The notes below the pieces were generated by a model. That model did no database searches. It was given only the letters and a program-made list of their open reading frames with translations, and had not been told where the DNA came from. DNA of 64,000 nt, taken from Gammaproteobacteria bacterium (GTDB taxonomy: Bacteria; Pseudomonadota; Gammaproteobacteria; Steroidobacterales; JABDKV01). A program made the position numbers and the translations under genes. Where the stretch lies: assembly GCA_013003425.1 (NCBI GenBank), contig JABDJB010000094.1, forward strand, positions 6,635 to 70,634. The letters are read 5' to 3'. This document shows, piece after piece, positions 1 through 64,000 of this stretch (within the stretch, counting starts at the first letter, position 1; the number at the start of each line of letters is the position of its first letter).

Positions 1-815
1 TCGGTGGTCCAGTCCAGTCCCAGCGCAGCGGCACCGGTTTCAGCCATCGACTCGAGCCATGCACCGCCGTTTTTGGTGAACAGCACGACCGGTACGTCAT
101 TACCGGACAGTTCATCAACGATGGACTGCATGTAACGCAGGGAGAATTCGCGGTACCCGGCCGGCGTCAGTGTGCCGCCCCAGGTGTCGAATACCATCAG
201 GGCATCGGCGCCGGCCTCGACTTGCGCGGCAAGATACTTCGCGGTCGCTTTTGCCAGCAGCTCGAGCAGCTCGTGCAGGGCGGCCGGTTCGGCATAAAGC
301 ATGCCGCGGATGTGCGAAAAAGTCTTGCTGGCGCCGCCTTCGACCATGTAGGTAGCTACGGTCCACGGGCTACCGGCAAAACCGATCAACGGCAGCCGAT
401 TGCCCAGTTCGGCACGCACTGTGGCAACCGCGTCCATCACGTAGCGCAGGTCGCTGCCGGGGTCGGGCACGTGCAGTGTTCGCACATCACGCAGCGAACG
501 CACGGGTTTTTCGAACTGCGGGCCCTCACCACTGGCGAAATACAGGCCACGGCCCATCGCATCGGGGATGGTGAGGATATCGGAGAACACGATTGCGGCA
601 TCGAGCTGTGGAAAGCGGCGCAGTGGCTGCATGGTGACTTCGCAGGCCAGTTCCGGTGTTTTGCACAGCGTGAGGAAATCGCCGGCCTGGGTACGTACCG
701 CGCGGTATTCGGGCAGGTAACGGCCAGCCTGGCGCATTATCCATACTGGCGTACGATCGACGTCTTCACGCCGAAGCGCGCGGATCAGGCGATCGTTTTC
801 CAGTCGTCTGCTCAT
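1..815 (-). CDS. hemE: Uroporphyrinogen decarboxylase (3' end runs off window)
   Basis: Manual translation of minus strand from ATG at 815: [38 protein letters not shown]..., later [12 protein letters not shown] and [19 protein letters not shown] (UroD signatures). Absent from ORF track because no stop lies in the window. Start overlaps pyrF stop (ATGA). Confidence 0.95.
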
Positions 816-1531
816 GAAAATGTCTCCGCAATGGTCTGCTGGATTGCCGCGGCGGCCGCTGCCGGGTCTTTGGCGTCGCGTACAGGCCGGCCCATAACAA
901 TGTAATCGGCGCCGTTACGAAACGCCCGGGCGACATCGACGACGCGCTTCTGGTCGTCGGTCGGGCGGTTTTCCACGGGGCGAATGCCAGGAGTCACCAC
1001 CATCAGCTCGTGATTTACGTTTTCGCGCAGGGCCGGCGCTTCCAGCCCGGAGGAAATTACCCCGTCACAGCCGGCCTGCAGCGCGCGCCGTGCGCGTGAC
1101 AGCACCAGCTGCTCGACATCGCAGTCGAAGCCGAGGTCGTCGAGGTCACCACGATCGAGGCTGGTCAGCACCGTTACGCCGAGAATTTTCATGGCGCCCT
1201 TCTCGGCGCCGGCCGCCTCCATGATCGCCTGGTTGCCATGGACCGTCAGGAAGTGCGCGCCGCGGTTGCGCAGCCCGCGTACCGCTGCAGCCACCGTGGC
1301 GGGTACATCAAACAGCTTGAGATCCGCGAACACTTTCTTGTCGCGCGCCAGCAACCAGTCCATTACCTCGAAGTAGTCGCCGGACGTCATCAGTTCCAGC
1401 CCGATCTTGTAAAAGCTGACGCTGTCGCCCAGCGCTATCGCCAGCTCCTTGGCGGCACCGGCATCGGGCACGTCGAGCGCAAAAATCAGACGCTCGTGCA
1501 CCGGTATATCTTTGTGTAGAAAGTCATTCAT
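812..1531 (-). CDS. pyrF: Orotidine-5'-phosphate decarboxylase
   Basis: [19 protein letters not shown] (DxKxxD), [17 protein letters not shown] motifs. Confidence 0.96.
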
Positions 1532-1534
1532 CGT

Positions 1535-1719
1535 ATAGGGGTCAGACCGAGATTCTTTGTGACATTTGTGCCTGCAGTTGCCGGCTGACCCATTGTAGCG
1601 GTTCGAATGTCACAAAGAATCTCGGTCTGACACCTATTTCACTATTTCACGTCCGCCGTGGCGGTCCAGTTTATTGTAGCGGTTCAAATCACACAAAGAA
1701 TCCGGTCAGACCCCTATTT
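1535..1719. repeat. Three-copy GGGGTCAGA/TCTGACCCC-type palindromic intergenic element (REP/MITE-like)
   Basis: 1535-1566 and 1606-1637 are a 32-bp inverted repeat with one mismatch; 1592-1639 and 1673-1719 are an imperfect ~47-bp direct repeat. Confidence 0.8.
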
Positions 1720-2868
1720 AAACAGGCGGGTGTGGACGCCAATAGCGTAGCGGTCGGTCATGCCTGCGATGTAGTCAGCCACGACTCGGGCGCGGGCGCT
1801 GTCCGATACGGCGTTGCTGGCGCTGGCAGCGTGTTCGCGCGGCAGCAGGCCAGGGTTGCCGAAAAAAGCATCGAAAAGCGCATGAATAATACCGCGTGCT
1901 TTTTCGGTCATCTGCAGCACTTCATGGTGACGATAGAGCTCGTCGCGCAGAAAGGCTTTTAGGTCCAGGTGCCTGCCGCGGACGGCGTCGCTGAAGCCGA
2001 TCAGCGTTGTGCCGTGGCCCCGGATATCGTCAATACTCGCCGGCCCTGCCGCCTCGATGTGCTGGCGGCTGTCAAAAATCACGTCGTTGACGACCTCGGC
2101 AATCATCCGGCGCACGGTTTCATGGATCTGACGGCGGTCCTGCAGGTTGGGGTGCAGTTCGCGCACCGTATCGTTGTGGTCGCAAAACAGCGGCACAGCG
2201 CGCAGCTGTTCCACGGTCAGCAGGCCGGAGCGCAGCCCGTCATCGACGTCGTGGTTGTTGTAGGCGATTTCATCAGCGATGTTGGCAAGCTGTGCTTCCA
2301 GCGACGGCTGGGTGCGCTCGAGAAAGCGCCGGCCAAGTTCGCCCAGCTCGCGGGCGTTGCGCGCGGAGCAGTGCTTGAGGATCCCCTCGCGCGCCTCGAA
2401 GGTGAGATTGAGCCCGGGAAAGTCGGCGTATTTTTCTTCCAGCTCGTCGACCACTCGCAGCGACTGCAGATTGTGCTCAAAGCCACCGTGGTCGCCCATA
2501 CATTTGTTCAATGCCTCCTGGCCGGCATGGCCAAACGGCGTGTGGCCAAGATCGTGTGCCAGGCAAATAGTCTCGGTCAGATCTTCGTTGAGGCGCAGCG
2601 CACGGGCGATACTGCGCCCGATCTGGCTTACTTCAAGCGAGTGCGTCAACCGTGTCCGGTACAGGTCACCCTCGTGATTAACAAATACCTGTGTCTTGTA
2701 CTCCAGCCGGCGAAACGCTGTCGAGTGCACGATACGGTCACGGTCACGCTGGAACGGGCTGCGCGTGTGCGCTGCCGTCTCGTCGTAGCGCCGCCCGAGC
2801 GAGTTGGCCTCGGTCACGGCGAAAACTGCCGGGCCGCTGGCCGGGTTCCAGTCGAATTCCGTGCTCAC
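1714..2868 (-). CDS. dgt: Deoxyguanosinetriphosphate triphosphohydrolase (HD family)
   Basis: [71 protein letters not shown]. Confidence 0.93.
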
Positions 2869-3935
2869 AGGTGGGCCCCGCGCAGCACTTCGTCGAGCTT
2901 GTCGTGGTCCACCGCGCTGTGCAGATGGGCATTACCGATGTCTTTCAGCAGGACGAAACGCAGCTTGCCGGCAGCGGATTTCTTGTCCATCCGCATCCAG
3001 CCGCGCCAGTGTTCCGGATCCATCTGCGGTGCCGCCACCGGCAGTCCGGCTTTTGCTACCAGCGCGCGGGTACGTTCGACCGTCTCGTATTCCACCTGGC
3101 CAAGCTGGTACGACAGTTTCGCCGCCAGCACCAGGCCGACAGCCACGGCTTCGCCGTGCAGCCAGGAAAATGCCGTATCGCACTCTATGGCGTGGGCGAA
3201 TGTATGGCCGAGGTTCAGCAAAGCGCGAGGACCCTGTTCGCGCTCGTCGCGGGAGACGATGTCGGATTTTATTTCGCAGCAGCGCGTTATTGCGTGGCTG
3301 AGCGCCGCCGGCTGCTGCGCCAGCAGGTCGTCCATGTGCTGCTCCAGCCAGGAGAAGAATTCTGCATCTGCAATCAACGCATGCTTGATTACTTCGGCCA
3401 GTCCGGAGCGAAACTGACGCTGGTCCAGGCTGCGCAGCGACTGAGTGTCGCTGATTACGCAGCGCGGCTGGTGAAAAGCGCCAATCAGGTTTTTCCCACG
3501 CTCGTGGTTAACCGCAGTCTTGCCACCTACGGACGCATCGACCTGGGCCAGCAGGGTTGTCGGCACCTGGATGAAATTCACACCGCGCAGGTATATCGCT
3601 GCCGCCAGCCCGGTCATGTCGCCGATTACCCCGCCACCCAGTGCGATCAATGTGGCATCACGGCCACAGGCGCACAGCGTGAGCGTGTCGATAATATGCA
3701 TCACCGCGTCCATGCTTTTGTGCGCTTCGCCGTCGGGCAGCACAACAGCGTCGGTGAGGTGGTCGCCGATAGTTGTCTGCAGCGCGGTGAGGTAAAGCGG
3801 CGCGACCCGCGAGTCGGTCACCACCACGTTGGTTGGGCCGAGAAATGGAACGAACAGGTCGCGGCTGGTGAGAACATCAGCCCCGATGTGGATCGGATAG
3901 GACTGCTCACCCAGGTTGACAGTTAATGAGTGCAT
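2865..3935 (-). CDS. aroB: 3-dehydroquinate synthase
   Basis: [57 protein letters not shown]. Confidence 0.97.
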
Positions 3936-3955
3936 TGCCGAAACGAGTTTACCGA

Positions 3956-4017
3956 AAGGGGTCAGGTCTTCCCATTATTCATTTTTCGGAATGAGCAAAG
4001 GGAAGACAGGAACCCTT
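3956..4017. repeat. Imperfect inverted repeat between aroK and aroB, related to the 1535-1719 element
   Basis: AAGGGGTCAGGTCTTCCC (3956-3973) pairs 15/18 with GGGAAGACAGGAACCCTT (4000-4017), with an inner ATTCATT/GAATGAG hairpin. Confidence 0.55.
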
Positions 4018-4028
4018 GGGCCTGCCCC

Positions 4029-4547
4029 CTATGGGCCTGATAAATGACGGTGAATTTCGCGGGCAACGGACTTGACGTAGCGGCGGTCGGTGCAAATCTG
4101 CAGGTGCGCGAGTTCCTCGTAAAGCGGCCCGCGAATTTCCATCAGTTCCTCCAGCCGCGCACGCGGGTCGTCGTCGTGCAGCAATGGGCGGTTTTTGCTG
4201 CTCCGGGTCCGCTCGTACTGCTGGTCCAGCGAGGTCTTGAGGTAGACCAGATAGCCACGCTGGCGCAGGACCTGGCGATTGGGCTCGGCCAGTACGGCAC
4301 CGCCACCGGTTGCAACAACTACGTTTTCGCGCCGGGTCAGTTCATCGAGGGCGGTGGTCTCGCGGTGACGAAAGCCGGCTTCGCCTTCCTTGTCAAAGAT
4401 CAGCGGTATGTCTACACCGGTGCGCTGCTCGATGTAGTGGTCGACATCGACGAATTCATAGTCGAGCAGGCCTGCCAGGCGGCGGCCAACCGCGGTCTTG
4501 CCGGCGCCGGGCGGACCAATCAGGAAAATGCGTTGTGGAGCAGTCAT
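4029..4547 (-). CDS. aroK: Shikimate kinase
   Basis: P-loop GPPGAGKT, EGEAGFR, ATGGG, RPLL, RGPLYEE. Confidence 0.96.
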   Translation of the reverse strand: MTAPQRIFLIGPPGAGKTAVGRRLAGLLDYEFVDVDHYIEQRTGVDIPLIFDKEGEAGFRHRETTALDELTRRENVVVATGGGAVLAEPNRQVLRQRGYLVYLKTSLDQQYERTRSSKNRPLLHDDDPRARLEELMEIRGPLYEELAHLQICTDRRYVKSVAREIHRHLSGP

Positions 4548-4628
4548 CGTAGAGACAGTTTAACGGGATTAATGCACTGGCCGCGGTTTTTCGACACCCG
4601 AAGTTTAAAGCTGTGTTCTGTCCGGAAC

Positions 4629-4661
4629 AAAAAAGGCCAGACTCTGCTGAGCCTGGCCTTT
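4629..4661 (-). terminator. Intrinsic terminator closing the pilMNOPQ-Ig gene unit
   Basis: GGCCAG/CTGGCC stem followed by T6 on the minus strand (A-run 4629-4634), about 20 bp after the Ig-gene stop. Confidence 0.7.
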
Positions 4662-4682
4662 CACTGATCAATTCAGTGAGCG

Positions 4683-6596
4683 CTAGAAATCCTGAGCGCA
4701 GTTGTCCGCGTAGCCCCACGGGCTGGCCCGGAAAATGCTCGTGTCGAACGGCGACGGAAGTATGGGATCAGGCGGCTTCAGCAGGCCGGGCGGCGCCACG
4801 TCCGGCTGTACGTCGTCCGCGGTAACGTCGAGAACGAAGGTTAGATCCTCGGCGTTCTCGCTGCCGCCAACGCTGACCTGAGCGCGCAATTGGACCTCGG
4901 TCCAGGCGCCGTAGATCTTGGCGTAACGCAGCGTTGCCAGGAACTTGCCCTCGGCATCGGTCACCTGGTCGCCGCCGACCACTTCGACCACGTTGCCGGC
5001 CTCAATAGTTTCATTGTTGTTTTCGTCGATTTCGTCGGGATCGAGCAGGCCGTTGCCGTTCAGATCCTCATCGTCGCAGGTTGCCCTGACCAGCGGAGCC
5101 CAGGGCTCGGCGGGAGCCGGTTGTACCCAAATGCCTTTGGAGTATCGCACCGAGCGAATATCCAGCTGTACGTTGGCGTCCGGTACACCATTACCCTCTG
5201 AGTCGGTCACGATCACAAGATAAGGGACCTCATACGCAGTGGTATCGGTTGACTCGGCCAGTTCGTTACCGGTTCCGATGGCAACGAAAAGCTCGCGTCG
5301 CGCAACGGTGATATTGATGGCGTCTGATATCGATGGATCGGACTCAATAAATGCCGATACCGTCACGCCCTGTGCGCCACTTAGCACGTCGCTGGCCGTG
5401 TAGAAGGTCTGTGCGCGGCCCTGGCTGTCGGTGTCTGCCGAACCAACTGACAGCTCGCCGCCCGTGATATCCAGCAGCGTGAAAGCGACGGTGGCGTTCT
5501 TCACCCGGTTGTTGTCCACGTCGCGTACCGTCGCAGTGACGGTAGCCTGATTGTTTGGCGCGATGGTAAACGGGTCGGCCTGAACTTCGATCGTCGCAGG
5601 TGTGGTCGCTATGAATTCGATCGGCAGCTGGGTGGTGGGTCCACCGTCGGCATCTGCAGTAATAACTGCCGGACCAGCGTTGTTCGCGAGCACCCGGATA
5701 GTCGCCGAACCGTCGGCGAGCGTTGTGATAATTGGCGGTCCGGCCAGCGGCACACCGCCGGCATCAACGAAAATACCGCGGGTGGTTGCGAAGCTGACGC
5801 TTTCGCCTGCCTGCGGCACACCGTTTTTCAGCCATATCACGGTGACAACGCGGATAGAGTTGAGCACGATTTCCGCATTGTTCGCCGGGGTACTGAAAGC
5901 GAAGCTGTCGTCAGAAACCGTCAGCACACGACTGGCCGAGAGCCCCAGGCCTGTGGCGGTAAGGGTGTCCTGGCCGCCATTGGAGGCAGTCACATCAACC
6001 TGCGCCTGACCGGAAACATCCGTGGTCAAAGTTGTGGCTGCGAGAGTATTGCCGTTGGACGAGCTGATACTGATCGTTTCGCCCGGTATACCCGAACCGG
6101 CGCCGTCGACCAGCACGATCGTGTAGGTTGCGGTATCGCCCTGCACCAGGCTGTCCGGACCGGAAATACTCAGCTGCGAACCGGCAACTGCCACGGAAAC
6201 CGCACCTGCCAGAGTGCCGGCGGTGGCGGTAACTGTAATGTCACGGTTGGTGGGGTCACCGGCGGTGGTCAGCGAAGCGGAAGCAACACCAGTGGTGTCT
6301 GTGACGGACTGGTTTACAACGATGCCGCCGGAGGTCGCCGAAAATGCTACGTCGACACCCTCGACAAAGTTGTTGTTGCTGTCCTTGACGAACACGGTAA
6401 TCGTCGCCGGGATACCGCCGTCCGACGGGATCTGCGGGTTGTTGGTGATTACCTCAACGCTGGAGATAACGGGGCCGCCACCCGGCGTTCCCGGTGGGGG
6501 CGTGTTTATCCCGCTACCGGTGAGACTGTCGTCATCGCCGCCGCAACTGGCGAGCGCAATCGCCGTCAGGCACAGGGCAGTGATCAGTTTTCGCAT
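4683..6596 (-). CDS. Lipoprotein with ~5 tandem bacterial Ig-like (Big_1/invasin-type) domains
   Basis: Lipobox IALASC, Gly/Pro linker, repeated ATITVxVxDxxxNxVxGxxVxF...TDxxGxA units, D-rich loop near C-terminus; SD GAGGA upstream. Confidence 0.8.
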   Translation of the reverse strand: MRKLITALCLTAIALASCGGDDDSLTGSGINTPPPGTPGGGPVISSVEVITNNPQIPSDGGIPATITVFVKDSNNNFVEGVDVAFSATSGGIVVNQSVTDTTGVASASLTTAGDPTNRDITVTATAGTLAGAVSVAVAGSQLSISGPDSLVQGDTATYTIVLVDGAGSGIPGETISISSSNGNTLAATTLTTDVSGQAQVDVTASNGGQDTLTATGLGLSASRVLTVSDDSFAFSTPANNAEIVLNSIRVVTVIWLKNGVPQAGESVSFATTRGIFVDAGGVPLAGPPIITTLADGSATIRVLANNAGPAVITADADGGPTTQLPIEFIATTPATIEVQADPFTIAPNNQATVTATVRDVDNNRVKNATVAFTLLDITGGELSVGSADTDSQGRAQTFYTASDVLSGAQGVTVSAFIESDPSISDAINITVARRELFVAIGTGNELAESTDTTAYEVPYLVIVTDSEGNGVPDANVQLDIRSVRYSKGIWVQPAPAEPWAPLVRATCDDEDLNGNGLLDPDEIDENNNETIEAGNVVEVVGGDQVTDAEGKFLATLRYAKIYGAWTEVQLRAQVSVGGSENAEDLTFVLDVTADDVQPDVAPPGLLKPPDPILPSPFDTSIFRASPWGYADNCAQDF

Positions 6597-6635
6597 TTGT
6601 ACAATCCTCTGCTGGGACGCCGCCGGGCGTCTCGA

Positions 6636-8837
6636 TTAGTTGAGATTCGCGCCGTCCTTCAAGATACGCGGAGTGACAAAAATCAGCAGCTCCGCTTTGT
6701 TGTTGATCCGCTGTGTCTGGCGGAACAGGTTACCGACCACCGGGATATCGCCCAGCACCGGCACCTTGGTATTGGTTTCGCGTATTTCGGTTTCATAGAT
6801 ACCGCCGAGCACGACAGTTTCGCCATCATCCACCAGGACCTGGGTGACTACTTCGCGAGTATCGATACTTGGCACAAGACCGCCGTTAGCGCTTGGCACG
6901 ACTTCACCAACGTTGTCCTTGCTAACCTGCAGGTCCATGATGATGCGGTCGTCCGGCGTGATCAGCGGTGTTACCACCAGCTGCAGCACGGCCTCTTTGA
7001 ACTGTGTGGCCGTGGCGCCGCTGGCCGAGGCCTCCTGAAATGGAATCTCCACACCCTGTTTGATGCGTGCTTCCTGCTGGTTGGCCGTGATGACCCGCGG
7101 TGTCGAGACGATTTCGCCACGGCCTTCCGACTGCAGCGCCGACAGCTCGAGGTCGAGCAGGTAGTCGGAATCGAGGATCGCCAGCGCCACGCTGCCCACC
7201 GGTGAGCCGCTTGGCGCGTTGATGTTAAAGCGGTCATCAATGTTGGGCAGTGTTACCGGGAAGGGTGAGCCGGTTGTCGTCAGGTTATCGACTGCCGAGC
7301 TGACAATGACGTCGGAGCCGGCCGACGAGCCGGTGACAGAAATCAGCCCGTCCGAGCTGTTGTCGGAAATGCCTGTGTAACCCATGCGCACGCCCAGCTC
7401 GCGGCTGAAGTCGTCGTTGACCACGACGATGCGTGACTCAATCAGAACCTGGCGTACCGGAACGTCCAGCGTCTGCACCAGGCGGCGAATTTCTGCCAGC
7501 TTGTCTGCGGTGTCCTGCACCAGCAAGGTATTGGTGCGCTCGTCGATGGCGACGCTGCCACGCTCTGACAGCAGCGACTGCGTGTCAGCCGTGGACTGGA
7601 TCAGGGTCGCCAGTTCAGATGCCTTGGCGTAGTTTACCTGGATGAACTCGGATCGCAGCGGGGCGAGCTCTTCAAACTGCTTGAGCTTTTCCAGCTCGGC
7701 GCGTTCGCGATTGGCAAGTTCGGCTGCTGGCGCAATGATCACAACATTGTCGCGCTGACGCATGTCGAGGCCCTTGGTCTCGAGAATAATGTCGAGCGCC
7801 TGGTCCCACGGCACATTCTGCAAGCGCAGCGTGACGTTACCGGTCACCGTGTCGCTGACGACCACGTTCATGCCGCTGACATCGGCCAGCAGCTGCAGCA
7901 CCGCGCGGGTGTCGATGTCCTGGAAATTAAGCGTCAGACGTTCGCCTTCGTAGTCCTTGTTTTGCTGCTCTTCGAAGAGGTCCGCCGCAGTAGGTATATA
8001 GGGTTTCAGCTCGACGGTGAACAGGTTGTCGGACTGGTATGCAACCTGCTCGTAGGCGCCACTGGCTGCGACCACCAGGCGGGCATTGCTGTCGGCCTGA
8101 CGTGCATCGACGGTGCTTACCGGAGTTGCGAAATCCAGCACATCCATCCGGCGCCGGAATTCGGCCGGCAACCGCGTGTTCTTGAAGTCGACGATGACGG
8201 TGTTGCCCTGCTCACGCAGATCAACCACCGTGCGCGGATCGCTCAGCGTCACGATGACGCGACCCGAGCCGTCATTCCCGCGGCGGAAATCGACCGCCTG
8301 GATGCTGCGTTCGCCCGGTAACGTGGGCGTGCTGGCCATGCTGGTTGTCGTGGACGTTCCGGGGCCAAAGGCTGGCGCCGCTTCGGCGTACTGCGGCGCA
8401 GTTGCCAGCGTCACGAAAATGGAATTCCCTTCGACACGCGTCTCGTACGGCACCAGCGAATCAAGGTTCAGTACGATGCGCGTACGGCCACTGGCCTCGG
8501 CAGCCAGGATGGTACGCAGCGAACCGATGTCGACGTCCTTGCGCCGGCTGGGCAATGCCAGGCCGGTGTCTGGCAGATCCAGCGAGATACGCGCGGGGCG
8601 GTCGATGGTAAAGCTCAGGGGTTCTGGTGCCGGGCCGCTGAGGCGCAGCTGCAGCTGCAGCTGCTGGCCGGGCAGCGTCTGTACGTCGATTTCCTGCAGC
8701 ATATTGCCAGGCGCATCAGCCGACCAGGCAGTAGCCATGAATAAGCTCAACAACAGGCCGGCCAGCCCCGAAAGGCGCCAGTGCCACAGCGGATCCCCCT
8801 GTTTAAATTCGCTGGGCGTATTGGTCCACGTCATCAC
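6636..8837 (-). CDS. pilQ: Type IV pilus secretin
   Basis: AMIN-like N-terminus, LTLNFQDIDTRAVLQLLA, VTLRLQNVPWDQALD, DERTNTLLV, secretin C-domain ELLIFVTPRI; follows pilP. Confidence 0.96.
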   Translation of the reverse strand: MMTWTNTPSEFKQGDPLWHWRLSGLAGLLLSLFMATAWSADAPGNMLQEIDVQTLPGQQLQLQLRLSGPAPEPLSFTIDRPARISLDLPDTGLALPSRRKDVDIGSLRTILAAEASGRTRIVLNLDSLVPYETRVEGNSIFVTLATAPQYAEAAPAFGPGTSTTTSMASTPTLPGERSIQAVDFRRGNDGSGRVIVTLSDPRTVVDLREQGNTVIVDFKNTRLPAEFRRRMDVLDFATPVSTVDARQADSNARLVVAASGAYEQVAYQSDNLFTVELKPYIPTAADLFEEQQNKDYEGERLTLNFQDIDTRAVLQLLADVSGMNVVVSDTVTGNVTLRLQNVPWDQALDIILETKGLDMRQRDNVVIIAPAAELANRERAELEKLKQFEELAPLRSEFIQVNYAKASELATLIQSTADTQSLLSERGSVAIDERTNTLLVQDTADKLAEIRRLVQTLDVPVRQVLIESRIVVVNDDFSRELGVRMGYTGISDNSSDGLISVTGSSAGSDVIVSSAVDNLTTTGSPFPVTLPNIDDRFNINAPSGSPVGSVALAILDSDYLLDLELSALQSEGRGEIVSTPRVITANQQEARIKQGVEIPFQEASASGATATQFKEAVLQLVVTPLITPDDRIIMDLQVSKDNVGEVVPSANGGLVPSIDTREVVTQVLVDDGETVVLGGIYETEIRETNTKVPVLGDIPVVGNLFRQTQRINNKAELLIFVTPRILKDGANLN

Positions 8838-8849
8838 TAGAACTCCCGG

Positions 8850-9359
8850 TTAGTCGCTAAGTGCAACGGCAGCGGGGCGCTCAATATAGCCACCCAGCCC
8901 GTCACTGATGATTTCAATGAGTTTTATTTCCGAGTCAGAGATTTCTATGACCCGTCCTTCGCTCTGTCCCATGTGGTTGCCGACGCGAACCCGATGCAGC
9001 AGGCCATCGGACGTCTTGACCAGGGCGTAGTCGCTGCCGCTCAGGTTGATCGTGCCCACCATGCGCAGCGTGTCGAGCGGGAACTGCTCGAGAAATTCGC
9101 GCGCCCTGGCCTGGTCCGGCCTGATCGAGCTGGCAGAAGTAGTTGTCGGGCGATCTTCGATCGCAGGCATGAACGGCGACCGCATGTCACTCGCCGAATA
9201 AACGAATGTCTCGTACGGCTTGATCTGCGGCAGCGGTTCGATACGGCCACCCCCGCGGGCATGCACTTCGCCGATGTACTGCTCGAGATCGGAAACATCC
9301 TTGGCGCAACCGCCCAGGGCCACCAGCGCAACGCCTGCAATAACAAATGAGCGCTTCAT
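8850..9359 (-). CDS. pilP: Type IV pilus assembly lipoprotein PilP
   Basis: Lipobox LGGC, IEPLP, RSPF, LEQFPLDTLRMVG, GNHMGQSEGRV; operon position. Confidence 0.93.
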   Translation of the reverse strand: MKRSFVIAGVALVALGGCAKDVSDLEQYIGEVHARGGGRIEPLPQIKPYETFVYSASDMRSPFMPAIEDRPTTTSASSIRPDQARAREFLEQFPLDTLRMVGTINLSGSDYALVKTSDGLLHRVRVGNHMGQSEGRVIEISDSEIKLIEIISDGLGGYIERPAAVALSD

Positions 9360-9976
9360 CGCTGTGCCCCCGCGGTGCCGCCTTCATCGTCCTCGAGATA
9401 GCGGTAGGTTTTTGCCGTCAGGTCCAGCACCAGGTCGGAGTCATTGTCGTTGCTGGTACGTTTAATTTCGATATCGTGCAGGGTCACGATGCGCGGCAGC
9501 GCCGCCACACCACTGACGAATGCCGCCAGCTCGTGAAACGAACCGCGCAGCCGGATACGAATCGGCAGCTCAGCGTAAAAATCCTGCTGCACCTCGCCGG
9601 CCGGCTGGAATAACTCCTCGTCCAGACCCGCCGCCAGACCGGTCTGCGAAATATCTACCAGCAGGCTGGGTACCTCGGTGCGGTTTGGTAGCTGGCGCAG
9701 CATGGCGCCAAACGAGCCTTCCATCTGGTTGAGCTGCTCGGTATAGGCTTCCAGGTTGACCGCTTTGCGTTGCTTGGTCTCGAACGTCGTACGCAGGGTT
9801 TGTTCTTCCTGCTGTACCCGCTCCAGTTGTGGCAGCTGGCCTTTTACGACGAAATAGTAAACACCACCGCCGACCACCAGGATGAAAAGCAGACCGATAA
9901 AAAGCGAGCGAAACAGCAGCGGCCAGCGGCCGATGTCATTGAAGTCGAGCGACTGGAGTTGTTCGAGGAAGTTCAT
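9356..9976 (-). CDS. pilO: Type IV pilus assembly protein PilO
   Basis: Single TM then coiled coil, LRQLPNRTEVPSLLVDISQTG, FYAELPI, LPRIVTLHD. Confidence 0.95.
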   Translation of the reverse strand: MNFLEQLQSLDFNDIGRWPLLFRSLFIGLLFILVVGGGVYYFVVKGQLPQLERVQQEEQTLRTTFETKQRKAVNLEAYTEQLNQMEGSFGAMLRQLPNRTEVPSLLVDISQTGLAAGLDEELFQPAGEVQQDFYAELPIRIRLRGSFHELAAFVSGVAALPRIVTLHDIEIKRTSNDNDSDLVLDLTAKTYRYLEDDEGGTAGAQR

Positions 9977-10542
9977 GAGTCGTCTTCCTCCTCCACTTTG
10001 CGCGGGTTGGTCTGCTCGGCAAAAATTGTGAACTCACTGCTGCGGGACGGCCCGGTGTCTTTCGTTTCAACAACGTCGAGTCCGGGATCAGTCAGCCATG
10101 CCGAGCGGTCGATGTTGCGCATGTACGCCGATACGCGCGTGCTCGACTGCGCTTTACCGCGCAGCGTAATGCGTTTACCGGCTTGCTTTACCAGGTCGAG
10201 ATGCACGCCGTCGGGAAGAGTGCGGGCAAGCTCGTCAAACAGGTGCACAACCTCGGGCCGGCTGCGCTGCAGCTGCTCGATAATCTGCATGCGTGCCAGC
10301 AGCCGCTCCTTCTTGCTTTCCAGATCCCGGATTTCGCCAATCTGCTCGTCGAGCCTTTTGATCTCGGCTTTGAGCATGTCGTTCCGGTTTACCTGGTGCT
10401 CGATCTGGCCGTTGACCATGCTCTTGGCGCCAAAGACCGCAGCGGCACCGATCAGTACCGCACCGGCGGCAGCGACGGCAAAGTTGCGTTGGCGCTCTTT
10501 GCGTAACTCTTCGCGCCATGGAAGTAGATTAATACGAGGCAT
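9973..10542 (-). CDS. pilN: Type IV pilus assembly protein PilN
   Basis: True start MPRINLLPWREE at 10542 (INLLP motif), just after pilM stop. Confidence 0.94.
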   Translation of the reverse strand: MPRINLLPWREELRKERQRNFAVAAAGAVLIGAAAVFGAKSMVNGQIEHQVNRNDMLKAEIKRLDEQIGEIRDLESKKERLLARMQIIEQLQRSRPEVVHLFDELARTLPDGVHLDLVKQAGKRITLRGKAQSSTRVSAYMRNIDRSAWLTDPGLDVVETKDTGPSRSSEFTIFAEQTNPRKVEEEDDS

Positions 10543-10543
10543 T

Positions 10544-11608
10544 TCAGTCGAAACTCCGCAACGCCAGGCCACAGGCAGTGAGTAACGCAGTGGCGTCCTT
10601 GTGTACGCCGGCGGCCTTGGCTTTCGAGGCAACTTTCATTTTTCCGAGTGGATCACCGATCTCAGTCGGTATACCAACCCTGCTTGCAATGAGGTCGGCC
10701 ACGCCGGGAATGTTGGCGCAGCCACCGCATATGAGAATGTGTTCCGGTTGTTCGCGGCCGCCGCCTGAAGCCAGGTAAAACTGCAGTGAGCGGCTGACCT
10801 GCTGGGTCATATCGTCAATGAAAGCATCCAGCACTTCGGGTCCGTAGTTACTCGGTAACCCGCCTTCTTTTTTCGCCCGGCCGGCCTCCTGCAGGCTGAG
10901 GCCGTAGGTTCGCATGATCTCTTCGGTGAGCTGTTGGCCGCCGAAAGCAAAGTCACGTGTGTAGATGACCTTAAGATTACGCAGCACACTAAACGACGTG
11001 CTGGTGGCGCCAAAATCGATAACCGCGATTGAATGGTCGGCACCTTCGTCCGGCATCTGGTGTTTCATCAGGTAGCAGGCGTTTTCCACCGCAAAAGCTT
11101 CAACGTCGACGATGCGGGCGTTAAGACCGGCGGCCTCCACGGCAGCCTGTCGTTGCTCGACGTTTTCAGTACGTGTGGCAACCAGCAGCACGTCCATCAT
11201 CTCCGGGTCTTTCTCCGAAGCGCCGATGATCTCAAAGTCGTAGCTGACTTCTTCCATCGGGAATGGAATGTACTGGTCCGCCTGCAGTTCGACCTGTCCT
11301 TCCAGATCCGTGCCCTGAAACGAGCCTGGCATCTGGATGACTTTGGTAATAGCTGCATCGCCGCTTATAGCGACAGCGGCATCACGTGTCTTTGCACCCG
11401 AACGCTTGACAGCAATACGTACCGCCTCACCCACAGCATCAGCGTCGACGATAGCTTTCTCGTTGACCGAATTGAGCGGTGTCGGTTGTGCCGCATAGGA
11501 TTCCACACGGTAACGCGACCCGCTTTTGCTCAATTCGATGAGCTTTACGGATGAGGTTGTTATGTCAAGCCCGAGTACAGGCCGATTCTTACTCGAGAAG
11601 ATAGGCAT
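10544..11608 (-). CDS. pilM: Type IV pilus assembly protein PilM
   Basis: LGLDITTSSVKLIELS actin-like fold, IVDVEAFA, ACGLALRSF. Confidence 0.96.
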   Translation of the reverse strand: MPIFSSKNRPVLGLDITTSSVKLIELSKSGSRYRVESYAAQPTPLNSVNEKAIVDADAVGEAVRIAVKRSGAKTRDAAVAISGDAAITKVIQMPGSFQGTDLEGQVELQADQYIPFPMEEVSYDFEIIGASEKDPEMMDVLLVATRTENVEQRQAAVEAAGLNARIVDVEAFAVENACYLMKHQMPDEGADHSIAVIDFGATSTSFSVLRNLKVIYTRDFAFGGQQLTEEIMRTYGLSLQEAGRAKKEGGLPSNYGPEVLDAFIDDMTQQVSRSLQFYLASGGGREQPEHILICGGCANIPGVADLIASRVGIPTEIGDPLGKMKVASKAKAAGVHKDATALLTACGLALRSFD

Positions 11609-11916
11609 TTTTTCCTTGCGCCGCCGGTAATTGCGAAAGAAAGATAGGCTATAATCTTAAGACTATCAGTCAACTATATAACAATAACAATAAGGGTGGG
11701 TTACGAAGTGTGATGTACCGCTCATTAATGAGCATCTCGCCCCGTTTGACCAGTGCCGCTCCGGCCCCTGGGTCCCAGGTCCGAAGTTTTACATAATTGG
11801 CCCCACCGTGGCCTTATTCTAGTCAGTTTTCATTGCCGATTGGCGTGATATCGTTCACACCCCGGAGCGACAGTTATGATTCCCTGCAACCCGGATCCGG
11901 CCCGGGCACTCTAGTA

Positions 11917-14379
11917 ATGAAGATCCTCCTTAAACTGACCATTCTGGCCGTAGCGCTGGGTTCCGTGGGTATTGCAGCCGGCGTGGCCGGCGTCGTGGGC
12001 GCGTACCTGTATGTGGCGCCCGACCTGCCGCCGGTTGACAGCCTGCGAGAGGTCCAGCTGCAGGTACCGCTGCGGGTCTACACCCGCGATGGGCGGCTGA
12101 TCGCCGAATTCGGAGAAAAACGCCGTACGCCAGTCAGTTACGACGAAGTGCCCGTAATGATGGTGCAGGCGGTGACGGCCGCCGAGGATGACCGTTTCTT
12201 CGATCACCCGGGCATCGACTACCAGGGCCTGGTACGCGCCGCCGTCGGCCTGCTGTTGACCGGCGAAAAACGCCAGGGCGGCAGCACGATCACGATGCAG
12301 GTGGCGCGCAACTTCTTTCTTACCCGCGAGAAGACTTACCTGCGCAAGATCAAGGAGATTTTCCTGTCCCTGCGAATCGAGCGCGAGTTGAGCAAGCAGG
12401 AGATCCTCGAGCTGTATCTCAACAAGATCCTGCTGGGGCATCGGGCCTGGGGAGTGGGCGCCGCGGCCGAGGTCTACTATGGCAAGACCCTGAGGGAGCT
12501 CACCCTGGCCGAGACGGCGACCATTGCCGGTCTGCCGAAAGCCCCGTCGTCGGACAACCCGATTACCAGTCCGGAGCGGGCCCGAACCCGTCGCTCATAT
12601 GTCCTCAGGCGAATGCTCGAGCTTGGCCACATTACGCCAAATGAATTCGCAACCGCCGAAAACGCTCCGATCGCCGCGGTGCTGCACGGTCCAACGGTAG
12701 CGCTGGATGCCCCCTATCTGGCCGAGATGGTGCGGGCCGATATGGTGGAGCGTTTTGGTGCCGACGACGCCTATAACTCCGGCTACAAGGTAACAACCAG
12801 TATCGACAGCCGGTTGCAGCAGACCGCAGTGGCTGCGTTGCGCAATGCACTGCTCGAATACGACTGGCGGCACGATTATCGCGGCGTAATCGCCGAGGTG
12901 GCGTTGCCTGATGGCGATGACCCCGTCGCGTGGACCGACCTGCTGCGCGATTATCCGGCAGCGGGCGGGCTGCAGCCAGCCGTCGTGCTGGCAGCCGACA
13001 ATGAAGCAGCAAGCGCATTCGTCGCGTCGGTCGGTAAAGTGGGGCTGGCGCCGCGGGCGCTGACCTGGGGTTACAAGGACGAAGAGAAGCTCAAGGAAGG
13101 CGAAGAACCGATACCGTTGGCAGTGCCGGCCGAGGTGGTCAGCCGTGGCAACGTCATCTACCTGCGGGCAGTCGATTCAGGCTGGCAGCTGGCGCAGATA
13201 CCCGATGTGCAGGGTGCATTTGTCTCGGTGTCGCCGCAGGACGGCGCAATCGTCGCACTAACCGGCGGTTTCGATTACTACAGCAGCAAGTTCAATCGTG
13301 CAGTCCAGGCGCAGCGCCAGCCGGGCTCGGCTTTCAAGCCTTTTATCTATTCCGCGGCGCTGGAGAATGGTTTCTCAACGGCTACGGTGGTTAACGACGC
13401 GCCGGTGGTCTTCGAGGATGCCGCGCTGGAAGATACCTGGCGCCCGGAAAATTACAGCCAGCGTTTTTACGGACCGACGCGGCTGCGCGAGGCTCTGGTG
13501 CGGTCACGCAATCTCGTATCGATACGCATACTGCGCGAAATCGGTATCCCCAGTGCGGTCGATTTTCTTACCGGGATGGGTTTTGAGCCCGAGCGCCTGC
13601 CGCGTGATTTGTCGCTCGCGTTGGGAAGCATCACGCTGTCACCACTGGAGCTGGCCACCGAATACAGTACTTTCGCCAACAGCGGCCACCGTGTTGCGCC
13701 CTATTACATCGATCGCATCGAAGCGGCAGACGGCACGGAGTTGTTCCGCGCCGATCCGCAGGTGGTTTGCGCCGAATGCGAAGTGATCGAGGATTTTTCC
13801 GCGCTGCCCGACGGCGCGGCGGATGAGTGCCGGGTGCCCGAGCCTTATGTGCTTGCGGGGCAGCTTGCCCCTCGGGTGCTTGACGAAGACACGGCCTGGC
13901 TGATCGTCGATATGATGCGTGACGTGGTGCGGCGCGGGACCGCATCGAGGGCGCGCGAACTTGGCCGCAGCGACATCGCAGGCAAGACTGGCACCACCAA
14001 TGATTTTCGCGATGCCTGGTTCAGTGGCTTCAACGACCGGCTGGTGGCAACCGTCTGGGTTGGCTTTGACCAGGAGCGGCCACTCGGCGCGGCAGAGGCC
14101 GGCGCCACCGCTGCCCTGCCGGCCTGGATCGACTACATGAAGGTAGCGCTGGACGGCGTGGAGGAGCGCGACCACATCGCGCCGCCCGGCCTGATCCGGG
14201 TGAAAATATCGCCTGAATCAGGTCTGCTGGCACGCGCTGACGACGGCAGCGCGATCTTTGAGTTGTTCAGGCTCGACGAGATTCCGGAGCAGGAGTTCGA
14301 GGAACCGGTGGACCTGTTCAACCTCGAAGTGGAGGCCGATACGGAAGAAGAAGACGCAACCACCCAGCCACTGTTCTGA
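11917..14379 (+). CDS. mrcA: Penicillin-binding protein 1A
   Basis: TM anchor from ATG 11917, glycosyltransferase motifs AEDDRFFDH/GGSTITMQVARN/KQEILELYLN, transpeptidase QPGSAFKP, SRN, GKTGTT; divergent from pilM as is conserved. Confidence 0.96.
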   Translation: MKILLKLTILAVALGSVGIAAGVAGVVGAYLYVAPDLPPVDSLREVQLQVPLRVYTRDGRLIAEFGEKRRTPVSYDEVPVMMVQAVTAAEDDRFFDHPGIDYQGLVRAAVGLLLTGEKRQGGSTITMQVARNFFLTREKTYLRKIKEIFLSLRIERELSKQEILELYLNKILLGHRAWGVGAAAEVYYGKTLRELTLAETATIAGLPKAPSSDNPITSPERARTRRSYVLRRMLELGHITPNEFATAENAPIAAVLHGPTVALDAPYLAEMVRADMVERFGADDAYNSGYKVTTSIDSRLQQTAVAALRNALLEYDWRHDYRGVIAEVALPDGDDPVAWTDLLRDYPAAGGLQPAVVLAADNEAASAFVASVGKVGLAPRALTWGYKDEEKLKEGEEPIPLAVPAEVVSRGNVIYLRAVDSGWQLAQIPDVQGAFVSVSPQDGAIVALTGGFDYYSSKFNRAVQAQRQPGSAFKPFIYSAALENGFSTATVVNDAPVVFEDAALEDTWRPENYSQRFYGPTRLREALVRSRNLVSIRILREIGIPSAVDFLTGMGFEPERLPRDLSLALGSITLSPLELATEYSTFANSGHRVAPYYIDRIEAADGTELFRADPQVVCAECEVIEDFSALPDGAADECRVPEPYVLAGQLAPRVLDEDTAWLIVDMMRDVVRRGTASRARELGRSDIAGKTGTTNDFRDAWFSGFNDRLVATVWVGFDQERPLGAAEAGATAALPAWIDYMKVALDGVEERDHIAPPGLIRVKISPESGLLARADDGSAIFELFRLDEIPEQEFEEPVDLFNLEVEADTEEEDATTQPLF

Positions 14380-14390
14380 AAAGGGTCAGC

Positions 14391-14990
14391 ATGCCGCGAC
14401 GTACACCGGGTCGGTCGGACAACCTGCGCAGGCTGGTCGCCCTCGAGGCTGCGCGTCTGATGTCTGAACAGGGCATCGATGATTTCTACCTTGCCAAGCG
14501 CAAGGCTGCCGATCGCCTGGGGGTGAGTGACAAGGGCAGCCTGCCACGCAACTCCGAAATAGAAGCAGCAATGGTAGAGAACCAGCGGCTGTTCGATGCG
14601 GAAAAGCACGCCGGCCGCCTGCGCGACTACCGCAGTGCTGCCCGCGATGCCCTGCATTTTTTTGCTGACTTCAATCCGCACGCGGCCGGTGCAGTTCTCA
14701 GTGGCGCCGTAGCGCCGGGTGCGGATCTGGAGATACATCTTTTCGCCGATACCGTCGAGGCAGTGATCCTGCGGCTGGTCGAGAACAACATTCCCTATCG
14801 GCTGGTTGAGCGGCGAGTGCGTACCGCCGGCAACGGGCATGTGCGCTACCCGGCATGCCGCTTTGTTGCCAGCGACATCCCGGTGTTGGCCATGGTATTT
14901 CCCACCGACGGCGTACGCGAGGCGCCGCTGAGTCCGGTTGACGGTCGGCCGATGCGTCGCGCCCGCCTGGCCGATCTAGCTAGCGAATGA
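14391..14990 (+). CDS. Conserved hypothetical protein, nucleotidyltransferase-like domain
   Basis: EAARLM..G..DFYLAKRKAA helical N-terminus, then GAVLSG...ADLEIHLFAD (degenerate G-S...DxD). Confidence 0.65.
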   Translation: MPRRTPGRSDNLRRLVALEAARLMSEQGIDDFYLAKRKAADRLGVSDKGSLPRNSEIEAAMVENQRLFDAEKHAGRLRDYRSAARDALHFFADFNPHAAGAVLSGAVAPGADLEIHLFADTVEAVILRLVENNIPYRLVERRVRTAGNGHVRYPACRFVASDIPVLAMVFPTDGVREAPLSPVDGRPMRRARLADLASE

Positions 14991-16443
14991 TCTTTATCCG
15001 GGCACCGGGCTCCGGTTCGCCGTCGGGATAGACACCGTTGAGTAACCGCAGCAGCGCCAGTGGCTGGCTGCCCGCCGCGGCGTTGCTGTAATCGGCCAGG
15101 CTGCTGCCCGCCGGCAGCTGGATAACCTGTATCGCCAGCGGCTGGGCCTGCTCAAGCTCGGCGCCGCTGAGCGGGCGCATGCTTTCGATGATGGCGTCAA
15201 ATGATCGGTCGTAGCGCCGTTGCCGGTCCGAGTCACGGGTGACGCCATGAAAGGTGTAAGCATTGTCGCCGTGGAAAATCACCGCCGCGCGCCCGGTACG
15301 CAACCCGAACGGTGAGCGCATCTCCCTGGCGGTCGCGATGAATGCCGGCAGGCCGTTGATCTCAAGCTGGCGCGCACTTTGCCACTTCGACATTCCGGTA
15401 ACTTTTTGCAGAAACTTTTCCACCGGGATCTTGCGACGCTTTCGGTGCGTGCGGTCAGTGAGCTGGATTTGCATCATTGCGTCATCGTTTGCCGCCCAGG
15501 CTACCAGCCGGTCGGGCAGGTTATCGATGCGCCAGCCGTCTGGCACCGAAATGGCAAAATTCAGATCAACGTGCAGGAAGTCACTGCCGCGCACGACACC
15601 CTGCGATTTGCTGCCAGACCACGCCAGACCATCGATACGCTGCAGGAACTCGGCCTGACCGTCGCTGCGCAGATCTCCGCTGTCAGCCGCCTCGCCGGCC
15701 AGTTCACGCAGCCGCCGGTCGGCGTCGGGGTGCGAAGCAAGCATCGCGTGGTACGGATTACCGCGAGCTTCATTATTATCATCGTCGGCAGCATCGTACT
15801 GTCTGCGGGCCTTCAGTATTTCCAGAACTTCCAGCATCGCGGCGGGGTTGTAGCCTGCGTCGCGCGCCATCCTGGCGCCCTGCTCGTCAGCCTCCAGTTC
15901 CATCTCGCGGCCGTAACCGCGCACCAGGCCGGCCCCGAACAGCTGGCTGAGATTGAAGCCGCTTTCCGGCCGGCTGATCGATTGACTGACTTTACCCACG
16001 ACACGCGCAGCGGTGTGCTGGCGTGCCGCGTGACGCCCTGTCACGTGGCCTATTTCATGACCCAGTACGGCGGCCAGCTGTGCCTCTGAACCGAGGTGCG
16101 CCAGCAGCGCCCGGGTGATGTAGATGTAGCCACCGGGCAGGGCAAAGGCATTGACGCTCTCGTCGTCCAGTATGGTGAAATGCCATGTATAGGCATCACC
16201 GCCGGCGTGCGCGGCAACCTCGCTACCGATGCGCTGCACATACTCTGCCAGGCCATTAACGTCGTACTGGCCGTACGTGGCGATAATCTGTTTATGATAC
16301 TTGCGACCGAGAGCCGCATCGCCATATTCCTCGCCCGCTGACGCTGCTTCTGCCTTGTCGCGTGATTCAGCCCAGCCTGGCGCAGCGACGCAGAGGGTCA
16401 ATGCGATCAGGCAGGAAAAAATGCGGTGAGAGGAATTTGTCAT
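14980..16443 (-). CDS. M48 family metalloprotease with signal peptide and probable LysM-like C-terminal tail
   Basis: VNAFALPGGYIY, LGHEIGHV (HExxH), YGREMELEAD, LASHP; C-terminal LRLLNG.YPDGEPEPG. Confidence 0.85.
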   Translation of the reverse strand: MTNSSHRIFSCLIALTLCVAAPGWAESRDKAEAASAGEEYGDAALGRKYHKQIIATYGQYDVNGLAEYVQRIGSEVAAHAGGDAYTWHFTILDDESVNAFALPGGYIYITRALLAHLGSEAQLAAVLGHEIGHVTGRHAARQHTAARVVGKVSQSISRPESGFNLSQLFGAGLVRGYGREMELEADEQGARMARDAGYNPAAMLEVLEILKARRQYDAADDDNNEARGNPYHAMLASHPDADRRLRELAGEAADSGDLRSDGQAEFLQRIDGLAWSGSKSQGVVRGSDFLHVDLNFAISVPDGWRIDNLPDRLVAWAANDDAMMQIQLTDRTHRKRRKIPVEKFLQKVTGMSKWQSARQLEINGLPAFIATAREMRSPFGLRTGRAAVIFHGDNAYTFHGVTRDSDRQRRYDRSFDAIIESMRPLSGAELEQAQPLAIQVIQLPAGSSLADYSNAAAGSQPLALLRLLNGVYPDGEPEPGARIKIIR

Positions 16444-16652
16444 GTGGGTAGTTTTTCTGGCAACTTTCGCGGCAGATTATCGCATGAAGGTTAAGCGACA
16501 TCGCATCGCTTGAATAACATCACGGCAGGAATAAACTGACCGCACCACATGACGATTTTTTACGACAAAGTTTTCCATAACCTGTACCCGGGTGACCACA
16601 CGGTCCGGGCGGCGCGCTGCAATCTGCCGCGGCAATCCTGCTGAGCCGCCTG

Positions 16653-17804
16653 TTGTCCTTCCTGCGTGTTGTTTTAGTCAATCTGCTCGTACTCGAGTTC
16701 CTTGCCGTTGCAGGTGTTTACGCGCTGGGCATAGTCAAGCCGCAGCGCCGGCTGGACCTGTTTCTCGACCAGCAACTGGAAAATGTCGACCAGCAACGGC
16801 TCGAGGATTACCTGGCGGGAAGTTTTCACCAGCAGCTCGGCTGGAGTATCCGTCCGGGCACCAGCAGTACGGGTGTCAACAAGGCGGGTAACGAATGGCA
16901 GGCGAACTACGATGCCCGCGGCGCAAGAGTCTCGTGCACTGATTCTGCCGACATGTTGATCGCAAGCTACGGGGACTCTTATACCCATGGCGACGAGGTG
17001 GCGAACGATGCCACCTGGCAGTGCGTAATGGAGCAACAGCTGGGACAGCGGGTAATCAACTATGGCGTGCCCGGCTACGGCGTGGGTCAGGCCCTGTTAC
17101 GCATGCAGCAGCACTGGGATGAGGGGCGGATAGCCCCGGTTACGCTTCTGGTCATCTACACCGATGACATGCGCCGCGTGCTGAATAATTACCGGCCCTT
17201 CGTCAATCCCAACACGGCGGGCAAGCTGGCTTTCAAACCCGGTTATCGCGCCATTAATGGCCAGGTGGTTTTTCGCCCTAATCCGCTGACGCCCGCTACA
17301 GGCACCCCGGACCTGGTGCGGCAGCTGGCACTACGCATTGCCCCGGATGAATTCTGGACGCGGCAATACGTGCGCGTGTTGCCGCGCTTTCCGTATTCCC
17401 TGAGCCTGGCGCGCGCCGGGCAGCAGATGTTTGCCAGCGAGGGCGGGCTGGTCGGTTATGCACTGAATGTCTGGGACACTCGCGAGGCACGCGATGTTGC
17501 CATGCACCTGTTGGAAAAATTTGCCGCAGATGCGGCGGTGCACGGAACCGAAGCGGCAGTCATGTTCATCCCGCACGTGAACAGTTGGTCTCGTGGCCGG
17601 CAACCGGCCGACTATGCGGACTTCGTGGACAAGGTGCTGCGTCCGGCGGGGCTTGATCTGACCATCGTGGATTTCGCTGATGCCCGGTTCGATGAAGCAA
17701 AATTCAGCATCGTTCCTTTCAAGGGGCATCCGTCGCCGCAGGGCAACCAGCAGCTGGCGCAATTCATCCTGGCAGGACTGGCGCTGCCGCGCGGCAATCA
17801 GTGA
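16653..17804 (+). CDS. Membrane-anchored SGNH/GDSL-hydrolase-like protein
   Basis: N-terminal TM, YGDSYTHG (block I), NYGVPGYG (block II), GHPSPQGN (block V-like). Confidence 0.65.
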   Translation: MSFLRVVLVNLLVLEFLAVAGVYALGIVKPQRRLDLFLDQQLENVDQQRLEDYLAGSFHQQLGWSIRPGTSSTGVNKAGNEWQANYDARGARVSCTDSADMLIASYGDSYTHGDEVANDATWQCVMEQQLGQRVINYGVPGYGVGQALLRMQQHWDEGRIAPVTLLVIYTDDMRRVLNNYRPFVNPNTAGKLAFKPGYRAINGQVVFRPNPLTPATGTPDLVRQLALRIAPDEFWTRQYVRVLPRFPYSLSLARAGQQMFASEGGLVGYALNVWDTREARDVAMHLLEKFAADAAVHGTEAAVMFIPHVNSWSRGRQPADYADFVDKVLRPAGLDLTIVDFADARFDEAKFSIVPFKGHPSPQGNQQLAQFILAGLALPRGNQ

Positions 17805-17831
17805 GTCGTCAGGAATGCAGCAAGGCGCCGG

Positions 17832-18044
17832 TCAGGCGCTGGATGACATGCCGTACTTGCGACGGAACTTGTCGACGCGTCCGCCCGAATCCACGATCTT
17901 TTGTTTGCCGGTAAAGAACGGGTGGCATTTCGAGCAAACTTCGACGTGCAGATCCTCGCAAAGCGTCGAGCGAGTCTTGAAACTGTTGCCGCAGGAGCAT
18001 TCCACGGTGATCTGTTCGTACTTGGGATGTATGTCGGCTTTCAT
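17832..18044 (-). CDS. rpmE: 50S ribosomal protein L31 (zinc-binding type A)
   Basis: [16 protein letters not shown]....[26 protein letters not shown]; true start ATG 18044. Confidence 0.97.
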
Positions 18045-18081
18045 GGTTCGAAATGCGTCAGACTGTGTCGAAAGGGCGCGC

Positions 18082-18111
18082 AGGATAGCCCGGAATGTGC
18101 CCCTCAGGCAA
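18082..18111 (-). promoter_or_regulatory. Putative sigma70 promoter of rpmE
   Basis: TTGCCT (18111-18106), 18-bp spacer, TATCCT (18087-18082), upstream of the rpmE ATG. Confidence 0.45.
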
Positions 18112-18201
18112 CCGCCACCGGCAGGCCTCAATTTAATACTTGGCTTTAAGTCAGGACCGTTAATACGATGTATTTCTGCGGTTTTTCCCGGCAGGCCCAT
18201 C

Positions 18202-18417
18202 TGTGGATAACTCTGTGGACGGGGCGTTGGCGGCGCAGCCATTTGCGGCGCATTTTGCGAATTATTGTCACATGGGCGAAACCGGATGCGTTGCACTAAG
18301 CGCATTTAAATCAGGCGGTTAAGCTTCGTCTCGGGGTAAACGACGGGGCTTTTCTGCGTTATGACAGACGATTTTGCGGGCGTGTGCATAAATTGGCCGG
18401 GGCGGTGGTTGTCCACA
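18202..18417. promoter_or_regulatory. DnaA-box cluster
   Basis: TGTGGATAA (18202-18210, perfect), TGTGCATAA (18383-18391, fits TTWTNCACA), TTGTCCACA (18409-18417, one mismatch), degenerate TGTGGACGG (18214-18222). Confidence 0.55.
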
Positions 18418-18437
18418 CCCCCTGTTGGTGCACTGCA

Positions 18438-19607
18438 CTAGCCGGTTTTGAGGGCCGGGTCGCGCCCGGCCGGTGGCAGGAACAGCGCCTGGGCATCGTC
18501 GAGAAAGCGGCGGCCCAGGGCCGTTGGCCGGCACCATTCAGTGTCGACCTGCAGCAGCTGAGCCGGCTGGCCCTGCATGCGGGAGGCGATCCAGTCCCGG
18601 GGCAGCCCGGTGCGCTGCGCAAACAGATGCAGCGGAAACCCGTGACTGAGCCGCAGCGCGTTGAGCAGAAATTCGAATCCGCGCTCCGGCGCACTAACCC
18701 GGATTTCGGTCCACTCGCAGCGATCCGTGGCAAGGAGGTAGTGGGCGGGCGAACGCGGTTTGTTGCGGCGCAGGACATCTTTGCCGGTAGTCAGCTTGCC
18801 GTGAGCACCCGCGCCAATGCCGAGATAGTCACCGAACAGCCAGTAATTGAGGTTATGCCGGCAGCGCTGGCCGGGCCGTGCCAGCGCCGAGACTTCGTAG
18901 TGGCGATAGCCGCGCGCGGCAAACGCTGTGACGCACGAGCGCTGCATGTTCCAGAGGGCTTCGCTGTCGGGCAGCGCCGGCGGATTGCGATGAAATACGG
19001 TTCCCGGTTCCAGCGTCAGCTGGTAGTGCGAAACATGACCTGGGTCCAGCTTGCAGGCAATACGGACATCTGCCTCGGCCTGCTGCACGGTCTGGCCGGG
19101 GAGGCCATACATCAGGTCAATATTGATGCGGTCAAAACCGACCGCATGAGCAGTTTCGAGCGCAGCATGCGCGGCGGCGCCATCGTGGATGCGGCCGATG
19201 GCCTGCAGGCACTGGTCATCAAAGCTCTGCGCGCCAACTGAAAGGCGGTTGACGCCAGCCGCCCGATAGCCGGCAAAGCGCCCGGCGTCGAGCGTGCCGG
19301 GATTGGCTTCAAGCGTGACCTCGGCGCCCGGCTGCAGTCGTTCGGCCAGCCGTTCCAGCAGGCGGCCGATATGTTCCGGTGCGATCAGGCTTGGCGTGCC
19401 GCCACCGATGAATACCGAGACGATTTCACGACCGGCACTGCGTTCCAGCTCTTCATCAAGGTCACGCAGCAGCCCGTCGACATAGTCCTGTTCATGCAGT
19501 TCACCGCGCAAGGGGTGCGAATTGAAGTCGCAATACGGGCACTTGCGCACGCACCACGGGAAATGCACGTATAGCGACAGCGGCGGGGAGGTGAGTTCAG
19601 CCGGCAT
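18438..19607 (-). CDS. hemW: Radical SAM heme chaperone HemW (YggW)
   Basis: SLYVHFPWCVRKCPYCDFNS (CxxxCxxC), GGGTPS, EVTLEANP, YLGIGAGAHGK; start placed at ATG 19607. Confidence 0.93.
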   Translation of the reverse strand: MPAELTSPPLSLYVHFPWCVRKCPYCDFNSHPLRGELHEQDYVDGLLRDLDEELERSAGREIVSVFIGGGTPSLIAPEHIGRLLERLAERLQPGAEVTLEANPGTLDAGRFAGYRAAGVNRLSVGAQSFDDQCLQAIGRIHDGAAAHAALETAHAVGFDRINIDLMYGLPGQTVQQAEADVRIACKLDPGHVSHYQLTLEPGTVFHRNPPALPDSEALWNMQRSCVTAFAARGYRHYEVSALARPGQRCRHNLNYWLFGDYLGIGAGAHGKLTTGKDVLRRNKPRSPAHYLLATDRCEWTEIRVSAPERGFEFLLNALRLSHGFPLHLFAQRTGLPRDWIASRMQGQPAQLLQVDTEWCRPTALGRRFLDDAQALFLPPAGRDPALKTG

Positions 19608-20181
19608 GAAGCGCTTTTGCCAGCTGGTCAAGTGCCCGCGCGCGATGGCTGACACGGTTTTTTTCGGCCGCGCTCATCTGCGCAGCGGTATGGTCGGCCC
19701 CGACCGGAACAAACAGCGGGTCATAGCCAAAACCGCCATCACCGGTGGGTTGCTCGGTGATGCTGCCCTCCCAGGTGCCGGCGCAAATCAGCGGCGCCGG
19801 GTCGGCGGCGTGACGCAGGTAAACCGCCACGGTGCGATAACGCGCGCCGCGCCGGTTTACGCCATCGAGTTGCTGTAGCAGCTTTTCGTTGTTGCTCTGG
19901 TCACTGGCACCGGCACCGCTGAAGCGGGCGGAGTAGATGCCCGGTGCGCCGGCCAGCGCATCGACTTCCAGCCCGGAGTCTTCGCCGATTGCCGGCAGAC
20001 CGGTGTGGTGGGCAGCGTTGCGCGCCTTGAGGATGGCGTTCTCAACAAAAGTCAGTCCCGTCTCATCGGCCTCCGGCACATCGAGGTCAGCCTGGGCAAC
20101 CAGCTCGAAAGAGTCACCGAGTAATGCGGCGATCTCACGCAGTTTGCCGCGGTTGTTGCTGGCGACGACGATACGTTTCAT
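19597..20181 (-). CDS. rdgB: dITP/XTP pyrophosphatase (HAM1 family)
   Basis: VASNNRGKLRE, ETGLTFVENAILKA, DSGLEVDAL.GAPGIYSAR, GFGYDPLF, KNRVSHR. Confidence 0.96.
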   Translation of the reverse strand: MKRIVVASNNRGKLREIAALLGDSFELVAQADLDVPEADETGLTFVENAILKARNAAHHTGLPAIGEDSGLEVDALAGAPGIYSARFSGAGASDQSNNEKLLQQLDGVNRRGARYRTVAVYLRHAADPAPLICAGTWEGSITEQPTGDGGFGYDPLFVPVGADHTAAQMSAAEKNRVSHRARALDQLAKALHAG

Positions 20182-20183
20182 CG

Positions 20184-20915
<732 letters not shown>

Positions 20916-20932
20916 GGGGGGTCCGGTGTTGC

Positions 20933-21688
20933 TCAGTCGTTGCCGCGGTAAACGATCACCGCGGCCGTCGTATTATCGCTGCCGGGGGTGTTGTTAGCTA
21001 CCGCCTGTTCGACCAGTTCCTGCAGTTTTTCCTGGGCATCGAAGTCACCACCGGTGGCAGCGAATGCCGCCGCGATCTCGCGGTCCTTCAGCCCGCCCCA
21101 GAAGCCGTCAGAACACAGCAGGAGTATGTCACCAGGTTCGAGCTGGCATGGTTCCGATACGGTGACCGGTGGCTTCGGTCTGTCGCCGCCGAGACATTGT
21201 TCGACAAAGCTGCGCATCGGGTGAGTGGCAATCTCTGACTCGTCGATAAGCCCTTCCTGCAGTAACAGCTCCACATGGGTGTGGTCGCGGGTGCGCTCGT
21301 GCACCTTGCCGTCGCGCAAATGATAGGCACGCGTGTCGCCAAGATGAGCCCAGTAGGCAAGGTTGTCCTGGATCAGGCAAAGCGCACAGGTTGCTCGCGG
21401 TTTTGCATCGAGGTGCTCGTCCCGCCCCAGTCCAACCAGTGCCTCGTGCGCGTCGCCGACAGTGCGGGAAAGGAACCGTTCCGGAAAGGGCAGCGGCTGC
21501 TTGCTCTTGCGAAACTTGTCCGACATCGTGGCAATCGCAGTCATCGCGGCTTCTGCGCCGGCCGAATGGCCACCCATGCCGTCGAGCACCATGCCTAAGG
21601 TGCTGTGATCGCCAATCAGTATTTCTACGCGGTCCTGGTTCTCTTCGCGGTTACCGATATGGCTGTATTTTGCGATCTCGATCTGCAA
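20933..21688 (-). CDS. PP2C-family Ser/Thr protein phosphatase
   Basis: [41 protein letters not shown]; probable TTG start 21688 (ORF track extends to 21736). Confidence 0.9.
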
Positions 21689-21777
21689 TCGGGCTTCCGA
21701 CCGGTTAGTTGTTGCTTTGTTACCTGCGGCAAACACGTTACATTGTGTTGTGGCAGCAGTAAACGACAGATAAGCCG

Positions 21778-22644
21778 ATGATTCGCAGCATGACAGCCTT
21801 CGCGCGCCGCTCCCGACGCACCGACTGGGGTGAGATCGTGTGGGAGATTCGCACGGTCAATCACAGATATCTGGAGATGGGCTTTCGCCTGCCGGAAGAT
21901 CTGCGCTCGATCGAGCCGGGCTGTCGCAAGGCGATTGCCGCCAGCCTGCGGCGCGGCAAGGTGGACTGCTCATTAAAAGTTTACTTTTCGGATACTGCGG
22001 CAACGGACCTGCAGCTCAACGAGCCGCTGCTGGACAGCGTGATTGCGCGCACAAATGACGTCGCGAGGAAATTGAAGGACAGCCCGCCGATCAGCCCGCT
22101 CAGCCTGATGCGCTGGCCCGGTGTCGTAACCGAGCCGGAACGTGACCTGGGGCCGGTGGAGGAGGCGGCGCTGGCGTTACTGCGTGAGGCGCTGGATTCG
22201 CTGAGCCAGTCGCGGGCAGACGAGGGCGGACGCATCCGCACGATGCTGCTGGAACGTTGTGACGGTATTGCCGGGCAGGTGACACAGGTGCGCGCCCGAC
22301 TGCCGGAGGTGCGGGCACGGATGCGGGACAAGCTGACCACCCGGCTCGGTGAGCTGGCGGTCGAATACGATCGCGATCGTCTCGAGCAGGAGCTGGTCAT
22401 GCTGGCGCAAAAAATGGACGTTGACGAAGAGCTGGATCGTCTCGAGAGTCATATCGTCGAGACGCGCAATGTGCTCGAACGCGATGATGCCGTGGGTCGC
22501 CGGCTTGATTTCCTGATGCAGGAATTCAACCGCGAGGCAAATACGCTCGGGTCCAAGTCGAATGATGCTGAAACAACGCGGGCGGCTGTAGATATAAAGG
22601 TGTTGGTCGAGCAGATGCGCGAACAGGTGCAGAATATCGAGTGA
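21778..22644 (+). CDS. yicC: YicC/YloC family endoribonuclease
   Basis: MIRSMTAF, WEIRTVNHRYL, EELDRL, GRRLDFLMQEFNREANTLGSK, EQMREQVQNIE. Confidence 0.95.
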   Translation: MIRSMTAFARRSRRTDWGEIVWEIRTVNHRYLEMGFRLPEDLRSIEPGCRKAIAASLRRGKVDCSLKVYFSDTAATDLQLNEPLLDSVIARTNDVARKLKDSPPISPLSLMRWPGVVTEPERDLGPVEEAALALLREALDSLSQSRADEGGRIRTMLLERCDGIAGQVTQVRARLPEVRARMRDKLTTRLGELAVEYDRDRLEQELVMLAQKMDVDEELDRLESHIVETRNVLERDDAVGRRLDFLMQEFNREANTLGSKSNDAETTRAAVDIKVLVEQMREQVQNIE

Positions 22645-23297
22645 TGCTGGGTTGGCTGAGAAAACTGTTCGGTGGCAACAGCGGCCGGGACGGCAGGCTG
22701 TGGATTATTTCGGCGCCCTCCGGTGCCGGCAAGACGTCGCTCGTGCGCGAGCTGTGTCGGCGCCAGCCGGATCTGGAGATGTCGGTGTCTTACACCACGC
22801 GGCAGCGGCGGCCGAATGAAAAAGACGGTCACGATTATCATTTTGTCGATCGGCAGGCGTTTGACAGGATGGTCGCGGATGGTGCGTTCCTCGAGCACGC
22901 CGAGGTATTCGGCAACTTCTATGCAACCGGTCGGGCCGATGTGCAGGCGATTCTCGGGCAGGGGCGCAACGTGATCCTGGAGATCGACTGGCAGGGCGCG
23001 CGCCAGGCACGTGCCGCCATGCCCGGGGCCGGGTCGATATTTATCCTGCCGCCGTCGTTTGCCGAGCTGGAGCGTCGCCTGCGCGGGCGCGGCTCGGACA
23101 GCGAGGAGGTGATCCAGCGACGGCTGGCCGAGGCCCGCGACGACATGTCTCACTGGCATGAGTTTTCGTATGTCGTTATCAATGACGACTTTTCTGCGGC
23201 GGCCGATGCCCTGGAGGCGATCCTGGCCCGCCGCGGCGAGGCCTGCCGCACCACGGATCCGGGCCTGCGGGAAAAGGTGACCGGGCTTCTGGCCTGA
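22641..23297 (+). CDS. gmk: Guanylate kinase
   Basis: ISAPSGAGKTSL, SVSYTTR, DGHDYHFV, ILEIDWQGARQ, FILPPS. Confidence 0.97.
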   Translation: MMLGWLRKLFGGNSGRDGRLWIISAPSGAGKTSLVRELCRRQPDLEMSVSYTTRQRRPNEKDGHDYHFVDRQAFDRMVADGAFLEHAEVFGNFYATGRADVQAILGQGRNVILEIDWQGARQARAAMPGAGSIFILPPSFAELERRLRGRGSDSEEVIQRRLAEARDDMSHWHEFSYVVINDDFSAAADALEAILARRGEACRTTDPGLREKVTGLLA

Positions 23298-23363
23298 GGG
23301 CCCGATTTTGATAGACTGAGCGCTCGCCCGCGCAAAGCGGATCACGGTTGGACAGGTAACACA

Positions 23364-23690
23364 ATGGCACGCATTACAGTTGAGGATTGCCTCAAGCGCA
23401 TCCCGAATCTCTTCGATCTGGTGCTGACTGCGGCGAAGCGCTCGCGGCGGCTGGCAAACGGCGCCGAAGCCATGGTCGAGTGGGAGAACGACAAGCCCAC
23501 GGTAGTCTCCCTGCGCGAGATCGCCGAGGGTCATGTCAACAGCGACATCCTCGAGGAAAGCGACCAACAACAGCTGCTCGAATCGGTGTTCGAGGACGAA
23601 CCGAAAGAAAAAGCAGAAGGCAGCGAGGAGCAACCGCAGGCACCGGCCGAGACCCAGATCATCCCGCCCACAGCGACGCCGCTCGACTAG
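23364..23690 (+). CDS. rpoZ: RNA polymerase omega subunit
   Basis: [37 protein letters not shown]. Confidence 0.96.
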
Positions 23691-23732
23691 CCCGGCAGTG
23701 ATCGCGCCCGGGCGACACAAGCAGCCACGAGC

Positions 23733-25886
23733 ATGTCGACCGCGGCATCGATCCTGAGTCGCCTGCCGCGCGGTAAGCAATTTGCCGATATAAAGGAATT
23801 GCTTGCGCGGCTGCAGGAGTACCTGCCCGAAGAGCAAATCAACACCGTTTACGACGCTTACAGCTTCGGCGCCGAGGCGCACGAAGGACAAAAGCGCCTG
23901 TCCGGTGAACCGTATATCACCCATCCTGTTGCTGTCGCCGGCATCCTCGCCGAGCTGCGCATGGACTACCAGAGCCTGTGCGCTGCGTTGTTACACGACG
24001 TAATCGAAGATACCGGCACTGACAAGCAGGTAATTGCCGAGCGTTTCGGCGATGACGTGGCCGAGATTGTTGACGCCGTCAGCAAGCTGGACCAGCTAAG
24101 GTTCAAGAGCAAGGCCGAGGCGCAGGCTGAAAGTTTTCGCAAGATGCTGCTGGCAGTTGCCAAAGACATTCGCGTGATCCTGGTAAAACTGGCAGACCGG
24201 CTGCACAACATGCGCACCCTGGACGTTCTGCCGCAGGAGAAGCGCGGACGTATTGCGCGAGAAACGCTGGAAATCTACGCGCCGATAGCAAATCGCCTGG
24301 GCATTCATTCCATCCGCGTGGAGCTGGAGGACCTGTCGTTCCGCAACCTTTATCCCAATCGCTACGAGGTGCTGGAGCGGCATATCAAGAAAAACGCCGG
24401 CAGCCGGCGGGTGCTGAAACGGATCATCGATACCGTCGACGCAGCCCTGGATGACGCCGGTATCAGCGGCCGGGTCAGTGGCCGGGAAAAGCACGTCTAC
24501 AGCATCTACCAGAAAATGCAGCGCAAGGGCCGGTCACTGGCAGAGATAGGGGACGTCTATGGCTTTCGCATCATCGTCGACGACGTGGATACCTGCTACC
24601 GGTCGCTCGGTGTGGTGCACCGGTTGTACAAACCGATGCCGGGTCGATTCAAGGATTATATTGCGATACCACGCATGAACGGCTACCAGTCGTTGCACAC
24701 GACGCTGTTCGGACCGAAGGGCGTACCGATAGAAGTGCAGATCCGCACCGAGGACATGGACAAGCTGGCCGAAAGCGGTATTGCTGCCCACTGGTTTTAC
24801 AAGACCGGCGAGAAACCCAGTTCCAGTGCCCATGCACGGGCGCGCGAATGGCTCGACCGCATGGTGGAGATGCAGGAAAGTGGCAGCTCCGAGGAATTTC
24901 TCGAGAGCGTGCGTATCGACCTTTTCCCCGAAAAGGTCTACGTGTTTACGCCCAATGGAGATATTCGCCGGCTGCCCCGTGGAGCAACCGTGATTGACTT
25001 CGCCTACGCCGTCCACACGGATGTTGGCAATCGCTGCGTCGGCGCAAAGATCGACCGCCGGCCGGTACCGCTGCACACCACACTGCGCAACGGGCAAACG
25101 GTGGAAATCATCAAGTCGCGTACGGCCCGGCCAAATCCGGCCTGGGTCAACTTTGTCGTCACCGCGAAGGCGCGTTCGGCGATCCGTTCTTATCTGAAGA
25201 GCCTGCGTCACAGCGAGGCGGTGCGCCTCGGCAAGCGCCTGCTGAGCAAATCGCTGGCGGACTTGTCATTGACCATTCGCAAGGTGAGTCGTAACAAGCT
25301 GAAGGCAACGCTGGACGAGCTGAAACTTGAGAGCACTGATGCCCTGTATGCCGAAATTGGCCTTGGTCGCCAGCTGGCGCCGCTGATCGCGCGCCGGCTG
25401 ATGCCAGACAGCATCGCCGATGAATCACAGGACAGCAAAGCGGCGCCGGTAGCGATTGCCGGCGCCGAAGGCATGCTGGTGACCTATGCGCGTTGCTGTT
25501 ATCCGGTGCCGCCGGACAACATCATGGGTTACCTGAGCGCCGGGCGGGGTCTGGTGGTGCATCGCGAGACCTGCGGCAACCTGGTCGATTATCGCAAGCA
25601 GCCTGACAAATGGATTGCTGTGGAATGGGAGCCGGATCTCGATCGCGAATTCCCGGTCGAGATTCGTGTCGATGTAATAAATCGCATGGGCGTGCTCGCC
25701 GCTGTGTCGGCCAACATCGCCGGCAACCGGTCAAATATCGAAAACGTCCAGGTGGTCGAGCGCGACGGCGACAATTCCACGCTGACGTTCATGCTTCAGG
25801 TTACCGACGGCGAGCATCTCGGGCAGGTGCTGGCCGGTATCAAGGGCATGCCAGAGGTGCTGCGAGTGCAGCGCATCTGCGCGTAA
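23733..25886 (+). CDS. spoT: Bifunctional (p)ppGpp synthetase/hydrolase
   Basis: [23 protein letters not shown] (HD), [31 protein letters not shown] and ACT domains; gmk-rpoZ-spoT synteny. Confidence 0.96.
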
Positions 25887-25900
25887 CAAAAGGGGGAGCC

Positions 25901-26284
25901 ATGCCGCGATTACCAATCCAGACAGATGCTGCACCAGCAGCCATTGGAACCTATTCCCAGGCCGCGCGACACGGCGGCACCGTGTACCTTTCCGGGCAGA
26001 TTCCGTTGTCACCGGAAAGCGGCGAGCTGGTCGGCGGTGATATTGCCGCCCAGATCACCCAGGTATTTGGCAACCTGGCGGCGGTGGCGCAGGCAGCCGG
26101 TGGCAGCCTGGCGGATGTGGTCAAGCTGAATGTTTACCTGACCGACCTGGGTAATTTCCCCGTTGTGAGCGAAGTAATGCCGGATTTTTTTGCCGAGCCC
26201 TACCCGGCCCGTGCCGTGGTCGGTGTAGCAGCATTGCCAAAAGGCGCCACCGTCGAAGTCGACGCGGTGCTCGAACTCGACTGA
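25901..26284 (+). CDS. RidA/YjgF family reactive intermediate deaminase
   Basis: [55 protein letters not shown]; ATG 25901 with SD GGAG. Confidence 0.93.
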
Positions 26285-26297
26285 AACCGGCTGGCCG

Positions 26298-28394
26298 GTG
26301 AGCGCCCCGCAGCAAACCCGCCGCAGCATGCTGCGCCCGACAACGGAGCTGTCGGGCGTTGGTCCTGCACTGGCGCAACACCTGGAGCGCATCGGTGTCA
26401 CGCAGGTGGCCGACCTGCTTTTCCATTTGCCGGTGCGTTACGAAGATCGCACCCAGGTTCGTCCTATCGGTGGCCTGCAGGCCGGCGACAAGGCGGTGTT
26501 CGAGGGCGAAATACAGACCGCTGCCGTAGTTTATCGTGGCCGCCGCATGCTCATTGCTTCGCTTGCCGACGGCACCGGGCAGATCACGTTGCGCTTCTTT
26601 CATTTTTCACGCTTCCAGCAAAAAGCGCTCGAACGTGGTGCAAGGCTGCGCTGTTTTGGCGAAGTGCGTCGCGGCCGCGGCGGGCTCGAAATTGCGCATC
26701 CCGAGTATCGGGTTTTGCGCGAGGGAGACACCGACAGCGCCGAAGATCACCTGACACCGGTTTACCCGACGACCGAGGGGCTGCAGCAGGGGCGCTTGCG
26801 CATGCTGACAGGTCGCGCGCTCGAGGAACTGGTCGCGGCCGAATCACCCGAGTTGTTGCCCGACGCGCTGACCGCCGGCATGGACTTTCCGTCTTTGCGC
26901 GATGCGTTGTTGTTCGTGCACCGGCCACCCCCGGGTACCGATACAGGGCAACTCATGTCGTGTCGTCATCCGGCGCAGCAGCGGCTGGCTTTCGAGGAGC
27001 TTCTGGCGCATCACCTCAGTCTGCGCCGGCTGCGGGAAAATGTGCGCGTCGAACAGTCATTGTCGCTGCCGGCAGACGGCCCCCTGCAGCGCCGTTTTAT
27101 AGCTGCGCTTCCGTTTACCCTGACGGGTGCGCAGCAGCGTGCGCTGGGCGAGATCGGCGACGACCTTGCTTGCGACAATCCCATGATGCGGCTGCTGCAG
27201 GGTGACGTCGGTTCCGGCAAAACCGTTGTTGCAGCCGGGGCCGCCCTTTGTGCTGCCGATGCCGGGCACCAGGTGGCAATCATGGCACCGACCGAGCTGC
27301 TGGCCGAGCAGCACCTGGCAACTTTCCGCGACTGGTTCGAACCGCTGGGTATCGACGTGGTGTGGCTGAGTGGCCGATTGAAAGTGGCGCAGCGGCGCGC
27401 GGCGCTGACATCGATTGCCGCCGGTGCTCCGGTCGTCATCGGTACTCATGCCCTGTTCCAGGAAGGCGTCGAGTTTGGCAGCCTGGCGCTGGTGGTTATC
27501 GATGAGCAGCATCGCTTCGGCGTGCACCAGCGCCTGGCCCTGCGCGAGAAGGGCGCACAGGGCAGCCACGTTCCGCATCAGCTGGTGATGACGGCGACAC
27601 CAATACCGCGCACCCTGGCGATGACTGCCTATGCCGACCTGGATACTTCGGTAATTGACGAGAAACCCCCGGGCCGCAAACCGGTCGAGACCGTCGCTTT
27701 ACCGGACAACCGCCGTGCCGATGTGGTGCAGCGGGTGGCAACCGCCCTGCGCGACAAGCGCCAGGTGTACTGGGTGTGCCCGCTGATCGAGGAATCAGAT
27801 CAACTCGAAGCCGAGGCCGCCGAGAACACCGCCAGCGCCCTGGCGGAGGCGTTACCTGACTATCACGTTGCGCTCGTGCATGGGCGCGTAAAACCGGAAC
27901 AACGTGACCGTGTGATGCAGGCGTTCAAGGACGGCAAGGTCGACCTGCTGGTTGCCACCACCGTGATCGAGGTCGGCGTGGATGTGCCGAATGCCAGCCT
28001 GATGATTATCGAAAACGCCGAGCGCATGGGTCTGGCACAGCTGCACCAGTTACGCGGCCGCGTGGGGCGTGGATCCGATGCCAGCAGCTGTGTGCTGCTG
28101 TACAAGCCGCCGCTTTCCAGGATGGCAAAAGAGCGTCTGGGTGTATTGCGCCGCACGGATGACGGATTCGAGGTGGCCAGCAAGGACCTCGAATTGCGCG
28201 GCGCCGGTGAGTTGCTTGGTACGCGACAGACCGGCCTGATCCAGATGAAAGTTGCCGACCTGGTACGTGACGCTCACCTGATCGGGCAGGTGCAGCGCAG
28301 CGCCTCGCAATTGCTGGCCGAACAGCCGGATGTCGTTGCGCGGCTGATCCGACGGTGGATCGGTGAAGCCGGCGCGCGTTACGGCAAGGTTTAA
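26298..28394 (+). CDS. recG: ATP-dependent DNA helicase RecG
   Basis: HLPVRYEDRT, LLQGDVGSGKT, DEQHRFGV, MTATPIPRTL, QLHQLRGRVGRG, DLELRGAGE. Confidence 0.97.
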   Translation: MSAPQQTRRSMLRPTTELSGVGPALAQHLERIGVTQVADLLFHLPVRYEDRTQVRPIGGLQAGDKAVFEGEIQTAAVVYRGRRMLIASLADGTGQITLRFFHFSRFQQKALERGARLRCFGEVRRGRGGLEIAHPEYRVLREGDTDSAEDHLTPVYPTTEGLQQGRLRMLTGRALEELVAAESPELLPDALTAGMDFPSLRDALLFVHRPPPGTDTGQLMSCRHPAQQRLAFEELLAHHLSLRRLRENVRVEQSLSLPADGPLQRRFIAALPFTLTGAQQRALGEIGDDLACDNPMMRLLQGDVGSGKTVVAAGAALCAADAGHQVAIMAPTELLAEQHLATFRDWFEPLGIDVVWLSGRLKVAQRRAALTSIAAGAPVVIGTHALFQEGVEFGSLALVVIDEQHRFGVHQRLALREKGAQGSHVPHQLVMTATPIPRTLAMTAYADLDTSVIDEKPPGRKPVETVALPDNRRADVVQRVATALRDKRQVYWVCPLIEESDQLEAEAAENTASALAEALPDYHVALVHGRVKPEQRDRVMQAFKDGKVDLLVATTVIEVGVDVPNASLMIIENAERMGLAQLHQLRGRVGRGSDASSCVLLYKPPLSRMAKERLGVLRRTDDGFEVASKDLELRGAGELLGTRQTGLIQMKVADLVRDAHLIGQVQRSASQLLAEQPDVVARLIRRWIGEAGARYGKV

Positions 28395-28401
28395 CTATCG
28401 C

Positions 28402-28582
28402 GTGGGACCGGCATCCCGGTGGGACCGACATCCCGGTGGGAGCGGCATCCCGGTGGGAGCGGCATCTTGCCGCGATTACTTGCGACGATATCTCATGGGA
28501 CCGACATCCCGGTGGGACCGACATCCCGGTGGGACCGACATCCCGGTGGGAGCGGCATCTTGCCGCGATTACTTGCGATGAT
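28402..28582 (+). repeat. Higher-order tandem repeat of GTGGGA-type REP units
   Basis: Two ~93-bp blocks, each made of three 17-mers (GTGGGA[C/G]CG[A/G]CATCCCG) plus one full GTGGGAGCGGCATCTTGCCGCGATTACTTGCGA unit. Confidence 0.9.
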
Positions 28583-28632
28583 CCATCGTTGTGGCCAGGC
28601 GCGCGGCTTCGGGTGGGTGGCAGGCTAAAGGT

Positions 28633-28670
28633 GTCGAACCGGCCGGTCCGGTTCGACGATTTTTGGTTTT
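28633..28670 (+). terminator. Hairpin with T-rich tail after the recG operon (also a member of a dispersed repeat)
   Basis: GTCGAACCGG/CCGGTTCGAC 10-bp stem, then GATTTTTGGTTTT. Confidence 0.5.
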
Positions 28671-28741
28671 TGCAGGGGTCGAAACCGGCGAAACTTCGGG
28701 TAAAACCGGGCCGTTCCCGTGCGCCAGGCTTAGCAGCTACA

Positions 28742-29314
28742 ATGAGCGATCAAGCAGTGGGTCCGTCAGTGACATTGAGCAGACAACAACACGAACAAGG
28801 CGACGCAGTCGAATGGTTTGCCATTGCCGACGCCGCCAACCTGTCGATCGATGCGCGCGTGCACGAACTGCTGGGCATCACCGGCTCGCTGACCCGGCGC
28901 CTGCGCGAGCTGTGTGGCGAGGCCTTCCGGCTGCAACTTCTGGGTGAGCGCCAGCGGCAGCAGTCACGCGCACTGGTCCGTGAAGTAATAATGTTTTGCG
29001 GTGAGCGGCCCTGGGTTTTTGCCCAGACGGTAATTCCACAGACGACACTGCAGGCTAATCCGTGGCTGAGCGAACTCGGCAACCGGCCGCTGGGCGATAC
29101 GTTGTTTCATCGTGACAACGTAAAACGCGGCGGTCTTTACCTGGCCGAACTGAAGCCGGGTGATCGCCTGTATGAACGAGCCGTCCGCGATACCGGGCTC
29201 GGCCAACGTCCGGCATCGTTGCTGGCACGGCAATCGCTGATTCATCTGGACGTCAGCGAACTTTCGATCAACGAAGTTTTTTTTCCGGCCGCCGGTCGCA
29301 TAGCGGCTGCCTGA
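28742..29314 (+). CDS. ubiC: Chorismate pyruvate-lyase
   Basis: GSLTRRL, LVREVIMFCGERPWVFAQTVIP, LGNRPLG..LF, ARQS, EVFFP; ATG 28742, upstream of ubiA. Confidence 0.88.
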   Translation: MSDQAVGPSVTLSRQQHEQGDAVEWFAIADAANLSIDARVHELLGITGSLTRRLRELCGEAFRLQLLGERQRQQSRALVREVIMFCGERPWVFAQTVIPQTTLQANPWLSELGNRPLGDTLFHRDNVKRGGLYLAELKPGDRLYERAVRDTGLGQRPASLLARQSLIHLDVSELSINEVFFPAAGRIAAA

Positions 29315-29324
29315 ATCGCGCACC

Positions 29325-30185
29325 GTGCCGGAGCGTCTGCGCCAGTATGCCCTGCTGATCCGCCTCGATCGCCCTATCGGTACGTATCTGGTGATGTGGC
29401 CAATGCTGTGGGCGCTGTGGATTGCCGCCGCCGGCAAGCCTGATCCTTACCTGCTGGTCGTATTTGTCGCTGGTTCTTTTCTGATGCGTTCCGCCGGCTG
29501 CGCCATCAACGATTTTGCCGATCGTAATTTCGATCCTCATGTACAGCGCACCCGTGAGCGGCCGCTGGCAGCGGGACGCCTCGCGCCAGCCGAGGCGCTG
29601 GCGGTATTTGCGATTCTCGCTCTGATCGCTTTCGGCCTGGTTCTTACAACTAATGCGTTGACCATCAGGCTCGCAATCGCCGGAGTGCTGCTCGCTGCAA
29701 CCTATCCGTTTCTGAAGCGGTGGACCAACCTGCCGCAGTACTACCTGGGAATTGCTTTCGCCTGGGGTACGCCGATGGCCTTTGCGGCACAGACCGGTGA
29801 GGTGCCGCCAATCGCCTGGTTGTTGTTCGGCTGCGTGGTGTTGTGGACCGCCGCATTCGACACCATCTACGCAATGGTCGATCGTGCCGACGACATCAGG
29901 ATCGGCGTCAAGTCCACCGCCGTGCTTTTTGGCAGTGCCGACCGGGTCATCATCGCCATCATGCAGCTGCTGATGCTTGTCGGACTGTGGCTGGTCGGAC
30001 GGTGGGCCGGCCTTGACGGCTGGTATTTTGCCGGGCTGGTCGCCGCGACACTGTCACTGCTTTATCAGCAGTTCCTGATCGCAGGGCGTGACGGCGGGCG
30101 CTGTTTTCGTGCCTTTCTGAACAACAACATGACCGGCGCGCTGGTCTTTGCCGGCATCGCGCTGGATTACCTCTACCAGACATAG
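29325..30185 (+). CDS. ubiA: 4-hydroxybenzoate polyprenyltransferase
   Basis: LIRLDRPIGTYL, GCAINDFADR.FD.HV.RT.ERPL, DTIYAMVDRADD..IGVKSTA. Confidence 0.96.
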   Translation: MPERLRQYALLIRLDRPIGTYLVMWPMLWALWIAAAGKPDPYLLVVFVAGSFLMRSAGCAINDFADRNFDPHVQRTRERPLAAGRLAPAEALAVFAILALIAFGLVLTTNALTIRLAIAGVLLAATYPFLKRWTNLPQYYLGIAFAWGTPMAFAAQTGEVPPIAWLLFGCVVLWTAAFDTIYAMVDRADDIRIGVKSTAVLFGSADRVIIAIMQLLMLVGLWLVGRWAGLDGWYFAGLVAATLSLLYQQFLIAGRDGGRCFRAFLNNNMTGALVFAGIALDYLYQT

Positions 30186-30337
30186 AGCAGTTAACAATCA
30201 TTGAGCGGGCCCGGCAGGGTTCGGTTTTGCTCCAATACCTCTTATACTTGCCGCCCACTCGGTCGCCTGGCACCCAGCCGGAGCAACCGCTACAAAGACC
30301 AAGGGGGTCCGGCAGGCCCTCGCAGAAGGGGTAAACC

Positions 30338-30859
30338 ATGGATTTATTTGGATTTGTCAAAGATGTCGGCCGTCGCGTCTTCAATAAAGATGAGGACGCT
30401 GCCGAAAAAATTCAGGAGCTGATCGAGGCCAACAACCCGGGTGTGAAAAACCTCGGTGTCGAATTCGACGGCGGTATTGTTTCGCTGCGTGGCCACTGCG
30501 AAAGCGGTGATGCGCACCAGAAAGTGGTACTGATGGCAGGCAACGTGCAGGGTGTCGTGGATGTCGATGCCAGCAACCTGACCTACGACAAGACGCGTCC
30601 GGCCGAAGAGTCGGTGGCCAAGGCTGCGGAGCGTGCAAAGGAAGGCGCGGCAGCAGTGCTGGGCGGCAACAAGGAACAAGTCGGGGAACCGAAAGTAGAG
30701 TTCTATGTCATCCAGTCCGGCGATACGCTGTCGAAGCTGGCCAAGAAGTACTACGGCGATGCCATGCAGTACCCGAAAATCTTCGAGGCCAATCGCGAAA
30801 TAATCGAAGATCCCGACAAGATTTATGTCGGGCAAAAAATTCGCATTCCTCTGGACTGA
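30338..30859 (+). CDS. BON-LysM protein, Kbp/YgaU-like (K+-binding / peptidoglycan-binding)
   Basis: MDLFGFVKDVG, BON domain ending LMAGNVQGV, LysM YVIQSGDTLSKLAKKYYG...YPKIFEANR...PDKIYVGQKIRIP. Confidence 0.88.
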   Translation: MDLFGFVKDVGRRVFNKDEDAAEKIQELIEANNPGVKNLGVEFDGGIVSLRGHCESGDAHQKVVLMAGNVQGVVDVDASNLTYDKTRPAEESVAKAAERAKEGAAAVLGGNKEQVGEPKVEFYVIQSGDTLSKLAKKYYGDAMQYPKIFEANREIIEDPDKIYVGQKIRIPLD

Positions 30860-30917
30860 TTTCGCGGATTGATTAGCGGCCTGCCCGGGAAGCCGCTACT
30901 GCAGTCGTTCACACGTG

Positions 30918-30945
30918 ACGGGGCCGCAAGGCCCCGTTTTATTTT
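30918..30945 (+). terminator. Intrinsic terminator of the BON-LysM gene
   Basis: ACGGGGCC-GCAA-GGCCCCGT perfect stem followed by TTTATTTT. Confidence 0.75.
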
Positions 30946-31637
30946 GCGACGCGTGCGATGGTCCAGACGTCGACACGCGCGGCGCCGGCGCGTAGCAGAA
31001 CCCGCGTTAGCTCGGCCAACGTCGCGCCAGTAGTAAAAATATCGTCGACCAGCGCGACATGCCGGCCCCTGACCGGTTGGCGGACGGCAAACGCATGACG
31101 CAGGTTGCGCCGGCGTTGCGCAGCCTTGAGGCCTCTTTGTGGTGGCGTTGCAATGCGCCGGCTGCAGGCGGCGACGACGGGCACGTCTAACTGGCGTTGC
31201 AGCGGACGAGCGATTTCGTCGGCCTGGTTGAAGCGGCGCAGCAGCTGGCGACGCCAGTGCAGCGGTGTAGGAACAATCAGCTCCGGCAGAGCGTCGTCGA
31301 AACTGGCAACCCATTGCGCTAACAACTCCCCGAGCACGCGGCCATGCGCCAGGCGACGCTGGAATTTCAGCTGTCGCAGCAGGCTGTCGACCGGAAATTC
31401 ATAGCGCAAAGGCGCATGCGCCCGATGCCACAACGGCGGGCGTACAGCGCATTCACCACACAGCCCGCCGGTGGCCAGCGGCAGTGCGCAGCGCAGGCAG
31501 CAGGGAAGATTCCAGGGGAGCTCAACTGCGCAATGCCGGCACAGGTCACGATTGTTGCCGCGACCGCCGCATACCACGCAGCGCGGCGGCATGAGCCATT
31601 CGCCGAGCCGGGTGGTGAACTGCGTGGTATCGGGCAT
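30939..31637 (-). CDS. comF: ComF/GntX family competence protein (zinc ribbon + PRTase-like)
   Basis: CVVC..LCRHC..CLRC..CGEC, VPTPLHWRR.L.RRFNQA, VALVDDIFTTGAT. Confidence 0.9.
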   Translation of the reverse strand: MPDTTQFTTRLGEWLMPPRCVVCGGRGNNRDLCRHCAVELPWNLPCCLRCALPLATGGLCGECAVRPPLWHRAHAPLRYEFPVDSLLRQLKFQRRLAHGRVLGELLAQWVASFDDALPELIVPTPLHWRRQLLRRFNQADEIARPLQRQLDVPVVAACSRRIATPPQRGLKAAQRRRNLRHAFAVRQPVRGRHVALVDDIFTTGATLAELTRVLLRAGAARVDVWTIARVAK

Positions 31638-31711
31638 GGGCCTGATGATTGCTGCACCGGAGATGGCGGTCGAGTTGGATTTCTGGCGTAAAAGCCTTCA
31701 ATAATGTTGCC

Positions 31712-32563
31712 GTGAACGAATACAGACTGGAGAAATCGCGCGTTTTGCAGGGTTTTGAGCGCGCGGCGCCGGATTATGAGGCGAACGCCGTCGTTGTACG
31801 AGAGATACGCGCGCGGCTGCTTGAACGGCTCGACTACCTGGCAATCGATCCGAAGGTCGTGCTGGACCTGGGCGCAGCCAGCGGTTTTTCCGCTCTGAAG
31901 TTGAGCAAGCGCTACCCACGGGCCGGTATCCTTTGCCTGGATATCGCGCCGGCGATGATCGCTGCGGTGCCCGCTGCGGATCGAATTCGTGGCATGTGTG
32001 CCGATGCCGCCGCAATGCCGTTGCCCGATGCCAGCGTCGATCTGATTTTCAGCAACCTGATGCTGCCATGGTGCGATGATCTCGATGCTGTGCTGGTCGA
32101 GTGCTGCCGCGTGTTGCGTCCGCATGGTGCCTTCAGTTTCGCGACCTTCGGTCCGGACACGCTGAAGGAGTTGCGCCAGGCATGGCGCACGGTGGATGAC
32201 TACGAGCACGTGCACCCCTTTTTCGACATGCACGATATCGGTGACGCCCTGATGCGGGCGGGATTTGCCGAGCCGGTCATGGACGTGGAGGAGGTGCGGG
32301 CAACTTACACGGATGTTGCCGGCCTGCTGCGCGACCTGCGCGGAATGGGCTCGCTCAACGCCCTGCCGGGGCGGCGTCGTGGCCTGTCTGGCCGGTCAGC
32401 GTTGCGCCGGCTCGGCGCAGCATACGAGACGCATCGCGACGATAGCGTGCTGCCTGCGACTTTCGAGGTGGTCTACGGCCAGGCCTGGGGCCCGCTCCCC
32501 GGCCGGCAGCAAACGCGCGATGGAGTGACCCGCATCCCGATAGACAGCATCCCGCACCGCTAA
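31712..32563 (+). CDS. bioC: Malonyl-ACP O-methyltransferase BioC
   Basis: VLDLGAASG SAM motif, SVDLIFSNLMLPW, GPDTLKEL, HPFFDMHDIGDAL.RAGFAEPVMD, ATFEVVYG; divergent from comF as is conserved. Confidence 0.88.
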   Translation: MNEYRLEKSRVLQGFERAAPDYEANAVVVREIRARLLERLDYLAIDPKVVLDLGAASGFSALKLSKRYPRAGILCLDIAPAMIAAVPAADRIRGMCADAAAMPLPDASVDLIFSNLMLPWCDDLDAVLVECCRVLRPHGAFSFATFGPDTLKELRQAWRTVDDYEHVHPFFDMHDIGDALMRAGFAEPVMDVEEVRATYTDVAGLLRDLRGMGSLNALPGRRRGLSGRSALRRLGAAYETHRDDSVLPATFEVVYGQAWGPLPGRQQTRDGVTRIPIDSIPHR

Positions 32564-32717
32564 TCGCGACAGCTGGGTCGATTTCGGATAGCGCCTAATG
32601 TAACAGCATGTTTTTGTGAGGAATTCCGGATAATTGATCCGTGCTTTCACCGGGCTGCGGCAGCCGCCGGCGCAGGCAGGTTTGTCGCTGTTGAAACGGT
32701 TCCAGTACCATTTTCCC

Positions 32718-33239
32718 GTGGCTTCCGCAGAGCAATCCCCCCACCGTATCCAGGTGACGCCGAACTGCAGCCTTAGCTGGCGCGCGGCAGTGATCTTCTA
32801 CCTGTGGGTATGCACGGCGTCGCTGGGTATCGCGCTGGTATTTGTCTGGTTGGGCTACTGGCCGGTGCTGCCGTTTGCGGGCCTGGAAATGATGGTGCTG
32901 GGTGTGGCGTTGTGGCTCAGCCTGCATCGTGGCAGCTATCGCGAGGTGATCAGCATTTTCCCCGACCGGATCGAAGTTGCACGCGGGCGCACACGACAGC
33001 GGGAATGCACGGTATTTCCCCTGCATTGGGCGCGTGTTAACCTGCGCCCGACCCGACTTGCGTCTTATCCGAGCCGGCTGGTAATCAGCTCGCATGGGCG
33101 CAGCTGCGAAATAGGCAGGTGTCTGACAGAGTCCGAAAGAATAGGGCTGGGCCGCAGGCTCGATGAGCTCATCGGCACAACAGCACACACGCCTGATCGC
33201 TGGCAAGAAGTCGCTAAACCCGGCAATGCGCATCGATGA
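32718..33239 (+). CDS. DUF2244 family membrane protein (cox-associated)
   Basis: PNCSLSW, GYWPVLPFAGLE, EIGRCLTE.ER; precedes coxB; start uncertain (32634 or GTG 32718). Confidence 0.8.
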   Translation: MASAEQSPHRIQVTPNCSLSWRAAVIFYLWVCTASLGIALVFVWLGYWPVLPFAGLEMMVLGVALWLSLHRGSYREVISIFPDRIEVARGRTRQRECTVFPLHWARVNLRPTRLASYPSRLVISSHGRSCEIGRCLTESERIGLGRRLDELIGTTAHTPDRWQEVAKPGNAHR

Positions 33240-33253
33240 CAGGAGTTTCCCTC

Positions 33254-34498
33254 ATGCGTGAGCGAATCCGCCAGTATTCCCGAAGTGCCGTATTCGGCCT
33301 GTTGAGTTTTTTCCTGCTCCTGCCGGCGGCGCTGGCTGACTGGGAACTCAATCTCATGCCGGGGGTGACGCCAATCAGTCGCGATACCTATCAGCTGCAC
33401 ATGCTCATTTTCTGGGTGTGCGTCGCGATTGCGGTCGTGGTTTTCGGCGTGATGTTTTATTCCTTATATATGTTCCGCCGCTCGCGGGGGGCGCAGCCCG
33501 ACACCACGATGGTCCATAGCACAAAGATGGAAATTATCTGGACCATCATCCCGATCGTCATCCTGGTGGCGATGGCAATTCCGGCAGCGGAATCGCTGAT
33601 AAAGATCGAGGACACGCGCGCTCCTGATATCACTATCAAGGTCACCGGGTACCAGTGGAAGTGGCACTACGAATACCTGGGCAGGCCGGATGATCCTTTT
33701 GTGCAGAGCAACTTCGGTTTCTTCAGCAATATCGATGCCGTGAGCAATGCTGCGCGTCAGGTTGGTTCCGGTGTTGATGTTTACCAGATCGAAAACTATC
33801 TGCGCGATGTCGATCGCCGGGTCATCGTTCCGGTCAACAAGAAAGTACGCATACTGCTTACCTCCAATGACGTACTGCATGCGTGGTGGGTGCCGGAACT
33901 AGGCGGCAAACGCGACGCGATACCCGGCTTCGTTAACGAAATGTGGTTCCAGGCCGAGGAGACCGGCGTTTACCGCGGCCAGTGTGCCGAGTTGTGCGGT
34001 CGTGATCACGGTTTCATGCCAATCGTAGTTGAGGTGCAGCCTGAGGATGAATTTGCCGCATGGGTGGCAGCAAACGGCGGGGCCGCTGGTGGCGGCGTGG
34101 CCGATGTCCCGGGTGGTTCGCAGGCAGCTACTGCATCAGCAGGTGGTGCTGCAGGCGGTGCCGGCAGCAGCGCCGCGGTCGACATGGATATGAGCATGGA
34201 TGAACTGATGAGCCGCGGCGAGTCTGCCTATCTCACCAATTGTTCGGCCTGCCACCAGCCCAACGGCCAGGGCCTGGAAGTGGGTGGCTTTCCGGCATTG
34301 GCCGGCAGTGCCATCGCGACCGGCCCGGTTGATGGCCATATAGGACAGTTGCTCAACGGCGTGCCGGGCACCGCGATGGCGTCATTCGCCTATCTCAGCG
34401 ACGCCGACATTGCAGCAATCATCACATATGAACGAAATGCCTGGGGTAACGACACCGGCGATATAGTCCAGCCGGCAGACGTCAAGGCAGCACGGTAA
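33254..34498 (+). CDS. coxB: Cytochrome c oxidase subunit II with C-terminal cytochrome c domain
   Basis: [19 protein letters not shown], Cu[14 protein letters not shown]-terminal CSACH heme site; SD AGGAG before ATG 33254. Confidence 0.96.
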
Positions 34499-34517
34499 AT
34501 CTAAGGGGAGCGCTCAT

Positions 34518-36095
34518 ATGAGCACAGCCACAGACGCACATCACGACGAGCATCACGACGCACCGAGCGGTTGGCGGCGGTGGGTATTTGCCACCAATCA
34601 CAAGGACATCGGCACCATGTACCTGGTGTTTGCGCTGACCTTGTTCTTTGTCGGCGGCGCCATGGCCATGGTAATTCGTGCCGAGCTGTTCCAGCCCGGG
34701 CTGCAGTTTGTCGATCCGGGCTTCTTCAACCAGATGACCACCATGCACGCGCTGATGATGATATTCGGCGCTGTCATGCCGGCCTTTGTCGGCCTGGCCA
34801 ACTGGATGGTGCCGCTGATGGTCGGTGCGCCCGATATGGCGCTGCCGCGTATGAACAACTGGAGCTTCTGGATTTTGCCGGTCGCCTTTGGCCTGTTGTT
34901 GTCTACGCTTTTTGTCAGCGGTGGAGCCCCCGCCGCCGGCTGGACCATGTACCCGCCCCTGGTTTTGCAGACAGGCGATGCATTTCCGTTCCTGATCTTC
35001 TCGGTTCACCTGATGGGTATGTCGTCAATCATGGGCGCGATCAATATCGTCGTTACCATCATGAACATGCGTGCGCCGGGTATGGGCCTGCTGAAGATGC
35101 CGCTGTTTGTCTGGACCTGGCTGATCACCGCTTACCTGCTCATCCTGGCGATGCCGGTGCTTGCCGGCGCGGTGACTATGCTGCTTACCGATGAGTATTT
35201 TGGCACCAGCTTTTTCAATGCCGGTGGCGGTGGTGATCCGCTGATGTTCCAGCATGTGTTCTGGTTCTTTGGTCATCCCGAGGTCTACATCATGATCCTG
35301 CCGGCGTTTGGCATCGTGTCGCAGATCATCCCGACCTTTGCGCGTAAACCGCTATTCGGCTACGACTCGATGGTGTACGCCACTGCCAGTATCGCGTTCC
35401 TGTCCTTCATCGTCTGGGCGCACCACATGTTCACCGTTGGCATGCCGCTGGCCGGCCAGCTGTTCTTCATGTTTGCCACCATGCTCATTGCGGTGCCGAC
35501 CGGGGTGAAGGTATTTAACTGGATGACAACGATGTGGCGTGGCTCGATGACGTTCGAGACGCCCATGCTTTTTGCTATCGGGTTTGTGTTCCTTTTCACC
35601 ATTGGCGGGTTTTCCGGTTTGATGCTCGGTATCACTCCGGCTGACTTCCAGTATCACGATACGTATTTCGTGGTGGCGCACTTTCACTACGTACTGGTGC
35701 CGGGCGCGGTGTTCGCGATCATGGCGGGCGTCTACTACTGGCTGCCCAAGTGGACCGGCCACATGTACAACGAGAAGCTGGGCAAGCTGCATTTCTGGCT
35801 GTCGGCAATTTTTGTCAACGTTACGTTTTTCCCGCAGCACTTCCTCGGGCTGGCCGGCATGCCGCGCCGTATACCCGACTACGCAACCCAGTTTGCCGAC
35901 TTCAACATGGTGTCGAGCATTGGTGCATTTGTTTTTGGTGCCAGCCAGCTGCTGTTCGTCTACATCATATGGAGCTGCGTGCGTGGCGGTGAAAAAGCCT
36001 CGCAGCAGGTCTGGGAAGGTGCCGAGGGTCTGGAGTGGACCGTTCCGTCACCAGCTCCGCACCACACCTTTGAGGTTGCCCCCGAGGTCAAGTAA
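34518..36095 (+). CDS. coxA: Cytochrome c oxidase subunit I (A1 type)
   Basis: [33 protein letters not shown]. Confidence 0.98.
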
Positions 36096-36101
36096 TAAGG
36101 C

Positions 36102-36227
36102 GTGGACAGACACGATGACAATAGCCGCAGGTCGCGGGTGATTTCCTGGGCGATTGGCTTAGGGGTTTTCGCGGTGGCCGTCTATGCGACATTTATCTAC
36201 CTGGTCAGTATCCGGGGTGGTGGCTGA
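36102..36227 (+). CDS. Small single-TM protein (41 aa) between coxA and ctaG
   Basis: Manual translation MDRHDDNSRRSRVISWAIGLGVFAVAVYATFIYLVSIRGGG; GTG 6 nt after coxA stop; its TGA overlaps the ctaG ATG. Confidence 0.7.
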   Translation: MDRHDDNSRRSRVISWAIGLGVFAVAVYATFIYLVSIRGGG

Positions 36228-36766
36228 TGGAGGGTAATGCCTGGTTTGCCGGCAAACTGGCGGTCATGGTGGTGGCCATGTTCGGTTTTGGCTACCTGCT
36301 GGTGCCGATGTACGATGTGTTCTGCGAGCTCACCGGCCTCAATGGCAAGACCGCCAGCGCGGCAGCGATTGCAACGGAGGCGGTTAGCGACAGACAGGTT
36401 ACCGTCGAGTTCATTGCCTCGACCAATCAGCACGCACCGTGGGAATTCCGTCCGGCGGTATCAAAAATGACGGTACAGCCCGGCAAATTTTACGACACCA
36501 CGTTTTTCGCACGTAACCGCACCGACCGGCCGCTGATCGGCCATGCCGTGCCGAGCGTAGCGCCGGGGCAGGCGGCAAGACACTTCCAGAAAACCGAGTG
36601 CTTCTGTTTCACCGAACAGGATTTTGACGCACACGAAGGCCGTGACATGCCGCTGCGTTTTATTCTCGATCCGGATCTGCCGGCACATATTGAAACCGTT
36701 ACCCTTTCATATACTTTCTTTGCACAGCAACGGGTCGCCGATAGCGATGCCGACATGGGGAACTGA
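36227..36766 (+). CDS. ctaG: Cytochrome c oxidase assembly protein CtaG/Cox11
   Basis: MFGFGYLLVPMYDVFCELTG.NGKT, KTECFCF.EQ, TLSYTFF. Confidence 0.95.
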   Translation: MEGNAWFAGKLAVMVVAMFGFGYLLVPMYDVFCELTGLNGKTASAAAIATEAVSDRQVTVEFIASTNQHAPWEFRPAVSKMTVQPGKFYDTTFFARNRTDRPLIGHAVPSVAPGQAARHFQKTECFCFTEQDFDAHEGRDMPLRFILDPDLPAHIETVTLSYTFFAQQRVADSDADMGN

Positions 36767-36768
36767 GC

Positions 36769-37650
36769 ATGGACCATACTTCTGACCGCTATTACATACC
36801 GCACGGCAGCCCCTGGCCCATCGTGGGTTCGATTGCGCTGCTACTGCTGATGTTCGGCGTGGCGTCGACGCTCAACGGCGCCGCCATAGGCCGGTTTTCG
36901 ATGATGGCCGGTGCCGCGGTGCTGCTGTTCATGCTGTTCGGCTGGTTCGGCGTCGTGATCAAGGAAAGCGTTGACGGGTATTACAACCAGCAGGTCGACC
37001 GCTCGTTCCGCATGGGCATGGCGTGGTTTATTGCCTCCGAAGTAATGTTTTTCGCGGCATTTTTCGGTGCGCTGTTTTATGCGCGGCAGATATCGCTGCC
37101 GTGGCTTGCCGGTGAAAGTAACAACTTCTTTACCAACTTTCTGCTTTGGCCCGGTTTCGAAAACGCGTGGCCCTCCAATGGCCCTGCCGAGATCGGCGGC
37201 GAGTACAAGCCGATGGGGCCCTGGGGTTTGCCTGCTATCAACACGGCCATCCTGTTGACCAGTGGTGTGACTATTACTATCGCGCATCATGCGCTGAGAG
37301 CAGGTAACCGTGGCGTATTGAATATTTTTCTCGGTTTGACCTGGCTGCTGGGCTTTTTGTTTGTGGGGCTGCAGGCGTTCGAGTATATGCATGCATACCA
37401 CGACATTACCGATGGAGGTCTGAGCCTGCGGCTCGACAGCGGCATCTATGGCTCAACATTTTTTATGCTTACGGGCTTCCACGGCCTGCATGTAACCCTT
37501 GGCGCAACCATGCTGATCGTTATCTGGTTTCGCTGTCTGAAGGGACACTTCACGCCTGACAAGCACTTCGGTTTTGAGGGCGTTGCCTGGTACTGGCACT
37601 TTGTCGACGTGGTCTGGCTGGGCTTGTTCATTTTTGTCTACTGGCTATAG
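36769..37650 (+). CDS. coxC: Cytochrome c oxidase subunit III
   Basis: GMAWFIASEVMFF, YGSTFFMLTGFHGLHV, AWYWHFVDVVW. Confidence 0.97.
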   Translation: MDHTSDRYYIPHGSPWPIVGSIALLLLMFGVASTLNGAAIGRFSMMAGAAVLLFMLFGWFGVVIKESVDGYYNQQVDRSFRMGMAWFIASEVMFFAAFFGALFYARQISLPWLAGESNNFFTNFLLWPGFENAWPSNGPAEIGGEYKPMGPWGLPAINTAILLTSGVTITIAHHALRAGNRGVLNIFLGLTWLLGFLFVGLQAFEYMHAYHDITDGGLSLRLDSGIYGSTFFMLTGFHGLHVTLGATMLIVIWFRCLKGHFTPDKHFGFEGVAWYWHFVDVVWLGLFIFVYWL

Positions 37651-37869
37651 ATGGTTGCTGCCAAGTTATTCGTTCTTGTTGTATTCGTCGGAATTCTGCT
37701 GAGTCTCGGCTCGGCCATGTTTTACCTGGTGCGTGACAAGGGCGATTCAGACCGCACGCTGAAGGCGCTGACCTGGCGTATCGGTCTGTCAGTAGCACTG
37801 TTTGCCTCGCTGTTCATTGCTTACTGGCTCGGGTTGATACAGCCACACGGCGTCACGCCGACCGGCTGA
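37651..37869 (+). CDS. DUF2909 / twin-transmembrane-helix small protein
   Basis: SLGSAMFYLVRDKG.SDRTLKALTWRIGLSV. Confidence 0.85.
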   Translation: MVAAKLFVLVVFVGILLSLGSAMFYLVRDKGDSDRTLKALTWRIGLSVALFASLFIAYWLGLIQPHGVTPTG

Positions 37870-38589
37870 TTGGGCCACTCCAGCGAAAACCCGCGCCGGC
37901 CGCCCTGGCTGCCCGTGGTCGCTATGCTGCTGGTATTGCCACTATTGCTATATCTGGGCTTCTGGCAGCTGGATCGTGCCGGGCAGAAACAGGTGATGTT
38001 CGACCGCTTCGGTGCAGCCGAAGATGCATTGGACTTCAACGATGTCGCTGATCAGTCACCGGAATCGCTGCGCTACCGCAAGGTGCGACTACGCGGGCGT
38101 TATCTGCCGGAACGGCAGTTTCTGCTGGAAGGCATGTTTCACGAAAGTCGTCCGGGGCTGCACGTGCTCACGCCGCTGCAGCTGGCCGACGGCGCCGGGA
38201 TAGTGCTGGTCAATCGCGGCTGGATACCGGAAACACTCACACGGGAAACACGTCCCGACCTGTCCGTCGCAGGCAGCTGGGGTGATATACAGGGTCGGGT
38301 AGTGCCGTATCCACAGCCCGGCATGCGCCTTGGCGGCGAACCTGAGGAAGGCTGGCCGCAGCGAGTCGTTTATCCTACGCCGGCAGAAATTGCCGCAGCG
38401 CTGCAGACTGAAATTTTGCCGCACCTGATCTGGCTCGACTCCGCAGCTGCCGACGGATTTGTTCGCGCATGGAAGCCGGCGGAGTTCGGACCGGCACGGC
38501 ATATCGGATACGCCGTACAATGGTTTGCGCTGGCTTTCACGCTGATCCTTCTTTACATCATTTTTAAATTCCGCCGACACGATGACTGA
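37870..38589 (+). CDS. SURF1 family cytochrome oxidase biogenesis protein
   Basis: LGFWQLDRA, VLVNRGW, RHIGYAVQWF. Confidence 0.93.
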   Translation: MGHSSENPRRPPWLPVVAMLLVLPLLLYLGFWQLDRAGQKQVMFDRFGAAEDALDFNDVADQSPESLRYRKVRLRGRYLPERQFLLEGMFHESRPGLHVLTPLQLADGAGIVLVNRGWIPETLTRETRPDLSVAGSWGDIQGRVVPYPQPGMRLGGEPEEGWPQRVVYPTPAEIAAALQTEILPHLIWLDSAAADGFVRAWKPAEFGPARHIGYAVQWFALAFTLILLYIIFKFRRHDD

Positions 38590-39166
38590 GACAGCCGAAC
38601 ACCGTGGGCGTGGCACCCTGATTGCCATGGGGTTGCTGTTTATCGGCCCGCTTGCCCTGGCCTGGACGCTGTACCTGACCGGCGTGTGGCAGCCCGGCGC
38701 AGGCGCTAACCACGGCCAGCTGATTGAGCCGATTATCACTCTGCCGCGAGACGCACAGCCGCTGGCAGGCGGCGGTGTCAGCGAGGGCGGTTTTCTGTAC
38801 GGTCGCTGGACGCTGGTGCATTACCTGAACGGTGACTGCGACGAAAGCTGTGTTGCGGCAATCTACAAGACGCGGCAGGTCCGCATTGCGATGGGGCGAG
38901 AAACCGAGCGTATCGACCGCGTGCTGGTTTTACATGATGCGGCAGTGCCCGAGCTGGGTGCTGGCAGCGAAGAACTGTTGACAATATCGCCGGCCGGCAC
39001 AGCGGGTATGCAGATCGTCGACGCGTTGACCAAAAATGGTGGCAGCGAACGGATCTTCCTGGTTGATCCATTGGGTAACCTGATATTGAGTTATCCGCGC
39101 GATGGTGCGCCTGCTGATATACGCGACGACCTTAAGAAACTGCTGCGCTTGTCACGAATTGGTTAA
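38582..39166 (+). CDS. Membrane-anchored thioredoxin/SCO-like protein of cox clusters
   Basis: TM, NHGQLIEP, GRWTL, CDESC (CxxxC), FLVDPLGNLILSY, DLKKLLRLS. Confidence 0.75.
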   Translation: MTETAEHRGRGTLIAMGLLFIGPLALAWTLYLTGVWQPGAGANHGQLIEPIITLPRDAQPLAGGGVSEGGFLYGRWTLVHYLNGDCDESCVAAIYKTRQVRIAMGRETERIDRVLVLHDAAVPELGAGSEELLTISPAGTAGMQIVDALTKNGGSERIFLVDPLGNLILSYPRDGAPADIRDDLKKLLRLSRIG

Positions 39167-39319
39167 ACAAAAAAGCAGCGGTCTGATTCTGTAAAAAAGT
39201 TTTATTTTTCCAGACTGCAAAATTCATCACAGAAGTTTTCCCGTACTTTTCCTACACTGCATGCGCTGGTTGAGCAGAGACCGGTACCGCGAATAGCGAA
39301 GCGCAAGTCTGCTGACGTG

Positions 39320-39441
39320 AGGCCCACAGGGCGGCGAAAGCTGCGGCGTGGGCCTTACTGTTTTCAGGCGCGGCACAACTGCACACAGATCGTGGAGACC
39401 CACAGGGCGGCGCAAGCTGCGGCGTAGGGTCTTTTTTTTTT
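39320..39441 (+). ncRNA. Tandem structured cis-RNA candidate (two GNRA hairpins with a conserved 3x3 internal loop, the second followed by U10)
   Basis: AGGCCCAC-AGG-GCGGC-GAAA-GCTGC-GGC-GTGGGCCT (39320-39355) and AGACCCAC-AGG-GCGGC-GCAA-GCTGC-GGC-GTAGGGTCT (39396-39432); compensatory G-C to A-U change. Confidence 0.55.
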
Positions 39442-39454
39442 GGGAGAAGGGAAA

Positions 39455-40234
39455 GTGAAGAGACTGGAACGGGTGCTTGGAATTACTGTAGCGGCTGCAG
39501 CGCTGATGCTGGCCGGGCCGGCAGCGCATGCCAAGAAAGACAAAAAAGCCGGACCGAAGGTCGGGCAGACAGAGCGAGTCATTATCGACGACAGTCAGTG
39601 CTGGCCCGAAGTGGGCGCGTTATTCGACCAGGAAAGCAACACTGTCAGTGTCGAATCTGCCAAGGATCTGTCCAACGTCGTTCTGCTGTTCGCCGACGGC
39701 ACCACGCAGCGTTACGAAGGCCTCCACGGGCACGACGCTGTCTTCGCCGGCAGCGGTGAAAACACGGGTAAGGCATTGACCGGCGTGTGGATCAAGTCAG
39801 GTTGTAACCACAGCGGCGATGGCCCTGGCTATGGTCAATTTGTCGAGAATGCGACGAACATTACCGAGCTGCCGGTAATCAGCATCGGCGATGTGCCCGG
39901 AATCATTGAGCCACGGTTGTCGGAGATCGTCGAGGTGCTATTCGAGGTCTCATTGTCAGAGATGGTGCCGCTGGGCGGTGAGCCCGTAACCGTCAGCTAT
40001 GTTTCGCGCGACGGCACCGCCACTGCTGGTATGGACTACATCCCGGTTGAGGGCGTGCTGGTTTTCGAGCCGGGTCAGATTACCGCGACCATCTCTGTCA
40101 TAGTGTTTGATGACTACCGGATTGAGGCGTTCGAAGAGCTGTTCTACATTGATCTCAGCAGCCCGCAGAACGCCCTGCTGGCAAATCCGACCGGTACGGG
40201 GACGATCCTGGACGACGATCGCGACGATTTCTAA
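39455..40234 (+). CDS. Secreted protein with C-terminal Calx-beta domain
   Basis: Signal peptide ending AHA, unknown N-domain (SAKDLSNVVL...GVWIKSG), Calx-beta VTVSYVSRDGTATAGMDY...VFEPGQ...DD...E...TILDDD; GTG 39455 with purine-rich SD. Confidence 0.8.
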   Translation: MKRLERVLGITVAAAALMLAGPAAHAKKDKKAGPKVGQTERVIIDDSQCWPEVGALFDQESNTVSVESAKDLSNVVLLFADGTTQRYEGLHGHDAVFAGSGENTGKALTGVWIKSGCNHSGDGPGYGQFVENATNITELPVISIGDVPGIIEPRLSEIVEVLFEVSLSEMVPLGGEPVTVSYVSRDGTATAGMDYIPVEGVLVFEPGQITATISVIVFDDYRIEAFEELFYIDLSSPQNALLANPTGTGTILDDDRDDF

Positions 40235-40255
40235 GTAATAGATACAAAGTACAGG

Positions 40256-40291
40256 AACCGGGTCGGCCCCAATGGCCGGCCCGGTTTTTTT
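40256..40291 (+). terminator. Intrinsic terminator after the Calx-beta gene
   Basis: AACCGGGTCGGCC/GGCCGGCCCGGTT stem followed by a T-run. Confidence 0.75.
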
Positions 40292-40342
40292 ATTTCTGCC
40301 GGCCCTGATGCCGTACAATAGTCCGCTGGAAGCGGGGGCGTA

Positions 40343-40582
40343 ATGAGAAGAATCAGTGAGATTCCGAAGTGGACCCTGGCGCTGAATAGCGTAGGTACGC
40401 TGGCGCTGGGTCTGGGCGTTTACGCGATGTTTGTCGACGGCGCGCTGCTGGTGGCCGGGCTGGATCTGCGCGATTTTGCCTGGTGGCTGATTATTGGCGG
40501 GATCCTGCTGATGCTGCCGCTGCTCAGGGCGCTGTTCGGCAACAGGGACAACAACAACTTGATGCGAGGCTACCGTGGCTGA
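40343..40582 (+). CDS. Small 2-TM hypothetical protein
   Basis: 79 aa, two hydrophobic stretches, SD-like GGGG upstream, stop overlaps the cox15 start. Confidence 0.6.
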   Translation: MRRISEIPKWTLALNSVGTLALGLGVYAMFVDGALLVAGLDLRDFAWWLIIGGILLMLPLLRALFGNRDNNNLMRGYRG

Positions 40583-41564
40583 AACCTGGTTTCATCGTCT
40601 GGCGCTGCTGGGCACGATCGTGACGCTGGTAATTGTGATGTCAGGGGCCTGGGTGCGTCTCACTGACGCTGGTCTGGGCTGCCCTGACTGGCCGGGCTGC
40701 TACGGCCGGCTGACCCCGCCGGTCACAGCGCAGGATATTGCAGCGAGCAACGAAGCGTTTCCCGGCGCGCCGGTCGACACCGGCAAAGCATGGCGCGAAA
40801 TGGCGCATCGCTATGCCATTCCATTGCTCGGTCTGATCGTGATTTCGCTTGCCGCCATCGCCATTACAACCCGGCGTGACCCGCTGATGCCATTCTGGGC
40901 GCCATTGCTGCTGGTGCCGTTGCTGGGGTTGCAGGCGATTCTCGGTATGTTGACCGTGACGCTGCAGCTCAAACCAATCGTAGTGCTGGCACATCTGTTG
41001 GGCGGCATGACAACGCTGGCGTTGCTGGGGTGGATGATGCTGCTGACACGGCCGCGGCCGCCACGACTGCTGCCTGCCGATAGCGGTTTTCGTGGCGTGG
41101 CACTGCTGGCGCTGCTGGTGATCTTTGCGCAGGTAGCGCTGGGTGGCTGGACCAGCGCCAACTATGCTGCGGTAGCCTGCCCGGATTTTCCCACCTGCCA
41201 GACGCAATGGTGGCCGCCGGCTGATTTTGCTTCCGGTTTTGTTCCCTGGCGCGGCCTCGGGGCAGCAGGTGATGCCGATTCCACTGCACGCACGGCGATT
41301 CACCTGGGTCACCGGCTTGGTGCGCTGGTAACTTTGCTTGTTGCCGGCGGTATCGCGCTCGCCGCGGCGCTGCGTGGCCGCGACCGCGCAACGCGCTGGT
41401 CCGGGGCGGCGATACTGCTGCTGCTCTTCGGCCAGGTGGCGCTGGGAATAACCATTGTGCTCAAGGGCTTGCCGCTGGCAGGAGCGGTTGCCCATAACGG
41501 CATGGCAGCCTTGCTGGTACTGGCCGCAGTGAGCCTGAATCACGCTGCATGGCGCCAGGCCTGA
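40575..41564 (+). CDS. ctaA: Heme A synthase (COX15/CtaA family)
   Basis: GAWVRLTDAGLGCPDWPGCYG, EMAHR, AHLLGG, ACPDFPTC, HLGHR, AHNG. Confidence 0.93.
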   Translation: MAETWFHRLALLGTIVTLVIVMSGAWVRLTDAGLGCPDWPGCYGRLTPPVTAQDIAASNEAFPGAPVDTGKAWREMAHRYAIPLLGLIVISLAAIAITTRRDPLMPFWAPLLLVPLLGLQAILGMLTVTLQLKPIVVLAHLLGGMTTLALLGWMMLLTRPRPPRLLPADSGFRGVALLALLVIFAQVALGGWTSANYAAVACPDFPTCQTQWWPPADFASGFVPWRGLGAAGDADSTARTAIHLGHRLGALVTLLVAGGIALAAALRGRDRATRWSGAAILLLLFGQVALGITIVLKGLPLAGAVAHNGMAALLVLAAVSLNHAAWRQA

Positions 41565-41581
41565 ACCGTTATCCAGAGACC

Positions 41582-42475
41582 GTGACAGCAATAACCGCCA
41601 GTCGACACTTCCAGGACTACCTTGCGTTGTGCAAACCGCGCGTGGTGTCGATGATCGTTTTTACCGCCATGGTAGGGATGTTGTTGTCGACGCCAGGGCT
41701 GGTTTCATTACAGGCCTTCGTTTTCGGTTCCATCGGCATAGGACTGGCAGCGGCATCCGCAGCAGCAATCAATCATGTGCTCGATCGGCGTATCGACGAA
41801 CGGATGCGCCGTACTCGCCGCCGGCCACTGCCGCAAGGGGCACTGAACGAAAAGCAGGCGCTGAGTTTTGCCATGCTACTCGGCTTGCTCGCGATGATAC
41901 TGCTGGTTTGGCTGGTCAATCCGCTAACTGCATTGCTTACATTCGCATCACTTATCGGCTACGCGGTTATTTACACCGCGTTTCTCAAGCACGCTACGCC
42001 ACAAAATATAGTCATTGGCGGTGCCGCAGGGGCCGCACCGCCGGTGCTCGGCTGGACAGCGGTTACCGGCCAGATCGACCCGCATTCGTTGCTGCTTTTT
42101 CTGATCATATTTACCTGGACACCACCGCACTTCTGGGCGCTGGCAATCTCGCGCCGCGAGGAATATTCCAACGCCGGCGTGCCGATGCTGCCGGTGACGC
42201 ACGGCGAGGCATTTACCCGTCTGCACATTCTGCTCTACACGCTGTTGCTGGTTCTGGTCAGCCTGTTGCCATACCTCACCGGTATGAGTGGCCTTGTGTA
42301 TCTGGCTGGCACGGTAATTCTCGATGCCGGCTTTCTCTATTACGCTATTGCTTTGAAGTTCCGCCCTCGGGTCGAGCTGCCGATGCAGACTTTTGCTTAC
42401 TCTCTTACCTACCTTGCCGGTATTTTCCTGCTGCTGCTCGGCGATCACTACGTGCAGCTTGTATTGCCGGCATGA
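41582..42475 (+). CDS. cyoE: Protoheme IX farnesyltransferase (heme O synthase)
   Basis: YLALCKPRVV, DRRIDERMRRT.RRPLP, LKHATPQNIVIGG.AGA, WTPPHFWAL, EEYSNAG.PMLPV; start GTG 41582 (or 41549). Confidence 0.96.
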   Translation: MTAITASRHFQDYLALCKPRVVSMIVFTAMVGMLLSTPGLVSLQAFVFGSIGIGLAAASAAAINHVLDRRIDERMRRTRRRPLPQGALNEKQALSFAMLLGLLAMILLVWLVNPLTALLTFASLIGYAVIYTAFLKHATPQNIVIGGAAGAAPPVLGWTAVTGQIDPHSLLLFLIIFTWTPPHFWALAISRREEYSNAGVPMLPVTHGEAFTRLHILLYTLLLVLVSLLPYLTGMSGLVYLAGTVILDAGFLYYAIALKFRPRVELPMQTFAYSLTYLAGIFLLLLGDHYVQLVLPA

Positions 42476-43437
42476 AGGCCACGACATTTGTCCTGCTCGC
42501 AGCCGCCGCAGCCGTTGTGGTGCTGGTGGTCTATGCGCTGCGGGAGCCGGCGCCATCATCAGTGCCTGCAGCCAGTCCGCCGCCATTACCGTCACGGGCT
42601 GTGGATGAATCGCCGCCGCCGGTGGCGGATATCGAGCCAGTTGCCGAGCCAGAGCCCGAGGGAGTCGACGAGGCGCTCCCGGAGATAGTGAGCGGCGCGG
42701 AACTCAATGCGTTGTTACAGCAATACGGCATCGGCCGGCTGGAGGGGCAGTGGCGCGAGTGGGCGATGAGTCGCGGCTTCCCGGTTCCGGCAGGCAGCGA
42801 CGGCTATGCCTATGAGCAGCCTTACGACCAGTACGATGACGAAACGCTGCGCGGCCTGGCCGATAACGGCGATATGTGGGCGCAACAGATGCTGGCAAAA
42901 CGTATCTCCCGCACCAACCCTGCCGAAGCCATCGAATTGTATCGCGAGGCAGCAATCCGTGGCTCGGTTTATGCGATGAGTGAGATGGCAAACCTGTTCG
43001 CCCGGATATCGGACAAGCGGCGCGAGGTGGAATTCAAGTCGCAGGACCTGGCGCTGGAGCAGGTATACGCCATGCGCGATGCGCCTGTCTCACCGGAGGT
43101 CTCCGGCTACGCATGGACCGCAGTGGCAGCAATGGCTGGTACCGAACCGATGTTTGGAAATATCGCCGCGACGCAGCTGTCGCGGCAGCTCAGCGACGAG
43201 CAAAAGGACGAAGCGTGTTCGATAGCAAGCGGCATGTACGATGAAATACGGCAGCGCCGGCAGGCGCTCGGGCTGGGTGACTATGACCGCAGCCCACCGC
43301 CAATCGTGTACTGGGATCAGGCTGCCACCGAGGTGTGCCCGGGCCAGGCGCCAAGCCTCGACCTTTCGGGGTGTCGGGAGATGCAGATTGAAGAAGATGG
43401 CGACAACAGCTCGGTCTGGCTGTGTGGCGACGAATAG
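42472..43437 (+). CDS. Hypothetical membrane-anchored protein with SEL1/TPR-like helices
   Basis: ATG overlaps cyoE stop; TM anchor, Pro/Glu-rich linker, LADNGDMWAQ..LA / AIELYREAAIRGSVYA repeats; only the 3' part of the 602-aa ORF-track ORF is credible. Confidence 0.65.
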   Translation: MKATTFVLLAAAAAVVVLVVYALREPAPSSVPAASPPPLPSRAVDESPPPVADIEPVAEPEPEGVDEALPEIVSGAELNALLQQYGIGRLEGQWREWAMSRGFPVPAGSDGYAYEQPYDQYDDETLRGLADNGDMWAQQMLAKRISRTNPAEAIELYREAAIRGSVYAMSEMANLFARISDKRREVEFKSQDLALEQVYAMRDAPVSPEVSGYAWTAVAAMAGTEPMFGNIAATQLSRQLSDEQKDEACSIASGMYDEIRQRRQALGLGDYDRSPPPIVYWDQAATEVCPGQAPSLDLSGCREMQIEEDGDNSSVWLCGDE

Positions 43438-43503
43438 AAATGTTGGCTGGTCGCGAAACAATTGCGCCTTAAAGCTTCCGGGCCGCAAGATTAAGCTAGC
43501 CTG

Positions 43504-45660
43504 ATGGACGTCACTCCCATACTGGGTAACCTCAACGACTCGCAACGCGAGGCTGTTACCTCGCCCGAATCACCGGTGCTGGTGCTGGCTGGTGCCGGCA
43601 GTGGCAAGACCCGCGTGTTGACGCATCGGATCGCCTGGCTGGTGGGTGTCGAAGACGTTTCCTGTCACAGCATTCTCGCGGTAACTTTTACCAACAAGGC
43701 CGCCGCGGAAATGCGTGGTCGCATTGAGTCGCTGCTCGAGGTGCCAACTGCCAATTTGTGGGTCGGCACGTTCCATGGGCTCGCCCACCGGCTGTTGCGG
43801 CGTCACTGGCAGGAGTCCGGTCTGCCGCAGAATTTTCAGATCATCGACGCCGATGACCAGCTGCGGGTGCTCCGGCGGCTGATACGCGAGCTGGAGCTCG
43901 ACGAAACCCGCTGGGTGCCCAAGGACGTGCGCAGCTTTATCAATAGTAATAAAGACGAAGGCCTGCGCCCTGCTGACCTGGATGCCGAAGACGACCCAAC
44001 CCGCCGCCAGCTGGTGCATCTCTACGACATTTACCAGCGGCATTGTGACAAGGCCGGCCTGGTCGATTTTGCCGAGCTGTTGTTGCGCGCCTATGAGTTG
44101 TGGCGCGATAACGACGAGCTGCTGGAGCATTATCGCAGGCGTTTTCGCTACGTACTGGTCGACGAGTTCCAGGACACCAATGTCATCCAGTACCGCTGGC
44201 TGAGATTGCTGGCCGGAGCCGATGGCGTGCCGTTTGTCGTCGGCGACGACGACCAGTCAATTTACCGCTGGCGCGGCGCCCGTATTGAACACCTGCATCA
44301 GTTCCAGAGGGACTTCCCCGCGACCCGGCTGGTCCGGCTGGAGCAGAATTACCGATCCACCGGGTCGATCCTCGGCGCTGCAAATGCTCTTATCGCCAAC
44401 AATACTTCGCGTCTCGGCAAAAACCTATGGACGGACGGCGAAGATGGCGAGCCGATACGTATATATTCCGGCTTCAATGAACGGGATGAGGCGCAGTTTG
44501 TAGTCAGCAAGATCAAGGACTGGTTCGAGCAGGGTGGGGCACGCGCGGAAACCGCGGTGTTGTACCGCTCCAATGCCCAGTCGCGTGTTTTTGAAGAAGC
44601 GCTGATCAATTCTGCCGTTCCCTACCGTGTCTATGGCGGCCTGCGCTTTTTCGAGCGCGCCGAAATCAAGGACGCGCTCGCCTACCTGCGCCTGCTGGTC
44701 AACCGCAGCGACGATCCGTCGTTCGAAAGAGTGGTCAACCAGCCGACGCGCGGTATCGGCGCCCGCTCGCTGGAAGTTATCCGCGAGTATGCGCAGGCTA
44801 ATGCAACGTCAATGTGGCAGGCAGGTGGCGCGGCGATAGAAAACGGCATAAAGGGGCGTGCCGGCAAGAGCCTGTTTGAATTCATGCGGCTGATCGAAGA
44901 GCTCGATCATCAGACGCGCGATCTGGAGCTGCACGAGCGCGTCGATATAGTGATCAACCGCAGCGGCCTGATAGCGCACTATGGCAAGGAGCCCGGTGAG
45001 AAGGGTCGCGCGCGCGTGGAAAACCTCGAGGAACTGGTCAGTGCGGCGCGCGGGTTCCTGCCGGATGAGCAGCTGGACATGCCGGCTCTCGATGCGTTCC
45101 TTGCGCATGCTGCGCTGGAGGCCGGCGATGATCAGGGCGACCCGTGGGAAGACTGCGTGCAGCTGATGACGCTGCACTCGGCCAAAGGGCTGGAGTTTCC
45201 GCTGGTATTTCTGTCCGGAATGGAGGACGGCCTGTTCCCTCACCGGTTATCAACCGGCGACAGCAAGGCGCTCGAGGAAGAGCGACGGTTGTGCTACGTC
45301 GGCATCACCCGGGCGATGAAGCAGCTGTATATGACCTATGCGGAGCAACGCCGGCTGCACGGTATGGATACCTATGGCATGCCGTCGCGTTTCATCAGCG
45401 AGCTGCCGCAGGAGCTCGTGGAAGAGGTACGGCCGCGGGTGCAGGTATCCAGGCCGGTGTACCGCCCGCAACGTGGGGCGCCCGCCGCGGAGGCGCCTGC
45501 GGGCATGCGGCTGGGGCAACGGGTGCGGCATGGCAAGTTTGGTGAAGGCGTCGTGCTCAATTACGAGGGCGACGGGGCGCATGCGCGGCTGCAGGTCAAC
45601 TTTGAACAGGCCGGCACCAAGTGGCTGGTCATGGCCTACGCGAACCTGGAAGTGTTGTAG
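43504..45660 (+). CDS. uvrD: DNA helicase II
   Basis: LAGAGSGKTRVL, LVDEFQDTN, VGDDDQSIYRWRGA, LEQNYRS, MTLHSAKGLEF, EERRLCYVGITRA. Confidence 0.97.
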   Translation: MDVTPILGNLNDSQREAVTSPESPVLVLAGAGSGKTRVLTHRIAWLVGVEDVSCHSILAVTFTNKAAAEMRGRIESLLEVPTANLWVGTFHGLAHRLLRRHWQESGLPQNFQIIDADDQLRVLRRLIRELELDETRWVPKDVRSFINSNKDEGLRPADLDAEDDPTRRQLVHLYDIYQRHCDKAGLVDFAELLLRAYELWRDNDELLEHYRRRFRYVLVDEFQDTNVIQYRWLRLLAGADGVPFVVGDDDQSIYRWRGARIEHLHQFQRDFPATRLVRLEQNYRSTGSILGAANALIANNTSRLGKNLWTDGEDGEPIRIYSGFNERDEAQFVVSKIKDWFEQGGARAETAVLYRSNAQSRVFEEALINSAVPYRVYGGLRFFERAEIKDALAYLRLLVNRSDDPSFERVVNQPTRGIGARSLEVIREYAQANATSMWQAGGAAIENGIKGRAGKSLFEFMRLIEELDHQTRDLELHERVDIVINRSGLIAHYGKEPGEKGRARVENLEELVSAARGFLPDEQLDMPALDAFLAHAALEAGDDQGDPWEDCVQLMTLHSAKGLEFPLVFLSGMEDGLFPHRLSTGDSKALEEERRLCYVGITRAMKQLYMTYAEQRRLHGMDTYGMPSRFISELPQELVEEVRPRVQVSRPVYRPQRGAPAAEAPAGMRLGQRVRHGKFGEGVVLNYEGDGAHARLQVNFEQAGTKWLVMAYANLEVL

Positions 45661-45693
45661 AATCGGCGCGCCTTCGCGTTAACGGCAGGACGC

Positions 45694-47073
45694 ATGAAAA
45701 TCATTATTCTCGGGGCAGGTCAGGTCGGTTCGACTGTTGCCTATCACCTGGCCCGCGAGGAAGCCAACGAAGTCACCATTGTCGATATCGACGCGGTGCA
45801 CCTGCGTGAGCTGCAGGATCGTCTGGACCTGCGCACCGTGCAGGGGCGCGCCTCGCATCCCGCCGTGCTGCGGGCAGCCGGCGCCGGCGATGCTGACATG
45901 ATCATTGCCCTGACCGATAGCGACGAAACCAATATGGTCGCCTGCCAGGTTGCCTATACCCTGTTCCATACGCCCACAAAGATCGCCCGCGTTCGCGCTG
46001 CCGAATACATGGTCGAGCAGCAAAAACTGTTTGCGCAGGAAGCGATGCCGGTCGATTACATCATCAGCCCGGAAAAACTCGTCACCCGTCATATAAAGCG
46101 ACTGATCCAGTATCCCGGTGCACTGCAGGTGCTGGAGTTCGCCGACGGCAAGGTGCGTCTGGTTGCCGTGCGTACCCACAAGGAGGGGCTGCTGGTCGGG
46201 CACCAGCTGTCAGAGCTCAAGGAGCATATTCCCAATGTGGAAACACGCGTGGTTGCCATCTATCGCGGCGACCGCAGCATCCTGCCCGATGGCAAAACTG
46301 TAATCCAGGAAGACGACGAGATTTTCTTTATCGCCGCGCGCAAGGATATTCGCGTGGTGATGTCCGAGCTGCGTAAGCTGGAACACCCGGTGCGCAGTGT
46401 GGTTATCGCCGGAGGCGGTAATATCGGGCTGAACCTGGCGCGTGAACTCGAGCGCACCAACCAGGTGAAGCTGATCGAGCGCGATCGTGATCGTGCGCGT
46501 GAAATTTCCGAGCAACTTGATCGCACTATTGTGCTGCATGGCGATGCGGCCGATGAAGAGTTGCTCACCGAGGAGAATATCGACGTCTGTGATGTATTTT
46601 GTTCTGTGACCAATGCGGACGAGGCCAACATACTTTCAGCAATGCTGGCCAAGCGGCTCGGTGCGCGCAAGGTGATGGCGCTGATCAACAGGCCGTCCTA
46701 CGCAGCACTGGTTGAGGCCGGCACTATTGATATAGCGATCTCGCCACAACAGATTACGCTTGGCTCGCTGCTGGCCCACGTACGACGCGGTGATGTCGCC
46801 AAGGTGCATTCCCTGCGTCGTGGTGGTGCCGAAGCTATCGAGGCCATTGCGCACGGCAAAAAAGGCCATTCCAGGGTGGTTGGACGCGCTGTGGAAGACA
46901 TCGCGCTACCGGCCGGCACCAGCATCAGCGCGCTGGTGCGCGGTGACGAAGTGGTTATTGCTCATCACGATACCGTGATCGAGGAAGACGATCACGTCAT
47001 CCTGTTTATGTCCGACCGGCGCAAGATCGAAGAAGTGGAAAAACTCTTTCAGGTCGACGTCACTTTCATCTGA
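45694..47073 (+). CDS. trkA: Trk potassium transporter regulatory subunit
   Basis: Two RCK domains: IIILGAGQVG and IAGGGNIG, DETNMVAC. Confidence 0.96.
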   Translation: MKIIILGAGQVGSTVAYHLAREEANEVTIVDIDAVHLRELQDRLDLRTVQGRASHPAVLRAAGAGDADMIIALTDSDETNMVACQVAYTLFHTPTKIARVRAAEYMVEQQKLFAQEAMPVDYIISPEKLVTRHIKRLIQYPGALQVLEFADGKVRLVAVRTHKEGLLVGHQLSELKEHIPNVETRVVAIYRGDRSILPDGKTVIQEDDEIFFIAARKDIRVVMSELRKLEHPVRSVVIAGGGNIGLNLARELERTNQVKLIERDRDRAREISEQLDRTIVLHGDAADEELLTEENIDVCDVFCSVTNADEANILSAMLAKRLGARKVMALINRPSYAALVEAGTIDIAISPQQITLGSLLAHVRRGDVAKVHSLRRGGAEAIEAIAHGKKGHSRVVGRAVEDIALPAGTSISALVRGDEVVIAHHDTVIEEDDHVILFMSDRRKIEEVEKLFQVDVTFI

Positions 47074-48524
47074 TGTCTATCCGCGTCATACAGCGCATCA
47101 TCGGACTGTTGCTGATGATATTCAGCATCACCATGTTGCCGGCTATGGCGGTGTCGTTGTTCTACGCTGATGGCGAGCACCTGGCATTCCTCGGCGGCTT
47201 TGGCGTGACCGCCCTGGCAGGAATCGTGCTGTGGTTTCCGGTCCGCAAGGTTGACGATGAGCTGCGCCTGCGCGACGGCTTCCTGGTGGTGGCCGGTTTC
47301 TGGGTCGTGCTGGGACTGTTCGGGGCGGCGCCGTTGCTGCTGGCCGAGCAGCTGGAAATGAAACCGATCGATGCGGTGTTCGAGTCGATGTCCGGACTTA
47401 CCACCACCGGCGCGACAGTACTCACCGGGCTCGATGCGCTGCCCAGGTCGATACTTTACTACCGCCAGCAACTGCAGTGGCTGGGCGGAATGGGCATTAT
47501 CGTGCTGGCGGTTGCCGTGCTGCCAATGCTCGGCGTAGGCGGCATGCAGCTGTACCGGGCAGAGACTCCCGGCCCGGTAAAGGATACCAAGCTGACACCA
47601 CGTATCACCGAGACCGCCAAGGCGCTTTGGTATATCTATGTCGGAATTACCATTGTCTGTGTACTGGCGTACATGGCAGCTGGTATGGACCTGTTCGACG
47701 CGATAGGCCACGGGTTCAGCACAGTTGCGATCGGTGGTTTTTCGACGCATGACGCCAGTATTGGCCATTTCGAAAGTCCGCTGATCGAGATGACTGCTGT
47801 CGTTTTCATGTTCATTGCGGGCATCAACTTTTCACTGCACTTTCTCGCCTGGCGTACTGCAACTCTGGGAAACTATCTGCGTGACCCGGAGTTTCGCGCT
47901 TTTGTAACGGTGCTGGGAACGCTGACTTTCATGGTGACTATCTACCTGGTTGTCACCGGCCACTACCCGACGGTGACCGAAGCTTTCACCAAGGCGATTT
48001 TCCAGGCGGTATCGATTGGCACGACAACCGGTTTCACCACTGCTGATTATTCAGTCTGGCCGGGCTCGTTGCCGGTGGCGCTGATTCTGGCGAGTTTTAT
48101 CGGCGGCTGTGCGGGCTCGACCGGCGGTGGCATGAAGGTGGTGCGCTGGTTGTTGATTTACAAGCAGGGCGTGCGCGAAGTTCGTCAACTGGTTCATCCC
48201 AGCGCGCAGATCCCGGTCAAAATCGGTTCCAAAGCGGTGCCGGAGCGGGTGATAGGCGCGGTCTGGGGCTTTTTCGCCGTCTATATCATCCTGTTCGGCG
48301 TAATGATGCTGATGCTCCTGGCCACCGGGCTGGACCAAGTAACCGCATTTTCCGCGGTAGCCGCGGCGCTGAACAATCTCGGGCCGGGCCTGGGTGACGT
48401 GTCCGGCAACTTCGCATCCATCAGCACCTTTGCAAAAGCCGTATCGATTGCCGCAATGCTGCTCGGCCGGCTGGAAATCTTTACGCTTTTCGTGTTGTTC
48501 ACACCTACTTTCTGGCAGCGGTGA
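47073..48524 (+). CDS. trkH: Trk potassium transporter membrane subunit
   Basis: FESMSGLTTTGAT, QWLGGMGII, GGCAGSTGGGMK, LNNLGPG, GRLEIFT. Confidence 0.96.
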   Translation: MSIRVIQRIIGLLLMIFSITMLPAMAVSLFYADGEHLAFLGGFGVTALAGIVLWFPVRKVDDELRLRDGFLVVAGFWVVLGLFGAAPLLLAEQLEMKPIDAVFESMSGLTTTGATVLTGLDALPRSILYYRQQLQWLGGMGIIVLAVAVLPMLGVGGMQLYRAETPGPVKDTKLTPRITETAKALWYIYVGITIVCVLAYMAAGMDLFDAIGHGFSTVAIGGFSTHDASIGHFESPLIEMTAVVFMFIAGINFSLHFLAWRTATLGNYLRDPEFRAFVTVLGTLTFMVTIYLVVTGHYPTVTEAFTKAIFQAVSIGTTTGFTTADYSVWPGSLPVALILASFIGGCAGSTGGGMKVVRWLLIYKQGVREVRQLVHPSAQIPVKIGSKAVPERVIGAVWGFFAVYIILFGVMMLMLLATGLDQVTAFSAVAAALNNLGPGLGDVSGNFASISTFAKAVSIAAMLLGRLEIFTLFVLFTPTFWQR

Positions 48525-48552
48525 ATGCAAGCACCGGTTTGACCGCCATCGT

Positions 48553-49092
48553 ATGTTGAGCCTTGCTGACAGACTGGACGCGATCAACCGGATGATCGGC
48601 CGCAGCGCAGCCTGGCTAACGCTCTTTATGGTGCTGCTCACGGTTGTTGTCGTGGTGCTGCGCTATTTTTTCGACTTCGGTCGTATCTGGATGCAGGAGC
48701 TGGTCACCTGGTCGCACGCGGCGGTGTTCCTGCTGGGCGCTGCTTATACGCTCGGTTGTAACGAGCACGTTCGCGTCGATATTTTTTATCGCAAGGCAAG
48801 CCCGCGCATACGGGCGGGCGTTGATATTGCCGGCACACTGCTGCTGCTGTTTCCGGTGTGCGGCCTGCTGTTGTATACCGGCAGCGGCTACGCGATGAAA
48901 TCCTGGCGCCTGGCAGAAAACTCCCCGGAGACCGGCGGGCTGCCTTTCCCTTTCATCCCGATTGCCAAGAGCCTGCTGCTGGCGATGATAGTGCTGCTGG
49001 TCAGCCAGGGAATCGTAATCCTGCTACGCAATTTCCATGCCCTGCGTAGCGGCCGGTTTCCGCCCGAACGAAGCGCCGGGGACGTGCTGTAA
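48553..49092 (+). CDS. TRAP transporter small permease (DctQ-like)
   Basis: VVVLRYFF, QELVTWSHAAVFLLGAAY.L..NEHVRVDIFY; ATG 48553. Confidence 0.92.
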   Translation: MLSLADRLDAINRMIGRSAAWLTLFMVLLTVVVVVLRYFFDFGRIWMQELVTWSHAAVFLLGAAYTLGCNEHVRVDIFYRKASPRIRAGVDIAGTLLLLFPVCGLLLYTGSGYAMKSWRLAENSPETGGLPFPFIPIAKSLLLAMIVLLVSQGIVILLRNFHALRSGRFPPERSAGDVL

Positions 49093-49094
49093 TC

Positions 49095-50471
49095 ATGTTG
49101 GCGTTGTTACTGTTTCTCGCAGTTGTGCTTGTCCTCCTGGCCGGTTATCCCGTGGCATTCAGCCTGGCCGGCACGGCGCTGGCCTTTGCGGCCGTTGGCG
49201 CAATGAGTGGCTCTTTCGACCCGACGTTTCTCAGCGTGATGCCAAACCGGATTTACGGCAGCGTGATGACAAACGATATCCTGGTCGCGGTGCCGCTGTT
49301 TGTATTCATGGGAGTGATGCTCGAGCGCGCACGCATTGCCGAGAGTCTGCTCGATACGTTGGGGCTGCTGTTCGGCCGGGTGCGTGGCGGGCTCGGTGTC
49401 GGCGTGCTGCTGGTTGGCGTGCTGCTGGCCGCCAGCACCGGTATTGTTGGCGCGACAGTGGTAACTATGGGCCTTTTATCTCTGCCAACGATGCTCAGGC
49501 GTGGCTACGACGCCAGGGTGGCAACCGGCGTGATTTGTGCATCCGGCACCCTTGGCCAGATTATTCCGCCTTCCATCGTGCTGGTGCTGCTTGGCGACGT
49601 GCTGTCGTCCGCCTATCAGCAGGCGCAAATCGATCTTGGGGTGTTTTCGCCAAAAACAGTTTCTGTGGGCGATCTTTTTATCGGAGCGTTGCTGCCCGGG
49701 CTGATGCTGGTCGGTTTTTACGCCGCCTATATCCTGCTCACAGCCGCGCTCAGGCCACAGACAATGCCCGCAATTAGCCCGAAAGCCGGTGCGTTGACGG
49801 CTGGTCAGCTCGCCGTGCGAGTGGTCAAAGTGCTGTTGCCTCCGGTCGTGCTGATTATTGCGGTTCTCGGTTCCATCATCGGCGGGCTGGCGACGCCAAC
49901 AGAAGCGGCTGCAGTCGGCGCATTTGGTGCGCTGGTCATCGCGCTTGCCCGACGCGAGCTGGATATGGCGAGGCTGCGTGACGTAATGCGTACAACCACG
50001 CGTGTCAGCAGCATGGTCTTTCTGATTCTCATCGGTGCTTCGGTATTTTCCCTCGTGTTCCGGGGCTTTGGTGGCGACGAAACGGTGCATGCGTTACTCA
50101 CCGACTTGCCGGGCGGCACAGCCGGGGCGGTGATAGCCGTAATGCTGATGATGTTCGTGCTTGGTTTCGTGCTCGACTTTATCGAGATTACTTTTGTGGT
50201 TGTGCCGATTGTTGGCCCCGCATTGCTGGCGATGGGTCTCGACCCGGTGTGGCTCGGGGTGATGATTGCGATCAACCTGCAGACATCCTTCCTGACGCCG
50301 CCATTTGGTTTTGCTCTGTTCTATCTGCGTGGCGTGGCGCCGGCCGAGGTGCAGACCACCGATATTTATCGAGGGGTGATGCCCTTCGTCGCGATTCAGC
50401 TGGTCGCGCTGGCCATTCTGGCTGCATGGCCCCAGCTGGCGACCTGGTTACCCGGAGTCGTTTACGGCTGA
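49095..50471 (+). CDS. TRAP transporter large permease (DctM-like)
   Basis: GYPVAFSL, LVAVPLFVFMG, ASGTLGQIIPPS, TPTEAAAVG, NLQTSFLTPPFG. Confidence 0.95.
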   Translation: MLALLLFLAVVLVLLAGYPVAFSLAGTALAFAAVGAMSGSFDPTFLSVMPNRIYGSVMTNDILVAVPLFVFMGVMLERARIAESLLDTLGLLFGRVRGGLGVGVLLVGVLLAASTGIVGATVVTMGLLSLPTMLRRGYDARVATGVICASGTLGQIIPPSIVLVLLGDVLSSAYQQAQIDLGVFSPKTVSVGDLFIGALLPGLMLVGFYAAYILLTAALRPQTMPAISPKAGALTAGQLAVRVVKVLLPPVVLIIAVLGSIIGGLATPTEAAAVGAFGALVIALARRELDMARLRDVMRTTTRVSSMVFLILIGASVFSLVFRGFGGDETVHALLTDLPGGTAGAVIAVMLMMFVLGFVLDFIEITFVVVPIVGPALLAMGLDPVWLGVMIAINLQTSFLTPPFGFALFYLRGVAPAEVQTTDIYRGVMPFVAIQLVALAILAAWPQLATWLPGVVYG

Positions 50472-51682
50472 TTTTGTCTGGGCGGCAGGCTGAAATGCAG
50501 CACGACAAACGCAGCAAGCGCGGCAATCATTGACCCGACCAGAATGCCGAGCCGGTCGCCACTGAAGTAGTCACCACTGCCATGCTCGAATGCCAGTCCG
50601 GCGATAAACAGGCTCATCGTAAAGCCAATGCCGCAGGCAAACGAGGCGCCAAGCAGCTGCAGCCAGCTGACATTGTCAGGCAGTTTCGCCAGTCGCAGCG
50701 CGATGGCCAACCCTGCCATCAGCATGATTCCAACGGGCTTGCCGATTACCAGTCCGGTAATAACACCAAGCGTGACAGGGTGTGCCAGGTCGGCCAGCGA
50801 AAGTCCCGCCAGCGACAGGCCGGCGTTGGCGAAAGCAAAAATTGGCAGTATCGCGAAGGCAACGGTGCTGTGCAGGTCATCCTCCAGCTCACGCAACGGG
50901 GAGCGGCCCTGCGCATCGCGCATGGGAATACAAAACGCAATGAGCACACCAGCCAGCGTCGCGTGTACGCCAGACTTCAATACCGCGACCCATAGCACGA
51001 TTGCGACCAGCACATAGGCGGAAACCCGCGTCACGCCGGCCCGGTTCATGGTGATTGCCAAAATCAGCGCCACCGCGGCGGTCGCCAGTGCTGTCAGCGA
51101 TAGATCACCGGAATAAAATATAGCGATGATCACGATAGCGGCGAGGTCATCGAAAATCGCCAGCGTCAGCAGGAACACTTTGAGCGCAGTTGGAACCCGG
51201 CTGCCAAAAACCCCAAGCAAGGCCAGCGCAAAAGCGATGTCGGTTGCCACCGGTACCGCCCAGCCATCGAGAGCAACCGGGTCGCCCCAGTTGAGCCACG
51301 CGTAGATGGCGGCCGGCACGGCCATGCCCCCAAAGGCGCCCGCTGCCGGCAATACAATCTGAGATGGCGTCGACAATTCTCCTTCCATGATCTCGCGTTT
51401 GACCTCGAGTCCGATGAGAAAGAAGAAAATGGCCATCAGCCCATCGTTGATCCACAACAGCAGCGGCTTGTCGATCTCCAGAGCGCCAACCTGCACCGCG
51501 ATGGTTGTATCCAGTAAAGCGTTGTAAAGCGACGCGAATGGCGAGTTGGCGACGAGCATGGCAACGACTGCGGCCGCCAGCAGCAACAGTCCGGCGGCTG
51601 ACTCGAGCCGCAAAAATTCGAGTGCGGCGCTAACAACTTCCTGCGCCGGTTTGGTTATCTTTTCTATTGGTGTGTCAGCCAC
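50462..51682 (-). CDS. nhaA: Na+/H+ antiporter NhaA
   Basis: WINDGLMAIFFF..GLEVKRE, GWAVPVATDIAFAL, LAIFDDL, KSGVHATLAG, CGIGFTMSLFI. Confidence 0.96.
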   Translation of the reverse strand: MADTPIEKITKPAQEVVSAALEFLRLESAAGLLLLAAAVVAMLVANSPFASLYNALLDTTIAVQVGALEIDKPLLLWINDGLMAIFFFLIGLEVKREIMEGELSTPSQIVLPAAGAFGGMAVPAAIYAWLNWGDPVALDGWAVPVATDIAFALALLGVFGSRVPTALKVFLLTLAIFDDLAAIVIIAIFYSGDLSLTALATAAVALILAITMNRAGVTRVSAYVLVAIVLWVAVLKSGVHATLAGVLIAFCIPMRDAQGRSPLRELEDDLHSTVAFAILPIFAFANAGLSLAGLSLADLAHPVTLGVITGLVIGKPVGIMLMAGLAIALRLAKLPDNVSWLQLLGASFACGIGFTMSLFIAGLAFEHGSGDYFSGDRLGILVGSMIAALAAFVVLHFSLPPRQNQP

Positions 51683-52772
51683 TTAAGTAATACGCCTTTT
51701 CAGAAATATCGTGCCACGCCGAGACTTGTCGCTGAAAAGCGCGGTAGTGACGGTAGACGCGCTCGAACAGCTCATCACCGGCAGCGATTTCCCGCAGGAT
51801 TTCTTCGGACAGCTGGCGCAGCCGTGCCAGCACGTCGGGCGGAAACGGCCGTAGCTGCACGTTGTGCTCATTTTTCAGCGTCTCGAGCGCAATGTGATTG
51901 CGTGCGGTGTATTCGGCAAGCATGTTTTGTGCCGCGGCATCACACGCACGCATCACCATCGTCTGCAGTTCTGCCGGCAGTTCGTTGTAGGCATCGCGGT
52001 TGATGATGCACTCGAGCACGGTGTTTGGTTCGTGCCAGCCCGGGTAGTAATAGTATTTGCCAACCTGGTGCAGGCCGAAGGCCAGATCGTTGTACGGGCC
52101 AGTCCACTCGGTGGCGTCAATATTGCCGGTCTGCAGCGCAGTGAAAATTTCCGAGCCGGGCAGGCTCACCGGGGTGCCGCCCGCGCGTTTCAGTACCTCG
52201 CCGCCGAGACCCGGGATACGCATTTTCAGGCCGCGCAGGTCATCAACGCTGTTAATTTCCTTGTTGAACCAGCCCCCCATTTGCACGCCCGTGTGACCGG
52301 CAGGGGCCGGGATGATGTTGAATGGTTCGTAAACTTCACGCCACAGTTCAAGCGCGCCGCCGTGCAACAGCCAGGCCGTCAGCTCCTGGGCATTCATGCC
52401 GAACGGAACGGCAGAAAACAGCTGAGCGGCAGCGCTCTTGCCCTTCCAGTAATACGATGCGCTGTGACCGAGCTGTGCCGTGCCCTGGCTCACCGCATCG
52501 AAGGCCTCGAATGCCGGTACCAGCTCGCCAGCTGCGTATATTTTTACCTTGATGCGCCCGGCGCTCATTTGTTCGATTGCATTGGCGAGGTACACAGCGC
52601 CGGTACCCAGTCCGGGAAAGTTTGGCGGCCAGGTTGTGACCATCTTCCAGCTGAAGGTCTTTCCCGCAGCGCCGTCCATCGCGATGCCGGTTTCACACGG
52701 CTGCGTACACCCCGGCAACCCGGCGGCCACGGCACCTGCTCCCAGGCCAGTCAGAAAATCTCGACGTCGCAT
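51675..52772 (-). CDS. TRAP substrate-binding protein (DctP/TakP-like) with Tat signal
   Basis: MRRRDFL Tat motif, WKMVTTWP, LKMRIPGLGGEV, GNIDATEW.GPYND..FG, YYYPGWHEP; ATG 52772 with SD GAGG. Confidence 0.93.
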   Translation of the reverse strand: MRRRDFLTGLGAGAVAAGLPGCTQPCETGIAMDGAAGKTFSWKMVTTWPPNFPGLGTGAVYLANAIEQMSAGRIKVKIYAAGELVPAFEAFDAVSQGTAQLGHSASYYWKGKSAAAQLFSAVPFGMNAQELTAWLLHGGALELWREVYEPFNIIPAPAGHTGVQMGGWFNKEINSVDDLRGLKMRIPGLGGEVLKRAGGTPVSLPGSEIFTALQTGNIDATEWTGPYNDLAFGLHQVGKYYYYPGWHEPNTVLECIINRDAYNELPAELQTMVMRACDAAAQNMLAEYTARNHIALETLKNEHNVQLRPFPPDVLARLRQLSEEILREIAAGDELFERVYRHYRAFQRQVSAWHDISEKAYYLSG

Positions 52773-52829
52773 GTAGTCCTCACAGCCACCAGGGTGAGCA
52801 GCTATTCTGGCACGCGGCCTGCACGCAAT

Positions 52830-52859
52830 AAAAAACCCCGGCCCAATCGGGCCGGGGTT
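52830..52859 (-). terminator. Intrinsic terminator
   Basis: AACCCCGGCCC/GGGCCGGGGTT 11-bp stem, T6 on the minus strand. Confidence 0.8.
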
Positions 52860-52945
52860 GAAGTACGTCCTTGCAGGTGTGATCGAGTGTCCTGATGGGA
52901 TGGCTGGTGTGGCCATCCCATGTGCTCCCGTCCTTTTGGAGCACC
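52830..52945 (-). ncRNA. Candidate Csr/Rsm-type small RNA (~116 nt)
   Basis: Five GGA (three AGGAC-type, one in a hairpin loop), 3' terminator, -10-like TATCCT, upstream TGTAGG-N6-CCTACA palindrome. Confidence 0.55.
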
Positions 52946-53022
52946 ATTTAAGGATACACAGGCTGATGACCGCAGGATGTCGGCAGCCCGGCCCGTGGCC
53001 GTCAGCGAATTTCCGCCAGCAA

Positions 53023-53040
53023 TGTAGGCAAAATCCTACA
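53023..53040. promoter_or_regulatory. GacA/UvrY-box-like palindrome
   Basis: TGTAGG-CAAAAT-CCTACA, versus the Pseudomonas rsmXYZ UAS TGTAAG-N6-CTTACA. Confidence 0.55.
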
Positions 53041-53066
53041 GGGTCGGGTCGGGTTATGCTTCTGAG

Positions 53067-53513
53067 ATGATCGCGTTGCTACAGCGGGTGGGGCAGGCAG
53101 AGGTCCGGGTCGGTGATCGGACGGTTGCAGCCATCGGCACCGGGCTGCTCGTGCTGGCCGCAGTCGAGCGCGGTGACACGTCGCAGCAGGCCCGGCGCCT
53201 GGCCGAGCGGATCTGCGGGTACCGTGTTTTTCCCGACGGTACCGGCCGCATGAATCTCAGTGTGATCGAGCACGGTGGTGAGGTCCTGCTGGTGCCCCAG
53301 TTCACCCTGGCCGCCGATACCCGCAAGGGGATGCGCGCTTCCTTTGCCACTGCCGCAGAACCTGAAGTGGGCCAGGCCCTGTTTGCAGAACTCGCTGCGG
53401 CAGTTAACAGCCGTGCCGGCAAGGTCGCTCTGGGTGAATTCGGTGCCGATATGGCCGTTTCACTGGTAAATGAGGGACCGGTGACCTTCTGGTTGCACGC
53501 CCCGCCACCTTGA
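53067..53513 (+). CDS. dtd: D-aminoacyl-tRNA deacylase
   Basis: MIALLQRV..AEV, VPQFTL.ADT.KG.R.SF, SLVNEGPVT. Confidence 0.95.
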   Translation: MIALLQRVGQAEVRVGDRTVAAIGTGLLVLAAVERGDTSQQARRLAERICGYRVFPDGTGRMNLSVIEHGGEVLLVPQFTLAADTRKGMRASFATAAEPEVGQALFAELAAAVNSRAGKVALGEFGADMAVSLVNEGPVTFWLHAPPP

Positions 53514-53582
53514 TGCGCTTCACACAAGCGTCCCGGGGCCACTGGTATACTCGGTTTATCGAGGCATACGGCGAGGCTCGAA

Positions 53583-53804
53583 ATGGGTCTGGGTAACATA
53601 AGCATCTGGCAGCTGGCAATCGTGCTGCTGATCGTTGTGCTGATTTTTGGCACCAAGAAGCTGCGCGTGATGGGATCCGATCTTGGCGGCGCCCTGCGGG
53701 GCTTTCGCAAGGCGATGAATGAGGGCGAGTCCGAACAGCTCACCGACGATTCCGGGGCGTCCGATTCGGTACAGCAGTCGCGCGACCAGGTCGACTCTCG
53801 CTAG
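53583..53804 (+). CDS. tatA: Twin-arginine translocase subunit TatA
   Basis: [35 protein letters not shown]. Confidence 0.96.
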
Positions 53805-53815
53805 TAATCTGATCC

Positions 53816-54064
53816 ATGTTCGACGCGGGCTTCCAGGAGTTCTTTCTGATTTTCGTGATCGGGCTGGTCGTGCTCGGCCCGAAACGCCTGCCGCGGGTGG
53901 TACACGCCGCCGGCATCTGGCTGGGACGTGCCAGAGGGGCGATGACGAAGCTGCAGCGTGAAATCAACCGTGAAATGATGATCGAGGACAGAGCGGAAGC
54001 CGTGGCACAACGACGTGCCGCTGCCGAGAAAGAATCCGCCGCAGCATCACCCGGAGAGGAGTGA
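53816..54064 (+). CDS. tatB: Twin-arginine translocase subunit TatB
   Basis: MFDAGFQEFFLI.VIGLVVLGPKRLP. Confidence 0.94.
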   Translation: MFDAGFQEFFLIFVIGLVVLGPKRLPRVVHAAGIWLGRARGAMTKLQREINREMMIEDRAEAVAQRRAAAEKESAAASPGEE

Positions 54065-54846
54065 TGCCCGAGCCGGAAGATCAGCACGGCGTCGATAACG
54101 GATCGACCCTGATTTCGCACCTGGTCGAATTGCGCGGCCGCCTGTTGCGCATGATTGTAGTTGTGCTTGTCATATTTTTTGCTCTCAGCCCGTTTGCCAA
54201 CAAGATTTTTACGCTGATAGCCGGTCCGCTGCTGGCACAAATGCCGGATGGCGGCACCATGATTGCGACGCGGGTGATCTCGCCTTTTCTGACACCATTT
54301 AAATTAACCCTGATGGTCGCGGTGTTCGTCGCAATGCCGTATATCCTGCACCAGGCATGGGCCTTTGTGGCCCCGGGTCTGTATGCCCGCGAAAAACGCC
54401 TGGTTATGCCATTGCTGGTAACCAGCGTAGGCCTGTTCTATGCCGGTGCGGCATTTGCCTACTATGTTGTGTTTCCGATCGTGTTCGGGTTCATGCAGGC
54501 GGTGGCGCCGGCCGGTGTTGCTGTGATGCCGGACATTACCGAATACCTCGATTTCGTGATGGTGATGTTCTTTGCTTTCGGTATGGCCTTCGAAGTACCG
54601 GTCGCCACGGTACTGCTGGTCTGGTCCGGCTTTACCACGCCGGCGCAGCTTGGCAGCAAGCGGGCCTACGTACTGCTTGGCGCGTTTATCATCGGTATGT
54701 TTCTGACGCCACCAGACGTGATTTCGCAGACCCTGCTGGCGGTGCCTGTCTACGCGTTATACGAAATAGGCATCGTGATGGCGCGGATCATGGTGCCGGG
54801 GCATCGTGAGGTTGAGGCGCAGCGTAATGGGGCGACCGGGCAATGA
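54061..54846 (+). CDS. tatC: Twin-arginine translocase subunit TatC
   Basis: LISHLVELRGRL, WAFVAPGLY..EK, FEVPV, TPPDVISQ.LLA.P. Confidence 0.97.
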   Translation: MMPEPEDQHGVDNGSTLISHLVELRGRLLRMIVVVLVIFFALSPFANKIFTLIAGPLLAQMPDGGTMIATRVISPFLTPFKLTLMVAVFVAMPYILHQAWAFVAPGLYAREKRLVMPLLVTSVGLFYAGAAFAYYVVFPIVFGFMQAVAPAGVAVMPDITEYLDFVMVMFFAFGMAFEVPVATVLLVWSGFTTPAQLGSKRAYVLLGAFIIGMFLTPPDVISQTLLAVPVYALYEIGIVMARIMVPGHREVEAQRNGATGQ

Positions 54847-55961
54847 AGCGATCGCTGGCAGTTTTGCTGTTGTTTATCGCCGTTTCTGCGCCGGCGCAGC
54901 AGGTCGCGTCCACCGGGCTGGTACGGATGGCGCCGGATGGCGAATACATTGCGGCAACAGTTGAGCTGGAGCAGTTTCCCGGTGTGCGCAACCTCGTAAC
55001 CATGCAGCTGGCGGATGGTTCGGCGCAGGCAGTAACCGGATTTGCCGATTCGCATGTCAGTTCATTCTTCTGGGCCAACGACGACCGGCTTGTTTTCAGC
55101 GTTGAGAAATCAGATGACAATGGCAACGGCATCTACCTCGGCAGCTACACAATATTGCGTGATGGCAGTGGGGGACTGAAGCTGCAGGAGCGATTACGCC
55201 GGCGCGCTGCCGGAAAGCTCAGCACAGGCTCGCCGCCGTCGCTGCTACACCGGCTGCCAACCAACTGGAACAGCGTGCTCATCTCCCGCACTGAGCCAAC
55301 GGCCGTATTGCCGGAGGTATTTCAGCTGGATGCGGCAACCGGGCGCATGCGCCGCGTTGTAGGCAGTCAATACAGCATCACGGAGTGGATTGCTGACAAC
55401 CAGGGGGCCGTACGTGCTGCAGTCGACCGCGGCGCAGATGTGCTCGATGGCAGCAACCGGCTGCTTTATCGGGACTCGGCTGACGATGAGTGGCGCAAGC
55501 TGCTCGACTTCAGCGACGAGCGGATGGAAGTACTGGGCTTTCATGCCGACAATCGTCGCCTGATCGTGCTGGCGCGCGGTGAGCTTGGTGGCAAGGCCCT
55601 GCACTATCTCAATCCGACCGGCGAGCTGGGTGAGCGCCTGCTGTCTGATTCAGACTTCGACCTCGCCAACCGGGATGGTGCCGCAGGCCTGGTGCAGACT
55701 GCGCGTGGCGACATCATGTATTACCAGTATTTTGCTGACACGGTGCGCACGATCTATTTTGACAGTCGCTGGGAGTCACGCCAGCAGGTCATCGACGAAG
55801 CGTTGAGCGGCAGTGTCAATACGATAATCGACTGGAGTGACGACGAGCGTCAGGCGCTGGTCACCGCTGTTGCGCCGGACGGCAGCGTCGACTATTACCT
55901 GTTCGATACCACCTTCCGCGAGCTGAAATTCCTTCAGCCGCCCGGCGCCTGGATTCGCTGA
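54843..55961 (+). CDS. Secreted beta-propeller resembling the N-terminal domain of S9 peptidases; no catalytic domain
   Basis: Signal peptide, PDGEYIA, FFWANDDRL, WIADNQGAVR, DYYLFD; ends at ...GAWIR with no GxSxG domain. Confidence 0.6.
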   Translation: MKRSLAVLLLFIAVSAPAQQVASTGLVRMAPDGEYIAATVELEQFPGVRNLVTMQLADGSAQAVTGFADSHVSSFFWANDDRLVFSVEKSDDNGNGIYLGSYTILRDGSGGLKLQERLRRRAAGKLSTGSPPSLLHRLPTNWNSVLISRTEPTAVLPEVFQLDAATGRMRRVVGSQYSITEWIADNQGAVRAAVDRGADVLDGSNRLLYRDSADDEWRKLLDFSDERMEVLGFHADNRRLIVLARGELGGKALHYLNPTGELGERLLSDSDFDLANRDGAAGLVQTARGDIMYYQYFADTVRTIYFDSRWESRQQVIDEALSGSVNTIIDWSDDERQALVTAVAPDGSVDYYLFDTTFRELKFLQPPGAWIR

Positions 55962-55975
55962 CTTCCTCCTGCCTG

Positions 55976-56238
55976 CACGAGCGGCTTTAGCCGCGAAGCC
56001 GGGACAGGCTCATGCGGCAATTAACCGGGTTGCGGGATTATCCTCAGCATGGTTAACACGCGGGATTATGCGGGGCGCGCGTTATCCGGTCAGTAGCGGT
56101 TGAGCTACATCGGCCATGGCGAGGTGAGCTCCAACCGCAGTTGTAGTACCAGCCAGTTCGCGCCTGGGCGCTCCTACACGCGGTGTTGCACCCGACGCGG
56201 GATTTCCTCGTGCCTGTAGGAGCGGCTTCAGTCGCGAA
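55976..56238. repeat. GTAG-type REP cluster
   Basis: CACGAGCGGCTTTAGCCGCGAAG (55976-55998), reverse TGTAGGAGCGCCCAGGCGCGAA (56157-56178), TGTAGGAGCGGCTTCAGTCGCGAA (56215-56238). Confidence 0.75.
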
Positions 56239-56351
56239 CATCAAACTCTCGTCAGGCGTTTGGTCTGCCTGCAGGGGCGGAGGTCTTTGAGTCGCCGGGC
56301 ACCTGAGCGACCAGTCGCGAATCACCGCACCGTTTAATCACAGGGCCGAGC

Positions 56352-59258
56352 CTATTTCTTGGCGAGCAGGCGGTCAGCTTCGCCATCGAATATCTCCTCG
56401 GCCGCCATGGTCTGTACCGCATCGGCGCTGAAATTGAGCGGCAGTGCAGCGATCATTGCGTCTTCTTCGGCCAGGTCAGGTTTTGGCGAGTTGTACTCGA
56501 TCGGCGACGGCTGGTTGCTGGCCAGCCGATTGCGCAGATCATCGGCGTCACCCGTAACGAAGACAAAATGCATGTCGTCGGTCTGCAGGTATTCGCGTAT
56601 TACACGATTCACGTCGTTCAGCGTCAGCTGTGCCAGGCCGTCACGTACGTAGTCGGTAAAGGCCGCCGTGCCGTAGTAATCGCTGTCCAGCGCGTAGCCG
56701 AGCTGGCGTGACTGGCTGGCCACCAGCAGGCTGACATATTTATCGAGGTAGTTCCGCGTTGCTTCGAATGCATCGGCGCTCATGCCATCTCCTGTCAGCT
56801 TGTCGATCTCGTGAATCGCGACCCTGGTGGCAAAGTGGGCATCGTTGTTGTTGCGCAGCGGGCGTATCCAAACCTGGAAAATCTGCTGACGGCGTCCGAG
56901 ATTGGCCTCGGGCTGTGTCAGGAACATGCCGCGCGGGAAATACTCGATGTACGCGTAATCGCCGTAGTTCATACCACGCGTCGCACGGATACGCTGGTAC
57001 AGGTGGCTATTGGAGCTGCGGTGCTCACCCAGGTAGGAACGGACGAGCCACAGCGCCACCCAGTCGGGATCGCCCCGGACTATGTTGATGGGGTAACCAA
57101 ACGAAACGGCAACGCCAGGGGTCTCTTTCTGCAGCACCAGGGCTGTATGTCCCTGCGGGATCACCGGCTGCGGCAGCTCCACAGCGGCAGCAGCAGCCGC
57201 CTGCGGCAGGTTGCCAAGGTCGGCGCGCAGCGTCTGCACAAATTTGTCGGAGTAACCACCCGCAAGCCCAACGGTCAGGTTGGCCGGCACGTAGTATTGA
57301 TTGTAAAAAGACTTTACATCGTCGAGCGTGATCGACTCGAGGTCTTCAACAGCGCCAAGATTGAGCGCGCCGTAGGGATGATCCGGGCCATAAATAACGT
57401 TGTACAGCGCTTCCTTGCCAAGTTCTTCATCGTTGTTGGCAACGAGGTCTGACTTGATGGCGCTGATGACGCGGTTTTTGATGCGCTCGAAATCCGCGTC
57501 GCGCCAGCCGGGTGTCAGCAGCTGTTCGCTGGCGAGCGAATACCAGTCCGCCAGCTTGTCCTTGTGCACGGTGCCGCCAAGGCGCGACATTTCCTTATCG
57601 ACGTGCACGCCGAAACCGGAGGCCATCGGGTACATGGCTTCATTGAGTTCGTCGATCGTGCGCTTTTTCGAACCGCCATCGCCAATCATCTGCGCGGTCA
57701 ACACTGACAGACCCTTTTTGCCAGGTGGATCGTAGGCTGCGCCGACATTGAACAGGAAAGCGACGTCGACCAGTGGTGATGACTGCGACTGCAGTTCCAC
57801 CAGTTCAAACTCAGCGGCAGGTTGATCGGCCAGTGCGGCAACTCGCTGTTCGAGCGTCGGTCCGTCCTGAATGCCAGCAATCCGGGGTGCGTTGGCCAGG
57901 GTCACCGTCACCATGCCGGCGTCTGTGAAATATTTGTTGGCATAGGTCGCCAGGTCAGCCGGTGTCAGTTCAGCGTAGCGTTCAAAAACCTGGTTGAGGG
58001 TTTCCGGCGTGCGCTCGAAATGTACGTAGGAGGCCAGCATCGAAGCGATCGAGGCCGAGTTGTCCATGCGGTTGGTAAGGCTGTATCGCTGGTTTGCCTT
58101 GATTGCCTCAAGCTTGGCAGCATCAACCAGCTCGGTACGGGCAACCGCCAGCGTGTCGAGGATCTCGTCGCGTACCGTTGCGACGTTTGCTTCGTCGAGC
58201 AACCGGGCGGCAACGATCAGCAGGCCGGGGTCCTTCCGGTCGGGGAAGTATGCCCACAGCTGGTCGGCCAGCTGGTCACGGGTTACCAGCTTCTGGTAGA
58301 TCGCGGAGGTCTCGGAGAAATATACATTCGAGATCAGGTCCATCGCCGGCATGTCTTTGCTGCGCGGGTCGAAACGTGGCCCGCGAAAGCCAATCATGAT
58401 CCACGGCTGGGCCGGCTGCTCCCACTCTATGTGGTCGTAGTACGGGCCCTGTGGCGCCGGCTCCTGCGGTATTTCCACCTGGTAGTTGCTGCCTTTCCAG
58501 CCGCCCCAGTATTTTTTCACCAGACGGAAGGTTTCTTCCGGCTCGACATCGCCGACTACGATAACGGCAGCTTTTTCCGGGCTGTACCAGCGTTCGAAGA
58601 ACAGCTTTGAGTATTCCATCTGGTCAGGCATCGCCTCGATGTCGCGCAGGAAACCCATCGTCGTGTGCTTGTAGGTGTGGGTTGTATAGGCGTTGTCCTG
58701 TATGCGTTCGAGCATCTGGCGTATCGGGCTGGAAAAGTTCTTCAGGTACTCGCCCTTCACCGCCAGCGCTTCAGTTCGAAACTGTTCTTCGGTGTAACTG
58801 AGGTTCTGGAAGCGGTCAGCCTCCAGTTCCAGTACTTTCTCCAGGTCTGGCCTGGTAAATGTGATGTGGTAATTGGTGAGGTCCGCCGAAGTGTAGGCAT
58901 TCTGGTCTGCGCCGGCGTTTTTCAGGATCCGGCCGTACTCTTCCTGCGAGTAATTTGGCGTGCCACGAAACATCATGTGTTCGAAAAAATGTGCGAAGCC
59001 GGACTTGCCTTCTTCGACCTCGTTGCGCGAGCCGGTTTGTACCGGTATCTGCAGTGACACGATGTCGGGGTAATCAGTTTTTACCACGATGACGCGAAGG
59101 CCATTGTCCAGGTCGCGCATCAGGTAGGGCAGGTCGAATATGTCGTTCACCGCGGCCTGCGGCCCCGCGGCGGCATTCTTTTGCCGCTTCGCGCCAGCGT
59201 GGACAGAGGTGGAGGCTATGACCGCAACCAGAGCGGCCAGCAGGACTGACTTGTACAT
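56352..59258 (-). CDS. M16 family zinc protease (two-lobed, secreted)
   Basis: Signal peptide from ATG 59258, LDNGLRV, GSRNE..GKSGFAHFFEHMMFRGT (HxxEH), NAYTS.D.TNY, KGEY. Confidence 0.92.
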   Translation of the reverse strand: MYKSVLLAALVAVIASTSVHAGAKRQKNAAAGPQAAVNDIFDLPYLMRDLDNGLRVIVVKTDYPDIVSLQIPVQTGSRNEVEEGKSGFAHFFEHMMFRGTPNYSQEEYGRILKNAGADQNAYTSADLTNYHITFTRPDLEKVLELEADRFQNLSYTEEQFRTEALAVKGEYLKNFSSPIRQMLERIQDNAYTTHTYKHTTMGFLRDIEAMPDQMEYSKLFFERWYSPEKAAVIVVGDVEPEETFRLVKKYWGGWKGSNYQVEIPQEPAPQGPYYDHIEWEQPAQPWIMIGFRGPRFDPRSKDMPAMDLISNVYFSETSAIYQKLVTRDQLADQLWAYFPDRKDPGLLIVAARLLDEANVATVRDEILDTLAVARTELVDAAKLEAIKANQRYSLTNRMDNSASIASMLASYVHFERTPETLNQVFERYAELTPADLATYANKYFTDAGMVTVTLANAPRIAGIQDGPTLEQRVAALADQPAAEFELVELQSQSSPLVDVAFLFNVGAAYDPPGKKGLSVLTAQMIGDGGSKKRTIDELNEAMYPMASGFGVHVDKEMSRLGGTVHKDKLADWYSLASEQLLTPGWRDADFERIKNRVISAIKSDLVANNDEELGKEALYNVIYGPDHPYGALNLGAVEDLESITLDDVKSFYNQYYVPANLTVGLAGGYSDKFVQTLRADLGNLPQAAAAAAVELPQPVIPQGHTALVLQKETPGVAVSFGYPINIVRGDPDWVALWLVRSYLGEHRSSNSHLYQRIRATRGMNYGDYAYIEYFPRGMFLTQPEANLGRRQQIFQVWIRPLRNNNDAHFATRVAIHEIDKLTGDGMSADAFEATRNYLDKYVSLLVASQSRQLGYALDSDYYGTAAFTDYVRDGLAQLTLNDVNRVIREYLQTDDMHFVFVTGDADDLRNRLASNQPSPIEYNSPKPDLAEEDAMIAALPLNFSADAVQTMAAEEIFDGEADRLLAKK

Positions 59259-59534
59259 TGGTTTCCCTCGATTGAATGCGCCGGGCCACAGCCGGGCGGC
59301 TTGAGGCCGCGCATGATACCGGACTGGCGGCCAGCGTTCCCGTGTTGGATACCCGGCAGACGCCAAAGGTTCAATGCTGCAACGCAAAAAACGCAGATGG
59401 TGCAAACCCTGTAAACTTTGCGCCGTCAAAATCCCTGTGCTGCAGGGCTAAAACGAATACCCCGGCCCACAGGCCGCACTACGGTCTTCCCCGGCAACGA
59501 CGGGCGGGACCCTCCCAGACGGAGTTAAAGAGTA

Positions 59535-61361
59535 ATGCAGGACACTGTCACGACCGCCGGCGGCGGCGTAATACCACACGGCGAGAACGAGCTATTTGGC
59601 CATCCCAAGGGGCTGTACGTTTGTTTCGCAACCGAGCTGTGGGAGCGCTTCTCATTTTACGGCATGAAGTACCTGCTGCTGTTGTACCTCACCAAGTACC
59701 ATCTGTTCAGCGACGCCGACGGGCTGAATGTGCTTGGCTCCTACGCCGGGCTGGTTTATGCGCTGCCGGTAATTGGCGGGCTGCTCGCTGACCGTTATCT
59801 GGGTTTCAGGAAAGCCGTGGTGCTCGGCGGCATCATGCTGTCACTCGGTCACGTGCTCATGGCCGTGGAGGGGCACCAGGCAGTTAACTATGTAGCTGGT
59901 ACTGTCTTGTCAGCGGATCTGGCGCTGGCTGATGGCAGTATTCTGGCAGCCGGTACCGTTCTCGCGGAAGATATCGTCAAGCGCGACCTGGCGGCGCTGA
60001 ATGTGTTTTACATGGCGCTGGCGCTGATCGTGATCGGCGTTGGTTTCCTCAAGCCCAATATTTCAACAATTGTCGGGCGGCTGTATGAAAAGAACGATCC
60101 GCGTCGCGATGCGGGTTTCACCATTTTCTATATGGGTATCAACATAGGTTCGTTTGTAGCCACGCTTCTGTGTGGCTGGCTTGGCGAAACCTACGGCTGG
60201 AAATACGGCTTTGGCGCCGCCGGTATCGGCATGATCGTTGGGCTGTTTACCTTCCTCTACGGCCAGAAGTACCTGTACGGCCATGCCGAGCCGGCAGAGC
60301 CCGCACGACTGAAAGAATCAGCTCTCGGTCCGATCAACAAGGAGTGGGCGATTTACATCGGCGCCGTGTTGTCACTGGCGGTTGTGTGGTTCCTGGTGCA
60401 AAGCGTGCACGTTGTGCATGCGGCCCAGAACAGTCTTTTGATTGTTGCCATCGTCGGCCTCATCCTGCATGCAATGATGCATCAGCTCGGTGACTTTGCC
60501 GACAACAAGGCCACAATGCTTGCAGGTGCTACGGTGCTGTTGGGGCTGACCTGGGCGCTACTCGGCGGGTTCGAGCAAACCCTGTTTTTTGCCAACACCG
60601 ACGCCTGGCTGGGTTTGATGCTGCTCGGCCTGGTCGCGTTTGTCACTTACGGGTTTGTGGCCCACAAGTCCGTGGAGTATTCGCAGACCGTCGTGTTGAT
60701 GGTGCTGATCGTCTCGACCATCGTGTTCTGGGCATTGTTTGAGCAGTCTGCGGCCAGCATGACGCTTTATGCCGACCGGGTGGTCGACCGCGAAGTGGGT
60801 GGGTTTACCATTACCGCTGCCCAGTTCGGTTCGCTGAACGCCGGGTTTATCATGCTGCTGGCAATACCATTCGCAACCTTGTGGGTGTGGCTGGCCAAGC
60901 ACAACATGGAGCCGTCCACACCGGTCAAGTTTTCGCTTGGTATTATCCAGGTAGGGTTGGGTTTTGGTGCGCTGGTGCTGGGCGCCGGTTTCCCGGACCA
61001 GGCCGGCAAGGTCGCCGCGATCTGGCTGGTTCTGGCATACCTGCTGCACACTACGGGTGAGCTGTGCCTGTCGCCGGTGGGGCTGTCTGCCGTCACCAAG
61101 CTGTCGATTGGCAGCGTGGTTGGTGTGAGTATGGGCACCTGGTTTCTGGCCACCGCGCTGTCGGAAACCCTCGCCACCCAGGTTGCCAAGGCAGCCGCGC
61201 TGGATACTTCCGGCACCGGCGGACAGGCGACTGATGTGGCCAGCGCGCTGGCATCCTACACCGAGCTGTTTACTTTCCTGATGTGGCTCGGCATTGGTGT
61301 CGGAATTTTCATGCTGGTGATCTCGCCCTTGCTGCGTAAGGGCATGCACGACGTTCACTGA
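59535..61361 (+). CDS. POT/PTR family proton-dependent oligopeptide transporter
   Basis: FGHPKGL...TELWERFSFYGM (ExxERFxYY-like), GLLADRYLG, KPNISTIVG, FYMGINIG, GELCLSPVGLS. Confidence 0.95.
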   Translation: MQDTVTTAGGGVIPHGENELFGHPKGLYVCFATELWERFSFYGMKYLLLLYLTKYHLFSDADGLNVLGSYAGLVYALPVIGGLLADRYLGFRKAVVLGGIMLSLGHVLMAVEGHQAVNYVAGTVLSADLALADGSILAAGTVLAEDIVKRDLAALNVFYMALALIVIGVGFLKPNISTIVGRLYEKNDPRRDAGFTIFYMGINIGSFVATLLCGWLGETYGWKYGFGAAGIGMIVGLFTFLYGQKYLYGHAEPAEPARLKESALGPINKEWAIYIGAVLSLAVVWFLVQSVHVVHAAQNSLLIVAIVGLILHAMMHQLGDFADNKATMLAGATVLLGLTWALLGGFEQTLFFANTDAWLGLMLLGLVAFVTYGFVAHKSVEYSQTVVLMVLIVSTIVFWALFEQSAASMTLYADRVVDREVGGFTITAAQFGSLNAGFIMLLAIPFATLWVWLAKHNMEPSTPVKFSLGIIQVGLGFGALVLGAGFPDQAGKVAAIWLVLAYLLHTTGELCLSPVGLSAVTKLSIGSVVGVSMGTWFLATALSETLATQVAKAAALDTSGTGGQATDVASALASYTELFTFLMWLGIGVGIFMLVISPLLRKGMHDVH

Positions 61362-61422
61362 GCTTAAGTCTCGGGACTCACTAATGCGGCCGCAATGGCT
61401 GTCGCAGAAAAGAGAATTGCAT

Positions 61423-63288
61423 ATGAAAAAAGCGAAACGTAGTTATCTCCTGGTGGCCTGCCTGTTGGCGGCCTGCAGCAGCGACGAACAACCAAAACCG
61501 CAAGTCGATGCAGCGGCGCAGGTAAAGGCCGCTGCCGATGCGGCCCGGGAAGATGGCGTAAGCGCCAACGATGCGCGCGATTTTGTCACTGATTACAACG
61601 CTCAGGTAAAGGAGCGGCGCCAGGAAACGTCGCGTCTGGCCTGGGTGCAGGCAACCTACATTACCCCGGACACCGAATGGCTCAACGCACGAGCGACAGA
61701 AGAAACGCTCGCATTCAACAGTGCAATGATCGAACGAGCGAAGGCTTTTAAAGACGTTGCGCTCGACGATGAGACTGCCCGCGCGATTAACCTGATAAAG
61801 CTGGGCTCGTCGATGCCGGCGCCCGATGATGAGGTCAAAAGAAAAGAACTGGCCGAAGTTGCCCAGCGCATGAGTTCAACCTACTCCAGGGGCCAGTTTT
61901 GCCCCGATGGCGAAGCATCATGCAGCAAGCTGGAAGACCTGGTTCAGCTGATGGCAACCAGCCGTGATTTTGATCAACTCGCCACGACCTGGGTCGGTTG
62001 GCGCACAATCTCGCCGCCGATTCGGGCCGACTACCAGCGTTTTGCCGAGTTGACCAACGAAGGCGCCGGCGAGCTGGGGTATGACAATCTCGGCGCCATG
62101 TGGCGTTCCGGGTACGACATGAGTGCCGACGAATTCGAGCAGGAAATCGAGCGCCTGTGGCAGCAGGTCAAGCCGCTCTATGACCAGCTGCACTGCTACG
62201 TGCGGGCGGAGCTGGGCGAGTTTTACGGTGTGGACAAGGTGCCGCAGGACCAGCCGATCCCGGCGCACCTGCTGGGCAACATGTGGTCGCAGAACTGGGG
62301 CAACATCTATCCGCTGGTCGAGCCCTATGCCGGGGTGGCCAACCTCGATGTCGACGCTGCCATGCAGGCCAAAGGCTACACAGTCGAAAAAATGGTGCGC
62401 CAGGCAGAAGATTTTTATACCTCGCTCGGCATGCCGGCGTTGCCGGATACATTCTGGGAACGCTCCATGTTTACCCGGCCGCGCGATCGCGAAGTGGTTT
62501 GCCACGCCAGTGCCTGGCCGATGGACGGCGATGACGATGTGCGTATAAAAATGTGCACACGCATCAACGAAGAGGATCTGCGCACGGTTTTCCACGAGCT
62601 GGGCCACGTGTATTACTTCCTGGCCTACCAGGACCTGCCCGAGGTCTATCATGGTGGCGCGCATGACGGCTTCCACGAGGCGGTCGGGGACACCGTAAAC
62701 CTGTCGATGACGCCGGCATTCCTGCAGGAGATCGGGCTGGTCGACAGCTATGATGTCGACGAGAAAGCGCTGATCAATCAACAGATGAAGGCGGCACTGG
62801 ATCGCATCGCATTCCTGCCGTGGGCAAAACTGGTCGACCAGTGGCGCTGGGACGTGTTTGCCGGCAAGACCGCGCCGGAAGATTACAACAAGGACTGGTG
62901 GTCTTTGCGTACTCAGTACCAGGGCATCGTACCGCCGGTCGAGCGCAACGAGGAAGACTTCGATCCCGGCGCCAAGTACCACATACCTGGCAACACACCG
63001 TACACGCGGTACTTCTTGTCATTCATTTTGCAGTATCAGTTTCAGCGCGCGCTTTGTGAGCAGGCTGGCATTGACGGCCCGCTGCACGAGTGCTCGGTTT
63101 ACGGTAGCGCCGAGGCCGGTGAGAACTTCTGGAAGATGCTCGGTATGGGGCAAAACCGCCCGTGGCGCGACGCCCTCGAGGCGTTGACCGGCTCGCGTGA
63201 AATGGATGCCACAGCAATCATTGACTATTTTGCGCCGCTGATGACATGGCTCGAGGAAAAGAACGCGCCGCGCCAGTGCGGCTGGTAG
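61423..63288 (+). CDS. M2 family peptidyl-dipeptidase (ACE-like), lipoprotein
   Basis: Lipobox LAAC from ATG 61423, IPAHLLGNMWSQ.W, VVCHASAW, FHELGHVYY, GFHEAVGD, FDPGAKYHIP..TPY.RYF. Confidence 0.95.
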   Translation: MKKAKRSYLLVACLLAACSSDEQPKPQVDAAAQVKAAADAAREDGVSANDARDFVTDYNAQVKERRQETSRLAWVQATYITPDTEWLNARATEETLAFNSAMIERAKAFKDVALDDETARAINLIKLGSSMPAPDDEVKRKELAEVAQRMSSTYSRGQFCPDGEASCSKLEDLVQLMATSRDFDQLATTWVGWRTISPPIRADYQRFAELTNEGAGELGYDNLGAMWRSGYDMSADEFEQEIERLWQQVKPLYDQLHCYVRAELGEFYGVDKVPQDQPIPAHLLGNMWSQNWGNIYPLVEPYAGVANLDVDAAMQAKGYTVEKMVRQAEDFYTSLGMPALPDTFWERSMFTRPRDREVVCHASAWPMDGDDDVRIKMCTRINEEDLRTVFHELGHVYYFLAYQDLPEVYHGGAHDGFHEAVGDTVNLSMTPAFLQEIGLVDSYDVDEKALINQQMKAALDRIAFLPWAKLVDQWRWDVFAGKTAPEDYNKDWWSLRTQYQGIVPPVERNEEDFDPGAKYHIPGNTPYTRYFLSFILQYQFQRALCEQAGIDGPLHECSVYGSAEAGENFWKMLGMGQNRPWRDALEALTGSREMDATAIIDYFAPLMTWLEEKNAPRQCGW

Positions 63289-63365
63289 GAGCGGCTCAGC
63301 CGTGCGTCGCGGCTGATTGGGGATAGCAGGGTGAAAGGAGTCGACCGGCTGCGCCGGTCGACGAT
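63285..63365. repeat. GTAG REP plus dispersed GTCGACCGG hairpin
   Basis: GTAGGAGCGGCTCAGCCG... whose TAG is the M2 stop; hairpin 63340-63362 homologous to 28633-28657. Confidence 0.65.
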
Positions 63366-63397
63366 AGTTCATTGCCGCAGGTCGCACCCGCAGGAAA

Positions 63398-64000
<603 letters not shown>

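Follow-up and report, generated by a model that had tools for sequence, protein, structure and literature searches.

Few envelope machines have been studied as well as the pilMNOPQ cassette, whose list of genes is regarded as closed. The stretch of gammaproteobacterial DNA analysed here (64,000 nucleotides; hereafter the window) raises the question of what one further gene, X, is doing at the end of this cassette, between pilQ and aroK. An initial annotation, made from the letters of the window, suggested a co-transcribed accessory of the pilus machine, such as a surface adhesin, a secretin partner or a periplasmic spacer. No pilQ-adjacent Ig lipoprotein was found in the literature that we searched, and the X family is undescribed there.

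X occupies 4683..6596 on the minus strand and encodes an Ig-repeat lipoprotein of 637 aa (P0001), as seen from its translation, Pfam matches, homologs and an AF2 model. The 741 homologs are full-length at 36-75% identity, and the ORF is therefore more than a chance one. On the same strand lie pilM (10544-11608; Pfam PilM_2, 1.4e-120), pilN (listed as 9973-10632, with a true start that is probably later; PilN, 6.7e-22), pilO (9356-9976; PilO, 2e-54), pilP (8850-9359; PilP, 2.1e-47) and pilQ (6636-8837; Secretin, 8.8e-51, with two AMIN domains, STN and Secretin_N), and PilQ scores 525 bits against TIGR02515 (cut-off 284). This block 5' of X (6636..11608) is the set of alignment and secretin genes of a type IVa pilus. 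The minus-strand genes aroK (4029-4547; SKI, 6.2e-51) and aroB (2865-3935; DHQ_synthase and DHQS_C) are housekeeping genes (2865..4547) beyond the X terminator, and ponA is divergent. The pilQ stop codon (TAA, 6636-6638) and the X start codon (ATG, 6594-6596) are separated by 39 nt (6597..6635, minus strand) that contain the SD sequence AGAGGA (6605-6610), 8 nt 5' of the ATG, and a GC hairpin (6616-6631) without a U tract; a sequence scan of this gap found neither a sigma-70-like promoter nor a terminator-like site. Two hairpins follow the X stop codon (4626..4679, minus strand), one at 4661-4679 and then an intrinsic terminator composed of a 12-bp stem-loop (4633-4660) and a U tract reaching 4626. 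The terminator was overlooked by a simple scan and recovered by folding against 200 shuffles: the 81-nt region folds at -33.6 kcal/mol (z = -4.2), and 0/200 shuffles were equally stable.

The protein has the layout of an anchored rod; all coordinates of its parts are on the minus strand. Residues 1-18 (6543..6596) read as a signal peptide, MRKLITALCLTAIALASC, with the lipobox L-A-S-C. Cys18, the predicted lipidated residue, is invariant among 32 aligned X sequences, and X was also recovered by a rough lipoprotein screen of the whole genome. The Gly/Asp/Pro-rich tether that follows (residues 19-44; 6465..6542) opens with the sorting-type motif CGGDDDS and is modelled as disordered (pLDDT <50 for residues 17-39). 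Four Big_1/invasin-type Ig domains come next (5304..6464), at residues ~45-138, 139-229, 230-331 and 332-431 of an AF2 model with a pLDDT of 86. Their assignment draws on Pfam (Big_1, E 7e-34 over three stretches, and Invasin_D3), on a profile match to intimin Ig domains in the PDB (E 6e-17), on the strands of the model and on Foldseek, which matches the model to invasin (1cwv) and, with the whole chain, returns multi-Ig proteins only. The signature of the family is the C-terminal beta-sandwich (residues 432-608 in the AF2 model; 4773..5303), carried by at least 1400 representative sequence clusters. Folded alone, it is all-beta with an inserted loop (pLDDT 89.8, pTM 0.85); no Pfam or NCBIfam model matches it, and the PDB offers no solved look-alike: generic Ig sandwiches match it weakly (best E 3e-4, TM <=0.38).

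Conservation is concentrated in an Asp/Asn-rich loop of this last domain, DEDLNGNGLLDPDEIDENNNETIEAGN (residues 509-536; 4989..5072), a putative Ca2+-binding insertion with a pairwise identity of 0.69 and 9 columns at >=95%. Invariant in or near it are C507, just N-terminal of the loop, and D509, E510, D511, G516, D519, E522, D524 and N526. Judged by this motif, the loop probably binds Ca2+. Three more residues, S625, G628 and C633, are invariant in the C-terminal tail (residues 609-637; 4686..4772), and C633 is the likely disulfide partner of C507, in a bond that probably holds the loop. The Ig domains are evenly conserved within the orthologous clade (pairwise identity ~0.47-0.57), and the tether is the least conserved segment (0.29). 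With the loop the most and the tether the least conserved part, the tip is the candidate functional site. The initial annotation had anticipated much of this: a 637-aa lipoprotein with a LASC lipobox, about five Ig repeats (now four Big_1-type domains and a larger fifth beta-sandwich, by Pfam and AF2), a start 39 nt past pilQ with its own SD, and an intrinsic terminator between X and aroK, which it had put at 4629-4661.

The position of X is strongly conserved. At all 79 related loci of Woeseiaceae, Steroidobacterales and relatives (79/79) it lies between pilQ and aroK on one strand, a count that includes loci where the stored stretch reaches just pilQ or aroK and X adjoins whichever is present; wherever the stretch extends far enough, the order is pilMNOPQ-X-aroK-aroB. 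The pilQ-X gap stays at ~20-65 nt, and a terminator-like site occurs 3' of X, in the X-aroK gap, at 54/67 of these loci as against merely 3/71 between pilQ and X. Where aroK is missing, X is still beside pilQ in four loci out of five (L094, L102, L103 and L109; L097 is the opposite case). Orthologs keep to a tight length range of 603-760 aa, and the 33 sampled form one clade (support 99). Other gammaproteobacterial families have relatives of 616-1869 aa directly 3' of pilQ. The wider family that shares the C-terminal domain adjoins pil genes in about half of its members and is unlinked in the other half, the linked members falling on several deep branches and belonging to several families; the best tree of the domain, poorly resolved outside the core clade, needs 8 linkage changes, and its well-supported branches force 2. 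Two further occurrences were set aside. A "mini" form of 221 aa after pilQ (L112) turned out to be an ORF of 170 aa that lacks a signal peptide and is probably a remnant, and a second copy of X in the source genome (contig C93) brings its own pilQ, aroK and aroB, for which a mis-binned contig is a likelier explanation than a true paralog.

The best reading of gap, terminators and synteny is thus that X closes a predicted pilMNOPQ-X transcription unit as its sixth gene, in agreement with the initial annotation, which had taken it for the conserved terminal gene of the operon. Among the observations named there as speaking against this proposal were homologs mostly unlinked to pil genes and an independent promoter in the 39-bp gap. 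The orthologs proved to be linked, as is about half of the wider family, and the scan of the gap gave no such promoter.

The company that X keeps in genomes points to the type IVa pilus and to a secretion route. Every genome with its C-terminal domain is PilP-positive (28/28, against 195/272 of the genomes without the family, p = 2e-4), and the 77 PilP-negative genomes of the sample all lack the domain. Among PilP-positive genomes, those with X have GspN in 25/28 cases and those lacking X in 93/195 (odds ratio 9, p = 2.5e-5), an association that may in part reflect shared lifestyle or ancestry, because the genomes are not independent. GspL and GspN are each found in 38 of 40 X-bearing genomes, including the source genome, which has both on contig C37 and GspD on contig C4; the class sample contains three X-bearing genomes without a GspN match (G022, G221 and G237), and in G022 (locus L102) X lies immediately after pilQ. 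Display by GspN requires a GGG or Gly/Asp motif after the lipid cysteine, the sorting motif at P2'-P4' being Gly/Ser-, Asn/Asp- or Gly/Asp-rich (PMC12802150). The CGGDDDS of X fits the P2'-P4' motif of T2SS/GspN cargo, and mature N-termini across 72 family members read CGG[GSD] or CSGG. In the source genome, lipoprotein candidates with a G/S/D/N-rich P2'-P6' form a distinct minority class to which X belongs. As a sorting signal the motif is suggestive, since ordinary outer-membrane lipoproteins often have G/S-rich tethers too.

Weighed against a secretin partner or a periplasmic spacer, a surface adhesin is the role to which the evidence leans, in view of the very long relatives that follow pilQ, the Gly/Asp sorting motif and the co-occurrence with GspN. 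Proteins of up to 7473 aa end in the terminal domain that X has, as do the 1269-1869-aa proteins found right after pilQ, and these are too long for the periplasm. The invasin/intimin type of the Ig domains also speaks for surface display. Our main reading, to which we assign a probability of about 0.45, is that X is a pilus-operon-encoded, invasin-like adhesin displayed on the surface by T2SS and GspN; surface location, export route and adhesive role are all things that we infer. In the mechanism proposed, X would be synthesised along with the PilQ secretin and lipidated at Cys18, and the Gly/Asp motif after the lipid cysteine would retain it for export. The T2SS and GspN of the genome would then place it on the outer membrane's outer face, as with Acinetobacter InvL. 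There it would stand as a rod of ~20 nm, an estimate from the domain count, in which the flexible Gly/Asp tether leads to four Ig domains of the invasin type and then to the fifth beta-sandwich, whose exposed Asp/Asn loop, probably Ca2+-bound and disulfide-held, would be the working tip. Such a molecule could act as a short-range, Ca2+-dependent adhesin, gripping a surface or partner that is drawn near by the retracting type IV pilus.

The tightly kept length of X and the even conservation of its Ig domains would also suit a periplasmic part of fixed length. X might be a structural partner of the pilus machine on the periplasmic side, held in the outer membrane's inner leaflet beside PilQ, with its Ig rod running along the periplasmic domains of PilQ toward PilP, PilN and PilO as a spacer, brace or gate-associated part. 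We regard this as unlikely, even if several observations agree with it: the rod length expected from the domain count is about the width of the periplasm, Gly at +2 specifies the outer membrane under E. coli rules, and X sits beside pilQ in what the synteny and terminator pattern suggest is a shared transcript of which it is a part of tightly kept length. In residual evolutionary distances, X also tracks PilQ best among eight neighbours (partial r 0.26, Mantel p 0.0045), followed by PilM (0.22), with values near 0 for AroK, AroB and PonA. This co-variation suits a physical partner of PilQ no less than an independent adhesin, but the mirror-tree signal is weak and noisy, pairs with no known contact also scoring high, for instance PilN-PonA at 0.51. 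Against a periplasmic location stand the long relatives, which exceed the periplasm, the half of the wider family that lives away from pil genes, and the canonical pilotin PilW/PilF of the source genome, which leaves no gap needing X; moreover, the well-studied type IVa pilus machines known to us function without an X-like part.

The tie to the secretin could instead be one of export, with X as cargo of the pilus machine that leaves through PilQ, perhaps with the pilus as a piston, and pilMNOPQ-X as a joint operon for pilus and adhesin display. The linkage is specific to the secretin gene and survives the loss of aroK, the family is confined to PilP-positive genomes, the machine of the type IVa pilus is a homolog of the T2SS, and three X-bearing genomes have no GspN match, G022 with its X right after pilQ among them. 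A known route is nonetheless available in nearly all X-bearing genomes, unlinked paralogs exist, and we know of no lipoprotein or folded cargo that passes a type IVa pilus secretin, so that we consider this a long shot. An opposite view is that position carries no message, an adhesin or envelope protein having once been inserted at the stable pilQ-aroK junction and inherited there without a functional tie to the pilus. No functional reason is known to us for the conserved pilQ-aroK-aroB order, and since the sampled orthologs form one clade, a single insertion that was then inherited vertically accounts for most of the 79 loci; the unlinked half of the wider family agrees. Yet operon signals, in particular the asymmetry of terminators before and after X, are kept besides gene order, X stays after pilQ in most loci without aroK, linked members occur on several deep branches and in several families, and no member occurs in the PilP-negative genomes (0/77). 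Mere synteny is in our opinion distinctly improbable. Taken jointly, two forms of a dedicated, operon-encoded outer-membrane partner of the type IVa pilus machine in a wide range of environmental Gammaproteobacteria are somewhat unlikely: X might leave through PilQ or alongside it and be displayed where the pilus emerges, or it might dock on PilQ as a new structural element. Both forms would have the conserved calcium-loop tip touch the pilus, PilQ or the substratum.

X is an additional operon gene whose signals are conserved in dozens of species, all of them from abundant bacteria of marine sediment and soil (Woeseiaceae, Steroidobacterales and others), and its relatives after pilQ in further families reach three times its length. 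If it is an adhesin co-produced with the secretin, as in our main reading, pilus-driven approach would be coupled to lipoprotein-mediated attachment in particle-attached bacteria, and display by T2SS and GspN would extend a newly described class of lipoproteins past pathogens. If X docks on or passes through PilQ, what counts as a part or as a cargo of the type IVa pilus system changes, and a dedicated partner would be a sixth core-linked component of a machine thought to be fully inventoried.

Several known systems invite comparison. Bacterial alpha-2-macroglobulins (ECAM/YfhM-type periplasmic lipoproteins) are likewise lipoproteins with MG-/Ig-like beta-sandwich repeats, and X gives weak MG2 and MG4 hits in Pfam and matches in Foldseek. 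These MG hits overlap the stronger Big_1 matches, and X, at 637 aa against >1500 aa, lacks the A2M, thioester and receptor-binding domains; membership of this family was therefore rejected. Known outer-membrane accessories of type IVa pili are TsaP and the pilotins PilF, PilW and Tgl. X is a lipoprotein, as the pilotins are, and it is encoded beside the PilQ secretin or may act on it. The pilotins, however, are small proteins with TPR, one for each system, and TsaP has LysM, whereas X has neither TPR nor LysM. A PilW is encoded elsewhere in the source genome (contig C61; TIGR02521, 213 bits, cut-off 154), for which reason we lean against a pilotin-like role and discarded X as a pilotin replacement. 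The inverse autotransporters invasin and intimin (type Ve; PDB 1cwv, 1f00, 6tpl) resemble X in being rods with a distal binding domain and in their Big_1 Ig domains, alike by sequence and by fold. X is nevertheless no classical invasin or intimin: just 44 residues precede its first Ig domain, Pfam finds no 12-stranded beta-barrel translocator, a lipid anchor takes the place of the N-terminal barrel and LysM region, and the tip is not C-type-lectin-like.

A close parallel is InvL of Acinetobacter baumannii, a barrel-less, invasin-like lipoprotein adhesin and substrate of T2SS and GspN (PMC9245377, PMC12802150). InvL has 492 aa, with three Ig domains and a C-terminal lectin-like cap packed on the last of them (PMC9245377), whereas X has four Ig domains and, in place of a lectin-like fold, a beta-sandwich cap with an Asp/Asn loop; X is linked to a pilus operon, of which InvL is not reported to be a member. 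Both proteins have an N-terminal lipobox where a beta-barrel would otherwise be the anchor, both have invasin-type Ig domains in series, and in both a Gly-rich motif stands right after the lipid cysteine (GGG in InvL, CGGDDDS in X). The T2SS with GspN that such cargo requires is encoded in the source genome (GspD, GspL, GspN), and by analogy X is predicted to depend on it as an InvL-type cargo.

In the window, pilM, pilN, pilO, pilP and pilQ (pilQ at 6636–8837; Pfam) lie on the minus strand and are followed there by X (4683–6596; ORF call and Pfam scan), the gene of a 637-aa Ig-repeat lipoprotein, and then by aroK and aroB, with ponA oriented divergently. The translated N-terminus of X, MRKLITALCLTAIALASC, is a lipoprotein signal with the lipobox LASC and Cys18. 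By sequence read, 39 nt separate the pilQ stop from the X ATG. This gap contains the Shine-Dalgarno element AGAGGA, 8 nt upstream of the start, and, just 5´ of it, a 6-bp GC hairpin (GACGCC-cggc-GGCGTC; 6616–6631, minus strand) that lacks a U tract and could influence how well the distal cistron is translated, or how stable it is, relative to the genes before it. A separate promoter in the gap was named in the initial annotation as evidence against co-transcription; a promoter scan found no sigma-70-like site across 3900–7200 of the window. Between X and aroK lies a strong intrinsic terminator, a 12-bp hairpin with a U tract (hairpin 4633–4660, minus strand), of which the 81-nt fold has –33.6 kcal/mol (z = –4.2; 0 of 200 shuffles as stable). 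A second, 7-bp hairpin (4661–4679, minus strand) abuts the X stop codon immediately ahead of it, forming tandem stem-loops. The gap, Shine-Dalgarno element, lipobox and terminator thus bear out every element of the initial observation.

Full-length homologs of X (741; 36–75% identity) come from uncultured Gammaproteobacteria and are labelled in the source solely as "Ig-like domain-containing" or "hypothetical". The neighbourhood survey proposed earlier, run on one genome per species, yielded 79 loci, including Woeseiaceae, Steroidobacteraceae, Nevskiaceae and "Chromatiales" MAGs as well as the cultured Lentisalinibacter. Within the reach of each contig, all 79 have the order ponA, then pilMNOPQ-X-aroK-aroB on one strand. 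The pilQ-X gap is about 20–65 nt and the X-aroK gap mostly 55–125 nt. In 54 of 67 loci, a hairpin with a T run separates X from aroK; between pilQ and X one occurs in only 3 of 71, these three being weak 5-bp stems within the signal-peptide coding region; therefore, the operon signals are conserved, beyond gene order alone. Outside the window, a 6.6-kb contig of the same genome (C93; locus L081) holds a second pilP-pilQ-X-aroK-aroB stretch with 46–64% amino-acid identity to the genes of the window. Because housekeeping aroK and aroB are duplicated there, this suggests a mis-binned contig of a related species rather than a paralog. The pattern recurs in MAG Ww579 (L007 and L015).

Pfam finds Big_1 in three stretches of X (E 7e-34) and also Invasin_D3; weaker MG2 and MG4 matches overlap these, and an identity as alpha-2-macroglobulin was rejected. 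A search of the PDB with the X family profile recovers Ig domains of intimin (E 6e-17). The AlphaFold2 model (pLDDT 86; input alignment of 32 sequences) has a disordered tether (residues 19–44), four Ig sandwiches (45–138, 139–229, 230–331 and 332–431) and a larger fifth beta-sandwich (432–608; the C-domain) followed by a short tail, which gives substance to the roughly five Ig-type repeats first noted. Foldseek with the whole chain retrieves invasin (1cwv) and further multi-Ig proteins. Modelled by itself, the C-domain reaches pLDDT 89.8 and pTM 0.85; a PDB search with it gave nothing beyond weak matches of a generic Ig type (best E 3e-4, TM at or below 0.38), and neither Pfam nor NCBIfam has a model for it. 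Within it, the loop DEDLNGNGLLDPDEIDENNNETIEAGN (residues 509–536) has the highest pairwise identity among 47 orthologs (0.69; Ig4 0.57, remaining Ig domains about 0.47–0.48, tether lowest at 0.29). From its sequence, the loop is predicted to bind calcium, and the invariant Cys507 flanking it may form a disulfide with the second invariant cysteine, Cys633, in the tail.

A search with the C-domain returned at least 1400 representative clusters, 778 of them with E at or below 1e-10, in which it usually stands at the C-terminus of proteins of 200–7473 aa; an even class sample of 301 genomes includes 28, from 24 genera, that carry it. Among 20 loci inspected from this sample, eight have a full X relative directly 3´ of pilQ (616 to 1869 aa, each with a lipobox and then G/S/D-rich residues), four of them without aroK downstream (L094, L102, L103 and L109). 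One (L097) has X with aroK-aroB and without pilQ, and one (L112, genome G192; 9573–10085) has as its sole ORF between pilQ and aroK a 170-aa C-domain protein without signal peptide, probably a decayed X. The remaining ten are found at other genomic sites with unrelated neighbourhoods. The concern that homologs might be mostly unlinked to pil genes thus falls away for the orthologs and stands in part for the wider family. In a C-domain tree, the 33 sampled orthologs form one well-supported clade, all linked; the rest of the tree intermixes linked and unlinked copies, with poor resolution. Genome G224 carries both a linked copy (L094, 1869 aa) and an unlinked one (L098, 883 aa). The C-domains of the two are almost identical and pair as sister branches (0.15 and 0.20, support 97), indicating that a copy duplicated recently and escaped the pil locus. 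Where X has a giant form, additional large proteins, either lipoproteins or secreted, are encoded downstream (1192 aa at 3075–6653 of L103; 1522 aa at 229–4797 of L094), suggesting that larger adhesin clusters are appended to pilMNOPQ in some lineages.

The data establish the gene, its domain layout and its place in the operon; where the protein sits, how it is exported and what it does are inferred. On our best-supported reading, X closes a pilMNOPQ-X unit, and its product is an Ig rod, anchored by lipid, whose conserved tip probably binds Ca2+. X would be displayed on the outside of the cell, most likely through the T2SS-GspN pathway taken by InvL, the barrel-less invasin-like lipoprotein adhesin of Acinetobacter baumannii, and, co-produced with the pilus secretin, would act as a short-range adhesin. 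A serious rival is that X is a periplasmic partner of PilQ. Its length is tightly kept within the core clade, and its residual pairwise distances, after removal of the signal shared with other neighbours, weakly track those of PilQ most (partial r 0.26, Mantel p 0.0045; next PilM, 0.22; AroK, AroB and PonA near zero), in a measure noisy enough to give 0.51 for PilN-PonA. Proteins ending in the C-domain, however, include some of 1269–1869 aa encoded right after pilQ, and elsewhere they reach 7473 aa; these lengths exceed the periplasm and therefore favour an extracellular location of the family. X does not replace the pilotin, since the genome already encodes a bona fide PilW/PilF (TIGR02521, 213 bits vs a cut-off of 154).

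Surface lipoproteins that depend on the T2SS, such as InvL, require GspN and a motif adjoining the lipid cysteine; in Acinetobacter this motif reads GGG or ND(N/D), and Burkholderia and Shewanella have a Gly/Asp hybrid (Roberts et al., PMC12802150). Mature X starts with CGGDDDS, and CGG[GSD].. or CSGG.. begins the mature protein in the 72 family members that parsed. Among about 214 lipoprotein candidates in the genome (rough screen), G/S/D/N content at P2'–P6' after the cysteine is bimodal, and X belongs to the minority rich in these residues (about 25, mostly 450–1180 aa), whose members are candidates for surface display through GspN. For the T2SS, the genome has GspD (547 bits) and, separately on contig C37, a gspG-N cluster including GspL and GspN; besides PilQ and GspD it has MshL-type and Tad-type secretins (contigs C4, C58, C92 and C37 overall). 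Of 40 genomes that carry X, 38 have GspL and 38 have GspN. With genomes treated as independent, which does not fully hold, and with about one genome sampled per genus, C-domain genomes in the class sample are enriched in PilP (28/28 vs 195/272 others, p = 2e-4) and GspN (25/28 vs 105/272, p = 2e-7), the latter also among PilP-positive genomes (25/28 vs 93/195; odds ratio 9, p = 2.5e-5). Beside this association with GspN, export of X through PilQ itself is less likely, as is plain synteny inertia beside the conserved operon signals and the four loci that keep X at pilQ without aroK.

We found no description of an Ig lipoprotein adjoining pilQ in the searched literature, and X as an inverse autotransporter was rejected. 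In its proposed way of working, X is closest to InvL, likewise a barrel-less invasin-like lipoprotein (PMC9245377). InvL, however, ends in a lectin-like cap where X carries another domain, and it has no reported pilus link; X therefore falls outside the InvL family in the strict sense.

What the first reader, a model, noticed from the sequence alone, without database searches (positions are those of the whole stretch)
39320..39441. Tandem covarying GNRA-hairpin RNA motif with terminal U10 in the leader of a Calx-beta gene
Seen: two 36-37-nt copies 76 nt apart share an outer stem, an invariant 3x3 internal loop (AGG/GGC), a 5-bp stem and a GNRA tetraloop (GAAA versus GCAA). The outer stem shows a compensatory G-C to A-U swap. 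Copy 2 runs straight into ten Ts and then the SD and start codon; copy 1 is followed by TACTGTTTT. Known: covariation and GNRA retention indicate selection on RNA structure, and the A.C/G.G/G.G loop resembles the SRP helix-8 symmetric loop (A.C, G.G, G.A). Inference: an undescribed tandem attenuator, riboswitch or protein-binding leader controlling a secreted Ca2+-binding protein. I cannot match it to a family I know.
Basis: partly seen in the sequence, partly recalled or inferred. Interest (0 to 1): 0.8.

Follow-up and report, generated by a model that had tools for sequence, protein, structure and literature searches.

The report
Tandem terminator hairpins in Calx-beta leader
A previously undescribed structured RNA leader, made of two or three near-identical terminator-like hairpins with an invariant internal loop, sits between a CRP-type promoter and the start codon of one family of secreted Calx-beta proteins in uncultured marine-sediment Gammaproteobacteria; it most likely gates expression of that gene by transcription attenuation.

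Summary
Hairpins at 39320-39355 and 39396-39432 have an 8-bp outer stem, an AGG/GGC internal loop, a 5-bp inner stem and a tetraloop. The second runs into T10, then the SD and GTG 39455.

- **Not a genome-wide repeat or generic terminator.** The genome holds four copies, at two loci, each directly upstream of a paralogue of one gene family (signal peptide, unnamed domain, Calx-beta).
- **Distribution.** I found 17 loci with 2-3 copies each, always before this family. About 800 other Gammaproteobacteria genomes have none. No Rfam family matches.
- **Structure.** Over 34 copies, 98% of pair cells pair and six pairs show compensatory changes. CCCA(C), the loop (A)GG/RGC and GUGGG do not vary, which implies sequence-specific recognition.
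- **Loop.** The apical loop is usually GNNA but is not conserved.
- **Promoter.** A conserved TGnGA-N6-TCACa site lies exactly 21 nt before a TAnnnT -10 box. This is class II CRP geometry and places the hairpins in a ~190-nt 5' leader, which also has a covarying 5' hairpin.

Best reading: a factor-dependent transcription attenuator whose factor is unidentified. A riboswitch, a leader sRNA or an insulator remain possible. The SRP helix-8 resemblance is real at loop level only. No expression data exist.

The parts
39216..39231 (+). CRP/Vfr-type site TGCAA-AATTCA-TCACA, centred about -41.5
   Evidence: Conserved as TGnGA-N6-TCACa in 12 aligned type-1 loci (the C115 paralogue has the perfect TGTGA-N6-TCACA). 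It lies exactly 21 nt (22 in C115) before the -10 box. Two CRP homologues are in the genome. Function is inferred.
39253..39258 (+). -10 box TACACT (TAnnnT); predicted transcription start about 39264
   Evidence: T1, A2 and T6 are invariant in 12 loci; variants are TAAGCT, TATAAT, TAGAAT and TAAGAT. The simple sigma-70 scan did not call it because there is no -35, as expected for a class II activator-dependent promoter.
39265..39285 (+). P0: 5'-terminal leader hairpin with conserved loop uGnGCAGAg
   Evidence: In the RNAalifold consensus it has 7 pairs, 3 of them with compensatory double changes across 11 loci.
39317..39358 (+). Hairpin 1 (core 39320-39355; flanks GUG/UAC extend the stem); poor U-tract (CCUUACUGUUUU)
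   Evidence: CM score 62-66 bits.
39377..39384 (+). AACUGCAC box upstream of hairpin 2
   Evidence: Conserved in most type-1 loci and in further relatives in sediment metagenomes. Role unknown.
39392..39397 (+). GUGGAG box abutting hairpin 2 (possible alternative partner of the CCAC arm)
   Evidence: Present before about half of the 34 copies. It reads GUAG where the arm is CCUAC. The enforced alternative fold is 4.3 kcal/mol above the MFE.
39396..39432 (+). Hairpin 2, the terminator-type copy
   Evidence: CM score 59-64 bits.
39432..39441 (+). U10 tract
   Evidence: The last hairpin of every locus is followed by a run of about 6-10 U, in a few loci interrupted by one base.
39442..39457 (+). 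Shine-Dalgarno GGGAG and GTG start codon (39455)
39455..40234 (+). Regulated gene: secreted protein with a signal peptide, an unnamed CWPEV...GVWIKSGCN domain and a Calx-beta domain
40253..40289 (+). Canonical intrinsic terminator closing the cassette
   Evidence: 16-bp stem followed by a T run.

Best explanation
The two hairpins are repeated cis-acting elements of a ~190-nt 5' leader RNA. The leader is transcribed from a class II CRP/Vfr-type promoter (site at -41.5, -10 box TACACT) and ends at the SD of a monocistronic gene for a secreted Calx-beta protein. The last hairpin is a strong GC-rich stem followed by about 6-10 U, in a few loci interrupted by one base, so it should act as an intrinsic terminator immediately before the ribosome-binding site. 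The upstream copy or copies carry the same invariant core. I propose a transcription attenuator. By default most transcripts stop at the hairpin(s). An unidentified trans-acting factor, more likely a protein than a small ligand, recognises the invariant internal loop and its flanking CCCAC/GUGGG pairs on each copy and sets how much read-through reaches the gene. This would add a second input to cAMP-CRP control.

- Shown: the structure, its covariation, its exclusive association with this gene family, and the conserved promoter geometry.
- Inferred: termination, regulated read-through, and the nature of the factor.
For: **Specificity**
- There are only 4 copies in the 3.27-Mb genome, at two loci (C51 = window; C115). 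Both lie directly 5' of paralogous genes that are 34% identical.
- The hairpin 3' strand GAAAGCUGC-R-GCGUGGG is otherwise identical between these two loci.
- All close homologues with upstream DNA carry the motif; 17 loci in total.
- True hits occur in 5 of 401 genomes of the order; the weaker listed hits that I inspected were in coding sequence or had no U-tract. Apart from the window's own genome, none of 400 class-wide genomes scored (321 genera) has a hit.
- Two family members without the motif also lack the gene.

**RNA structure**
- Across 34 copies, 98.1% of cells pair; register-shifted controls give 22-54%.
- Six pairs show double changes in 42 cells, and 0 of 500 shuffles reach the covariation score.

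**More than a terminator**
- C10, C11, A13, G17, G18, C40, R41, G42, C43, G44, U46, G48 and G49 are invariant, while distal pairs covary.
- In the C51 subgroup hairpin 1 keeps this core although its U-tract has decayed.

**Leader position**
- The CRP-like site lies exactly 21 nt before TAnnnT in 12 loci, and 22 nt before it with a perfect TGTGA-N6-TCACA in C115.
- CRP homologues are present, at 56% and 46% identity to E. coli CRP.
- The P0 hairpin covaries.
- The last hairpin's U-tract lies only about 0-5 nt from the SD in every locus, leaving no room for another promoter.
Against: - There is no transcript data, so neither the start site nor termination nor read-through is shown.
- No convincing antiterminator structure exists. 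The only candidate (GUGG box with the CCAC arm) is 4 bp, is absent from the second subfamily, and its enforced fold still ends in a helix before the U-tract.
- No conserved neighbouring regulator gene was seen.
- The simple terminator scan does not call the hairpins because of the internal loop.
- All sequences come from a narrow lineage, so many copies share descent and the number of independent compensatory events is modest.
Confidence: 0.5

Rival explanations
1. Small-molecule riboswitch: each hairpin is a minimal aptamer embedded in a terminator stem, arranged in tandem for a cooperative or digital response. The ligand binds in the conserved internal loop.
For: - Invariant internal-loop nucleotides sit within covarying stems.
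- Known riboswitches do use tandem, similar, simple bulged stem-loops. The nadA/NAD+-I riboswitch has two similar tandemly arrayed domains (PMC6859854, PMC7708056), and tandem architectures are reviewed in PMC9481103. Guanidine-II uses two small hairpins (own knowledge).
- The motif is associated with a single gene family.
Against: - The regulated gene is a secreted structural or adhesin-like protein, not an enzyme or transporter that would suggest a ligand.
- The loop is only 3x3 or 2x4 nt.
- The two subfamilies differ in loop geometry.
- No alternative expression-platform fold was found.
- No Rfam riboswitch matches.
Confidence: 0.15
2. Constitutive terminators: the promoter plus leader is really a CRP-dependent small RNA gene (about 100 to 180 nt, with P0 carrying a seed loop), or the hairpins insulate the cassette from upstream read-through. 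The Calx gene would be expressed only by leak-through.
For: - The arrangement is a strong promoter-proximal structure followed by a canonical terminator.
- The conserved single-stranded P0 loop uGnGCAGAg looks like an sRNA seed.
- In the window the upstream cox genes have no other terminator before the hairpins.
Against: - A plain terminator does not need an invariant internal loop, invariant flanking pairs or 2-3 copies.
- Hairpin 1 is conserved even where its U-tract has decayed.
- The leader always travels with this gene family whatever lies upstream.
- The SD lies within a few nucleotides of the U-tract in every locus.
Confidence: 0.17
3. SRP-RNA mimic: the CAGG/RGCG loop copies the helix-8 symmetric loop and binds Ffh (SRP54 M domain). 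This would link expression or localisation of the mRNA of a signal-peptide protein to the SRP.
For: - The loop gives A.C, G.G and G.R juxtapositions. The SRP symmetric loop has a universally conserved A-C pair and an adjacent G-G/A pair that contact SRP54 (PMC4605306).
- The same-genus SRP RNA reads UCAGA-CCC-GGAA-GGG-AGCAG, against CAGG-GCGGC-GNNA-GCUGC-RGCG here.
- All downstream genes encode signal peptides.
Against: - There is no asymmetric loop, which SRP54 also contacts (PMC4605306).
- The inner stem is 5 bp, not 3.
- The second subfamily has a 2x4 loop.
- The SRP covariance model gives no hit even at E<=10.
- Sec-type signal peptides are ubiquitous, so the association is weak.
Confidence: 0.04
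4. Selfish REP/BIME-like repeat, or a DNA-level palindromic operator, with no RNA-level role.
For: - Many copies are preceded by GTGG or GTAG, the head typical of REPs.
- The genome's own REPs (GT[GA]GGAGCGGC-loop-GCCGCGA) share the GCGGC/GCYGC stem.
- Copy number varies from 2 to 3.
Against: - There are only 4 copies per genome, all in one orientation and all 5' of one gene family, conserved at orthologous and paralogous sites across families of the order.
- U-tracts lie on one strand only.
- The conserved mismatches are asymmetric (AGG against GGC), which a symmetric DNA operator would not keep.
- Compensatory changes occur in stem positions that a DNA-binding protein would read directly.
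Confidence: 0.04

Closest known systems
Intrinsic-terminator attenuators in 5' leaders controlled by RNA-binding proteins (for example the Bgl/Sac RAT-terminator and PyrR or TRAP leaders; own knowledge)
   Same: A promoter-proximal leader with a GC-rich hairpin and U-tract immediately before the regulated gene. Conserved nucleotides within or next to the terminator suggest a factor-binding site.
   Different: No overlapping antiterminator element was found. The recognition element is the terminator hairpin itself, repeated 2-3 times. No cognate regulator gene lies nearby. The lineage is uncultured Woeseia-like Gammaproteobacteria.
Tandem-domain riboswitches built from similar simple stem-loops (nadA/NAD+-I, PMC6859854, PMC7708056; guanidine-II, own knowledge)
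   Same: Two similar bulged stem-loops in tandem upstream of a single gene family. The conserved nucleotides sit in internal loops and the stems covary.
   Different: The sequence and loop are different and there is no Rfam match. Each unit is itself a terminator. The gene regulated gives no hint of a ligand.
SRP RNA helix 8 symmetric loop (RF00169)
   Same: 5'-(C)AGG / RGC(G)-3' gives A.C, G.G and G.R juxtapositions under a short stem capped by a GNNA loop.
   Different: There is no asymmetric loop, the inner stem is longer, the context is mRNA, and the element is not recognised by the SRP model.
Class II CRP-dependent promoters (site centred at -41.5; own knowledge)
   Same: TGnGA-N6-TCACa lies 21 nt upstream of TAnnnT with no -35 box. 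This geometry is conserved in 13 loci.
   Different: Not tested biochemically. The regulator could be either of two CRP-family paralogues in this genome, including a Clp/Vfr-like one.
REP/BIME elements
   Same: A GT[AG]G head and a GC-rich imperfect palindrome in tandem copies.
   Different: Four copies rather than hundreds, a fixed orientation and gene association, and U-tracts.

Membership tests
Any Rfam 15 family (including GEMM/c-di-GMP-I, nadA, mini-ykkC, SRP) | Covariance-model match | tested here: not met
   cmscan at E<=10 over window 38500-40500 gave only chance snoRNA-type hits outside the hairpins. At E<=1 over five related loci there was no relevant hit.
Intrinsic (Rho-independent) terminator | GC-rich stem immediately followed by a U-tract | tested here: met
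   Hairpin 2 has an 8-bp outer stem adjoining U10, with dG -19 to -25 kcal/mol. The last copy in all 17 loci has a U-rich tail of about 6-10 U, in a few loci interrupted by one base. The simple scan misses it because of the internal loop. Actual termination is not testable here.
Intrinsic (Rho-independent) terminator | Located at gene or operon 3' ends, with sequence not conserved beyond structure | tested here: not met
   The motif is always 5' of one gene family and has an invariant core.
SRP RNA helix 8 | Symmetric loop with an A-C pair and an adjacent G-G/A pair | tested here: met
   AGG/RGC is present in 25 of 34 copies. The defining description is from PMC4605306. This is a sequence-level match only.
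SRP RNA helix 8 | Asymmetric loop below the symmetric loop; overall model match | tested here: not met
   The outer stem is a continuous helix. There is no RF00169 hit.
REP/BIME | High copy number dispersed in intergenic regions, in both orientations | tested here: not met
   There are 4 copies at 2 loci in 3.27 Mb. The genome's real REPs are a different sequence family.
ANTAR-type dual-hairpin antiterminator target | Two small hairpins with hexaloops (A1, G4), the second overlapping a terminator | tested here: not met
   Loops are mostly tetraloops of variable sequence, and the hairpins are themselves the terminators. The defining features are from own knowledge.
Riboswitch (generic) | Ligand-dependent structural change | not testable with these tools
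   Needs in-line probing or reporter assays.
Class II CRP-dependent promoter | CRP consensus half-sites TGTGA-N6-TCACA centred near -41.5 relative to a -10 box; CRP present in the genome | tested here: met
   Found in 13 loci with 0-3 mismatches, with G2, A5 and CAC invariant and a fixed 21-22-nt gap to TAnnnT. CRP homologues lie at C19 and C36. Binding and activation are not testable here.

The most novel reading that the evidence does not exclude
The hairpins are a new class of regulatory RNA in which the terminator stem itself is the sensor. One version is a minimal tandem riboswitch. The most unusual version is an SRP helix-8 mimic that recruits Ffh, so that synthesis of a secreted protein is gated by free SRP. 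In either version the repeated invariant loop is the ligand or protein site, and the number of repeats (2-3) tunes the response.
Probability: 0.15. Interest if true: 0.85.

Novelty: new variant of a known kind. Interest (0 to 1): 0.6.

Why it matters
It adds a well-supported orphan cis-regulatory RNA motif with covariation, strict gene association and a defined promoter. The motif comes from the abundant but poorly studied Woeseia-like bacteria of marine sediments and beach sand.

Its architecture is unusual. The conserved recognition element is the terminator hairpin itself, it is present in 2-3 copies, and it combines with cAMP-CRP-type promoter control of a secreted Ca2+-binding (Calx-beta) protein that may act as an adhesin or matrix component.

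Identifying the factor that reads the invariant loop would reveal either a new RNA-binding regulator or a very small riboswitch. The SRP-like loop offers a concrete, cheap hypothesis to test.

Tried and rejected
- **Genome-wide repeat or terminator:** rejected by pattern, regex and CM searches of the whole genome.
- **Known RNA family:** rejected.
- **Weak CM hits elsewhere in the order:** the ones I inspected (G188, G023, G310, G095) lie in coding sequence or lack a U-tract or the gene context, so they are false positives. The remaining low-scoring hits were not examined.
- **Metagenome pattern scan:** 19 stretches were returned, but only 2 are real (one is the G001 contig, the other is L060). 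The rest lack the inner hairpin.
- **Leader peptide:** a 38-codon GTG frame runs through both hairpins in the window. However, stem changes in relatives are non-synonymous and the second subfamily is frame-shifted by 2 nt, so this was rejected (sequence inspection).
- **RfaH ops element (GGCGGTAG-like) inside the hairpin:** only 10 of 34 copies have the key T, so rejected.
- **G-quadruplex from the GGG runs:** the 5' GGG is not invariant, so this is unlikely.
- **Antiterminator GUGG:CCAC:** modelled, found weak, and it still ends in a helix before the U-tract.
- **SRP RNA of the own genome for direct comparison:** not found in this MAG. I used same-genus G003 instead.
- **Population variants from DNA runs:** these showed only further relatives of the unit, with no informative SNPs.

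Full report
**1. The observation**

Reading 38900-39800 shows two hairpins exactly as described.

- Copy 1, 39320-39355: AGGCCCAC/AGG/GCGGC/GAAA/GCTGC/GGC/GTGGGCCT.
- Copy 2, 39396-39432: AGACCCAC/AGG/GCGGC/GCAA/GCTGC/GGC/GT(A)GGGTCT.
- They lie 76 nt apart.
- Copy 2 runs into ten T (39432-39441), then GGGAG (39442-46) and GTG at 39455.

The 27-nt core occurs only at these two places in the window even with three mismatches allowed, against 0 expected from shuffles. RNAfold returns both hairpins as the minimum-energy structure, with z = -3.8. Alone, they fold at -25.2 and -19.3 kcal/mol. The ORF 39455-40234 has a signal peptide and a Calx-beta domain.

**2. Context**

The gene sits inside an aa3 cytochrome oxidase cluster. 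COX1, CtaG, COX3, DUF2909, SURF1 and a PA0111-family protein lie upstream, and COX15 lies downstream. The gene has its own strong terminator at 40253-40289.

**3. Not a generic repeat**

The window is C51:6635-70634 of a 3.27-Mb, 115-contig MAG.

- Pattern, regex and covariance-model searches of the whole genome find only four copies: the two in the window and a diverged adjacent pair at C115:3515-3598 on the minus strand.
- That pair reads CCCA-UG-GUGGC-GAAA-GCUGC-AGCG-UGGG + UUUUUCGUUU, with a 44-nt period. It ends 8 nt before the SD and ATG of a 414-aa protein.
- That protein is a paralogue of the window gene, 34% identical, with the same unnamed domain (C[WL]PEV...LLFxDG...GVW[IV][KR]SGCN) and a Calx-beta domain.
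- Despite this protein divergence, the hairpin 3' strand GAAAGCUGC-R-GCGUGGG is otherwise identical between the two loci.

**4. Relatives**

- Same-genus MAGs G001 (same cox locus) and G002 (different flanking genes, same gene family) have two copies each.
- G066 has three copies with a 45-nt period.
- G075 and a metagenome contig (L060) have two copies with an inner stem GCGAU/AUCGC.
- I fetched contigs for the closest protein homologues. Every one with upstream DNA carries the motif: L074-L080, L087, L089, and L088, which is cut inside hairpin 2. L087 has a third, single copy before a second Calx-type gene.
- Distant homologues of the N-domain in Bacteroidota and Planctomycetota, and also L081, have none.
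- In a model search of 401 genomes of the order, the five genomes above scored far above the rest. The weaker hits I inspected were in coding sequence or lacked a U-tract and the gene context.
- Apart from the window's own genome, none of 400 class-wide genomes scored (321 genera) has a hit at E<=1e-4; one further genome could not be scored.
- The two family members without the motif (G003, G004) also lack the gene.
- Two AT-rich gammaproteobacterial MAGs keep a single degenerate version, AAGCCCAC-AG-CGAC...GUCG-AGC-GUGGGCUU + U-tract, about 235 nt upstream of their homologue.
- Beach-sand and marine-sediment runs hold further relatives of the unit.
- One homologue is labelled Woeseia sp..

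**5. Structure and conservation**

On 34 copies from 16 loci (alignment A11):

- 98.1% of pair cells are standard pairs, against 22-54% when the partner is slid by 1-3 columns.
- Six of 13 pairs show changes on both sides, in 42 cells, and 0 of 500 shuffles reach the covariation score.
- Distal outer pairs alternate GC and AU. The inner-stem apex alternates CG, UA and AU.
- By contrast, C10, C11, A13, G17, G18, C40, R41, G42, C43, G44, U46, G48 and G49 never vary.

These invariant positions are the internal loop, (C)AGG against RGC(G), plus the five pairs below it. The second subfamily lacks two 5' nucleotides, giving GG or UG against AGCG. The apical loop is usually GNNA but also occurs as ACAA, a triloop or 5-8 nt, so it is not a conserved GNRA.

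Invariant helix positions next to freely covarying ones imply sequence-specific recognition, not mere hairpin stability. In the window's subgroup hairpin 1 keeps the core although its U-tract has decayed (CCUUACUG, CCUUCUUGUAU). The hairpin is therefore more than a terminator.

**6. It is a leader**

Aligning about 330 nt upstream of 12 type-1 loci shows three conserved features.

- A site TGnGA-N6-TCACa lies exactly 21 nt before a TAnnnT hexamer (TACACT, TAAGCT, TATAAT, TAGAAT, TAAGAT) in all 12.
- C115 has the perfect TGTGA-N6-TCACA 22 nt before TAAACT.
- With the -10 box at -12 to -7, the site centre falls at about -41.5. This is the textbook class II CRP arrangement (own knowledge), and it explains the missing -35 box.

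The genome encodes two CRP homologues, 56% and 46% identical to E. coli CRP. In the window the site is 39216-39231, the -10 box is 39253-39258, and the predicted start is about 39264.

RNAalifold on the transcribed part recovers three helices: a 5' hairpin P0 (39265-39285, 3 of 7 pairs with double changes, conserved loop uGnGCAGAg), hairpin 1 and hairpin 2.

Each type-1 unit also carries an AACUGCAC box and, in about half the copies, aGUGGAg abutting the hairpin. Where the 5' arm is CCUAC, the box reads GUAG, which is compatible with an alternative GUGG:CCAC pairing. That pairing is only 4 bp. When it is enforced, the fold is 4.3 kcal/mol above the MFE and still ends in a helix before the U-tract. 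The box is also absent from the second subfamily. I leave these boxes unexplained.

**7. Mechanism**

Shown:
- a conserved promoter;
- a structured leader;
- two to three copies of a hairpin with an invariant core, the last one with a U-rich tail of about 6-10 U (interrupted by one base in a few loci) lying about 0-5 nt from the SD, in all loci.

Inferred:
- the last hairpin terminates most transcripts;
- a factor that reads the invariant loop on each copy sets the level of read-through, adding a second input to cAMP-CRP control;
- the U-tract next to the SD may also help translation of read-through mRNA.

I favour a protein factor, because the elements are simple, repeated and sequence-invariant, and because no alternative fold was found. 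The rivals are listed separately with their evidence: a minimal tandem riboswitch (precedents are the nadA tandem domains, PMC6859854 and PMC7708056, and the tandem architectures in PMC9481103), a CRP-dependent leader sRNA or insulator, an SRP mimic, and a REP-like or DNA-level element.

**8. Comparison with known systems**

- No Rfam 15 family matches the window region or five related leaders.
- The SRP resemblance is real at loop level. SRP helix 8 has a universally conserved A-C pair and an adjacent G-G/A pair contacting SRP54 (PMC4605306). The same-genus SRP RNA reads UCAGA-CCC-GGAA-GGG-AGCAG.
- However, the asymmetric loop is absent, the inner stem is longer, one subfamily has a 2x4 loop, and the SRP model gives no hit. 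Membership is rejected and mimicry is only a low-probability lead.
- The genome's true REPs are a different sequence family.

**9. Verdict**

This is a genuine, undescribed cis-regulatory RNA motif of narrow distribution. It is best classed as a new variant of leader attenuator or riboswitch-like element. The main gap is the total lack of transcript or biochemical data.

Noticed in passing
G000 whole genome; G003:C15:6628-6724: The SRP RNA (RF00169) is not detectable in this MAG or in same-genus G001 and G002, although it is present in G003 and other relatives. This is probably an assembly gap.
   Followed up: partly
window 28402-28582 and about 55975-56240: REP elements of the type GT[GA]GGAGCGGC-loop-GCCGCGA, one of them in a two-level tandem array. 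They share the GTGG head and the GCGGC stem with the leader hairpins but are a distinct family.
   Followed up: partly
window 39590-39850 (protein residues about 46-130): The unnamed N-domain of the Calx-beta protein is 55-65% identical to the C-terminal part of many TadG-like Flp-pilus proteins (PF09977 + PF13400). It also occurs in Crocinitomicaceae and Planctomycetaceae proteins.
   Followed up: no
G000 C19:20727-21329 and C36:99532-100122: Two CRP-family paralogues (56% and 46% identity to E. coli CRP). Either could serve the conserved TGnGA-N6-TCACa site.
   Followed up: no
window 40253-40289: A strong canonical terminator (16-bp stem, T run) closes the Calx-beta cassette before COX15, so the cox cluster is split into separate transcription units here.
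   Followed up: no
L087:4439-4479: In a type-2 relative a third, single hairpin copy (inner stem GUGG/CCAC, weak U-tract) sits between the first gene and a second Calx-type gene. The corresponding spacer in C115 lacks it.
   Followed up: partly
L060:1718-2938; G075 C361/C371: The homologue in this lineage carries a run of about 100 residues of Ser-Asp repeats, which breaks the G075 assembly into two contigs.
   Followed up: no
window 41549-43437: Two long overlapping ORFs in different frames: 41549-42475 (308 aa) and 41629-43437 (602 aa, no Pfam hit). I did not resolve which of them is the real gene.
   Followed up: no

Follow-up and report, generated by a model that had tools for sequence, protein, structure and literature searches.

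The dtd-dctP intergenic region

The window, meaning the whole stretch of DNA that we analysed, is 64,000 nucleotides long and comes from a 3.27-Mb metagenome-assembled genome (MAG; 95.5% complete, 60% G+C) of an uncultured bacterium, obtained from beach-sand metagenomes. The feature of interest is intergenic and sits between dtd on the plus strand and dctP on the minus strand, where the minus strand carries a predicted small RNA (sRNA) gene from about position 52944 to 52828. The dtd gene is divergent from the RNA gene and is followed by tatA, tatB and tatC. On the other side dctP starts 55 nt past the RNA terminator, with nhaA after it. Read along the minus strand, the locus contains the following features.

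53067..53513, plus strand: dtd, D-aminoacyl-tRNA deacylase (TIGR00256, 163 bits)
53023..53040, given in minus-strand orientation: palindromic upstream activating sequence TGTAGGATTTTGCCTACA, separated from the start codon of dtd by 26 nt
52957..53022, minus strand: spacer of 66 nt from box to -10, with a half-site-like conserved CYKAC (here CTGAC)
52951..52956, minus strand: putative -10 TATCCT, a weak match to consensus, located, as in all homologues, 7 nt ahead of the first hairpin
52828..52944, minus strand: predicted sRNA of about 117 nt, its 5' end inferred from the -10
52944..52922, minus strand: hairpin 1, a 7-bp stem (GUGCUCC/GGAGCAC) with the 9-nt loop AAAAGGACG
52921..52895, minus strand: hairpin 2, a 10-bp stem (AUGGGAUGGC/GCCAUCCCAU) with one GGA buried in the stem
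52894..52889, minus strand: CAGGAC (GGA site 2)
52868..52892, minus strand: invariant 25-mer GGACACTCGATCACACCTGCAAGGA, containing GGA sites 2 and 3, which flank the non-GGA module ACUCGAUCACACCU
52873..52866, minus strand: CAAGGACG (GGA site 3), which fits CANGGANG
52859..52828, minus strand: Rho-independent terminator, an 11-bp stem with 9 G-C pairs, loop GAUU and U6
51675..52772, minus strand: dctP, for a DctP solute-binding protein of the TRAP type that carries a Tat signal (PF03480, 200 bits)

The box, the -10, the two hairpins, CAGGAC, CAAGGACG and the terminator had all been described in an earlier, sequence-only reading of this DNA, and each of them lies exactly where it had been placed. 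Two open reading frames in the region were rejected as spurious. One, of 229 codons on the minus strand (53054..53743), is antisense to dtd, and the other, of 55 codons (52947..52780), runs across the RNA, with a frame and a start codon that differ among relatives (in G001 it occupies another frame). Given this variation in frame, and indels between relatives whose lengths are not divisible by three, the locus is non-coding.

Architecture and conservation of the RNA

The predicted fold of a 119-nt RNA has a free energy of -56.3 kcal/mol, against a mean of -35.5 kcal/mol for shuffled sequences (z = -6.1), and none of 200 shuffles was as stable. Three GGA sites are exposed in this fold. The unpaired probability was 0.98 for site 1, in the loop of hairpin 1 (52931-52933), 0.42 for site 2 and 0.66 for site 3; sites 2 and 3 are spaced 22 nt apart within the 25-mer. 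The excess of GGA triplets as such is modest, with five present and 1.4 expected, and two of the five are buried in stems. AGGA is enriched about ten-fold (three against 0.30 expected) and ARGGAYG about 150-fold (two against 0.014). Site 3, in the context UGCAAGGA(C/U)GU, agrees at 9-10 of the last 11 positions with the SELEX consensus RUACARGGAUGU (PMC4347634).

Within the window's own family (f1) we located copies of the RNA in four genomes of the genus, in one genome of the sister genus and on one metagenome contig. The source genome has exactly one copy, as judged by BLAST and by a covariance model of the 3' half (model R1), and one copy each was also present in the three other species of the genus and in the single species of the sister genus. 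Scanning metagenomes with a 21-mer added only one new family member. The secondary structure is maintained through sequence change. RNAalifold identified seven base pairs with double changes, all of them within hairpins 1 and 2, and among family members the compensatory changes fall at four stem pairs of hairpin 1 and three of hairpin 2. Compensatory changes are also seen across homologues in the terminator. Site 1 is retained in the apical loop of hairpin 1 in all five genus-level members (the source genome, G001, G002, G003 and L153) as the stem beneath it varies, and all three exposed sites are conserved across the genus members. Hairpin 2 is missing in G003. The 25-mer is identical in every member of the family.

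The most conserved stretch of the RNA, ACUCGAUCACACCU, contains no GGA. Its conservation is not explained by CsrA binding, and hints at an additional or different function.

Neither hairpin, nor the 25-mer, has a second copy in the genome, even when five substitutions are allowed, so a repeat element does not account for the unit. As far as sequence can tell, the locus is a real, unannotated sRNA gene, and the unit is an independent and conserved one that stands alone, rather than a leader, an open reading frame or a repeat. A look for RNA-seq runs that include the locus returned none. The unannotated unit of about 116 nt put forward in the sequence-only reading has in this way turned out to be a conserved stand-alone gene, of about 117 nt, with compensatory changes in its stems and a unique position in its genome.

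The palindromic box and its promoter

The box upstream of the RNA gene, TGTAGG-N6-CCTACA, is a G-variant of the GacA/UvrY box TGTAAG-N6-CTTACA, with one change in each half-site. The source genome contains two perfect palindromes of this kind against about 0.15 expected, an expectation that is our own estimate from base composition (60% G+C). The second perfect box (C32:12198) has no RNA gene after it, has a G+C-rich spacer and is not perfect in relatives, and it was the only further perfect site that the scan suggested in the earlier reading brought to light. In six relatives, which represent two families (G001, G002, G004, G011, G030 and G046), the perfect palindrome occurs once per genome and always upstream of this RNA. 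All members of the window's family have the box, G003 with the one-base variant CGTAGG. The data support TGTAGG-N6-CCTACA as a dedicated cis-element of this RNA gene, and the symmetric A-to-G variant of the GacA box that had been suspected from the letters alone thus proves to be unique or nearly so in each genome, upstream of the RNA and at fixed spacing.

The distance between the box and the -10 follows a simple pattern. In f1 the spacer is 66 nt in five of six members and 65 nt in G004, and in f8, f13, f17, f24, Aquisalimonas lutea and L074 (a soil MAG) it is 43-45 nt. The f1 spacer is thus 21-22 nt longer than in the other families, equal to two turns of the DNA helix, which would be the exact pattern of an activator that is kept on one face of the helix. 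The -10 hexamers themselves are weak in f1 (TATCCT, GATTCT, GAAGCT and others) and better elsewhere (CATAAT or CATACT in f8, f13 and f24). We detected no -35 before the -10 hexamer of any homologue, nor a consensus sigma-70 promoter for the RNA gene. A weak -10 that lacks a -35 is as expected of an activator-dependent promoter.

The position of the gene is also conserved. The box-bearing RNA gene lies next to dtd in f1, f8, f13, f17 and Aquisalimonas, and dtd, rather than dctP, is the conserved partner of the sRNA gene. Among the 79 scorable dtd loci listed from a Dtd-alignment scan of genome contigs, a dtd-adjacent box with a GGA-rich RNA was clear only in Aquisalimonas. With one in 79 of these arbitrary loci showing it, the linkage to dtd is not general and is restricted to certain lineages. 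The scan also brought up the RNA of SMAG_U8873. In the literature we found no report of dtd linkage for an RNA of this kind, nor any on the source assembly.

CsrA, GacA and the search for GacS in the source genome

The sequence-only reading had pointed to csrA and gacA/gacS as the genes to look for. The genome contains a single csrA (C9:32531-32686), for a CsrA of 69 aa; it matches PF02599 with 90.5 bits and NF002469 with 117.6 bits, where the cut-off is 73. A GacA/UvrY orthologue is encoded at C71:93622-94284. Its best match is to NF007018, at 244 bits compared with 134 for the next family, although this falls below the equivalog cut-off of 280 bits. The gene has the order gacA-(udg)-uvrC-pgsA, and the protein is 46% identical to P. 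aeruginosa GacA. Both csrA and gacA are present. In this 95.5% complete MAG no GacS/BarA protein with the full set of domains (TM, HAMP, HisKA, HATPase, REC, Hpt) passes the NF008318 cut-off. The best BarA-like candidate (C92:39107-41047, 362 bits) is a soluble HK-REC-Hpt protein with neither a transmembrane segment nor HAMP, and two further HAMP-HK-REC kinases have no Hpt.

The recognition helix of GacA co-varies with the type of box. In the GacA orthologues recovered from f1, f8, f13 and f24, all of them lineages with the TGTAGG box, the helix reads SPKT(V/I)STY(R/C)[S/T/A]R, mostly followed by IFQK, so that YRYR becomes YR[S/T/A]R in the G-variant lineages. The corresponding helix of P. aeruginosa GacA and E. 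coli UvrY reads SPKTVN(T/S)YRYR(I/M)F(E/S)K. In Aquisalimonas, which has a TGTAAG-type box, the helix is SPKTISTYRYRLYEK. The tyrosine that is changed presumably aligns with the base-contacting lysine position of NarL. The correlation between box and helix is phylogenetically confounded, as all TGTAGG lineages belong to one order.

Candidate second sponges were sought through GGA density upstream of 627 terminator-like sites, through boxes with up to two mismatches combined with a terminator, and with model R1. No other locus combining a box, GGA motifs and a terminator was identified in the genome; the top GGA-dense match (C5:100675) proved to be the 3'-terminal part of a coding gene. The genome seems to have no second predicted output of this kind.

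Related RNAs in sister lineages

Beyond f1, homologues exist in at least four families of the GTDB order to which it belongs, and model R1 was able to recover such RNAs. These are longer and richer in GGA: about 150 nt with 5-6 GGA in genus g9 of f8, six GGA in f13, about 230 nt with 11 GGA in G027 (f24), and eight GGA in L074 (MAG SMAG_U8873). Aquisalimonas lutea has a box-bearing, dtd-adjacent RNA with nine GGA. Many of the GGA motifs in these relatives are presented in short hairpins, for example CGC-AGGA-CGCG or GCC-AGGAY-GGC. The 3' module ACUCRAUCRCC ... GCMAGGAYG and the terminator are common to f1, f8, f13, f24 and L074. In G020 (f17) the RNA is likewise linked to dtd and preceded by this box, and its last hairpin ahead of the terminator is GCC-AGGAU-GGC; the ACUCRAUC module was not found in it. 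Two of the related RNAs are preceded by boxes of intermediate type: that of L074 is TGTAAGGATTTTCCTACA and that of Aquisalimonas TGTAAGAATTTTCTGACA, with a spacing of 44 nt in each case.

The RNA in the window shares with the dtd-linked RNAs of the sister lineages the type of box and the same or a phased distance from box to -10, and with those of f8, f13, f17 and Aquisalimonas also the dtd neighbourhood. It differs from them in size and content, being about 117 nt with three exposed GGA sites where the relatives are 150-230 nt with 5-11 GGA, and in the additional 21-22 nt of its promoter spacer. The GGA-rich middle of the relatives has given way to one hairpin with no exposed GGA in the window's family, and to nothing at all in G003. 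Judged by the five Kulkarni et al. criteria (PMC1488887), the relatives are, in their predicted folds, textbook sponge architectures. The window's RNA is in all likelihood a reduced form within a broader family of sRNAs, so far uncatalogued, that belongs to this gammaproteobacterial order.

Comparison with known Csr/Rsm RNAs

A search of Rfam at the gathering score gave no match in the window. The comparison with RsmY, RsmZ, CsrB and CsrC that the sequence-only reading had proposed came back empty even at E <= 10, where a 451-nt query returned no Csr/Rsm family and only terminator-driven noise far below threshold (Spot 42, anti-hemB and DsrA). The GGA-rich relatives likewise matched no Csr/Rsm family in Rfam. 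For Csr/Rsm RNAs beyond the lineages that have been modelled it is usual for Rfam to miss them. Given that RsmX, RsmY, PrrB_RsmZ, CsrB and CsrC all failed to match, any assignment here would be to the functional class only and not to those sequence families.

Four of the five features used by Kulkarni et al. (PMC1488887) are plainly present in the window's RNA, namely the intergenic position, the terminator, unpaired GGA motifs and an 18-bp upstream sequence. The fifth, motif density, is weaker: three AGGA in 117 nt is low compared with CsrB, RsmY and RsmZ, and comparable to RsmX-1 and RsmX-2. A four-motif 'CsrC' candidate in Shewanella showed no regulation by UvrY (PMC3171408). The small number of GGA loops had been raised as an objection in the sequence-only reading. 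The observation stands, with only three sites exposed here, and as an objection it is largely answered by Pseudomonas brassicacearum, in which RsmX-1 and RsmX-2 are validated sponges with six GGA each and only 2-4 of them exposed (PMC7911923). RsmX-2, which is 110 nt long with six GGA and three of them exposed, suppresses a gacA deletion (PMC7911923), so that a low number of sites would be compatible with titration.

RsmX and RsmX-2 are also close in overall plan. Like the window's RNA they are about 110-120 nt long, with an 18-bp palindromic upstream activating sequence before a weak promoter, a 5' end that coincides with the base of a hairpin, a small number of ANGGA motifs with about three exposed in loops, and a Rho-independent terminator. 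There is no detectable similarity between RsmX and the window's RNA in sequence or by covariance model, and the RsmX box is TGTAAG-N6-CTTACA rather than TGTAGG-N6-CCTACA. Pseudomonas has 2-5 Rsm paralogues, whereas the RNA described here is apparently single-copy and, unlike RsmX, has a conserved non-GGA 3' module and linkage to dtd. The proposed logic, titration of CsrA/RsmA by a GacA/UvrY-activated RNA, would be the same as for RsmY and RsmZ (RF00195, RF00166) and for CsrB and CsrC (RF00018, RF00084), with three exposed sites in the window's RNA compared with 7-10 in RsmY/RsmZ and about 18-22 in CsrB.

Other sRNAs resemble it in part. McaS of E. coli and CbsR12 of Coxiella combine few CsrA sites with a conserved non-GGA stretch, as does the window's RNA; CbsR12, with four predicted CsrA sites, both binds CsrA and pairs with mRNAs (bioRxiv 10.1101/679134). 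These two have no sequence relation to our RNA and are under other promoter control, and we did not find target pairing for the RNA in the window. RgsA of Pseudomonas is an sRNA of about 120 nt under Gac control, as is proposed for the window's RNA. It has a single GGA and no palindromic upstream activating sequence, its control is indirect and runs through RpoS, and it is not a titrator of RsmA (PMC2375449), in contrast to the window's RNA with its upstream activating sequence and three exposed GGA sites.

Function of the RNA

We consider it probable that the RNA is a GacA-activated, CsrA-titrating RNA of the Gac/Csr-Rsm type. It most likely represents a new sequence family of this well-known functional class, with a variant box and a minimal set of sites. 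In such a scheme a dimer of the phosphorylated GacA/UvrY orthologue would bind TGTAGG-N6-CCTACA, centred near -88, and would activate the weak, -35-less promoter at the TATCCT -10. The transcript would run from the foot of hairpin 1 to the strong intrinsic terminator and display three accessible GGA sites, in the AAAAGGACG loop, in CAGGAC and in CAAGGACG. Homology and motif content suggest that CsrA dimers could bind these sites and so be drawn off their mRNA targets.

The stretch under the strongest conservation is free of GGA and persists from family to family, in contrast to the GGA hairpins, which turn over. Together with the low GGA count this raises the question of whether we are instead looking at a base-pairing or dual-function sRNA, still made from the palindrome-dependent promoter, that pairs with mRNAs through the single-stranded module ACACUCGAUCACACCUGC and in which the GGA motifs are incidental or secondary. 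The module resembles the 3' end of the organism's own 16S rRNA (GAUCACCUCC) and could in principle pair with Shine-Dalgarno regions. There are precedents both for GacA-controlled sRNAs that are not sponges, such as RgsA (PMC2375449), and for sRNAs that bind CsrA and pair with mRNAs, such as CbsR12 (bioRxiv 10.1101/679134). Yet an RNAduplex search with the seed region against 4508 crude translation-initiation regions, a weak test, gave a best energy of -35.2 kcal/mol, within the range of -34.1 to -39.4 kcal/mol obtained with 12 shuffled seeds. The relatives that share the module are GGA-rich in the manner of classical sponges, and the conservation of the three exposed sites in every genus member also argues against the motifs being incidental. 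On balance we regard a primarily base-pairing role as unlikely. That the unit acts in cis on dctP, as its leader or attenuator, rather than as a trans-acting RNA, seems to us extremely unlikely. It is true that dctP lies on the same strand, 55-115 nt past the terminator in f1, f8 and f13, and that no sigma-70-like promoter was detected in the gap between terminator and dctP. Nevertheless the terminator is very strong (11 bp, 9 G-C, U6) and the fold gives no sign of an alternative, antiterminating pairing, the gene after the RNA is convergent and unrelated in both G030 (f8) and Aquisalimonas, and the conserved partner is dtd.

It is also conceivable that the RNA is real and lies outside the Gac cascade, with the palindrome serving as a site for another regulator of the LuxR/NarL type. 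The half-site is one position off the canonical GacA box, other full-length NarL/FixJ-type regulators are encoded in the genome (C101:1826-2455, for one, shares 34% identity with GacA), no canonical GacS turned up, and strong GacA matches are missing from most families of the order. What makes this reading very unlikely in our opinion is that the geometry and position are those of a GacA box, a palindrome of 18 bp whose N6 is A/T-rich, lying upstream of an sRNA that bears GGA motifs and ends in a terminator. The intermediate boxes of L074 and Aquisalimonas stand before related RNAs at the same 44-nt spacing, and the GacA matches in box-bearing lineages are all orthologues with the lineage-specific change in the helix.

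A more far-reaching version of the Gac interpretation would see here a natural re-specification of the Gac output module, combining co-evolution of helix and box, a direct regulon of nearly a single sRNA and a pared-down sponge. The GacA helix would have lost its second tyrosine, in a change from YRYRIFEK to YR[S/T/A]RIFQK, together with the replacement of A by G in both half-sites, and almost the whole direct GacA regulon would consist of one sRNA gene beside dtd-tatABC. The sponge would be made up of one loop site and an invariant two-site clamp, GGA-N19-GGA, around the conserved module, which may provide a second activity, either control of the RNA's own turnover or Shine-Dalgarno pairing. 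This fuller account is speculative, and we think it rather doubtful as a whole.

Implications

The current understanding of the Gac/Csr system is not overturned by these findings. The parts most worth experiment are the co-variation of box and helix and the 3' module that CsrA binding does not account for. The variant box and the change in the GacA helix offer a natural example, open to testing, of a transcription factor that co-evolves with its binding site, and the family would illustrate the shrinkage of a sponge RNA from about 11 binding sites to three, with the non-GGA 3' module retained. Because the RNA lacks an annotation and escapes Rfam, these Gammaproteobacteria of sediment and sand seem to have CsrA and GacA as orphan regulators. 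Adding the RNA would complete the cascade, and provides a covariance-model seed for its annotation across several families.

Gene neighbourhood of the sRNA

The predicted sRNA gene lies in the window between the following genes:

50462-51682, minus strand, nhaA, the next gene after dctP
51675-52772, minus strand, dctP, encoding a DctP-type TRAP binding protein with a Tat signal
53067-53513, plus strand, dtd, followed by tatA, tatB and tatC

The dtd-sRNA-dctP order is common to three families. Only 55 nt separate the sRNA terminator from the start of dctP, and no promoter was recognisable in this gap. Neither dctQ nor dctM was found beside dctP, the neighbour being nhaA instead. On the other side, the start codon of dtd is just 26 nt away from the GacA-type box, and regulator binding could therefore also affect dtd-tat transcription. 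The longest ORF beside the sRNA (229 aa, minus strand, 53054-53743) was rejected as a gene; it has no family match and runs antisense to dtd, which is a real gene.

A conserved module and related RNAs

In addition to its GGA motifs, the sRNA carries a module lacking GGA:

52873-52890, minus strand, ACUCRAUCRCCU, also present in the loci L159 (genome G027), L074 (MAG SMAG_U8873), L015 and L016

Sequence comparison showed that this module is kept in sponge-like RNAs of at least four families. We also observed a similarity between the module and the 16S rRNA 3' end of the same genome (..GGAUCACCUCCUUU); in this comparison AUCACCUCC is shared by L074 and GAUCACCU by G027. The module might govern turnover, mimic the anti-SD sequence or contact a second binding partner.

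Two RNAs were identified in other genomes, one of them at the L159 locus above:

NZ_JAUFPK010000001.1, ~769.6-770.0 kb, L123 RNA of Aquisalimonas lutea, a named, cultured species; ~170 nt with 9 GGA, adjoining dtd
G027:C74, ~60.7-61.0 kb, L159 RNA; the genome is low in G+C and falls in the window's order; ~230 nt with 11 GGA

No Rfam family matched either RNA. Both are clear Csr/Rsm-type RNAs that have apparently gone uncatalogued.

Other GacA-type boxes

Perfect boxes also occur away from RNA genes:

C32:12198-12215, intergenic, TGTAGG-N6-CCTACA with spacer CACCGC
G062:C225:2814-2831 (locus L139), TGTAGGATATATCCTACA, a second perfect box in genome G062

The C32 site is the sole further perfect box in the window's own genome. 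It precedes, by ~160 nt, a gene whose product is a membrane-anchored coiled-coil protein, has no sRNA nearby and is not retained as a perfect box in relatives. The G062 box separates divergently oriented protein genes and has no RNA gene close by; here the regulator may act directly on a protein gene.

Candidate components of the Gac system

The regulator gene, the best GacS-like candidate and other kinase and Hpt proteins were located on other contigs:

C71:90436-94284, gacA-uvrC-pgsA cluster
C92:39107-41047, closest BarA/GacS-like protein, a soluble HisKA-HATPase-REC-Hpt hybrid kinase of ~620 aa that lacks both HAMP and transmembrane regions
C32:33290-35031 and C46:62958-64352, hybrid kinases with HAMP but without Hpt
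C31:19116-19340, stand-alone Hpt, 107 aa

The cluster is canonical apart from an ORF inserted between gacA and uvrC, which by eye we take to be a putative family-4-like uracil-DNA glycosylase. One genome from each of 21 families of the order was searched, and at E <= 1e-50 a convincing GacA/UvrY match was found only in G027 (family f24); the second match, in G007, has a NarL-like helix. The Gac module therefore seems to be kept patchily across the order.
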